Made by a program: the position numbers and the translations under genes. From the IMG/VR virus record IMGVR_UViG_3300027863_001395, positions 1 to 37,689 of that record: 37,689 bases of DNA; one strand, given 5' to 3'. Positions 1 through 37,689 of the stretch are shown here, one piece after another. Numbering within the stretch: position 1 is the stretch's first letter; each line of letters opens with the position of its first letter. Source of the DNA: a virus (taxonomy: Duplodnaviria > Caudoviricetes). Under the pieces are notes generated by a model. That model was not told the DNA's origin and ran no database searches. It worked only from the letters and a program-made list of their open reading frames with translations.

Positions 1-195
1 TGCAGTGTTTATCAGTTTTTCTAAAGTTATCTTTTGCCCCACCTCATCTGCATGGAATATGATGTCGTCCACCGAATAACCTAAGTTTTCTGCTACCTTA
101 AGTATCTCTTCAAAAATCTTTTCTTCAGCCTCTGAAGTCTCCAATATTTCCTTTAACACCTCTTCTTTCCAACCATTTTTCTTTATCCTGTTCAT
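1..195 (-). CDS. Hypothetical protein, truncated at window edge (MNRIKKNGWKEEVLKEILE...)
   Basis: ATG at 195 with minus-strand GGTGAGG RBS and TTTATATA box upstream; frame open to position 1; not in ORF track. Confidence 0.75.
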   Translation of the reverse strand, partial: MNRIKKNGWKEEVLKEILETSEAEEKIFEEILKVAENLGYSVDDIIFHADEVGQKITLEKLINTA

Positions 196-246
196 TTTTT
201 CCTCACCTAACTCCCTATATACATGACTACTATATAAAGACCATTT

Positions 247-340
247 TTCCACTGCACTTCATATTATTCCAATGGAAATGTTATTTTTCCACTGAAATGT
301 TTATAAAGGTCGCATTCTTATACTAATGGTAAGGTGATGT
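247..340. promoter_or_regulatory. Divergent promoter region with three TTCCANTG(G/A/C)A boxes and TATA box
   Basis: TTCCACTGCAC 247, TTCCAATGGAA 267, TTCCACTGAAA 287; TTTATAAA at 300; TATACTAATGGTAAGGTGA before ATG 341. Confidence 0.75.
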
Positions 341-1195
341 ATGTTGGAAAAGAGTATTAAAATAGTTCGAAGTTGGTTTGAGTTAGATGATGACAGTTTT
401 TCCTATTGGAGACTGTCGGAGAGAGTTCCAAGACCTGTTTTCGATGAACTCTACAAAAAGAAAGCAATATATCGAACAGGTGAAGGAGAGAGGACAGTTT
501 GGGCAGTAAACCCCCTGAGTGCAATTCCAATCTTGGAGAAATGTGGTTATACGGTCGAGAACAAAGACAAAGTCTTGAAAGAAATTGAAGAGGAGAAGAA
601 AAGAGAGGAGAGGATTGAACAAGTGAGAAAACTTGCGTATTCGATAGAAAGAACTTGTCCAACGTGCAATGGAAAACTTCAGCCTGGAAGATGGGGACAA
701 AACTTTTTCATCCTTTCCTGTTTCAAGTGTCTTCATGAAGAAATCTTTAGTGTAAACGAGAAAAATGAAGTAAAACTTGAATGGGAAGGAAAATACAATG
801 AAGATGGTTATTATGACACAATTGAAAAACTAGAGCACCCTGAAGAATATCAAAAAAAGAAGGAAGAGGAAAGAAAAGAAAAGCTTCTTTCGGAAGCGTG
901 GTGGAAAATTAAGATGACAGAGGGAGAATGTCCAAGAAACCCAGATGGGAGTCAAATTGATTTTCCAAAAGGTGAAGTTCTCACTGACAAAATTTATCCG
1001 CCCGATATCTACGGGGGAGGCGTATGGTACGTGATACAAGACGATTACATATGGATTATCGAAAATAACGGTGCTGACGGAGACAATTGGAGTTTAAATA
1101 ATATTAAAACAGGTGGTGCTGGTGCGATTGGAAAAAAATGTAAAAGAACTCCTGAACTTGAAAAATTGGTAAGATTAAGAGCGTCTCTTGAATAA
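341..1195 (+). CDS. Hypothetical protein with Zn-ribbon (CPTC...CFKC)
   Basis: 284-aa ORF, GGTGA RBS, two CxxC pairs, Gly/Asn-rich C-terminal motif NNGADGDNWSLNNIKTGGAGAIG. Confidence 0.85.
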   Translation: MLEKSIKIVRSWFELDDDSFSYWRLSERVPRPVFDELYKKKAIYRTGEGERTVWAVNPLSAIPILEKCGYTVENKDKVLKEIEEEKKREERIEQVRKLAYSIERTCPTCNGKLQPGRWGQNFFILSCFKCLHEEIFSVNEKNEVKLEWEGKYNEDGYYDTIEKLEHPEEYQKKKEEERKEKLLSEAWWKIKMTEGECPRNPDGSQIDFPKGEVLTDKIYPPDIYGGGVWYVIQDDYIWIIENNGADGDNWSLNNIKTGGAGAIGKKCKRTPELEKLVRLRASLE

Positions 1196-1200
1196 ACTTA

Positions 1201-1223
1201 ATTTTTTCTCCCTTTTATTTTTT
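1201..1223 (+). terminator. Oligo-T archaeal terminator
   Basis: TTTTTTCTCCCCTTTTATTTTTT just after stop at 1195. Confidence 0.5.
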
Positions 1224-1249
1224 AGAAAAAGTTTATAAATGATAATAGT

Positions 1250-2263
1250 TTGTACTGGTGTGGTGTGATTTTGTTAAAACGACCTCTCAAGGAGATAGTA
1301 CTTGATTTAACGGATAGATGTCCTGCTAGATGTATATATTGCTCTGCTAATGCAGGCCCATATAATTCTCGTTTTCTAAATGTGGCCAAAGTCTTTGAGA
1401 TTTTGGATGACATTTCGAAATTAGGTGTGGAGATAGTATCTTTTAGTGGTGGAGAACCCCTACTACACCCAAATTTAATCAACATTGTCACGTACGCTAA
1501 AAAATTGGGAATAAAGGATATTAGATTGTTTACTTCAGGCCTAATATTTGATGAAGACATAGTTTGTCCAGAAAAAAAATTTTTCAAGAATTTAAAAGAT
1601 GCTGGACTTAACAAAATCTTCTTTAATCTTCAGGGGTCAACAGAAGAAATTCATAACAGATTATCTGGTGTCAAAAGCTTCTCTCATGTAATCAATGGTA
1701 TAAAATTTTCTGTTAACGTAGGACTGTATGTTGGCGTCCATTTTGTTCCAACAAAATTGAATTGGATGTCTTTTCCTCATTTTGTAAAATTCTGTGCCAA
1801 TATGGGTGTACATGAAGTTGGAGTATTAAAATTTGTGCCACAAGGAAGAGGGTTAGAAAATCGTAGAATACTCGAATTAGATGCCAACGAGTACGAAAAT
1901 TTTATTAAAATACTGAATAAAACATGTGTTCAATATACTGTGCCCCAGATTAGAGCCGGATGCCCGTGGAATGAGATTAGGAACATTAGACCGGAGTGGC
2001 CTGTAAAATATTGTTCAGCTGGCCTCTCAATGTGTCATATACTTGTAGATGGAAGCGTATCTCCATGCTCAGCATCCAAGTCGATGGGAGAACTACATGC
2101 AGGCAACGTCTTCGATGAGAGGTTAACGGACATTTGGGAGAAGGGATTCCAAAAGTTTGAGGAAATGAAAAAACTCTATGGAGGCCATACAGAATGTACT
2201 ATGCAAAAGATAATAACAAAATTTATAAATAAGAGAATATGTCTTAATGATGTGATAAGATGA
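1250..2263 (+). CDS. Radical SAM protein with SPASM/Twitch C-terminal domain
   Basis: CPARCIYC (CxxxCxxC), SGGEP, C-terminal CSAG...GSVSPC...GNV...IW; real start probably GTG 1265 or TTG 1271. Confidence 0.92.
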   Translation: MYWCGVILLKRPLKEIVLDLTDRCPARCIYCSANAGPYNSRFLNVAKVFEILDDISKLGVEIVSFSGGEPLLHPNLINIVTYAKKLGIKDIRLFTSGLIFDEDIVCPEKKFFKNLKDAGLNKIFFNLQGSTEEIHNRLSGVKSFSHVINGIKFSVNVGLYVGVHFVPTKLNWMSFPHFVKFCANMGVHEVGVLKFVPQGRGLENRRILELDANEYENFIKILNKTCVQYTVPQIRAGCPWNEIRNIRPEWPVKYCSAGLSMCHILVDGSVSPCSASKSMGELHAGNVFDERLTDIWEKGFQKFEEMKKLYGGHTECTMQKIITKFINKRICLNDVIR

Positions 2264-2490
2264 AGAAGAAAATAGTTTATATCGTGAGAGAAGGAGAACT
2301 TTCAGACTCGGGTATCATTGCAGTCTTCTCAACAAAAGAGAAGGCTGAAGAATTCATGAAAGAGTATGAGTCTAGTACTGAATTGGAAGAGTATGAGGTT
2401 GACCCGCCAAAAGAAAGTATATGGTGTGAAAAAGTAGTTCAAATTTTCTCCTCCTCTTCAGGAACATATTCTTATCTTAAAAGAGAGTAA
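2260..2490 (+). CDS. Small hypothetical viral protein
   Basis: ATGA overlap with upstream stop; VFSTKEKAEE-type motif. Confidence 0.75.
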   Translation: MKKKIVYIVREGELSDSGIIAVFSTKEKAEEFMKEYESSTELEEYEVDPPKESIWCEKVVQIFSSSSGTYSYLKRE

Positions 2491-2514
2491 TTTTCACAGA
2501 GGAAAGGTTTTTGT

Positions 2515-2841
2515 ATGAAACTGTGGACGGAGAAAACAGAAGATGACTTTTTTGGAGGACACTCTTGTTCGGTGGTCAAATATTTTACACCATATCACTT
2601 GAGCGAAGAGAAGAGGAAACAGTTTTATGACCTTTATGAGAGGATAGCAGACTATGAGGGGGAAAGAAACTTTCACTTTTACATTGACGAAGGCGACAAA
2701 TTCTATATTATCAAGTTCACGGACATGGGAGGAAAAGATATTATGGTCAGAGTAGAAAGAATACTTTCTCAAGAACCAAATGATATGGAATGGGATGATA
2801 TTCTAGAGTTCATGTTCAATTTCATTATGAGAAGAATATAA
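2515..2841 (+). CDS. Hypothetical protein
   Basis: 108-aa ORF co-directional with upstream genes. Confidence 0.7.
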   Translation: MKLWTEKTEDDFFGGHSCSVVKYFTPYHLSEEKRKQFYDLYERIADYEGERNFHFYIDEGDKFYIIKFTDMGGKDIMVRVERILSQEPNDMEWDDILEFMFNFIMRRI

Positions 2842-2861
2842 AAAAAAATAAGGGGGTGGAT

Positions 2862-3494
2862 TTAGCAGTCGAAAACATGTTCTCTCAAGTATTCCTTTTC
2901 TTCGTCTGTAAGTTTCTCTTCTCCGTCTTCTTCGTAAACTTCGTCTTCTGAAATCTTCTTTTTTACAATCGATGTTAAAATTTTTATCTCCTCACTTAAC
3001 TCGCCAACCCTTTCCAACAGTTTCTCCTTCTCCTGCTCAAGCTTTGAACACTTTTGTGTCATCTCTTCAATTTCTCTTTTCCTTTTTTCTTCTTCATATT
3101 GCTTTCTTGCCTCCTCTTCCATTATCTCCTGTCTTCTTTTTAACTCTTTGAAAATCGATAGATATTTGCTGTACACATTTTTTGTCATCTGCTGTGGCTT
3201 CAGCACCTTAACCTTTTTCGAGATAATTGCACCGTTCGGAAGTATAAAATAAAAGTCTATGCTATCATAGTAGACATCCATGCGTTTTAATAGTATTTCA
3301 TTGTCACTGAAACCCATCTTTTCTTCTTCTGTAATACTTTGAAAGACATTTTGTACACTGTTCGTCGCCATGAAACTTGCTATGTTCGAAACTCCTTCAT
3401 CACTTGAAACACTATAAGTCTTATCGTTCCACACCTTTACTAAGGCATCGTTTACACATAGACGGAAATCTCTTTCCAATCGACTTTCTTCCAA
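2862..3494 (-). CDS. Coiled-coil hypothetical protein
   Basis: 210 aa, TTG start with GGTGA RBS and conserved early-type promoter; E/K-rich C-terminal half. Confidence 0.8.
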   Translation of the reverse strand: MEESRLERDFRLCVNDALVKVWNDKTYSVSSDEGVSNIASFMATNSVQNVFQSITEEEKMGFSDNEILLKRMDVYYDSIDFYFILPNGAIISKKVKVLKPQQMTKNVYSKYLSIFKELKRRQEIMEEEARKQYEEEKRKREIEEMTQKCSKLEQEKEKLLERVGELSEEIKILTSIVKKKISEDEVYEEDGEEKLTDEEKEYLREHVFDC

Positions 3495-3499
3495 CTTTA

Positions 3500-3638
3500 T
3501 TCACCTTGACAGTAGTATAGCAAAGACGTGTTTATAAACTTTCTGTGGAAAAGAAGGTGTCCTTTTCTGACACCACAATTTCCACTGAAACATTTATAAA
3601 CCCGTTCATCTTATACTAATGACAAGGTGATGTAAAAG
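3500..3638. promoter_or_regulatory. Back-to-back early-type promoters
   Basis: Minus: TTCCACAGAAA (3540-3550)-TTTATAAA-TATACTACTG-AAGGTGA; plus: TTCCACTGAAA (3580-3590)-TTTATAAA-TATACTAATG-AAGGTGA. Confidence 0.8.
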
Positions 3639-4124
3639 ATGTTGTTTGAATACAACCGATTGAATGTGTTTAGAGAGAGAGAAGACATACCAATACTATA
3701 TCTTACTGACGAGGATTTACAAAAGTTCGTAAGGAAAACAGAAGAGATTTGTAAAGTCTTTGAAGCAAAAAACTTGTATGAGGCTGGAGTAAAGTTAATT
3801 TACGGAGAAGAGTTTGGAATACCTTTCAGACACCTTTCAACTTTAATTGAAACAGACAAACATTTCGATGAACTTATTAATGCAATTTCTTTGGTGAAGT
3901 CATACAACGAGTTCGAAGGAGAAAAAGTAGCGTTATTTTTACAAAGACACAAGGATACTTTCGATTACCTTGCGTTCGGAAGAGACGGTTCACCACTATT
4001 GCTTTTGCACCTCAGAAAAGATTTTGAAGACAAGAAGAAATTTTTGGAAGAAGCAAAACAAGAACTTCTTCCCGATGAAGTGAGTATCGACAAGGAAGGT
4101 TATGTTAGACTATGGTGGGACTAA
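3639..4124 (+). CDS. Hypothetical protein ending in RLWWD
   Basis: 161 aa, RBS, SYNEF...GRDGSP...PDE...RLWWD. Confidence 0.8.
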   Translation: MLFEYNRLNVFREREDIPILYLTDEDLQKFVRKTEEICKVFEAKNLYEAGVKLIYGEEFGIPFRHLSTLIETDKHFDELINAISLVKSYNEFEGEKVALFLQRHKDTFDYLAFGRDGSPLLLLHLRKDFEDKKKFLEEAKQELLPDEVSIDKEGYVRLWWD

Positions 4125-4159
4125 AGTTCCCACATCCCATTCTTTTTTTTAATGAGATA

Positions 4160-4201
4160 AATGTTTATAAAGGTGTCCTTTTTATACTAATGGTAAGGTG
4201 A
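4160..4201 (+). promoter_or_regulatory. Early-type promoter lacking the upstream TTCCAC box
   Basis: ATGTTTATAAAGGT...TTATACTAATGGTAAGGTGA nearly identical to 297-337; preceded by T-run 4141-4150. Confidence 0.75.
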
Positions 4202-4516
4202 ATGATAATGGAAAATGAGAATAAAGTAAGAGAAGAAGACCTCTGGTATGTCAGAGAACTTGAAATACTGATAGAAAGATATAGGACAGTTGGTGCAAGA
4301 CATCCTGTTAAAATGTACACTTTCCTACCCCCTGACCATCCATATTCTCAGGCCCATATAAAATGGCTTGAATCTTCTCTTAAACTGATAAAGAGAGAGA
4401 TTACAGTAGACGAGTGCGACGAAATACAGTCAAAACTTGAGGAGGAGATGAAGATTTGGGAAAGAAAATTTGAGGATGAAGAGAATTTAAAAAGAGGCGA
4501 AGGAAAATGGAAATAG
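4202..4516 (+). CDS. Hypothetical protein
   Basis: 104-aa ORF after promoter/RBS. Confidence 0.75.
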   Translation: MIMENENKVREEDLWYVRELEILIERYRTVGARHPVKMYTFLPPDHPYSQAHIKWLESSLKLIKREITVDECDEIQSKLEEEMKIWERKFEDEENLKRGEGKWK

Positions 4517-4908
4517 AAGTTTCAGAGTTCGAGAAAAAATATCCTGGGCCAAGAGATTGGGTTAAATTGGGTTCTAAAGTAAACTTGTGGTGGCCGGGAG
4601 AAGGGTGGAAGATACTTATAGAATTTCCTTTTACCGTCAAATTGTCTAACGGTGGATGTTTCAATTGGATTTCAAGCGAAGGATGTGTTTTACTAGCGTT
4701 ACAGGATTTGCTTGGAAAAGAAAAACTTAAGGAGTTTTTCAAAAGAGCCTATCCTCAGGAAAGATTGCCTGAGGACCTTGAAGAGTGGAGAATATTCTTT
4801 GGTAAATCGATTGAATGGAAAGACTTTCCTCTTCTCCTTGACGACTTAACAGACATCAACTACCACAGTCTCAGAGAGGTTATCGAAGAAGAACTTGGCT
4901 TTATCTAA
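4507..4908 (+). CDS. Hypothetical protein
   Basis: 133 aa, overlaps upstream stop. Confidence 0.75.
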   Translation: MEIEVSEFEKKYPGPRDWVKLGSKVNLWWPGEGWKILIEFPFTVKLSNGGCFNWISSEGCVLLALQDLLGKEKLKEFFKRAYPQERLPEDLEEWRIFFGKSIEWKDFPLLLDDLTDINYHSLREVIEEELGFI

Positions 4909-5308
4909 ACTTTCCCCCTCTTCTTCTTTTTTCTTCCTCATATTTTTTAATTCTTTCTGTATCTTTATTAGACCTGTAACTATAATCTTTCCAGAACGCT
5001 TCAACGTCAACATCTGTTTTCGGATAATATGATATTCCACCCCATTCAGAGTTCCATGCCCTGATAATAGAACCGTCGTCTAACATGAGAAAAATTACTC
5101 CCGCATCTTTCCAAAAATCTGTTGGCCCATCAATTTGTATCGCATCACCTTCTTCAGTGTCAAAATATACTCCAACAATCTTTTTCCCTTCGAGTGTCAT
5201 AGAGATTTCAGCCTTTTTCAACATGTTTACATCACATTCTTGACATTTCATAACCTCTTCTTCAGATGTAACCTTCTTCTTGCAAATTGGACAAAAGAAC
5301 TCGCTCAC
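4901..5308 (-). CDS. Hypothetical protein with N-terminal Zn-ribbon
   Basis: CPIC...CQEC; GAGGTGA RBS. Confidence 0.8.
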   Translation of the reverse strand: MSEFFCPICKKKVTSEEEVMKCQECDVNMLKKAEISMTLEGKKIVGVYFDTEEGDAIQIDGPTDFWKDAGVIFLMLDDGSIIRAWNSEWGGISYYPKTDVDVEAFWKDYSYRSNKDTERIKKYEEEKRRRGGKFR

Positions 5309-5321
5309 ATTCTCTCACCTC

Positions 5322-5516
5322 TCACATTTCAGTGAAAACCCAATAGAGGAAGACAATGTCAATGAGTGAAGCAATAAACGAGGTGACGACAGCATCAATT
5401 CCCTCTTTAACCTCTCTTCCACCGTATGCATATTTTCCACAATTAAAAATGTTCACGAAGGCACTGACACCAAAGAGTGCTAGGAGAGCTATTTTTAAAA
5501 GGTTCATTTTAATCAT
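5322..5516 (-). CDS. Small two-TM membrane protein
   Basis: Two hydrophobic segments; TTATAAAT box upstream. Confidence 0.65.
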   Translation of the reverse strand: MIKMNLLKIALLALFGVSAFVNIFNCGKYAYGGREVKEGIDAVVTSFIASLIDIVFLYWVFTEM

Positions 5517-5598
5517 CTCATGTCATGGTTTCAGAAGGAGATTTATAAGTTTTTCTATGGTATATGTAAGAAAATTATTATACTTTTTCTACAACCGT

Positions 5599-5943
5599 CT
5601 ATTCTTCGTCGACATCGTATACGTCAAAGAATGTTTCAATCATTTCATTTTCATTAAATTTTCCCTCTTTAATCTCTTTCTCGAAAACGTCAAGAAGTTC
5701 AGTAAGATGCTCGTCCACAAGATGGTCTGCACGCTCATTTTCTGGTATCTCTGACGAGCAAAACTCACATTTTCCATCTTTAAAAAACTTGCTAACATCT
5801 CTTTCTCCAAGCAAAATCTTTTCCAGTTGGCCTTCAGACCACGAGTCTAAAACTTCTTTAAAATGTTCTCGGAGAAGATGGTCTACTGCCTCCTTTCTGC
5901 TCTCAAATATTTCGGCACATTCGTGGCATTCGTATACCTGCAT
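5599..5943 (-). CDS. Acidic tandem C2H2 zinc-finger protein
   Basis: CHEC..HLLREH and CEFC..HLVDEH; TTTAAATA box at 5966-5973. Confidence 0.8.
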   Translation of the reverse strand: MQVYECHECAEIFESRKEAVDHLLREHFKEVLDSWSEGQLEKILLGERDVSKFFKDGKCEFCSSEIPENERADHLVDEHLTELLDVFEKEIKEGKFNENEMIETFFDVYDVDEE

Positions 5944-6019
5944 ACGTTTTCTACTGTAAAACGTTTATTTAAATGTTTTGAACAAAAGTTTAAATACCTT
6001 CTTCCATAAAAACTATTGT

Positions 6020-6340
6020 ATGCCTGAACCGATTTTGACAGCAGAATTAACCGACATAATTGAAGAAACCAGCCTCGCAAACCTTGATGAGAAGTTAGAA
6101 GAGAACATAAAATATATTTTGGACAGAGAAGGTTTCAAATACTATGATGTCGTCGTCCCCCCAATAAGCGTAGAGTGGGAATTGTCAGATGAAATCCTCC
6201 TTTATTCAGCAGACTTTGAAATCTTTTCCTCACAAAATGAAATATCATATTATGGTGTAGTATATGGTACAATGTCGCCGGTGGACGAGAACACTGTCGA
6301 AATCCGTGACATGACAATAGAAGTTTATGAAAAAGATTAG
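6020..6340 (+). CDS. Highly acidic small protein (MPEPILT...)
   Basis: ATG 6020 lies 23 nt after TTTAAATA (5989-5996); D/E-rich. Confidence 0.75.
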   Translation: MPEPILTAELTDIIEETSLANLDEKLEENIKYILDREGFKYYDVVVPPISVEWELSDEILLYSADFEIFSSQNEISYYGVVYGTMSPVDENTVEIRDMTIEVYEKD

Positions 6341-6341
6341 T

Positions 6342-6710
6342 ATGCCAAAGTTTGTTGTTCAAGAACATCATGCCAAGAAGGCTGGACTACACTATGATTT
6401 TAGGCTAGAACATGAGGGTGTGCTCAAAAGTTGGGCTTGTAGAAAGCCTCCTCCAACTGTGGTGGGAAGAAGGGTTCTTGCAGTAGAAACGGAAGACCAT
6501 CCTCTCTGGTATCTGACTTTCGAGGGAGAGATTGAAAGCAGTTACGGTAAAGGGACAGTTAAAATATGGGACACGGGAGAATATGAGATGGTTTCTGAAG
6601 AACCTGACAAGATTGTCTTCATCTTATACGGTGAAAAGTTGAAGGGATACTATGCTCTCGTGAAAATGGATGCTGACAACTGGTTGCTTATGAAAGTGGA
6701 CACCCTCTAG
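6342..6710 (+). CDS. Stand-alone LigD-type DNA 3'-phosphoesterase (PE domain)
   Basis: FVVQEHHA..LHYDFRLE..GVLKSWA..EDHPLWY..FEGEI..YGKGTVKIWDTG signature. Confidence 0.92.
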   Translation: MPKFVVQEHHAKKAGLHYDFRLEHEGVLKSWACRKPPPTVVGRRVLAVETEDHPLWYLTFEGEIESSYGKGTVKIWDTGEYEMVSEEPDKIVFILYGEKLKGYYALVKMDADNWLLMKVDTL

Positions 6711-6865
6711 CAGTCGTCATCATATAATATTCCTGCATATTCGTGATGTCCAGCCATACTCGAAGAAAACCATATATCGTCTTGGAGAATAAAAATTCGA
6801 TGTGATGAACCGGAATAGTTGAATCTTGTGTTCACAGACCATCCAATTATTTTTCTTGAACTCAT
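6707..6865 (-). CDS. 52-aa protein ending YDDDC
   Basis: Manually translated: MSSRKIIGWSVNTRFNYSGSSHRIFILQDDIWFSSSMAGHHEYAGILYDDDC; GGAGG RBS; CTAG stop overlap with PE gene. Confidence 0.55.
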   Translation of the reverse strand: MSSRKIIGWSVNTRFNYSGSSHRIFILQDDIWFSSSMAGHHEYAGILYDDDC

Positions 6866-6889
6866 ATCCTTCCCTCCAATTCAAGATTT

Positions 6890-7102
6890 TTAGCAGTCGT
6901 CCACAAAATATGTTATCAATGTGGAATTTTTATCAGGATACATTGTTATTGTGGAATCTTCAAATCTTGACATGTTTGAGGAAAGAAATATGTTACTTGA
7001 GGGGCTAAAGTTTGGATAGAATGTAATAGAATAATTGTTTTCTGAAGTTGAATACCGTCTAAAGATATTACTGTCAAATCTAAACATCTTGCCTTTGCTC
7101 AT
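6890..7102 (-). CDS. 70-aa Ser/Asn-rich protein ending FVDDC
   Basis: ORF track; tandem with 6707..6865. Confidence 0.5.
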   Translation of the reverse strand: MSKGKMFRFDSNIFRRYSTSENNYSITFYPNFSPSSNIFLSSNMSRFEDSTITMYPDKNSTLITYFVDDC

Positions 7103-7145
7103 GCCTTATCTTTCCTAACCTGGGATTTTTAAACTTTACCATCAT

Positions 7146-7243
7146 TTCCACTGGAAAGTTCATGAAAGGAGAACTTATATTTAAACACCATCGTTTCCAC
7201 TGAATATTTATATAGGTCTTGTTCCTATACTGATGATAGGTGA
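7146..7243. promoter_or_regulatory. Early-type promoter with two TTCCACTG boxes
   Basis: TTCCACTGGAA 7146, TTCCACTGAAT 7195, TTTATATA 7207, TATACTGATG-ATAGGTGA. Confidence 0.75.
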
Positions 7244-7251
7244 TAAAGAAA

Positions 7252-8007
7252 ATGGAAAATGAAAAAATAACTCTCCTCGACTTCTTGAATGTTGGGGAGA
7301 GTGTTGGTTTGGAAAAAGAGAATGAAAGAAAAAATGAAGGAGAAATTGTATTAGAAAACCTTGACAAGCCACAACTTATTCAACAACTAAAAGAACTGTT
7401 GAAAGATATTGAACCTCAGCATTACTTCGGAGAAAGTTGGACAGTCAATTATACAAAAGAAAGGGCGAACAGGTATTGGTTAACTATTTCAAAGTTTCAA
7501 CTTTCGTTGCACGGGAAAATTTGGAATATTATTGACAATTACGACTCTCTCAGAGTAAAAGGAGTTTATGAGACATGTGAACTTTGTGGCCACACTCCAT
7601 GCAGGGACATGTATGTTATCAGCCCACTCTCTAAAAAGGAATATGAGGAGAGAGTTGAGGCTCTCAAAATGATTTTGCCTCCAAAAGAATTTGAGGCGGA
7701 GAAGAAAAAGTTTTCTCTTACAATAGGAAACGAATGTGTTGTCAACTATCTTCATGATGAGGAACAGAAAAAGTATATTAAAAGTTACAGGAGAACACAG
7801 GAGAAACTCTTCAATTTTGAACTTGTCGGTGATTTAACGAGCAGAATATATGCTTTTAAGAAAATCTATTATGAAACACTTGATTTTTCAGAGTCTATCT
7901 TCTTGAGAGATATTATACAGATTTTGGCACGAGGAGATATCCCGACAAAGAAAGACCTTATCAGGGCAATTGAAATAGTGAAAAAATATCTCTCAGAGGT
8001 GGTGTAA
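7252..8007 (+). CDS. Hypothetical Zn-binding protein
   Basis: CELCGH...IGNEC; ATG 7252 after GGTGA. Confidence 0.8.
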   Translation: MENEKITLLDFLNVGESVGLEKENERKNEGEIVLENLDKPQLIQQLKELLKDIEPQHYFGESWTVNYTKERANRYWLTISKFQLSLHGKIWNIIDNYDSLRVKGVYETCELCGHTPCRDMYVISPLSKKEYEERVEALKMILPPKEFEAEKKKFSLTIGNECVVNYLHDEEQKKYIKSYRRTQEKLFNFELVGDLTSRIYAFKKIYYETLDFSESIFLRDIIQILARGDIPTKKDLIRAIEIVKKYLSEVV

Positions 8008-9057
8008 ATGGAAACAAACATTATTGAAGTAAACCATGAGACGTTGGCCAGGGATTTAGAGTATTTTTGGAAAAACTTTAGACCATCTCCTGCCGTCGGA
8101 ATAGTTGGAGAACCTGGTATTGGCAAAACTGAAATTGTTCAAAATGTGGCAAGAAAATTAAATTTAGAATACGTTTACTATAATCCCGTAAGAAGAAACC
8201 CTAACACTGTAACAGGAATTCCTTTCGTCAAAGGAGATTATGCAAAATGGATACCTTTTGAGACCTTCAAGTTTCTTCCAGAAAAAACTTATGTCTTCCA
8301 CATTGATGAACTGACCAATGCACCTCCAATGATACAAGCATCTTTGTTGAACGTTATCCTTGAAAGGAAAGCTGAAGACTTCACTATCCCTGACAATGTT
8401 CACATTGTAACATCAGGCAATCTCTCATCTCATTCAAAGGCTTCTTTTGACTTCATTGAACCGCTACCATCAAGGTTGGCATTGTATCAGCTGAAGCCTC
8501 CGACAGCAGAAGAGTGGGGAATATGGGCTGTCCAAAACGGTGTCCATCCTCTCATAATCACTTTCATTCATCTTAACCCTAACCTCTTATTAGAGAAAAA
8601 CGGTACTGTCTTATATGCTACTCCACGTGGCTGGGCGAGAGCAGGAAAATTCGTAAAAGATGAACTTTCTTTAGAGGATATGGGAAGAATTGTTTCATCT
8701 TTTGTTGGAGTGAATGCGGGGATTGCTTTCAGAAATTGGGCTGTAATAAGAGACCAACTGCCACGAAGTCTCGAAGATGCTCTGCTCTTGAAGGATGAAA
8801 AGTTTCTTAACGCTTTAAAGGAGGAGAAAACTGATGTCATATTCTACACAATCACTTCTCTTACAAAAAGCGAAATCTTGACGAAAAGGTTCAACGACGT
8901 GCCAAAGTTTATTGAAGCACTTGAACCAGAATTTCAAATTATAGCCTTTAGAATGTTTAGAACGAATGAGAAATGGTTTACAATGCTTAACACGAACAAA
9001 AGATTACAGGATTGGGCGATTTCAAAAATAAAGGAGTGGGGTGCTACTGTAAGATGA
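8008..9057 (+). CDS. MoxR-like AAA+ ATPase
   Basis: Walker A GEPGIGKT, Walker B FHIDE, TSGN sensor, PLPSR, TPRGW. Confidence 0.92.
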   Translation: METNIIEVNHETLARDLEYFWKNFRPSPAVGIVGEPGIGKTEIVQNVARKLNLEYVYYNPVRRNPNTVTGIPFVKGDYAKWIPFETFKFLPEKTYVFHIDELTNAPPMIQASLLNVILERKAEDFTIPDNVHIVTSGNLSSHSKASFDFIEPLPSRLALYQLKPPTAEEWGIWAVQNGVHPLIITFIHLNPNLLLEKNGTVLYATPRGWARAGKFVKDELSLEDMGRIVSSFVGVNAGIAFRNWAVIRDQLPRSLEDALLLKDEKFLNALKEEKTDVIFYTITSLTKSEILTKRFNDVPKFIEALEPEFQIIAFRMFRTNEKWFTMLNTNKRLQDWAISKIKEWGATVR

Positions 9058-10205
9058 AGGACAAGAAAGAACTGCTTAAGGAACTGAAAAGAAGGATTGT
9101 CTTCAAATACTTTAATCCTTTCGTGGCAGTCTTCAGCCACCTTATTTTAAAAGCGGACATTGACTTCGTTGACATGACATCAGATGAATTGGAATGTTAC
9201 GCCTTTACCGACGGAGAAAAAATTTTTATTCCAAAAGATGTCAGAGAATGGGATACTGAAAAGATTGCTGTCGTAGTCTTACATGAGATACTTCATCTTT
9301 GTAGAGACGATTTTGAACGAAGCCAACACGTGGAAAGTCCAGAACTCTGGAATCAACTTTCTGACGCATATATTAACAAATGGATTTTGAAAGGAGGATT
9401 TGAAGAGGATGATTTACCGGAATACTGTATAACGGAAAGCATGTTTTCTGATGTGCTAGGAAAAAATTGGACAGAAAATTATACAACAGAACAGGCTTAC
9501 ACTCTCCTGATAAGGAAAGGTGGTAAACCTTTTTCGTTTCCAAAACATCATGTGAGTATTAAAGAGTCTAAAAGACAGCCGAAGAAGATTAATGAATGGA
9601 GAGAAACATTTGAGAGTATATTTGGAATGTATGGTCTCGATACAGCAGATTTTCAGAAAATAAAAAATGAGATTATAGGTTCTCCTCCTCTTGACCTTCC
9701 AGCAGTCTTGAACAAGATTTTCAGAAGCCTTGTTCCAGAAGATTACAGTCACATAGAATATGATAAGGTTCTTTGGGCAAACGAGGGACTATATTTGCCT
9801 GACGTAGTAGGTTTCCAGAAAGCGAACATATTATTCTGTATAGACGTGAGCGGTTCAATAACCGTTGAAATGGCAAAAAAGTTTGTGAACATAGCATATT
9901 CTACCATGAAAAAATATCATCTTAAAGAAGCAGACTTCCTATACTTTGACTCGAAAATAAAGAACATAGAGAGGAGGAAAAGAGATTTTACAGAATTTTC
10001 TTACAGTGGAGGAGGAACATCATATGTTGACGTTTTCAAATTTCTTGAAACAAACTCTTACGATTTAGTGGTCATTTTAACAGACGGATACGGAGACTAT
10101 CCTGACGAGAAATTGGATGTTACGATTGTATGGGCTATACCGAGAGGAGGATATACGAGAGAAGCGAGAGAATATGGTGATGTTATAGAATTGCCACGTG
10201 TCTGA
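9054..10205 (+). CDS. Metallopeptidase-like (HExxH) plus VWA domain protein (DUF2201-type)
   Basis: AFTDG, LHEILH, MIDAS DVSGS...GGGT...LTDG; ATGA overlap with ATPase stop. Confidence 0.9.
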   Translation: MKDKKELLKELKRRIVFKYFNPFVAVFSHLILKADIDFVDMTSDELECYAFTDGEKIFIPKDVREWDTEKIAVVVLHEILHLCRDDFERSQHVESPELWNQLSDAYINKWILKGGFEEDDLPEYCITESMFSDVLGKNWTENYTTEQAYTLLIRKGGKPFSFPKHHVSIKESKRQPKKINEWRETFESIFGMYGLDTADFQKIKNEIIGSPPLDLPAVLNKIFRSLVPEDYSHIEYDKVLWANEGLYLPDVVGFQKANILFCIDVSGSITVEMAKKFVNIAYSTMKKYHLKEADFLYFDSKIKNIERRKRDFTEFSYSGGGTSYVDVFKFLETNSYDLVVILTDGYGDYPDEKLDVTIVWAIPRGGYTREAREYGDVIELPRV

Positions 10206-10216
10206 GGTGATATAAG

Positions 10217-10501
10217 ATGATGGAAAGAAAACCATGTTTCAGGCACATAGAAAGTCAAATTTATCAACTTTTAATAAGTAAATTGAGGCCTTCAGAGAAA
10301 AGGATTTTGCGAACATGTCTTCCAACAATATTGGGAAACTTTAATTCAACCAAACTTTTTGCAGAGGACAGAAGCTTCTTTCTTTTAATTGAGAGAATAA
10401 GCGGTAGGTTTAAGATTCTTGTCGTGAAAACGTCTACTTCAACTGTTACGGTAGAGGATGTCCTTCAACTGGTTTCAAATAAGGCGATGATGAAAGTATG
10501 A
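10217..10501 (+). CDS. Hypothetical protein
   Basis: GAGGTGA RBS, operonic. Confidence 0.7.
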   Translation: MMERKPCFRHIESQIYQLLISKLRPSEKRILRTCLPTILGNFNSTKLFAEDRSFFLLIERISGRFKILVVKTSTSTVTVEDVLQLVSNKAMMKV

Positions 10502-10914
10502 ATGAGAAAATGTTTAATGAACTGCTTAAGAGAGTAAAGTTGGAAGAAAATTCTTCGGTTCTCAGGAGACCAATTTCTTTTAAAGCGATAGAAATTTCTT
10601 CAACAGAAATAGATGTTTCCTACACCATTGCCCCTGAAGACCTGCCACGTGACTTGAGAAGAACATTTTTAAGATATCTTTCAATTTTCCCACCTCATAT
10701 AACGGGAATGCCTCACATTTCTATTCTTCAAAATGAGGAAACGGGAACAGACTACTATATTGAACTTTTCAGGAGAAAAATTGTTGTCGGAAGAGTAATT
10801 TCCAAAGGATATGAAGGAGAAATCATATTACCTTGTCCAGAAAGAGCCCTCTGTGCATTAGAAAATATGGTGAATGAATATGAGTGTTGGAGAAGAGGAG
10901 AAAGACAAGATTGA
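10498..10914 (+). CDS. Hypothetical protein
   Basis: ATGA overlap. Confidence 0.7.
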   Translation: MNEKMFNELLKRVKLEENSSVLRRPISFKAIEISSTEIDVSYTIAPEDLPRDLRRTFLRYLSIFPPHITGMPHISILQNEETGTDYYIELFRRKIVVGRVISKGYEGEIILPCPERALCALENMVNEYECWRRGERQD

Positions 10915-11200
10915 AGTCAGATGGGTGCTTCACGAGAGCGGAAAATATTTTAACGAGTACCACCTGTGCAAGAACGATAGAATGAACCATTTTGTGAGAA
11001 TAGTTGAAGTGAAGACGGAAAATGGTGTCTTCTACAAGTTCAAGGATTCTGCAAGAAAAATTTTTATACCCAATATGACAAAAGGAAATCTCGAAGAATA
11101 TTTGAGGAGGAGAAACATGCCACTACTTCATGAGACAAGATATTATAGGCCGAGAAAGAAGGCTGAAATAAGAGGGTTTGAGAAGGTGTATCATAAATGA
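10874..11200 (+). CDS. Hypothetical basic protein (start uncertain)
   Basis: Operonic ORF. Confidence 0.6.
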   Translation: MNMSVGEEEKDKIEVRWVLHESGKYFNEYHLCKNDRMNHFVRIVEVKTENGVFYKFKDSARKIFIPNMTKGNLEEYLRRRNMPLLHETRYYRPRKKAEIRGFEKVYHK

Positions 11201-11346
11201 ATATTATAACATTAATTGGTCTATGGCTGTGTATTGACGGCTCAGTAAGCATTCTCGTTTACCATAGGCAGACACTGAAAGAGCATCTTGTGAGATTGAT
11301 AAGATATCTTCTTGGAATGTATCTTATCCTCGTGTCCGTTTACTAA
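11197..11346 (+). CDS. 49-aa two-TM membrane protein
   Basis: Manually translated MNIITLIGLWLCIDGSVSILVYHRQTLKEHLVRLIRYLLGMYLILVSVY; ATGA overlap. Confidence 0.6.
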   Translation: MNIITLIGLWLCIDGSVSILVYHRQTLKEHLVRLIRYLLGMYLILVSVY

Positions 11347-11464
11347 AGTTATGTTCTTGTATAACCTGTGTCATCCAATTTTTCTTCAATTTTTCTTGGA
11401 ACATATTCTATAAAAAATAGAGTAATCTTTATAAATTGGTTACCTGACAATAAGATGATAATAT

Positions 11465-11818
11465 ATGAGTGTTCAAGAGAAGTTTAGAACTCATTTGACA
11501 AAGTTTTTGAGAAAAAAGGTTATTAAAGCAAAAACAGCGAAGGATATGAGAAAAGTGAGAAAATATCTTTTCCGTTACCTGAATAGGATAGGAAAGAAGG
11601 TTGGTTTTGAAATAAAAGAAGAACATGAAATGCCTAAACTTGTCGAATATCTTTTGTCAAATGGGCATATTTCTAAAACCATGTGGATGGCGTTAACAGA
11701 CTTCATAGCCTTCCTCGATGTCATCGAATATCAGGAGAAACTTGTTGGTGGAGAAAAACAGCTTTTACATGCATGTATCAGTGAAATGAAGAGGGTGGGA
11801 ACAGATGAAGACTTCTAG
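11465..11818 (+). CDS. Basic hypothetical protein
   Basis: TTTATAAA upstream; 117 aa. Confidence 0.75.
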   Translation: MSVQEKFRTHLTKFLRKKVIKAKTAKDMRKVRKYLFRYLNRIGKKVGFEIKEEHEMPKLVEYLLSNGHISKTMWMALTDFIAFLDVIEYQEKLVGGEKQLLHACISEMKRVGTDEDF

Positions 11819-12098
11819 TATCGCATTAATTGTCTTTCTCGCCATAATACTTGGGACAACATTTGTTATCTCATCTTTTTCTTTCGTAAGTGTAACCTCA
11901 AACTTTAACGTTTTCGAGAACATGACATCTAACATCTTCAACCAATATAATGTTTCAAATGAAATGAGAAGCTTGTATTGGAATAGAATTGTAGAACCTG
12001 TAAAGGAAATGATGGACTTCGTATTCTATATGCTGTTCTTGACCTTAATAATCTGTGTCCTAGTTATCTTGGTTGAAGTGTTTGCGAGAAGATTATAA
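11805..12098 (+). CDS. Two-TM membrane protein
   Basis: N- and C-terminal hydrophobic helices, NxS/T sequons in the loop. Confidence 0.75.
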   Translation: MKTSSIALIVFLAIILGTTFVISSFSFVSVTSNFNVFENMTSNIFNQYNVSNEMRSLYWNRIVEPVKEMMDFVFYMLFLTLIICVLVILVEVFARRL

Positions 12099-12347
12099 TC
12101 CTAATGCTTCAAGAACTTCATTTTTGAGAATACTTAAGTCGACGACAATTCTGACAGTGTCCGCTTCAAGATAATCCATTGGATTGGACAGGAAGCTTTC
12201 AACTTGGTCGGTCAGTTCCTCGAAAACCTTTGTCTGAAAAATTTCACTTCCCTCAAGAATTTCTCTCTCTGTTAATCCTGCAAAAGTTTCTGAATCAACT
12301 CCTAATTCTGCTAAAATGTCTTCAGCCTCTCTTCTACTGAGTGGCAT
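12093..12347 (-). CDS. Acidic small protein (MPLSRRE...)
   Basis: Leaderless-type, GTTAAATA box upstream. Confidence 0.75.
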   Translation of the reverse strand: MPLSRREAEDILAELGVDSETFAGLTEREILEGSEIFQTKVFEELTDQVESFLSNPMDYLEADTVRIVVDLSILKNEVLEALGL

Positions 12348-12425
12348 AGTTTATCTTCTACAAAGTCTTCTATTTAACTTTTTCTAAAGCAAGATTTAAA
12401 TATTTGAGAAGAAAACATGTTCTGT

Positions 12426-12800
12426 ATGCCCCTATATTGTGTCATATGTGATGAGGAAGCGGACAGTGAACATGAGATGATAAAACATCTTATGACACAT
12501 TCTTCAGTACTAAAAGATTTTCTCACTTCACCAGATTTTGTGGACGTGGTCGAAGAATATGAGTCTCTGGTCATAGAATGGTATGTTGAAGACATCGATG
12601 AAGAGACGGGCGAGAAAACGGGAGAACTAATATGTACTGAATGTGGTGCTATCATAAAAGACAACTGGTATGATATGGTAGAACATATTGTTGACAGTCA
12701 TGCGAAAGAGTTTTGGGAAAATATTGGATACTGGTTTGGCGACGACGACTTCTATGAGTTTGTAAAAGAGAATCTTGATGCCTATGTCTACAAAACATGA
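12426..12800 (+). CDS. Acidic tandem C2H2 zinc-finger protein, paralogue of 5599..5943
   Basis: CVIC..HLMTH and CTEC..HIVDSH; TTTAAATA 12394-12401; alternative start 12417. Confidence 0.8.
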   Translation: MPLYCVICDEEADSEHEMIKHLMTHSSVLKDFLTSPDFVDVVEEYESLVIEWYVEDIDEETGEKTGELICTECGAIIKDNWYDMVEHIVDSHAKEFWENIGYWFGDDDFYEFVKENLDAYVYKT

Positions 12801-12807
12801 GGTTGAG

Positions 12808-12927
12808 GTGGAGGAAATTTTAAAGCAGTTGAGGAAACTGAAGGAAGAAGAGAAGACGTTGTTAAAGAAGCTTATCGAGTTATGCAGAAAGTATCAGTTG
12901 TCAGTTGACTTGGAAGAATTCGATTAA
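12808..12927 (+). CDS. 39-aa coiled-coil peptide
   Basis: GTG start, MEEILKQLRKLKEEEKTLLKKLIELCRKYQLSVDLEEFD; TTAA stop overlap with next gene. Confidence 0.5.
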   Translation: MEEILKQLRKLKEEEKTLLKKLIELCRKYQLSVDLEEFD

Positions 12928-13346
12928 GGATTCCTGTATTTCAGGTCATCGATATCGTACTTCAAGCTTCTTATAGCGTCTTCTATGTCTCTTAGTGCAC
13001 CCTGTAATGGTTCAGTGTACATTCCGCCACCGAATGTTAGACTGCCTTCAATCTTATCTAGTTTGTCGCAAATTCTATCCAAAGCGCCTAAGACGTCGTT
13101 TAACCCTATTGGCTTAAGATTATCCATCTTCTTGACATACTCATCTAATCGGGCATTTGTTAAATTCAACTCCTTTCTTATCTCCTCAAACTGCCTGTTT
13201 ATTGCCTGAAGAGTGTTAGTAATTTGCTGGGAAACAGATGTCAAACCATCTGCAGCCTTAAGAAACTTCTCACTTGCAACACTAATCTTCTCAACAATCT
13301 TGTCTAAATCCTTTTCAGGTTTTGACTTAAATAGTCCAAACACCAT
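12924..13346 (-). CDS. Coiled-coil hypothetical protein
   Basis: GGAGGTGG RBS, TTTATAAA...TTATACTA promoter. Confidence 0.8.
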   Translation of the reverse strand: MVFGLFKSKPEKDLDKIVEKISVASEKFLKAADGLTSVSQQITNTLQAINRQFEEIRKELNLTNARLDEYVKKMDNLKPIGLNDVLGALDRICDKLDKIEGSLTFGGGMYTEPLQGALRDIEDAIRSLKYDIDDLKYRNP

Positions 13347-13400
13347 TTTTCCTCCACCTCCATCATAGTATAAGATGAAGAGGTTTATAAACTTTTTTGA

Positions 13401-13479
13401 TGGTGGGGTCGGTAGGATTTGAACCTACGATTCCACAGTTCCAGGCTGTGAGGCCTAGACCAGGCTAGCTGACAACCCC
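13401..13479 (-). tRNA. tRNA-Pro(UGG), atypical (C33, A37), CCA encoded
   Basis: GGGGTTG/CGACCCC acceptor stem, D-loop AGCCTGGTCTA, CACAG-CCTGGAA-CTGTG anticodon arm, GTAGG-TTCAAAT-CCTAC T-arm, ACCA end; TTTATATA at 13503-13510 and T-run after. Confidence 0.88.
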
Positions 13480-13625
13480 GTCAGATTATCTTTTGAAGAA
13501 GTTATATAAACTTTGTTTTCCACGTGATAGGAAAATGAGCTTATGACACCATCCTTCTTCTACACCTAAAACCCTCTAACAAAATTTATAAATATGTTTT
13601 TGGGGAGGAGAAAACGTGATAAGAA

Positions 13626-13868
13626 ATGGATGAATTAGATAAAAGGTTAAGTGAAGTCTTTGACAAGGCTAAGGAGATTGCTACCTTCAAAAGCAACGTC
13701 TACCAAGACCTCTGGAAAAGGTTGGACACGGACATTATCATGTCAACCATCAAACTCAAGATTGAAAGAGCCTCAGTATGCACTGACAGGGAGAAGAAGA
13801 TAGACGACCTCATTGATGTTATCAACTATACAGCCTTCTTGATAGCGAGGTTGACAACAGATACATAG
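13626..13868 (+). CDS. DUF1599/Nmad1-like small all-alpha protein
   Basis: K..Y...W...KIER...DDLIDVINY motif. Confidence 0.65.
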   Translation: MDELDKRLSEVFDKAKEIATFKSNVYQDLWKRLDTDIIMSTIKLKIERASVCTDREKKIDDLIDVINYTAFLIARLTTDT

Positions 13869-13880
13869 GTAACCAGATAC

Positions 13881-14033
13881 TTAGGTAAGCATAGAAAACA
13901 AGAGTATAACAAGAAATGTTAGAATGGACAGTATGATGAGAACGTTTCTTATCTTCTCCACCCTTTTTCTTTTTCCACCCTTGTAAAGTTTTACTCTTAT
14001 CTTTTCTCCTACACCAACTTTTTCTTCAGGCAT
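13881..14033 (-). CDS. 50-aa tail-anchored membrane protein
   Basis: Manually translated MPEEKVGVGEKIRVKLYKGGKRKRVEKIRNVLIILSILTFLVILLFSMLT; CTTAAATA box upstream. Confidence 0.6.
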   Translation of the reverse strand: MPEEKVGVGEKIRVKLYKGGKRKRVEKIRNVLIILSILTFLVILLFSMLT

Positions 14034-14087
14034 AAAAGATTTTATAAACAGAAAGGTATTTAAGGATTATTGTGGAAAAGAAAACGT

Positions 14088-14546
14088 ATGTCGTCTTACG
14101 AGTCAAGTGTCAAACTGAAGGGAAGAATTTTTGCAAGACTATATAATGGAGACGGTGTTTCACTGATAGCGTACACTCCAAACGTTATAACCACAACCGG
14201 TATCAATAACCTGATACGAAAGGCTGTTGGACAATCTTCTGGTCAGCCTGCTGGTGCACAGTTTGTTGCAGTTGGAACAGGTGCTGGAACAATCTCTGCG
14301 GGTTCAACACTTCTTGCCAACGAAATAGACAGGATTAGTGCATCATATTCTGAGCCCGCTTCGGCACAGTGGATGGAGGACGCAATCTTTGGCCCAGGTA
14401 GAGCGATTGGAACGATTACGGAAGCAGGATGCTTTAACTCTCTAAACTCTGGTGCAGGTGTAATGTTGGCGGGGCAAAACCTTAGTGTTACAAAGACTTC
14501 AGCGGACACGTTGGAAATACAGTGGATTTTCAGCATATCCTCATAG
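14088..14546 (+). CDS. Virion tail-collar/baseplate-like structural protein
   Basis: NVITTTG..AVGTG..TLLANEIDR..ITEAGCF..VTKTSADTLEIQW pattern of phage tail-collar domains. Confidence 0.7.
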   Translation: MSSYESSVKLKGRIFARLYNGDGVSLIAYTPNVITTTGINNLIRKAVGQSSGQPAGAQFVAVGTGAGTISAGSTLLANEIDRISASYSEPASAQWMEDAIFGPGRAIGTITEAGCFNSLNSGAGVMLAGQNLSVTKTSADTLEIQWIFSISS

Positions 14547-14612
14547 CAGTCTCATATTTTTTGCTTCATAAAGGAAAACGTTTATTTACTGCAATGTTAA
14601 ACATATTTATTG

Positions 14613-14879
14613 ATGACTGTAAAACTGCTTTCTGTTGAAATGGACAATGTTAGAGTAATATCGAACGGTCAAGAGGAATATTATACAATCTATCCCAAAA
14701 GCAAGAGTATAACCTTTTCCCAACTGAAAAGTATTATCAAGGAGATGAAAGACTACAATTTTGTTGGCGTGTCAGTTGACAGGCGAGGACTGTTCCTCAT
14801 CTTTTCCAGGCACAAAAACTATTCTTCCGAAAACAGTTCAATAGCGTCTTCTACTTCACTCCAGTCTTCGAAGGCATAG
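14613..14879 (+). CDS. Hypothetical protein
   Basis: TATA-like box at 14581; 3' end overlaps HAD gene. Confidence 0.55.
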   Translation: MTVKLLSVEMDNVRVISNGQEEYYTIYPKSKSITFSQLKSIIKEMKDYNFVGVSVDRRGLFLIFSRHKNYSSENSSIASSTSLQSSKA

Positions 14880-15307
14880 TCTGCTTTAATCCAATGTTTT
14901 TTGTTATAGTCTTTCTTAAACAATAATCTTATCCCCTTGAATCCTCCCATTTCAACCCAAAGGTCTTCTATCATCACGTCAGTGTCTGAAGAATATTTTT
15001 GCACTTTATAGTCGAAGGGAATAAACTTTATTGAAACAATATCATGTAATGGTGTGTTCTCATACCATTTTTTTACCGCTTCCCTTTCCTGTTCTCTTGT
15101 CACAATCTTAACATCATGTCCATCTTCTACAAGCTTCAAGACCGTTTCAACAGCATTTGGATAAAATTTTATTTTATCAGAATGTTCTCTCCAGACAATA
15201 CTATACCATTTTCCCTTTTCTATCTCGTCAAACGGTTTCCCACTATATTTTTCCATAAGCTCTGGAGTGTTCACGAGTGTTCCATCCAAGTCCACTACTA
15301 TATTCAT
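14819..15307 (-). CDS. HAD-superfamily 5'(3')-deoxyribonucleotidase-like phosphatase
   Basis: VVDLDGTL (motif I), IVTR (II), K, MIED (IV), YN..DW C-terminus. Confidence 0.8.
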   Translation of the reverse strand: MNIVVDLDGTLVNTPELMEKYSGKPFDEIEKGKWYSIVWREHSDKIKFYPNAVETVLKLVEDGHDVKIVTREQEREAVKKWYENTPLHDIVSIKFIPFDYKVQKYSSDTDVMIEDLWVEMGGFKGIRLLFKKDYNKKHWIKADYAFEDWSEVEDAIELFSEE

Positions 15308-15333
15308 ATCCTATCATCGTCTGGAAAGATAAT

Positions 15334-18300
15334 TTAAAGTTTACGTTTCAAGTTTTCTATTATCTTCTTCAACTGGTCTTCCTTCTTTTTTCCACCTTCT
15401 TCCTTCTCTTCTGTCCTTGCACCTTCTCCTCCACCCTCTGCTGGTGCTTCTGGTGTTCCCTTTTCTGTTGGAGGAGGCGATGGTGGAGGCTTTTCTCCAT
15501 GAGGTGGTAGAGGCAATTCCATTCCACCTTCCTCTTCTTCCTCCTCTTCCTCATATTCTTCTTTAGGCTTTAGACCAAGCATTGTCCTAGCCTCATTCGT
15601 GTCTATGATACCAGACTTTTTCAAGTTGATGATAAGAGGAACTTTGCTTGCAAAACTCTCTTCTCTAACAGGCTTCCACACAATCTTTGGAACACCAAAT
15701 TCGTCCATGAGAACCTTCGCCATTTCACCGTAGAGAGAATACATTATTTTCGGGAAAAGGTCTTGCTCAAGCTGAGAGGCGATAGAGTTTCTAATACTCT
15801 GAATAAACGTGAAATATGCTTCTTGAACCATCTGAGCTGTGTTACCCTGATACGCTACTTTACCGTTTCTCATTGTCACATAAAATCCTGTTGATGTGCT
15901 GAAACAGTAAACTTTACCTTTATAATGTTCTTTTACAATCCTATTCTTTGGAACATATTTCAGTTTCCTCTTTGAGACAAAAATCCTGTAAACTCTTCTC
16001 CTATTACCTCTCTTGTCTTCATAATATGAAATGCTTGCCGAATAACCTAATTTGACCACTATTTCAAGAAAGTCTTTTGCAAGTTGCTCTGACGTAGTAT
16101 AATATGTTATTGAACCCTTTTTGTCAATACTTCCATCTCCTAATATCATGCTGTCGAAAAGTATCTTCAACTGTCTCTTTGAAAGGTTCTTATACTTTGA
16201 TGGAATATGTTTGTTATAGCATCTTTCTCCAAAGTTTGAGGAGAGAAATGTACACAACTGTTTTCCGTCAACGTTCCATCTGACACAATCTTTGTCCTCA
16301 TATTCGTGATAATGGAAGGGAAGTTTTGAAAGAATAGTTCTTATCTTCTCTATTTTCTCAACATTCTTTTTTGTCTGTGCGATTGTGAGAAGATGATGGT
16401 TTACTGTATCCATTCCGCCTTCAGAAAGATATATTCCAACAAAAGAAAGGAAATCGTCCATTTTCACTTTAACATTTTCTCTAAACTCTGTCCTAAACCC
16501 TTCTTTCAATTCAATAGAAGGTATAATCTCCCATTCTTCCTCATGTCCCTCCCATTCCATACTATTTGGTAATATAAGCTGTGAGCCTATAATGTCTTCA
16601 GCATGACCTGTCAACCATTTTCCATCCAAGTTCTTTTTATAGACAATCTTATGTTCTGGTGTGACAGCAATGTCAGTGTTCTTGTCAACAAAATGTATGA
16701 TTTCACCGTCATAATCGTAGGCATATAATTTGATTGGTTTCTCCAACCATGCTCTACCACTTTCAGGCTCATAAACTACTATCTTTTCACCCTCCTTCAC
16801 CTCATTATGAAGTTTCCAACCGTTTTCTGTTAGAACATAAGTGTCTTCAACATAACATGCTCTATTGAGTCCTTCTGGTGCGACAAAATGTTTTGGAACA
16901 GTTAGAGCATATGCTCTCTGGTTATGCAACCATTCTAGCCAAAACTGTGTTGTCTGGAGGCCTGAAATTGGTGGATTGATTGGCTGAACATCTGTTATGA
17001 GACCTGTTGTTCTAATGAAGACGTCGCTACCCGGTTTCCTTGAACTGAACGACCTCATTATCTCTCTAAACTGTTCTGCTGTAACCTCAGGGCCTCCTGT
17101 CGGTGAACCCACTTTAACCAAGAACATTGGTTTAACGTACACTTTCATAATCTGGGAAATTGTTTCCTCATATTCTTTCAAAAGTTCTTCATGGTAGAGT
17201 ATTGGTCTCAACATGCTTTCTCCATAAACTGAACCATACATTTCAGTAGAAGGCATATATCTTAAATGAAGTATTTCGTCTGCAAGAAATGTTACTATTG
17301 GAACAGCATACAGTTGAGCATAACCCAGCACTGTGTTATGTACAAGAATACCTGACTTGGAAAGATAGCTTTGTGAGCCTGGTACTTCAAAGTCATATAC
17401 AACTCCCTTATAGAATGTCTTTTCTATCTTCTTAACTTTTGCTATAACAAAGTCTCCGTAAGCGGATGCTCTTGTCTTTTGTTTAACTCCTTCATCCCAC
17501 TTTAATATGTCCAATGGTTCAACGAACGCTTGAATAGTATAATCTGGTCTTCCTTTATCATGTTTCATGTTGAGAGATGCGATTATTCCAAAACGTTTGA
17601 GAAGGAGAACTATGTCTTCTGCCAATCTCTTGTCTCTTGTGAAGTATTTGAAACATGTTCTTGTGTTCTTATGCCATCCATCTCCATCCCAGAGACCTTT
17701 AACAAAATATTTCAGTTGTGAAAGAGGTAGAGTATACAGCCAAGAAGGTAATTCATTTTTCTTAGGTAACAGGAACTTGCACAGAGAATAGAGCACACGA
17801 TTGTAAATGGAGAGACAAGGAAATGAGATTGGTTTTTTCTGTTCCTTCCATACGATTCTCTTCTCGGTTATCCTTTTGCTGAACTTTATATTGTTCTCTT
17901 TAAGCCATGTTTCTAAGAAAACATTATTTTTCACTGAATCTCCTGAAAACAAAATTTTTCCCGTCCTCCTTTTATCTGTTGAAAGACATCCATCGGATAT
18001 AATGAGACCGAGAAAATAAAGTAGACCATTTGATTCAACTCTATCTTTCATTTTCGCTTTCGAGTGCCAAGATATTACTGTGGCATCTTCTGGTATGGGA
18101 ACATTGTTTTCTTTGATAAAGTCAAGTGGTAGAATATGTTTTTTCCTGTAATGATTATATTCTTGTCTAGGATATTTGATACCTTTCCTCTTAAGATACT
18201 CAATCACTTTATCTTCATATTCTTCAACTTTAAGAGACTGTGATTGTATACCAAAATTGTGTAACTCTTCAATATCCATGTTTTCCATAAAAACTTTTGA

Positions 18301-19425
18301 AATGCTAACGTTTAGAGGAATTTCTTTAAAAACAGGCAACTTTCTTGAAATTAGAACATAATCTCCTTCTCTAATTTCTCTTGTCTCCTTTAATTCAAGT
18401 TCTCCAGGAAACACATGATTCCTATATTTTGGTTTCCAAGTGAAGACACTATGGTTTCCTGTCGCCTTCACCGTTGAACCGTAAACAGTATGAATAGTGT
18501 ACATGTCTCCTGAGTAATAGTGTTCTATAAGATATGGTGAGATGTTGAGGACAACCTTGTCTTCGTCCATGCTTGGAAGAATGAAAGGATGCTGTATCAA
18601 TCTTGTCTCGTTTGAGAGATTGAAAACATTTTCTTTGGAAGCATTCCGTTTAACATAATCTTCTAACGTTTCAAGAACAAGCCTTCCATCATTAAAGAAT
18701 ATAAGCCTCTCATCTGGAGGATGAGAACCCCACGCATCCCTTCGCACTCTCATAAAATATGGGTCTAAAGGTTTAAGCCTCACTATTTCACCGTATGGGT
18801 TTATTAGTTCGTGGTCGGGATAAAGTTCCTTATGTTTTTCGGCAACATCCATTCTGTCAGTGTACCATACCTTTTTACCGTCGGCACCTTCTATCTCATA
18901 CGATGGCTTCAACTGTTCAAGGTCATGGCCTTCTTCGGGACAAATCCATACTCTGACAATTTCACAGTATGCGTTTCCGAAAGTGAGCATGTCTCTTACA
19001 AGAATCTTTAAAATGTTTATAAAATCGTGTCTTCTTAGAAAGTTCATCATATCCTCTATAACCATGTCAACGGGATAGTCGAGTTCAAATCCCCCACTTG
19101 TACACATCATCGTGTGAAGGTCTAAAGTGGCACGAATGAAAGGGTCTTTCGTCATATACTCTCTGTACTTGGAATAGTCTTCTATTGGAACGGCACCCCA
19201 AACCTTCTCCCACACTGAAACATAAGGATATGTTATGAGACCAAGTCCTACACCTGGAATATATCTTGTTCCCGCAAAATATGATGCCATAAAAGATTCC
19301 CAGTCAAAGTCCCTATACCATGCTTCACCTCTTTCAGCCTGTCTAACCTGTTCTGATGGAGGCTGTTTATATGATGCACTGAATGTTCTTTTTATCCTGT
19401 CTGACACGCCTTTAAAGAAACTCAT
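15334..19425 (-). CDS. Portal protein containing two inteins (about 560 aa after splicing)
   Basis: Extein motifs DMLTFGNAYCEIVR, LKPLDPYFMRV, EILHLR..YGESML, LTVPKHFV, DTNEARTMLGL; Glu/Pro-rich tail. Confidence 0.88.
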   Translation of the reverse strand: MSFFKGVSDRIKRTFSASYKQPPSEQVRQAERGEAWYRDFDWESFMASYFAGTRYIPGVGLGLITYPYVSVWEKVWGAVPIEDYSKYREYMTKDPFIRATLDLHTMMCTSGGFELDYPVDMVIEDMMNFLRRHDFINILKILVRDMLTFGNAYCEIVRVWICPEEGHDLEQLKPSYEIEGADGKKVWYTDRMDVAEKHKELYPDHELINPYGEIVRLKPLDPYFMRVRRDAWGSHPPDERLIFFNDGRLVLETLEDYVKRNASKENVFNLSNETRLIQHPFILPSMDEDKVVLNISPYLIEHYYSGDMYTIHTVYGSTVKATGNHSVFTWKPKYRNHVFPGELELKETREIREGDYVLISRKLPVFKEIPLNVSISKVFMENMDIEELHNFGIQSQSLKVEEYEDKVIEYLKRKGIKYPRQEYNHYRKKHILPLDFIKENNVPIPEDATVISWHSKAKMKDRVESNGLLYFLGLIISDGCLSTDKRRTGKILFSGDSVKNNVFLETWLKENNIKFSKRITEKRIVWKEQKKPISFPCLSIYNRVLYSLCKFLLPKKNELPSWLYTLPLSQLKYFVKGLWDGDGWHKNTRTCFKYFTRDKRLAEDIVLLLKRFGIIASLNMKHDKGRPDYTIQAFVEPLDILKWDEGVKQKTRASAYGDFVIAKVKKIEKTFYKGVVYDFEVPGSQSYLSKSGILVHNTVLGYAQLYAVPIVTFLADEILHLRYMPSTEMYGSVYGESMLRPILYHEELLKEYEETISQIMKVYVKPMFLVKVGSPTGGPEVTAEQFREIMRSFSSRKPGSDVFIRTTGLITDVQPINPPISGLQTTQFWLEWLHNQRAYALTVPKHFVAPEGLNRACYVEDTYVLTENGWKLHNEVKEGEKIVVYEPESGRAWLEKPIKLYAYDYDGEIIHFVDKNTDIAVTPEHKIVYKKNLDGKWLTGHAEDIIGSQLILPNSMEWEGHEEEWEIIPSIELKEGFRTEFRENVKVKMDDFLSFVGIYLSEGGMDTVNHHLLTIAQTKKNVEKIEKIRTILSKLPFHYHEYEDKDCVRWNVDGKQLCTFLSSNFGERCYNKHIPSKYKNLSKRQLKILFDSMILGDGSIDKKGSITYYTTSEQLAKDFLEIVVKLGYSASISYYEDKRGNRRRVYRIFVSKRKLKYVPKNRIVKEHYKGKVYCFSTSTGFYVTMRNGKVAYQGNTAQMVQEAYFTFIQSIRNSIASQLEQDLFPKIMYSLYGEMAKVLMDEFGVPKIVWKPVREESFASKVPLIINLKKSGIIDTNEARTMLGLKPKEEYEEEEEEEEGGMELPLPPHGEKPPPSPPPTEKGTPEAPAEGGGEGARTEEKEEGGKKKEDQLKKIIENLKRKL
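15841..16857 (-). mobile_element. Intein 2 (339 aa) with LAGLIDADG endonuclease
   Basis: A|CYVEDTYVLTENG block A, TPEH block B, GIYLSEG / MILGDG, VYCFST..YQGN|T. Confidence 0.9.
17335..18726 (-). mobile_element. Intein 1 (464 aa, Ser1) with LAGLIDADG endonuclease
   Basis: G|SHPPDE start, ATGNHS block B, GLIISDG / GLWDGDG, VYDFEV..LVHN|T. Confidence 0.9.
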
Positions 19426-19549
19426 ACTATCTCCATCATCGGAAGTGTTTTATATAAACTTTTTCGCCAACATTTTATCTAACAACCTAGAACTTTGTTG
19501 GAGGATGTTATACAAAAAATTTAAAAAGAGAAGATGGAAAGGAGATAAT

Positions 19550-19768
19550 ATGATGTTGAAGATTAGGAGACTGTCTTTTGGTTGGAAGGACATGTTTCAC
19601 ATGATATTGGGTTTTGTTTCAAGGTTCACTATATTTGGTTTCCTGATTGCGTTAGCCTACTTCTTATATCAGCTTCGGGAAAAGGAGGAGGAGGTTCAGA
19701 CTGTAAAAGATTTGATTGTATTCATTTTCGGATACTGTTTCGCTATCATGGTTCAGCAGTTGGTTTAA
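19550..19768 (+). CDS. Small membrane protein
   Basis: Hydrophobic helices; TTTAAAAA box and GGAG upstream; TTAA stop overlap. Confidence 0.65.
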   Translation: MMLKIRRLSFGWKDMFHMILGFVSRFTIFGFLIALAYFLYQLREKEEEVQTVKDLIVFIFGYCFAIMVQQLV

Positions 19769-19986
19769 AAGGTTTCAAGCAACCATTTCAGGGCATCTAT
19801 CCAACCTTCATAATATTCATTACGTTCACTATCTTCACTTTTGAACGCCTTCATCTCATCTATTTTGGATAGAATATGTTTTCTTGCTATACAAATGTCT
19901 CTTTCAGGATTAAGTGGGCAAAAGTATCTAATATGTTTTTTAAGGAAATAGGCACTAAAATCTTTTCCACAGTATGGACACTTCAT
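19765..19986 (-). CDS. Zinc-finger protein
   Basis: CPYCGK..LKKH...CP; GAGGT RBS. Confidence 0.75.
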   Translation of the reverse strand: MKCPYCGKDFSAYFLKKHIRYFCPLNPERDICIARKHILSKIDEMKAFKSEDSERNEYYEGWIDALKWLLETF

Positions 19987-19998
19987 TTAACCTCTTTC

Positions 19999-20379
19999 CT
20001 AAAACTTCCACCCTTCTGCTATACGTTTTGCCTTTTCCTCACTTATTTCTTCAAGGTCATATCCGTAGTAATCGTATCCTTCTGACAAATATTCTCCCAA
20101 AAGTTCATCAAATTCTTCTTCAGTTTCCGCTTCTTGTCTTGCCTGTTCAACAAGCTCATTGTAAGTTTCTTTGGTAAAAAATCCGACACCCCATTCGTCA
20201 TCATAAACAATTTCAATGTCTGGATTTGTTTCAAATTCTACTTTTAATTCGTTTATAAGTTTATCAAGTTCCTCTAACGCTTCCTCCTCAGTGTCATAAA
20301 CGCCAACATATGCTCCTTTTCTTACATCATTCCATGTCCCAACACCTATAACCTCATGTTCTCTTATAGCCCAGGGCAT
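19999..20379 (-). CDS. Very acidic hypothetical protein (MPWAIRE...)
   Basis: ATG 20379 about 24 nt after TTTAAATA; the longer ORF-track start overlaps the upstream gene. Confidence 0.75.
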   Translation of the reverse strand: MPWAIREHEVIGVGTWNDVRKGAYVGVYDTEEEALEELDKLINELKVEFETNPDIEIVYDDEWGVGFFTKETYNELVEQARQEAETEEEFDELLGEYLSEGYDYYGYDLEEISEEKAKRIAEGWKF

Positions 20380-20414
20380 GATTATTATAGAAAACAATGG
20401 AATATTTAAACTTT

Positions 20415-20846
20415 TTACCAGAACCAGTCTCCTCTCGTTGAAACATCGCTTCCATCGTCTGGAGGAGGATAGTCTCTCCACCTGATTGGAGTAGGCATAC
20501 CATCTTTTAACATCATACCCCATCCCTGTGCATAAAGTGGGAAAGTGTCTTCTTCAAGAAGAATTTTGTAAACGTCTCCACCGAGAAGCTGTAACCTGTA
20601 AAATCCAAAATTTTTTCCAGAACATGTTGCAATCGTTTCAACATTAACCCACGTGGGATACTGTACCATGCTCATGTCAAACGTTTTACTTCTTTCACCT
20701 ATTCCATCTGGAAGCTTGTCAGTGAAAAGTTTTCTTCCCCTTATATCGTAGAAGTTGAATGTGAAGGGAACAGGTGCCTTGATAATCAGATACTTGTCAA
20801 CCGAATTTTTTGTTGTGCTTTCATAGAGGAAAATGACTCTCGTCAA
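20415..20846 (-). CDS. Hypothetical protein
   Basis: TTGA overlap with upstream stop. Confidence 0.7.
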   Translation of the reverse strand: MTRVIFLYESTTKNSVDKYLIIKAPVPFTFNFYDIRGRKLFTDKLPDGIGERSKTFDMSMVQYPTWVNVETIATCSGKNFGFYRLQLLGGDVYKILLEEDTFPLYAQGWGMMLKDGMPTPIRWRDYPPPDDGSDVSTRGDWFW

Positions 20847-21109
20847 TGTAGGAACACCTTTAAAATGATGGAGAAGATGAAGGCGAAAAGTGCTGAATAG
20901 AATGCGATTTGAATACTGTTGATTTTCTTCTGAAACTCCTCTCTTCTCCTCATATCATCATCGTATGAGACTATCTTCTTCTCTATTTCCGTAATCTTCT
21001 CGTTCAAGGACTTGATTTCATTATACAATGACGTAATATCCTCTTCAATGTTTGTCACTTTGGTCTCAATAATGGCTAACCGTTCGTAAACTGAAGGGTC
21101 TTCACTCAT
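20843..21109 (-). CDS. Coiled-coil plus C-terminal TM protein (XhlA/holin-like architecture)
   Basis: ERLAIIETKV heptads then FYSALFAFIFSIILKVF. Confidence 0.7.
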   Translation of the reverse strand: MSEDPSVYERLAIIETKVTNIEEDITSLYNEIKSLNEKITEIEKKIVSYDDDMRRREEFQKKINSIQIAFYSALFAFIFSIILKVFLH

Positions 21110-21685
21110 TTACTTCACCTCAGCAGAAATAAGCCTCCACCGATTGTCGACGTTAAAGTAAAAGAGCATGATTTCTGTTCCTTCGACAACAACTTTTATA
21201 GCAAACTGATTAGGCTCATATGTTACACTAATTTCTGGAGAATGAAGGTTTATGCTTTCAAGAAATTCGAACATCTTGTTCCTCAACAGTGCTTCAGCTT
21301 CAATTTGTGACATATCATTCAAAGAAGTTGGGATAGTGTACTTGCTTCCGTTAATCTTGTCCTCAAACGTTAGACCGAAAGTGTATGCTTCAGAAGGTTT
21401 AAGAAAAGGTTCTGGAGGTTCAACTTCAGCCTCAGGAGGCTGTATTTCTGTTGGTGTTTCAACTCCAACTTCTGGTTCTCTTTCAGGAGGCTCTCTAACA
21501 TGTTCTATCGGTTTCTCAACTTCTGTTCCCGTTATAGGAGGAAACTCTGGTTCTTGCTCAAAATATCCTCTTTGTACTCCAAACCTTTTTTCAACTTCAG
21601 TGAAAGGTTTTGTCGGATTATGTGTCAGCTTCTCCATCTGTTCTAGAATGCTTTCCAGAACCTCAACCATCTCTTTTGTACTCAT
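21110..21685 (-). CDS. Acidic Pro/Glu-rich hypothetical protein
   Basis: 191 aa, TTTAAATA upstream, EPPE repeats. Confidence 0.75.
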   Translation of the reverse strand: MSTKEMVEVLESILEQMEKLTHNPTKPFTEVEKRFGVQRGYFEQEPEFPPITGTEVEKPIEHVREPPEREPEVGVETPTEIQPPEAEVEPPEPFLKPSEAYTFGLTFEDKINGSKYTIPTSLNDMSQIEAEALLRNKMFEFLESINLHSPEISVTYEPNQFAIKVVVEGTEIMLFYFNVDNRWRLISAEVK

Positions 21686-21765
21686 TATACAATTCTATCT
21701 ATCCTTTTTTATTTAAACCTTTCTGAAGAGAAAATTTAAATAGGTGAAAGTATAACAGAACTTGT

Positions 21766-22191
21766 ATGTCCACAGAAGATGTTCTAGTAGAAATGGGGCC
21801 TGTCCTCGAAGTAGTAGGATGGAGTTTTCATGTGCCAAAAGAGGCTACACATCTTACTGACGATGAAATTCAAATTGGTGTAAATTCAAGGTGGCCTGGA
21901 GGTGCAGGTGTAGTAATAGAGAGGAGACCGGATGGAGAAATATATATCATCAATTTGGGAGAAGTTGTTGGTGCAGTAGATGAAATTCTTGACGCATGGT
22001 ATGACCTTTTCCTTTTCATGAACGACAACTTTAGCATTTGGAAAACCTATCCTGGAAGAATGAAACTTCATTACTTTGATTCAGAAGGAAACATTCAGAC
22101 CATAGATGAACCAAATCCAAGAGCCGATATGGAAGACGCTATTGCAGAACTGTTGGAGGAAGCAGGAAGAAAGTTTGAGGAATGCAAGTGA
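21766..22191 (+). CDS. Acidic hypothetical protein
   Basis: ATG 23 nt after TTTAAATA (21735-21742). Confidence 0.75.
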   Translation: MSTEDVLVEMGPVLEVVGWSFHVPKEATHLTDDEIQIGVNSRWPGGAGVVIERRPDGEIYIINLGEVVGAVDEILDAWYDLFLFMNDNFSIWKTYPGRMKLHYFDSEGNIQTIDEPNPRADMEDAIAELLEEAGRKFEECK

Positions 22192-22206
22192 AAAGAAGGT
22201 GATACT

Positions 22207-22383
22207 ATGAGCACAACCGATGCATTCCAAAAGGACACGGAAGGAGCGTTATGGTATCCTGACTTAAGCAGATGGGTTGTAGAAATAACCTTACCATGTG
22301 AAGTATGGGATGAAATACTTAAAGCAATCGATGAAGCGTTAAAGGATGTAGATAAACTTTTATCATATTGGAAAACTGAGTAA
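22207..22383 (+). CDS. 58-aa acidic protein
   Basis: GGTGA RBS; MSTTDAFQKDTEGALWYPDLSRWVVEITLPCEVWDEILKAIDEALKDVDKLLSYWKTE. Confidence 0.65.
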   Translation: MSTTDAFQKDTEGALWYPDLSRWVVEITLPCEVWDEILKAIDEALKDVDKLLSYWKTE

Positions 22384-22391
22384 AAAAAAGT

Positions 22392-23450
22392 TTAGGAAAG
22401 GTAGCACCAGACAGGGCTACCACTGTCTCCTCCAGCACTCTTCATATCACTTATTATTACATCCTCGAATGTTGCAACATAGTCTCCGTATGAAACGTTC
22501 ACTACTCCTGCACTGTCAAGAACTGTTCCACTTGTCTTGCATGTTGTTCTACCCGTCTTATATACTGTTATACCCTCTTTTGCTTCAGCAACCTTGTCGA
22601 ATGGTGGAAGAGGAGAGTATCCTTCTTGTAGAATGTTGGTCATCTTGCACACGATAGTAGAGGTCTCTGAGCCTGCGAAGAGGAGGCCTATTGAGGCGAT
22701 ATTGTTCAAGTTGTCTTCGTCAAAAAGCCTGTTTTCAAAATATGATGGTTGAAATGGTGTGGCGACAGCGAAATCGATTTTATTGAAGATTGGTCGGATA
22801 ATGGGTTGGAGAAGAGTTTTTCTTCCGAGAAGGTTGGAGAAGAAATTGTATGTGACACAAACTATTTTTCCAATTGGACAATTGCTTTCATCACCTAATG
22901 GAATTATTGGTTTATGCCAAAGGTATGTTGCAACCCAATCGTCTAATGTTCCACCGTCATACTTGCCCGGCTGAAGTATTTTCTTCCATTCTATCTGCTC
23001 AGGTTGCTTAGAAGGGTCTCTGTCTGTGAAAACATGGGCATTAGATGACACGACAACATTACCGTTCTTGTCTTTCATTAGATACGAGCATGTTCCGGCA
23101 GTAATCTGTTCATTTCCGATGCTTACTCCTAAAACCACTGGCCTAACCTTTTCAGTTTTTGAAGCCACCTTTGCTTTAGGGAGGGGAAAAAGTGGCAGTA
23201 TCTTTACTTCACCAATTTCTACTACATCGGTTTTGATACCGTCAATAGAAGATGGGATAATGATGTCGCTTGTGAGATAGTCTTTTGGAACTTTCTTTGA
23301 AACATATATTCTTAGACACGGTTCTTCAGTCTCTTGGCCGCCCACAATCTTTTTCTGGTAATTGAGACTGAAACCAATAACGTTTGGATAGGTTTTCCAT
23401 ATCTCTTCAAGAACCTTTCTATGCTCATCTTTTATTTTATCTTTTGGCAT
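22392..23450 (-). CDS. Nal1-like trypsin-fold serine protease
   Basis: N-domain YVSKKVP..IPSSIDGIKTDVVEIG; triad SNAHV, DFAVA, GDSGS; KTGRTT. Confidence 0.88.
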   Translation of the reverse strand: MPKDKIKDEHRKVLEEIWKTYPNVIGFSLNYQKKIVGGQETEEPCLRIYVSKKVPKDYLTSDIIIPSSIDGIKTDVVEIGEVKILPLFPLPKAKVASKTEKVRPVVLGVSIGNEQITAGTCSYLMKDKNGNVVVSSNAHVFTDRDPSKQPEQIEWKKILQPGKYDGGTLDDWVATYLWHKPIIPLGDESNCPIGKIVCVTYNFFSNLLGRKTLLQPIIRPIFNKIDFAVATPFQPSYFENRLFDEDNLNNIASIGLLFAGSETSTIVCKMTNILQEGYSPLPPFDKVAEAKEGITVYKTGRTTCKTSGTVLDSAGVVNVSYGDYVATFEDVIISDMKSAGGDSGSPVWCYLS

Positions 23451-23542
23451 GTCATATCCTCTAAAACGGTTGTTTAAAAGGTTTTCCCATAGAAAAGTTT
23501 ATAAAACACCATTATCTTGTCCACCTTGAACGGTGTACGTGA

Positions 23543-23956
23543 ATGGGAGAATGTCTTAAAATATATGTTCCAAAAGACAAGATTCTAAACTTGTTAGAAT
23601 GGGACAGCTATCTTCTTGGCACGTTGATAACATGGTCTGGTATGCGTTGGCAAAGTTTCCTCGAAGACTTTCTAGAAGATGACTCTAAAACCTTTCAATA
23701 TGTTGTTACACCAGATACTCTTGCAGAATATCTTATGAAATCGAATAAGAGGCTAAAGTTTCGTGAATTATTTATCGAGACAATAAGGTACAAGATTGTT
23801 TTCGCAAGCGAATATTTTGAAGATGTTAGAGACGAATTGAAAGACCATGTTTCTCTCACTACACTATTGTCTCTCTTCTCTGACCTTCTAAAAAAGCTTG
23901 CGGCCAAAGGAGATATTGAGACAGAACTCAAAAATCTTATTTCTTCATTAGGATGA
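23543..23956 (+). CDS. Hypothetical protein
   Basis: TTTATAAA upstream, 137 aa. Confidence 0.75.
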   Translation: MGECLKIYVPKDKILNLLEWDSYLLGTLITWSGMRWQSFLEDFLEDDSKTFQYVVTPDTLAEYLMKSNKRLKFRELFIETIRYKIVFASEYFEDVRDELKDHVSLTTLLSLFSDLLKKLAAKGDIETELKNLISSLG

Positions 23957-23960
23957 TAAC

Positions 23961-24149
23961 ATGTTTGTATGCAAACTCTGCAATTTTAGGACAAAGCATT
24001 CCTCTTCAATGGTAAAACATTTGAGAAACGAGCACAAGTACACGTATGAAAGGATAAGGGAAGAGTGGAAGAATGTTGTGGAAGAAAGGAATGTTGTGGT
24101 CGTAAAAGATGGAATAGACGTTATTTTAGAGAACGTGAAAAGGCTATGA
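23961..24149 (+). CDS. C2H2 zinc-finger protein
   Basis: FVCKLC..F..MVKHLRNEH. Confidence 0.75.
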   Translation: MFVCKLCNFRTKHSSSMVKHLRNEHKYTYERIREEWKNVVEERNVVVVKDGIDVILENVKRL

Positions 24150-24844
24150 TTGTAGTAGATTCGAGGGAAGCGTCTGCAAAAAACGTTAGAAAGTATATTC
24201 CTGACGTATCAGTTGAAACGTTGGAGGTGGGAGACTATATCATTTTTGGAAAGGAAAAGAACCTGATTATTGAAAGAAAATCTGTTCAAGACCTTCTCGC
24301 ATCCTCTTTTGACAGGCTGTGGGAACAGTTGAAGGCACTATCTAATGCAAGAGAACAAGGTTATGAACCCTATGTCCTGATAGAGGGAGAATATGTGTAC
24401 AATCCTGTGGTCAAGAAGCCTACCACCTTACACGTGTTCTTTAAAACCAATCCAGAGAAAGAGAAAATGTTTTATTCGATAGTGTATGCTGTAAGCCAAT
24501 TTGATGTCCACATACTCTTTTCCTCCAATTTCGAGGGCACATGTAATCTTCTAAAATATTTGGACGAGAAACTTGGTATGGGAAAAGAGAAGAGGGAGTT
24601 GCCTGAAAGAAGAGGGTTTAAAAAAGATTGGAGTGTGGAAAAGAAGAGAGAATATTTGCTTGAAGCGTTTGGGCTAGAGTTTGCGAAAGCCTTCAAGAAC
24701 GTTATCTTGAAAGACCTGTTGGAGAGCCCTCTTTCGAGAGAAAAGGTTTTGGAGAAACTTCCTAAACATTTTTTAAGCGGGAGAACAATTCCATTCAAAA
24801 AGCTTGAAGAGTTTCTTGACGTCATCGGATACGATAAAGTTTAA
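24146..24844 (+). CDS. XPF/ERCC4-family structure-specific endonuclease
   Basis: IVVDSRE, LEVGDY, IERKSVQDL, LIEG; ATGA overlap. Confidence 0.9.
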   Translation: MIVVDSREASAKNVRKYIPDVSVETLEVGDYIIFGKEKNLIIERKSVQDLLASSFDRLWEQLKALSNAREQGYEPYVLIEGEYVYNPVVKKPTTLHVFFKTNPEKEKMFYSIVYAVSQFDVHILFSSNFEGTCNLLKYLDEKLGMGKEKRELPERRGFKKDWSVEKKREYLLEAFGLEFAKAFKNVILKDLLESPLSREKVLEKLPKHFLSGRTIPFKKLEEFLDVIGYDKV

Positions 24845-24879
24845 ATAAGACAGTTATAAAGTTAATGAGATGAAAGATT

Positions 24880-25284
24880 ATGGGTGAAAATAGACCAGAG
24901 AGAAAGGGAACAATATGGGAGTGGACAAAGGAAGTGGAAGCGACACCAGAAATTGTTGAACAGATACAGAAACAAAAGAATGAGAAGAAGGGGAAAAGTG
25001 AAACATATCTTGAGGCAATGTTGAAAGTTTACAGTGAATGCTACAAGGTTCTTAAACATGGTGGCAAGGCGATTATTATAGTCAAGCCTTTTATCAGAAA
25101 CAAGAAGATAGTTGATTTACCATATCATACTTGGCTACTGATGGAAAAGGTTGGGTTCAAACTTGAGAAAGTTTACAAGCTAAGGTTGCAGACAAAATCG
25201 TTCTGGAGAATATTATACGAGAAACGTCATCCTGAAGTGCCAAAGATAAGACATGAATGGGTTATTGTCGCAAGAAAAGAGTGA
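24880..25284 (+). CDS. C-terminal half of an N4/N6 DNA methyltransferase (fragment or split subunit)
   Basis: YLEAMLKVYSECYKVLKHGG..IIVK..GF..HEWVIVARK; no SPPY/DPPY or FxGxG motif. Confidence 0.7.
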   Translation: MGENRPERKGTIWEWTKEVEATPEIVEQIQKQKNEKKGKSETYLEAMLKVYSECYKVLKHGGKAIIIVKPFIRNKKIVDLPYHTWLLMEKVGFKLEKVYKLRLQTKSFWRILYEKRHPEVPKIRHEWVIVARKE

Positions 25285-25292
25285 AGGTGGAA

Positions 25293-25628
25293 ATGAATTA
25301 TCTTCCAATCCTTTTTTTATTAAACAAGTTCGAAAGCATTGAAAGGAGAAAACTTCATGAAATGGTTCACGAGTTGAATGAGAAATATAATCTTTTACCA
25401 AACTTTAGTTTCACAAAATACTTTTACGGATACTATTCTAAAGAGTTAGAGGATACAATGGGCGTTCTTGAGGCGGCAAAAGTGGTTAGTGAAAGAGGAA
25501 ACAAGTATGTTATCTCAAGAAAGGGAAGAAAACTTGTTATGAAATTGGAGAAGGAGATACAGTCTAATCCAGAACTTAAGGATGCTGTTGAAAAACTTGA
25601 AGAGTTTCTAAAGGAAAAGGGCAAATAA
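25293..25628 (+). CDS. Winged-helix protein, YwgA/Panacea-like
   Basis: RRKLH..F..YFYGYYSKELED..L..YVISRKG. Confidence 0.65.
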   Translation: MNYLPILFLLNKFESIERRKLHEMVHELNEKYNLLPNFSFTKYFYGYYSKELEDTMGVLEAAKVVSERGNKYVISRKGRKLVMKLEKEIQSNPELKDAVEKLEEFLKEKGK

Positions 25629-25663
25629 GTTTATATATTACTGTGGCATGAAAAATTTTAAGT

Positions 25664-28600
25664 ATGAGTCTTACACCATCATTTTCTCTAGCATTAGACC
25701 GAAACTATGAAGTCGTTAACAGGTACAAGAGTACAACTTTTACAGTCTACGCCAACTCTCTTTTAGGTTTTGCTTCAACTGTGAGCCTATCATGTTCTGT
25801 TGTAAGCGGTTCAGGATGGGCTGGAACAATCTCCTTTAACAAAACTTCTCTCACTCCATCAGATTATGCTACTATGACGGTTAATGTTGGAAGCACTACA
25901 CCAGGAAACTTTACGTTAAGGGTTTCAGGAGTAAGCGGTTCAACAACAAAGACAGTAGATTTAACACTTGTAGTTCTTCCAGCAACACAGTATACTCTGG
26001 GAATGACCTTCAGGGACTCAAACGGGAATGCGATAAACAGTTTCATTGTAGACGAGAACTCATCTTATTCTTTTGTCATAAAAGTTTTTCCAGTCGACAT
26101 AGACACTTACCCGAACAACGTGAACCTCTCATATACTCTTGAAAGAAGCGACAGTGGTGTTACAGTTTCATTTAATCCCTCTACCTTATCTGGTGGCTTC
26201 ACAAAAAATTCTCCTGCGACATCGAATGCGACGATAGCGATAACAACATTATCTTATGTGAACAACATCATCTATGTTACTGCAACAGATGCCTCCAACG
26301 GTTCAATTTACACGACAAACGTAATATATATAGAGAAAAGGTATCCTGCCTCTCTTGGCTTGGACAATCCTCCTGGGCCACCTTCTCCGCCAACGGGATT
26401 GACTGCGACAGGAAAACCGGGTTCAATTCTCCTCGCATGGAATGCTAACAGTGAAGCCGATTTTGACCATTATGAGATTTGGAAGGGAACATCTTCTGGA
26501 GGAGAATCCTTCTTCTGCAACAATGCTTCAAACAGTTATGTTGACATAAACGTTTCACAGGGCAACACCTACTATTATAAAGTGAAGGCAGTAGATAGGG
26601 TGGGAAACAAGAGCGACTTCTCTAACGAGGCAAGTGCATCTCCTCTTCCAACTGACATTGATATTGTTCCAGGACCTCCTTCTGTGCCACAAAATGTTAC
26701 AGCAGTTGGAGTAGAACTTGGTGTAATAGTTTCATGGTCTCCTAACTCTGAAGCAGACCTTGACCACTATGAAGTGTGGAGGGGAACTTCTTCTGGTGGT
26801 GAAACATTTTATGCGAACACTGGAAACACTCGTTTCGTAGACTATGCTGTCTCTCTTGGTGTAACATACTATTACAAGATTAGGGCAGTAGATTTTGCGG
26901 GAAACAAAAGCGGCTTTTCTAGTGAAGTTTCAGCCTCTCCTATTCCTCTCAAGACATTGGATTTGAATATTGAAGTCAAGCCATGGGTTTCTAACCTTAA
27001 AATTTGGGAAGACAGTTCCACGAGAGGAAAATTCTATTGGGCGGCACAAGATGGTTCATCTGATGCGACAATCACCTTTGCTGACGGGACAACGAGGATG
27101 ATAACAAAGAATTTGACGGGGACAACATTCGCAAACGGTGTATGGTACTTTTATTGGACAGATGCTGATACTAGCCTACACTATTCTCAAACATACTCTA
27201 ATGCTGTTGGCGTTGGAAAAGGTTTGGTTGCAATCGCAGACGTGAACACAAGCCTTGGGCCAAGCACAATACTCATGTTCGATTCATATAAGCCTACAAT
27301 CGGTTCTGGTGTAATTCAAGCAAACACTATAATAGGTAACATGATTCAAGCGGGAACTATAACAGCAGACAAGTTGAGAGTAAAGGGAATATTTCTTGAT
27401 TCCTTCACATGGTACAATAATAATCCGTCAGCAGGATATATTGCGTGGTCTTCTGGAAACATTATATACAATGGTACAAAATATTCTATTTCCAGTGGTT
27501 ACACTAATAATGTTTATGTTATCTGGAATGTTGGAAGCACAAGTTTTACTACATCCAATGATGCCCCAGCAGGCGGTGAAGGCGTCTTTCTTATTGCAAT
27601 AAACGATAATGGAACATATCATTTGGCAGAGAATATGACACGGATAGAAGGTAATATGATTAGAACAGGAAGTATTAAAGCTGACCAGATTGCGGCAGGT
27701 GCTATAACAAGCGATAAAATTGTAGCAGGTGCGATAACAAGTGATAAGATAACATCAAACCAAATATATGGTAAGGACATTAGAACAGCACAGAATGTTG
27801 GAGAAGTCGGTGGGCCGGCAGGTATAAGGATGACGCCTTCAGAGCTTGCAGGATACAGTGGTGGAACAACAAAAACTTGGTATGTTCAATCAAGTGATGG
27901 TAAACTTTATGCTGGAGGAGGAAGTGTGATACTTGATAATAATGGTATTTCTATAAAGGGAAGTAATCATATCGGTTTTTATAATACTTCTGGAGGGACA
28001 GAAGGATGGCTTAATGCATTAACGGGTCAGTTTGTTCTTTTTGGAGTCAATGATTTAGTTTTAATATCCAATTCTGGAGACATTTATCTTTCTCCCTATA
28101 ATTTAATATATTCCCAAAATTTTGTTCCACGGTCTACTAATACATATTCGCTTGGAAATAGTTCTTATAAATGGAAAGATATTTTCTTAAGTGGAAATGC
28201 ATACGTTGATGGAACAGTATCTTCTCCGAACGCCACATTTAATGGTGGGACTGTAACGATAACTCCAAGTGGAACAACTTATCCTTGGATTTTTACATAC
28301 GATGGTAGTGACCCGTGTCTAAGAAGTAATACTGGAAACTATGGTAAACTTGGCACGTCCACATACTATTTGTATTACATTTACAGTAAATATGGAGATT
28401 TTTCATATCTTTCCCCCAGAGAGGGGGATGGAACGGGGGCAATTGGTTTCTCCACCTTGAAATGGTACACAATTTGGGTTAATAATGTTCAAGCGTCAAA
28501 ACTTTATGGTACGGTTGGTCTTCCACAGCCTCTGAAGAGACCTTTGAAGGGATTAGATGATTTGAAAGCAGTACAGTTTAGGGAAGACGGTTTACCTGTT

Positions 28601-28894
28601 GAGAAGTCTCTGCCGACACACATTTCTAACGAAATTGATGAGGTCAGAGAAAGGATAAGGAGAGAGAAGATTGCAGAAAAGTCAAGAGAAAACAGAGGAC
28701 AGGAGATAAAGTCTCTTGAACTAACAGAAGACGATGAAAAGGAGATAGAGGAGAAGGTGAACGAGATAATAAACTCTGATACAGTAAACATTTGTCATAC
28801 GGTAGGTTGGCTGATACAGTGTATTAAACAGTTGTCGGACAAGGTTGAAGAACTTGAGAACAAGATTAGAGTGCTTGAGGGAAATAAACCTTAA
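25664..28894 (+). CDS. Tail fibre / receptor-binding protein with Ig-like and FN3 domains
   Basis: S/T-rich beta domains, two FN3 repeats, AGAITSDKI repeats, YSLGNSSYKW, C-terminal coiled coil. Confidence 0.85.
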   Translation: MSLTPSFSLALDRNYEVVNRYKSTTFTVYANSLLGFASTVSLSCSVVSGSGWAGTISFNKTSLTPSDYATMTVNVGSTTPGNFTLRVSGVSGSTTKTVDLTLVVLPATQYTLGMTFRDSNGNAINSFIVDENSSYSFVIKVFPVDIDTYPNNVNLSYTLERSDSGVTVSFNPSTLSGGFTKNSPATSNATIAITTLSYVNNIIYVTATDASNGSIYTTNVIYIEKRYPASLGLDNPPGPPSPPTGLTATGKPGSILLAWNANSEADFDHYEIWKGTSSGGESFFCNNASNSYVDINVSQGNTYYYKVKAVDRVGNKSDFSNEASASPLPTDIDIVPGPPSVPQNVTAVGVELGVIVSWSPNSEADLDHYEVWRGTSSGGETFYANTGNTRFVDYAVSLGVTYYYKIRAVDFAGNKSGFSSEVSASPIPLKTLDLNIEVKPWVSNLKIWEDSSTRGKFYWAAQDGSSDATITFADGTTRMITKNLTGTTFANGVWYFYWTDADTSLHYSQTYSNAVGVGKGLVAIADVNTSLGPSTILMFDSYKPTIGSGVIQANTIIGNMIQAGTITADKLRVKGIFLDSFTWYNNNPSAGYIAWSSGNIIYNGTKYSISSGYTNNVYVIWNVGSTSFTTSNDAPAGGEGVFLIAINDNGTYHLAENMTRIEGNMIRTGSIKADQIAAGAITSDKIVAGAITSDKITSNQIYGKDIRTAQNVGEVGGPAGIRMTPSELAGYSGGTTKTWYVQSSDGKLYAGGGSVILDNNGISIKGSNHIGFYNTSGGTEGWLNALTGQFVLFGVNDLVLISNSGDIYLSPYNLIYSQNFVPRSTNTYSLGNSSYKWKDIFLSGNAYVDGTVSSPNATFNGGTVTITPSGTTYPWIFTYDGSDPCLRSNTGNYGKLGTSTYYLYYIYSKYGDFSYLSPREGDGTGAIGFSTLKWYTIWVNNVQASKLYGTVGLPQPLKRPLKGLDDLKAVQFREDGLPVEKSLPTHISNEIDEVRERIRREKIAEKSRENRGQEIKSLELTEDDEKEIEEKVNEIINSDTVNICHTVGWLIQCIKQLSDKVEELENKIRVLEGNKP
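26372..26941 (+). repeat. Tandem FN3 domain duplication, 297-nt period
   Basis: PGPPS..W..NSEAD.DHYE.W.GTSSGGE..TYYYK..AVD..GNKS.FS.E.SASP at 26372-26644 and 26669-26941. Confidence 0.85.
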
Positions 28895-28920
28895 ATACTT
28901 CTTCCACAAAATCTTTTACA

Positions 28921-29292
28921 ATGCTGGTCAAGAAAATATATAGGGAGGAAAGCAAGTGGGTTACAATGGAAATATATGTTCCACAGTTTTTGAACGACGG
29001 TAGCCCTGTACCTGAGTCAGTGTTCGATGACATTGAAGAACATTTGAAGGAAGTGTTCGGAGGATTTTCTATGAGAGAAGAGTATGGTGTATGGAGAGAC
29101 CCTGAGACTGGTATAACGGAGGACATGATTAACAAAGTGTATGAGATTACATATGACATGGTTTCTGACCCTGATGCAACAGCCTTTCTAGAGGAACTGA
29201 TAAAAGATATTGGACACCAGCTTGGTCAACAGGTAATGTATAGAGTAGTGTACGAGAGTGTTGCTGAACCGTTTATTCCGACTTCTCAATAA
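28921..29292 (+). CDS. Acidic PII/DUF3574-like protein
   Basis: YVPQFLNDG..FGGFS....GVWRD pattern; CTTAAATA box. Confidence 0.65.
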   Translation: MLVKKIYREESKWVTMEIYVPQFLNDGSPVPESVFDDIEEHLKEVFGGFSMREEYGVWRDPETGITEDMINKVYEITYDMVSDPDATAFLEELIKDIGHQLGQQVMYRVVYESVAEPFIPTSQ

Positions 29293-29470
29293 CCTCTTCA
29301 AGACCCTTCAGTTCTTTGGTTGGAATAGATAGAAGATTTTTTCCGAACACAATGTTCACATACTCTTGGTCTCCATCAACTTCTATTTCAAAGACTCCTA
29401 CTTCTCTTACCTCTTCGTTTTCATCGTCTATGTAGTATCTTGCTTTCACCTTCTTACTAAATATTGTCAT
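29273..29470 (-). CDS. Small hypothetical protein
   Basis: GAGGTGA RBS and TTTATAAA upstream. Confidence 0.7.
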   Translation of the reverse strand: MTIFSKKVKARYYIDDENEEVREVGVFEIEVDGDQEYVNIVFGKNLLSIPTKELKGLEEVIEKSE

Positions 29471-29582
29471 TTTTATTCACCTCTACCGTAGAGAAGGCAG
29501 TGAACATTTATAAACTTTATTATGTTGGTCTGAAAAGTTGAACAAAAAGTTTATAATATAGTGTTCTCCTAAACATTACGAT

Positions 29583-30410
29583 ATGAGTTCAGTCATTGCA
29601 GTAGGTTACAAGGCCAAAGTAGGCTATGCTACTGAAACAACATATGGAGTGTCTCCTACTTCTACATCATACAGTTGGCTTGGTGCAACACAGAATATTA
29701 CGGTTAGAGGAGAATTGAATCCTGTCGCAGTCTATGAAATTGGAAACATAAGGTTTCCAAGCTACATTGTCCAGGGGCAGAGGGCTATTTCTATTGACGC
29801 AACATTTTATCCTCAAGACTATACAGTATTAAACCAATTCATTTCTAACCCAGATGCAAGTTACTCTATTGCCACACAGTTTCCGGACATTTCTCAAGCG
29901 ATAACAGTCTTCGGTGCAAAAGTTGAAACTATAAGGATAAGGGGTACAACGGGAGAGCCTCTTGAAGTATCATGCACTCTTCAAGCTCAAAACTTCAGTT
30001 ACAGTCTTCCAACTGGTGTAACAATGCCAAGTGACCCAAGTAAGACGCCATACTACTTTGCAACCATTTCAGTGAAAAAGGATACTGTTGTCGTGCCAAA
30101 GGTTCTAGAGTTCAGTATGGAGTTAAGAAATAGGTTGGAGAGAGTGTACAAGTTTGGACAGTTTTGGGTGAGGGCTATACCAACTTTGACGGCAAGCATT
30201 GAAGGAAGTATGAGAGTAACATTTGAAAATCTTGACGAATACAATCAGCTTACAGCATTTTCTGCTTCAACCTTGACACTTGACCTTGGAGACGGACACA
30301 GTGTCAGCGTAAACAACGCAATCTTTTCTTCAATAGAAAAGCCTGTTAGACCAGATGAGTTGATTGCTTTAACAGTCAACTTCCAGGGAACGGGGGTGAC
30401 AGTATCATGA
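29583..30410 (+). CDS. Major tail tube protein
   Basis: VGYATETTYG N-terminus, beta-rich, immediately before chaperone and tape measure. Confidence 0.8.
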   Translation: MSSVIAVGYKAKVGYATETTYGVSPTSTSYSWLGATQNITVRGELNPVAVYEIGNIRFPSYIVQGQRAISIDATFYPQDYTVLNQFISNPDASYSIATQFPDISQAITVFGAKVETIRIRGTTGEPLEVSCTLQAQNFSYSLPTGVTMPSDPSKTPYYFATISVKKDTVVVPKVLEFSMELRNRLERVYKFGQFWVRAIPTLTASIEGSMRVTFENLDEYNQLTAFSASTLTLDLGDGHSVSVNNAIFSSIEKPVRPDELIALTVNFQGTGVTVS

Positions 30411-30709
30411 CAGAAAATTTTAGGGAAATTGAAGTCAATGGCAAAAAGTATAAGATTAGAAAATGGGTTCTAGGAGACAGGAAAGTTTTAATGAAGTATA
30501 TGAACAAGGACTTGTCTCAAATTGACCCAGAAAAGATTGTTGAAATGGAAGCGGAACTGATTATGTTGTCTGTTATCGAACCAAAGTTTGAGAAAATGGA
30601 AGACGTGTTAGCACTCTCTCAAGAGGAAGCAGACGAACTCTTTTTCCAGATAATGACCTTCAACAAGCCTAAAAAGAATTTTTTAGAGGAGTTAAAGAAT
30701 ACATTCTAA
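30407..30709 (+). CDS. Tail assembly chaperone (gpG-like)
   Basis: IEVNGKKYKIR; position between tube and tape measure. Confidence 0.8.
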   Translation: MTENFREIEVNGKKYKIRKWVLGDRKVLMKYMNKDLSQIDPEKIVEMEAELIMLSVIEPKFEKMEDVLALSQEEADELFFQIMTFNKPKKNFLEELKNTF

Positions 30710-30906
30710 CGGGAACAACTTTTGTAGAAGAAGAAAAGACATATATTGAGGAGTATGTTCTAAAATACTTATTGAACAAACACTTTGGTGTTCCACTTGC
30801 AAAGAATGTAGATGAAATGCCATTATACGATATTGAAGTCTTTCTTTTCATAGAGGATACTATACAGAGGGAAATGCAGAGGAAGCTTGAGGTGAAGAAA
30901 CCATGA
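30679..30906 (+). CDS. -1 frameshift extension of tail chaperone (gpGT-like)
   Basis: Slippery T TTT TTA 30679-30685; -1 frame open to TGA 30906, overlapping the tape-measure ATG. Confidence 0.8.
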   Translation, partial: FFRGVKEYILTGTTFVEEEKTYIEEYVLKYLLNKHFGVPLAKNVDEMPLYDIEVFLFIEDTIQREMQRKLEVKKP

Positions 30907-32657
30907 GCTTCGATGAAGACGTTGACAGAGATGTAGGAAGAGAAGAGGATAGAAGTAGAGATGTTGTAAGGTCAGCTGATGAACAGAAGAGAGCATATTC
31001 TGAACTGAATGCTATCGCAAAAGAACATGCTCAAGTGCTTGAACTCGTGAACATGAACTTTCAAAGCCTCTATAATGCAATGAACCTTTTCGCTTCAGCA
31101 TTAATGGCTGTTGTAGTCACGTTCATGAAATCTACTGGTGCTTCAAAGGAACAGATTGAAGCACTTGACAACCTTGCAAGACAATATCTTGTAATGCAAC
31201 AGATTCTAAAGGCTACCAACACTTCAGTTGAAAAGTATATGAAGATAACAGCAGAACTTCAGAAGTCAATCAAGAAACAGATAGAGACAATGCGTGGAGA
31301 AAATAAAGAATTGGATGAATTGAAGAAAGGAGCAAGAGCATTTTCTCAAGTCTATTCAAGTGCCATTAATATCATTCAATCAGTAACAGATGTAATGTAT
31401 GAGTTTGCAAGACAACAGCTTGAAGTATATTCAGCCCAAATTGAGGTTTACCGTGCACAGAGGGAATATAATCAGGCTCTAGCAATGTATAGGATGACGG
31501 TTGCAAGATATGGAAAGGACAGTGAACAGGCGAAGAGAGCGGCTGAGGCACTATCATATGCTCAATTGAAGGTGAAGACTGCAAACCAAGAGGCGACAGT
31601 ATCATGGTGGAGGCTACAACTTGCAGGAGTTGATGTAGTTGGAACATTTAGTACTGCTGTTCTCACATTATATGGTGCAATCCAAATTATTGGTAATATG
31701 ATTGGTGCGAACATAACATTGTCTGGTGCACTTGGTTCTCTTGCACATGGTGCAGGTGTTCTCACAGGAGCATTTCAGGCTCTTGTTGGCTCATTTGGTG
31801 GTGTTATTGCGGCGGCAGGAATGGTTGTTGCCGCATTCGGTGCAGTAGGTTTTATAGCAGAAAAGGTGTTGGGAGGATATGAGGGTATAAAGAAGAGGAA
31901 CAAGGAAATTATTGAGTCCACTTCAGGTGTTGGAAGAAGTGTTGCAGAAGCTGGAGATGCGATTGTCGATTACGCTCAAAATCTTCCTCCTGTTCTGAAA
32001 CAGATTGCTGAAGGATTTGGTATTTTCACAGTGGTTTTAGGGAAAGCGATTAGTGTTGCTGGAGATGTTATAGGACAGGGAATAGGTTGGATACAGCAGA
32101 GAATAGCAGAAGGTGTTACATCATTCTCTCAAACTATTGGCGGAATACATGATGCTATCACGAAAACGGTAGGAGGTGCTATCACAGTCGCAAGCACAAC
32201 CTTCTCCACTTGGTTTGAAAATATAACAAAGGGAGTGGAAGTTGTAATGTCTCTTTTCACGAACTTTGGAAATGTTATTAATGCTCTGGTAGGAGTGTTC
32301 ACAAACTTTGGAAACACTGTAATGGGTGTCCTGAAACCTATCACTGACACGATAGGCGGTTTAGGTAATGCTGTAAAAAACATTCCAGTGTTAGGTGCAC
32401 TGTTTGGAGGTGGAAGACAGGTTGGAGGAGAAATAGAGAGAGGAGGATTATATTATCTTCACCCAGGTGAGATGGTTACGAGGAGGGGGTTTGAAGGCAA
32501 TCGTGTCACAAACGTTTCTCCAAACATTAACGTGAACATGACATTCAACGTTTCAAGTGATGTTGACGTGTCAAGGGTAAGGGATGAGGTTCAGAGGGCT
32601 GTATCAGAGGCTATCCAAAAAGGTTTATATGTCAGAGGTGTCCTCGCAGGACCATAG
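30903..32657 (+). CDS. Tail tape measure protein
   Basis: 584 aa helical, A/G-rich hydrophobic core, FTNFGN repeats, GG.I..GLYYLHPGE C-terminal motif. Confidence 0.85.
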   Translation: MSFDEDVDRDVGREEDRSRDVVRSADEQKRAYSELNAIAKEHAQVLELVNMNFQSLYNAMNLFASALMAVVVTFMKSTGASKEQIEALDNLARQYLVMQQILKATNTSVEKYMKITAELQKSIKKQIETMRGENKELDELKKGARAFSQVYSSAINIIQSVTDVMYEFARQQLEVYSAQIEVYRAQREYNQALAMYRMTVARYGKDSEQAKRAAEALSYAQLKVKTANQEATVSWWRLQLAGVDVVGTFSTAVLTLYGAIQIIGNMIGANITLSGALGSLAHGAGVLTGAFQALVGSFGGVIAAAGMVVAAFGAVGFIAEKVLGGYEGIKKRNKEIIESTSGVGRSVAEAGDAIVDYAQNLPPVLKQIAEGFGIFTVVLGKAISVAGDVIGQGIGWIQQRIAEGVTSFSQTIGGIHDAITKTVGGAITVASTTFSTWFENITKGVEVVMSLFTNFGNVINALVGVFTNFGNTVMGVLKPITDTIGGLGNAVKNIPVLGALFGGGRQVGGEIERGGLYYLHPGEMVTRRGFEGNRVTNVSPNINVNMTFNVSSDVDVSRVRDEVQRAVSEAIQKGLYVRGVLAGP

Positions 32658-32666
32658 GTGAAGTGA

Positions 32667-34385
32667 ATGCCTGTCCAATACAAGGTTTACTACGTTTATC
32701 CAGACGAAAGCCATCTTATAACCAATTTAATGTCATTGAATTTGAAGAGGGCACTACATCCGAGAGAAGACAGTTTCGACCTTTCGGTTGCAGGAATAGT
32801 ACCATATGAGGTTGGTAGAGAAATTTTTGTTTACAGAATAAATCCTGAAATAAATGAGACGGTCATGCTTTTCAGAGGAATAATAACCAAGAAGGCATTT
32901 GAAATTTCAAGCGGTGGAAAGGTTACCAAGCTTTCGGGAAGAGGATTATGGTATGCTCTTGAAACAAAACTGTTGAGGATACCTAATCAGACTCCAGAAT
33001 TTTATCCAGAAAACCCTTACATTTTCTCTCTCAATCCAACATTAAATTACACGTTTGGAATGATTTTCACGGGTATAATGGAAAACTATAAGGCGTCAGA
33101 ATGTTCAGCATACATTCCAGTCATAGAAAGGGGTACAACAGACTTTGAAAATGTTGAAGTAAACGATTACATTCTCGTTCAATATTCTACTCCAGCAGAA
33201 ACGTTGGAAAGGCTTGTTTCGACAGCATTAACTGAAATGGTTGGAGAGTTCAAGCTTGATTTTACACAAAGTACACCGACATTGAGTATTGTAAAATTTG
33301 ACCCGGCAAACAACCAGTATGGTATAGGCCAAGACAAGAGTAGCACCTTTGTTATAATAGAGGGACAGAATGCTGTTGAAATGGACTTCTCCTTCGACTA
33401 CGAGGAAATGGGAAACAGTATTGTTGTAAGCGGTGGAAAGTTCATGGGTGCAGACATTATTGAAGCAGAACTCGTGAGAGATGATGCGAGTATTAAACAG
33501 TATGGTTTGAAACAGATTACTAAACCTCTTGGCTCATGTGTTTCAGAAAACGAAATCCACACCTACATTTACAATCTACTTCCACTTCTTTCTCAACCTA
33601 TTCCATCTTTGAATGTGAAGTTCATAAAAGACTTTTTCCTCAAGACACAGCTTGTTAATCCAGGAGATATTGTGAAAGTCTATGGAGACAGTTTAACAAA
33701 CATTTTTGGAAGCGACACTATTACGGCAAGAGTGAGAGTTGTAGAAATAGCATATTCTATTGACAAAGGTGAAGAGATAGAGTTGAGGCTATCGTATCCT
33801 GTCCAGAAGGCACCACAGTTTATTACAGGATTCGCCCAACCTTCATTGAACACTCTCATGGGCTCGTTCAAGAGGGAGGTTAGAGATGCACTTTATACTA
33901 CTGCCGGAGGAACATACGAGTATCTTCCTATCTCATTCTCTTTTGAACTCAAGGACACTACATTAAAGGACGTGTATGTTGCACCAATAGATATTACAAG
34001 TGCCTTTATCAAGGAAACAACCTCTTCCTCAGTAGACTTTCTCATTAAAAGCGTGAAACTTATTGTGAACGGGACAACCAATGTTGAGCCAAAAGTGTCA
34101 GTGTACCTTATTGCACCAGATGCTTCAAAAGTATTCTCCCGTGATGTTGAGCTTGGTTCAAAATATGATTTGACACTCGCATTCTCTCCCGTTGTAGACA
34201 GTAGCTTAAGCACTTTAACAGAATACAGTGGAAGATATATTATGGTTTTCAAGAACACAAGCAACAACACTTATGGAAAATATACTGTGTCAGTTCAAAT
34301 TGGGTTCGTTAGAACCACGACAAAAAACTTTCAGGCAAGAGGTGGATTAGGTGCAGTGTTAAGAGGAGGTCTATTGCAGACGTGA
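32667..34385 (+). CDS. Tail tip / baseplate hub protein
   Basis: LFRGII, NSIVVSGG..DASIKQYG, PGDIVKV; follows tape measure. Confidence 0.75.
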   Translation: MPVQYKVYYVYPDESHLITNLMSLNLKRALHPREDSFDLSVAGIVPYEVGREIFVYRINPEINETVMLFRGIITKKAFEISSGGKVTKLSGRGLWYALETKLLRIPNQTPEFYPENPYIFSLNPTLNYTFGMIFTGIMENYKASECSAYIPVIERGTTDFENVEVNDYILVQYSTPAETLERLVSTALTEMVGEFKLDFTQSTPTLSIVKFDPANNQYGIGQDKSSTFVIIEGQNAVEMDFSFDYEEMGNSIVVSGGKFMGADIIEAELVRDDASIKQYGLKQITKPLGSCVSENEIHTYIYNLLPLLSQPIPSLNVKFIKDFFLKTQLVNPGDIVKVYGDSLTNIFGSDTITARVRVVEIAYSIDKGEEIELRLSYPVQKAPQFITGFAQPSLNTLMGSFKREVRDALYTTAGGTYEYLPISFSFELKDTTLKDVYVAPIDITSAFIKETTSSSVDFLIKSVKLIVNGTTNVEPKVSVYLIAPDASKVFSRDVELGSKYDLTLAFSPVVDSSLSTLTEYSGRYIMVFKNTSNNTYGKYTVSVQIGFVRTTTKNFQARGGLGAVLRGGLLQT

Positions 34386-34397
34386 TAGGGTGAGATT

Positions 34398-35105
34398 ATG
34401 CCATACTATTACACTTACCAATGCTATTATAAGGAGGAGGCGTTTAGGCCAGCCAACTGGAGTCTTGTAAGCGGAAGCGGGACAGCAAACGGAGACGAGC
34501 TTATCATTTCAAACGGTTCTTTTGAAAGAATTTTTCCTGTCACAATAAACCAGACACAGTTTGACACACTTTATATCAAATCTCATGGAGTGAACGTTGG
34601 AGACAGTATCACATACCAGATTCTGGATTCAAGCAACACTATTCTTTTTCAGACCGTAGTTTATCCGTTGCCACAGTATAGTGTATATTCTACATCCATT
34701 TCCTTTTCTGGGACAGCATACAAGCATAGGTTTACTTCGGCACAGAATGTTGCAATAGATTTTGTGGCATTCGTTAAAAGCTCTAATGTCCTATCTTATG
34801 AGGGAACAGTTTTGGAGACAAGGATAGAGAAGAAGACTGTCGTGTTAAGAGTTCCTTTTGCATCAGATGCTGTTCAAGCACTCGGTGTCCACACCCCATC
34901 ATATACTCTCTCATATGCTCGTGTTCCCAAGTCAGTTTACGACTGGTTTGAAACATGTATGACGAATGCTATCGGAATACTGTGTATTACACCTGTCTCC
35001 TCTTTCACGGGATACGTTTATTCTGTTGAAGGAAGAAGGGAGCCTGGAACAGACTTGTACAATGTGGACGTGGAAATATGGAAAGGTGATGTTGAAGTCT
35101 TCTAA
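34398..35105 (+). CDS. Minor tail protein
   Basis: GGTGA RBS, beta-rich, in tail operon. Confidence 0.65.
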   Translation: MPYYYTYQCYYKEEAFRPANWSLVSGSGTANGDELIISNGSFERIFPVTINQTQFDTLYIKSHGVNVGDSITYQILDSSNTILFQTVVYPLPQYSVYSTSISFSGTAYKHRFTSAQNVAIDFVAFVKSSNVLSYEGTVLETRIEKKTVVLRVPFASDAVQALGVHTPSYTLSYARVPKSVYDWFETCMTNAIGILCITPVSSFTGYVYSVEGRREPGTDLYNVDVEIWKGDVEVF

Positions 35106-35150
35106 TCTGGTTGGAAAAGGTTAAATAATCTTATAGAATATGAAAATTGT

Positions 35151-35480
35151 ATGCCATATATTCCAGGTGGTTATTCTTTTAGAATGACACGTTTTACTGT
35201 CTCAAGGAGAGCAAAAATTATTTCTCATACTCTTGTTTCAAGTAACCTTGATGCGTTACAGTATCTTGGAACAGAGAACAGGAGGTTTGAAATTGAGGCG
35301 ATAGCAATAGGTTCTTCTGAGGCAGAATATTATTTGAACATCTTATATCAACCTTCTTTCAACTTCTATGACCCGGAGGGTGTGTTACATAATGTTCAAG
35401 TAGAAAATGTGAGGGTTGAACACACTGGTGGTATTCCAGACATTTATACCTTCACCTTTACATTGGTTGAAACGAGTTAA
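35151..35480 (+). CDS. Minor/distal tail protein
   Basis: LQYLG..RRFEI..YTFTFTLVE pattern; own GTTAAATA box. Confidence 0.65.
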   Translation: MPYIPGGYSFRMTRFTVSRRAKIISHTLVSSNLDALQYLGTENRRFEIEAIAIGSSEAEYYLNILYQPSFNFYDPEGVLHNVQVENVRVEHTGGIPDIYTFTFTLVETS

Positions 35481-35488
35481 AGAACAGT

Positions 35489-35545
35489 GTTTCCATTTCG
35501 AAGACAATGCTTTTCATCTCGAGAAAAATAGTTTCCATTTTAGAC
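35489..35545. repeat. Imperfect 21-nt tandem repeat (x3)
   Basis: GTTTCCATTTCGAAGACAATG / CTTTTCATCTCGAGAAAAATA / GTTTCCATTTTAGAC. Confidence 0.5.
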
Positions 35546-35806
35546 ACTTTTCTTGCATAAGACTGTTACTGTTGGAACAATCTTTGTCCTCTTCCCATCC
35601 TGTGTAGGCCTTTCCTCGAACTTTACTTCTGACACAGAAAACGTGCATCCTGACGCATCACATAATCTTTTTACGACCACAAACATTTTTGAGACAAGAG
35701 AGCCTCTTGCTGACAGTGACACTGAACCCTTGTTCGCTAGCTCGAAACTTGCTTTCAAAAAGTATGTTTTTAAAGGTTTTCTTCCAACATATATTACATC
35801 CGGCAT
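35540..35806 (-). CDS. alba: Alba-family DNA/RNA-binding protein
   Basis: VIYVGRKP..Y, SARG..VSK, beta-hairpin QDGK..VPTVTV. Confidence 0.85.
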   Translation of the reverse strand: MPDVIYVGRKPLKTYFLKASFELANKGSVSLSARGSLVSKMFVVVKRLCDASGCTFSVSEVKFEERPTQDGKRTKIVPTVTVLCKKSV

Positions 35807-35841
35807 ACCTTTAGCCTCCAGATACCCTTTTATAAACTTTT

Positions 35842-35970
35842 CTATGGTGCATAGGACTCATCAATACATTTTGCATCCATACTCCTGTACTTGTTGAAGA
35901 CTGGACAATAAAGTTTTCCTGGATACAATGTTGGATATACTGCCCATGGACAGTTTGCACATTCACGCAT
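35842..35970 (-). CDS. 42-aa four-Cys metal-binding peptide
   Basis: MRECANCPWAVYPTLYPGKLYCPVFNKYRSMDAKCIDESYAP; TTTAAAA box upstream. Confidence 0.55.
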   Translation of the reverse strand: MRECANCPWAVYPTLYPGKLYCPVFNKYRSMDAKCIDESYAP

Positions 35971-36054
35971 ACGTTATCTAATGTCATTCTTTCTTTTAAA
36001 CTTTATGGGAGAGAGTAAAGTTTATATATCTTTATGTAGGACGTTTATAATCGT

Positions 36055-36255
36055 ATGAAGGGCATAATAAAATTGATACATGTAGGAACAAAGGGAAAGA
36101 CTGCGACGACAATAGTAAGTCTCTCGGCATCTCTGGTTAGACAACTTTATCCAGACTTTAACAAGGACACTCTAATGTTTGCCAAGTGGGAAGTGAACAA
36201 AGAGAAAGGTGTTCTGGAGCTAAAGCTGTTGAAACCAGAGGAAATCAAGAAATAA
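36055..36255 (+). CDS. AbrB/SpoVT-like small DNA-binding protein
   Basis: KLIHVG...TIVSLSASLVRQL..beta-strand pattern. Confidence 0.55.
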   Translation: MKGIIKLIHVGTKGKTATTIVSLSASLVRQLYPDFNKDTLMFAKWEVNKEKGVLELKLLKPEEIKK

Positions 36256-36266
36256 GAGGTGTCTTC

Positions 36267-36575
36267 TTGGAAGAGGATGGAACAGAAGAAGAAGTAATAG
36301 AAGAAAATGTTGTAGAGGAGAAAGTGGATACTGAAAAGAGAAATTTTCTCCTTGACATTTCTAACGTAAACCTTGACACTATTGAGGGACAAAATTATAT
36401 TGTTTTAGAATGTCAGAAGGCTCTGTTGACAATGAAATTGACTCGAAAAGATATTGAGGCAATCAAGCTCGTGAAAGACCTTGTTAGGACAAAAAAGGAT
36501 TTGGACACACTAAAATACTATATCGAATTAAAGGATGAGATAGAGAAGATAAAAGAGAGGTTGGGAAAGAGTTAA
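36267..36575 (+). CDS. Hypothetical protein
   Basis: TTG 36267 after GAGGTG RBS (same frame as ORF-track 36186). Confidence 0.65.
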   Translation: MEEDGTEEEVIEENVVEEKVDTEKRNFLLDISNVNLDTIEGQNYIVLECQKALLTMKLTRKDIEAIKLVKDLVRTKKDLDTLKYYIELKDEIEKIKERLGKS

Positions 36576-36602
36576 ATATTCGTTTTCCTAAAAACATGTT
36601 CA

Positions 36603-37061
36603 ATGGTAGCATACACTGATGTTCCATCTGTTGTAACCGAACTTAACCTCCAAAAGAGTACAGACAATCCGACCATGTACTTACTTTACGCTATCCCAAC
36701 TTCAGAAGATGTTATAAGCAACTATGTTGCCCAAGCAAATGAGGTTACCACTCAATTGTTTGGAGACTTGACTGGCTCAGACCAGTTTAATCTTGCCAAA
36801 ATCTTTGCTACAAAACTTGCTTCCCTGTGGCTTATCCAGGTTATGGCATCGAATATCGTGTTCTCTGGTGCAAGACTTGGTGTCGGTGCCGTTACAGTTG
36901 AAAGACTTCCTGCAATAGAAAGTGCTTTCGAAAAGCTTGAGACATCCTTGAACGAGCAGTTGAGGAGAATATATATTATGCTCACAGGAGTTGAGGTCGT
37001 GGACTCATATTCGCCTTCCTCTGTCTACATTCCTTCACGTGGTCAAACATGGATGCCGTAG
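36603..37061 (+). CDS. Head-tail adaptor (connector) protein
   Basis: MVAYTD..V, helical core, LGVGAVTV strand; precedes closure protein. Confidence 0.65.
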   Translation: MVAYTDVPSVVTELNLQKSTDNPTMYLLYAIPTSEDVISNYVAQANEVTTQLFGDLTGSDQFNLAKIFATKLASLWLIQVMASNIVFSGARLGVGAVTVERLPAIESAFEKLETSLNEQLRRIYIMLTGVEVVDSYSPSSVYIPSRGQTWMP

Positions 37062-37073
37062 AGGTGAAATAGT

Positions 37074-37463
37074 ATGGAATATACTCTTCCAACTCCTCTC
37101 CTGAACCTTGAAGTAGAACATTTGAAGGCAACATTTAAGCAGATGATTGAGACATTAGGTTTTCCTATAACGTACATGTCGAGAACAGACAGTGGCGAAG
37201 ACAGTTACGGTCACCCAATATATTCTTTCTCGAACCAAACTTTTAAGGCGATTGTAACAAACATTTCTGACAGAGAATATCAGTTTGTTGAACCGGGACT
37301 TCTTCCAACCCACTATGCCAAACTTTTCCTATATCAGGTTACACCAAAAATCGGTGACAGAATAAGTTACGTTAACATTGAATGGGAGGTTAGAGGCATT
37401 ATTCCTATGACCATTAACGGCCAAGTAATCTATTACGAGGTAATAATTAGAAGAAGAATCTAA
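37074..37463 (+). CDS. Head closure (stopper) protein
   Basis: DSYGHP, PKIGDRI..EWEV beta pattern; GAGGTGA RBS. Confidence 0.7.
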   Translation: MEYTLPTPLLNLEVEHLKATFKQMIETLGFPITYMSRTDSGEDSYGHPIYSFSNQTFKAIVTNISDREYQFVEPGLLPTHYAKLFLYQVTPKIGDRISYVNIEWEVRGIIPMTINGQVIYYEVIIRRRI

Positions 37464-37689
37464 ACCCTTTTCTTGAAGGCGATGATGAGAATAATTGAAA
37501 CACACAATCCTATTATGGCACCATATAATATTAAAAGAAGTTTGTCAATGTTAGAAGAAGCTTCTTTTGTTTCAACCAAAGTGGTAATATAGGTTTCTTT
37601 GGCTGTCAATGTTTCCGTCCTTGCTTCAGTCTTTGTTTCTGTTATAGTATTCGTTAAAGTTCTTGTCTCAGTCTTCGTCTGGTTGATAA
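37460..37689 (-). CDS. C-terminus of a Thr-rich, membrane-anchored surface protein (partial)
   Basis: INQTKTETRTLTNTITETKT...LLLILYGAIIGLCVSIILIIAFKKRV*. Confidence 0.75.
   Translation of the reverse strand, partial: INQTKTETRTLTNTITETKTEARTETLTAKETYITTLVETKEASSNIDKLLLILYGAIIGLCVSIILIIAFKKRV

What the first reader, a model, noticed from the sequence alone, without database searches (positions are those of the whole stretch)
13401..13479. tRNA-Pro(UGG) lacking U33 and G37
The anticodon loop is CC-UGG-AA: C33 replaces near-invariant U33 and A37 replaces the G37 (m1G) that normally suppresses +1 frameshifting in tRNA-Pro. It also has an A10-C25 mismatch and C9. Acceptor, anticodon and T stems, CCA, TATA box and terminator are all intact, so it does not look like random decay. 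It could be a nuclease-resistant replacement tRNA, a frameshift-promoting tRNA, or a decoy/non-decoding tRNA.
Basis: partly seen in the sequence, partly recalled or inferred. Interest (0 to 1): 0.7.

Follow-up and report, generated by a model that had tools for sequence, protein, structure and literature searches.

The report
Archaeal virus tRNA with rewired loop
A hot-spring archaeal virus carries an intact proline tRNA gene with two rare letters beside its anticodon; it likely still reads proline codons and likely changed to hide from host tRNA-cutting enzymes, and its probable host lineage uses one of these 'forbidden' letters in its own chromosomal tRNAs.

Summary
The loop C32-C33-UGG-A37-A38 is real: an independent assembly and strain contigs keep it. 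C9 and A10 are not oddities; they are shared with tRNA-Pro(CGG) of an archaeal order, the probable hosts (9 of 11 diagnostic sites). The gene is likely an anticodon-switched CGG tRNA with compensated stems. There is no T-run terminator. The loop is not unique: 39 of 120 sampled IMG/VR matches are unrelated viral tRNA-Pro with the same seven letters; roughly 3% of matching viral Pro(UGG) carry C33 and 16% A37, against 0 of 109 Thermoproteota genes. C33 also sits in the chromosomal tRNA-Arg(UCU) of 9 of 10 genomes of the probable host order, so C33 likely decodes there. Best reading: a working replacement tRNA-Pro whose loop escapes a host tRNA nuclease (0.42); no nuclease was identified and nothing was assayed. 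A frameshifter is unlikely. This scan reported C33 phage tRNAs at least seven times before on other DNA. New here: an archaeal case, the anticodon switch and the chromosomal C33.

The parts
13401..13479 (-). tRNA-Pro(UGG) gene with encoded CCA; body of the host-order tRNA-Pro(CGG) type
   Evidence: ARAGORN, Rfam 42.4 bits, diagnostic sites 9 CGG / 1 UGG (position 34) / 1 neither
13439..13445 (-). anticodon loop C32 C33 U34 G35 G36 A37 A38; differs from the nearest host-order CGG loop (G403, G409) by U33C, C34U and G37A
   Evidence: unchanged in L056 and in X6, X8, X10
13451..13471 (-). D arm and neighbours: C9, A10, G11-C24, C12-G23, U13.G22 inherited; C25 (A10.C25 mismatch) and U26 private to the virus
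13503..13519 (-). BRE-like purine run (13519-13511) and TATA box (13510-13503), ending 23 nt before G1; predicted short-leader transcript
   Evidence: sequence; similar spacing upstream of host-order Pro(CGG) genes; function inferred
13384..13398 (-). A6G-TTTATAAA directly after the CCA: predicted BRE/TATA of the next gene, not a T-run terminator
   Evidence: sequence; function inferred
12924..13346 (-). context: 140-aa coiled-coil protein gene downstream; homologues lie in cellular contigs with no tRNA upstream

Best explanation
The gene is an intact viral tRNA-Pro(UGG), likely made by capturing a host tRNA-Pro(CGG) and switching the wobble base, that likely still decodes proline and whose C33 and A37 likely hide it from a host tRNA-cutting enzyme, so that it would replace destroyed host tRNA-Pro during infection. 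Shown: sequence, fold, strain conservation, CGG-type body, recurrence of the loop in unrelated viruses, chromosomal C33 in the probable host order. Inferred: transcription from the TATA box; charging by host ProRS through G1-C72, G35, G36 and A73; reading of CCA (46% of the virus's Pro codons) and CCG; independence from m1G37 and, if archaeal Elp3 needs U33 as the human and yeast enzymes do, an unmodified U34. Not shown: any nuclease, any cleavage, any expression.
For: Fold and identity elements intact (identity set from passages of PMC9976931). Compensated stems against host-order CGG tRNAs, and 2 of the 11 virus-private changes (U25C, U33C) run against the GC-to-AU drift of most others. Convergence: of 120 sampled matches to a C33-UGG pattern, 80 are ARAGORN tRNA-Pro(UGG) with C33 (75 unique, 58 clusters at 85%, median identity 67%), 39 with the identical loop. 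Among C32-type viral Pro(UGG), 19 of 86 have C33 against 30 of 657 other C32 viral tRNAs (p=2.7e-7), and 61 of 86 have A37. In 301 Thermoproteota genomes all 109 in-register Pro(UGG) rows of 136 are U33/G37 (counted by eye; 20 of the 27 other rows fetched, none a Pro(UGG)). C33 is tolerated in the probable host order: Arg(UCU) in 9 of 10 genomes, Gly(CCC) in 6 of 10; AGA is 568 of 1050 Arg codons in sampled G001 genes. No decoding gap to fill: all three Pro isoacceptors occur in the order and the CCA share is 0.46 in both virus and G001. PIN-domain genes occur in 10 of 10 order genomes. Precedents: T5 tRNA-Lys resists AriB through anticodon-arm changes (PMC11464382); any change at position 37 abolished gamma-toxin cleavage (PMC2275089); anticodon-switched A37 tRNAs bypass m1G37 in E. 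coli (PMC8643618). Weak hint: predicted end-healing enzymes in the window (LigD phosphoesterase 6327-6710; HAD phosphatase 14819-15307).
Against: No tRNA-Pro nuclease is identified; PIN genes are common (9 of 14 control genomes). Over all matching viral Pro(UGG), C33 is about 3%, no higher than in other viral isotypes (34 of 951, 3.6%), so the enrichment holds only within the C32 class; 0 of 104 U32-type Pro(UGG) had C33. U33C had no effect on gamma-toxin cleavage, and sup4-U33C lost ochre suppression in yeast (PMC11096365). G37 and its methylation aid prolylation in E. coli, so A37 may cost charging. The cloverleaf is weaker than the host's (-4.4 against -7.3 to -10.3 kcal/mol at 70 C, unmodified; 13 against 15-17 G-C pairs). 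Conservation over the flanks is not significant (p=0.20). The trees do not resolve a CGG against a UGG origin, and the true host is not sampled (best identity 63 of 79). No distant viral homologue of this gene was found.
Confidence: 0.42

Rival explanations
1. A working supplementary tRNA-Pro whose C33 and A37 are merely tolerated (relaxed selection on an extra copy, with A37 saving the need for Trm5 methylation); no nuclease is involved.
For: C33 occurs at a similar low level across many viral isotypes (34 of 951). The probable host order already tolerates C33. Most other virus-private changes are GC-to-AU drift. A37 is common in viral tRNAs of other G37-type families too (Leu UAG 27 of 41, His 19 of 32).
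Against: C33 and A37 concentrate in the C32 class of Pro(UGG) (p=2.7e-7), and the same full loop recurs on many unrelated bodies. U33C is against the drift direction. Pro codon use gives little reason to supplement (chi-square p=0.008, driven by CCG 10% against 6%).
Confidence: 0.27
2. A non-decoding decoy or regulator that binds ProRS, a modification enzyme or a nuclease without serving the ribosome.
For: Four departures at once (C25, U26, C33, A37) and an Rfam score about 13 bits below the host's. U33C blocks Elongator while binding is kept (PMC11096365). One strain changes the encoded CCA.
Against: The anticodon and all named archaeal ProRS identity elements are kept. Most host-order tRNA genes also lack an encoded CCA. 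Chromosomal C33 tRNAs are the only Arg(UCU) found in the genomes checked.
Confidence: 0.12
3. An integration-related or decaying relic (attP-like copy, or a recently captured tRNA on its way out).
For: Conservation is not significantly above the flanks. Mobile elements in this order appear to target tRNA loops (3' half copies in L584 and L609). The contig is partial, so an integrase cannot be excluded.
Against: The gene is full length with a promoter-like site. Its 3' part differs from host-order tRNAs at 51/63 and varies among strains at 67, 68 and 74, unlike an attP core. Stem changes are compensated. No integrase among 53 ORFs scanned.
Confidence: 0.09
4. C33 is a genomic state only, edited to U33 in the RNA by a host deaminase that also serves the host's C33 Arg(UCU) and Gly(CCC).
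For: It would explain chromosomal C33 in apparently essential tRNAs of genomes that all keep Elp3. C-to-U tRNA editing exists in an archaeon (Methanopyrus C8; recalled, no call).
Against: No editing enzyme was sought or found. It does not explain A37, nor C33 across unrelated bacterial phages.
Confidence: 0.05
5. A +1 frameshift-promoting tRNA that expresses viral genes across Pro codons.
For: It lacks m1G37, which suppresses +1 slippage on CCC-N codons (passages of PMC8643618 and 10.1101/2020.09.01.277525).
Against: The loop has 7 nt, and A37 cannot pair with C as unmethylated G37 could (inference). Across 50 ORFs only 2 Pro codons give a +1 extension of 30 aa or more, and 0 join a downstream gene; other codon families give 2-21. 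The one evident programmed shift is a -1 site on Phe-Leu codons.
Confidence: 0.05

Closest known systems
Nuclease-resistant phage replacement tRNAs: T5 tRNA-Lys against PARIS AriB (PMC11464382), phage tRNA-Thr(UGU) against P2-OLD (PMC12445682), and the anticodon-loop hypothesis of van den Berg et al. 2023 (PMC10264068)
   Same: A virus-encoded, otherwise canonical tRNA that differs from the host's cognate tRNA in the anticodon stem-loop.
   Different: Archaeal host; proline isotype; changes at the near-invariant 33 and 37; no nuclease known and no resistance tested. In the passages and supplement rows seen, none of these papers discusses C33 or a tRNA-Pro target.
tRNA-Val(GAC) of cluster C1 mycobacteriophages (144 of 161 phages; Supplementary File 1a of PMC10264068)
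   Same: A published phage tRNA sequence with C at position 33 and intact stems (read from the row by me).
   Different: Valine, G34, bacterial host; the row is labelled only 'mutations'. The tRNA-Pro(UGG) row shown from the same table has U33 and G37.
tRNA-Pro(CGG) of the order of G001/G002 (G002's record title: Nitrososphaeria archaeon)
   Same: 59-63 of 79 positions (the best match among 401 phylum genomes was G001); C9, A10, U13.G22, A28-U42 and the variable loop.
   Different: Virus-private U6, C25, U26, A30-U40, C33, U34, A37, G44, A51-U63.
Natural non-U33 cellular tRNAs: eukaryotic initiator tRNA-Met (C33) and Candida tRNA-Ser(CAG) (G33), named as the exceptions in PMC5041475
   Same: Loss of U33 in a maintained tRNA.
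   Different: Those are an initiator and a recoded tRNA; here C33 is in a viral elongator-type tRNA and in ordinary chromosomal Arg(UCU) and Gly(CCC) genes of archaea.

Membership tests
tRNA (Rfam RF00005), archaeal tRNA-Pro | cloverleaf and tertiary core | tested here: met
   42.4 bits over gathering 29; 20 of 21 stem pairs and all five core tertiary pairs
tRNA (Rfam RF00005), archaeal tRNA-Pro | ProRS identity elements G1-C72, G35, G36, A73 | tested here: met
   sequence against the set in passages of PMC9976931
tRNA (Rfam RF00005), archaeal tRNA-Pro | U33 and G37 as in cellular tRNA-Pro(UGG) | tested here: not met
   C33 and A37; 109 of 109 in-register Thermoproteota rows are U33/G37
tRNA (Rfam RF00005), archaeal tRNA-Pro | expressed, prolylated and used on the ribosome | not testable with these tools
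   needs RNA data and assays
Nuclease-resistant viral replacement tRNA (T5 tRNA-Lys type) | differs from the host cognate tRNA in the anticodon stem-loop | tested here: met
   (against order-level relatives; the true host is not sampled)
Nuclease-resistant viral replacement tRNA (T5 tRNA-Lys type) | host encodes a nuclease that cuts this isotype | tested here: inconclusive
   PIN domains in 10 of 10 order genomes, 1-21 each, targets unknown; other nuclease families not searched
Nuclease-resistant viral replacement tRNA (T5 tRNA-Lys type) | resists cleavage and rescues infection | not testable with these tools
   needs cleavage and infection assays
+1 frameshift-suppressor tRNA-Pro (suf type; features recalled) | 8-nt loop, or G37 left unmethylated | tested here: not met
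   7-nt loop with A37
+1 frameshift-suppressor tRNA-Pro (suf type; features recalled) | a viral gene that needs a +1 shift at a Pro codon | tested here: not met
   0 joins to a downstream gene in 50 ORFs; the contig is partial
attP copy of a host tRNA | identity with the host tRNA 3' part, fixed among strains | tested here: not met
   A51/U63 private; positions 67, 68 and 74 vary among strains
attP copy of a host tRNA | integrase in the element | tested here: inconclusive
   none among 53 ORFs, but no terminal repeat and no terminase or major capsid hit, so the genome is incomplete

The most novel reading that the evidence does not exclude
A widespread, still unidentified family of tRNA-Pro anticodon nucleases acts in both bacteria and archaea and reads U33 and G37; viruses of both domains escape it by converging on the loop CC-UGG-AA, and the same pressure has fixed C33 in essential chromosomal tRNAs of several Thermoproteota lineages, whose ribosomes decode without the textbook U33.
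Probability: 0.15. Interest if true: 0.8.

Novelty: new variant of a known kind. Interest (0 to 1): 0.48.

Why it matters
If right, tRNA-cutting immunity and viral tRNA counter-defence, so far shown in bacteria, would extend to archaea, and the recurrent loop would give a ready substrate pair (host loop against viral loop) for finding the missing tRNA-Pro nuclease. Independently of that, ordinary chromosomal tRNA-Arg(UCU) genes with C33 in several Thermoproteota lineages are natural exceptions to the rule that elongator tRNAs need U33. They make it directly testable whether U33 is required for decoding and for Elp3 modification, or is restored by editing. For annotation: low-scoring viral tRNAs with C33 or A37 should not be dismissed as pseudogenes.

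Tried and rejected
Assembly error: rejected. Expression: no RNA holder listed among 19 runs; 8 of the 19 were laid, all DNA contigs. Loose pattern scan for relatives: 86 of 87 loci were unrelated, 1 was the close relative. Low-threshold ARAGORN hits in related loci were noise. Diverged viral relatives with a syntenic tRNA: none found through the 140-aa protein, the tRNA 5' pattern or INPHARED; the tail-tube search gave only 4 proteins and was not followed. Host by CRISPR spacer: no array at the three short matches examined. Host by the cellular contigs carrying the 140-aa gene: L091 DNA matched 0 of 5 order genomes and its Mre11 only weakly; L093's Mre11 is 64% identical in G403 but 46% or less in four others, so that gene is not a reliable host marker. 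Link between C33 and loss of Elp3: rejected; Elp3 is present in all 10 order genomes and in all 14 other C33-Arg genomes. Codon compensation or a missing host isoacceptor: not supported. Re-registered GGA (Ser) reading of the loop: rejected on geometry and the short variable loop (inference). Trees (FastTree, IQ-TREE) did not resolve the origin. The cloverleaf energies were invalid (bracket string of the wrong length) and were redone. Apparent C33 rows in the cellular control were off-register Pro(GGG) in 9 of 9 ARAGORN-called cases; two more gave no call. Literature: searches listed no paper on C33 in viral tRNA-Pro or in archaeal tRNA-Arg(UCU) (one search returned 0 papers; one search returned 8, none on phages by title or abstract start). 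Subscription journals and older tRNA surveys are largely missing from the library, and bioRxiv supplements are closed, so a prior mention in tRNA catalogues cannot be excluded.

Full report
Observation. The window is a whole 37.7-kb record of a tailed virus: portal with two inteins, tail tube, tape measure, head closure and ERCC4 nuclease among 53 ORFs scanned. There is no terminal repeat and no terminase or capsid hit, so it is a partial genome. The two runs holding half or more of the region are hot-spring metagenomes. ARAGORN finds one tRNA, Pro(UGG), at 13479-13401; Rfam scores it 42.4 bits. The loop is C32 C33 U34 G35 G36 A37 A38, with C9, A10.C25 and U26; 20 of 21 stem pairs and all core tertiary pairs are present. 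A TATA box ends 23 nt before G1. The claimed terminator is absent on the tRNA strand: no run of four or more T in 200 nt, and an A6G-TTTATAAA site that looks like the next gene's promoter.

Not an error. An independently assembled relative (L056/L092, 96% identical) keeps the loop and differs only at 67 and 68. Contigs from X6, X8 and X10 span the gene with an unchanged loop; their differences are G67A, A68G, C16U and C74U, and none breaks a pair. X13 covers the loop only near a contig end. X2-X5 list only G67A in the gene, but that table was cut. Pooled, 4 of 79 tRNA sites vary against 18 of 200 flanking sites (p=0.20), so strain data alone do not prove selection.

Origin. Among 401 genomes of the phylum of G001, the best match to the gene is in G001 itself, a genome first reached through a 35%-identical homologue of the neighbouring 140-aa gene. 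G002, of the same order, is titled Nitrososphaeria archaeon. All 10 genomes of the order matched. The closest genes are tRNA-Pro(CGG), 59-63 of 79 identical, against 55-58 for Pro(UGG). At 11 sites that separate the two isoacceptors the virus has the CGG state at 9, the UGG state only at 34, and neither at 1. So C9 and A10 are inherited, and the likely history is capture of a CGG tRNA, then C34U, U33C and G37A, with compensated G30-C40 to A-U and G51-C63 to A-U. Caveats: the trees did not resolve the origin and the true host is unsampled. A 39-46-nt match between window 11373-11418 and a gene start in 5 of 10 order genomes supports the host order. The 140-aa gene does not, since its closest homologues sit in contigs of mixed affinity.

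Is the loop unique? No. A scan of IMG/VR for Y32-C33-UGG-R37-A38 plus a T arm gave about 390 stretches. Of 120 sampled, 80 are tRNA-Pro(UGG) with full anticodon stems: 75 unique, 58 clusters at 85%, median identity 67%, mostly starting with C as bacterial tRNA-Pro do, 39 with this window's exact loop. The other 40 were off-register or not called as tRNA. Scans neutral at position 33 gave, for C32, 94 of 120 loci and 86 unique genes (61 A37, 19 C33, 11 both); for U32, 111 of 120 loci and 104 unique genes (9 A37, 0 C33). Scaling by the tool's estimates gives roughly 3% C33, 16% A37 and 2% both among matching viral Pro(UGG); host att copies in prophages dilute these. Neighbouring viral tRNAs of other anticodons carry C33 in 34 of 951, so Pro is not enriched overall, only within the C32 class (19 of 86 against 30 of 657, p=2.7e-7). 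The cellular control is clean: in 301 Thermoproteota genomes, 109 of 136 rows are Pro(UGG) loops, all U33/G37 (counted by eye); 20 of the other 27 rows were fetched and none was a Pro(UGG). No bacterial control was run. Earlier notes of this scan reported C33 in phage tRNAs at least seven times with a similar reading; they are unchecked AI notes and count as leads only. One of them, C33 in the mycobacteriophage C1 tRNA-Val(GAC), I confirmed in the supplement of PMC10264068.

Can C33 decode here? Probably. Full-length chromosomal tRNA-Arg(UCU) with C33 is present in 9 of 10 genomes of the order, and Gly(CCC) with C33 in 6 of 10. In the 6 genomes checked for both states no U33 Arg(UCU) was found (the single U33 row has no stem), although copies with loop introns would escape the pattern. 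AGA is 568 of 1050 Arg codons in sampled G001 genes, and by standard wobble rules it needs the UCU tRNA. In a 201-genome phylum sample 15 of 100 Arg(UCU) rows have C33. Of the 14 outside the order, 12 were confirmed in register (6 intronless, 6 with D-loop introns), 1 is cut by a contig end and 1 was not confirmed. All these genomes keep Elp3, although U33C abolishes Elongator modification in human and yeast systems (PMC11096365, passages). A review names only eukaryotic initiator tRNA and Candida tRNA-Ser as exceptions at 33 (PMC5041475, passages). RNA editing is not excluded.

Mechanism. The ProRS elements G1-C72, G35, G36 and A73 are kept (PMC9976931, passages). All three Pro isoacceptors occur in the order and codon use is close to the virus's (CCA 0.46 in both), so there is no gap to fill. 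A37 keeps the purine stack without Trm5 (inference); E. coli survives G37C in tRNA-Pro(UGG), and anticodon-switched A37 tRNAs bypass m1G37 loss (PMC8643618, passages). No +1 shift at a Pro codon joins two of 50 ORFs, and the evident programmed shift is -1 at T TTT TTA. What remains is a working tRNA whose loop differs from the host's at the bases that nucleases read, as shown for T5 tRNA-Lys and AriB (PMC11464382, passages) and for phage tRNA-Thr and OLD (PMC12445682, passages), and as proposed generally in PMC10264068 (first third of the text and supplement rows). For gamma-toxin, changes at 37 abolish cleavage but U33C does nothing (PMC2275089, passages), so the two changes need not serve the same end. 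PIN genes are in 10 of 10 order genomes but also in 9 of 14 controls. I put nuclease escape at 0.42, tolerated drift in a working copy at 0.27, decoy at 0.12, relic or attP at 0.09, editing at 0.05 and frameshifter at 0.05. Also read in passages, with nothing on C33 or A37 in tRNA-Pro: PMC13056530, PMC13015707, 10.1101/2022.05.14.491930, 10.1101/2020.09.01.277525.

Verdict. Real and maintained, but one member of a recurrent class of viral tRNAs rather than a singular oddity. It works like a nuclease-resistant replacement tRNA; membership is untested. New in what I could search: an archaeal-virus case, its origin by anticodon switch, the cross-domain recurrence of the CC-UGG-AA loop, and chromosomal C33 in archaeal elongator tRNAs. 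Interest 0.48.

Noticed in passing
G001:C24:39394-39468 (L172, L580) and L577, L581, L585, L588, L590, L592, L600-L602, L608; L610-L622 outside the order: Chromosomal tRNA-Arg(UCU) carries C33 in 9 of 10 genomes of the probable host order and in 15 of 100 rows of a phylum sample; tRNA-Gly(CCC) carries C33 in 6 of 10. Elp3 is present in all. Possibly of more interest than the finding itself.
   Followed up: yes
L584 (G002:C316:5587-5617) and L609 (G410:C19:315485-315515): 3' half copies of the C33 tRNA-Arg(UCU) and tRNA-Gly(CCC) that begin at the anticodon loop, as expected of attachment sites of integrated elements; G409 and G410 have two full Arg(UCU) copies.
   Followed up: no
window 11373-11418 (minus strand): A 39-46-nt intergenic stretch matches at 85-92% what appears to be the start of a conserved gene in 5 of 10 genomes of the order: a captured host fragment or an integration core.
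   Followed up: partly
window 30679-30685: T TTT TTA slippery site near the end of ORF 30407-30709; the -1 frame stays open to about 30906, just at the tape-measure start: a typical tail-assembly-chaperone frameshift.
   Followed up: partly
window 15334-19425 (minus strand): Portal protein of 1363 aa interrupted by two inteins with LAGLIDADG domains; also present in L092.
   Followed up: no
window 12924-13346; L091, L093, L095, L096, L098, L101: Homologues of the 140-aa coiled-coil gene (74-100% identical) lie in cellular contigs right after herA/nurA/mre11/rad50-type clusters, behind a shared short junction sequence and without the tRNA; the gene appears to move as a module.
   Followed up: partly
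window 6327-6710 and 14819-15307: A stand-alone LigD 3'-phosphoesterase and a HAD/NT5C-like phosphatase with a weak polynucleotide-kinase hit: predicted end-healing enzymes; no RNA ligase was detected.
   Followed up: no
L430:1190-1267 (MG592578.1) and L431:2999-3076 (OZ196439.1): Cultured Vibrio phages carry tRNA-Pro(UGG) with U33 and A37; the one in MG592578.1 is not annotated in the record.
   Followed up: partly
L310-L429 and L432-L551: C33 among other viral isotypes is highest in Ile(GAU) 6 of 26, Glu(UUC) 4 of 38, Val(UAC) 3 of 28 and Pro(CGG) 2 of 5.
   Followed up: no
window 8008-10205 and 1250-2263: A MoxR-type AAA ATPase next to a VWA/metallopeptidase gene, and a radical SAM-SPASM protein.
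   Followed up: no
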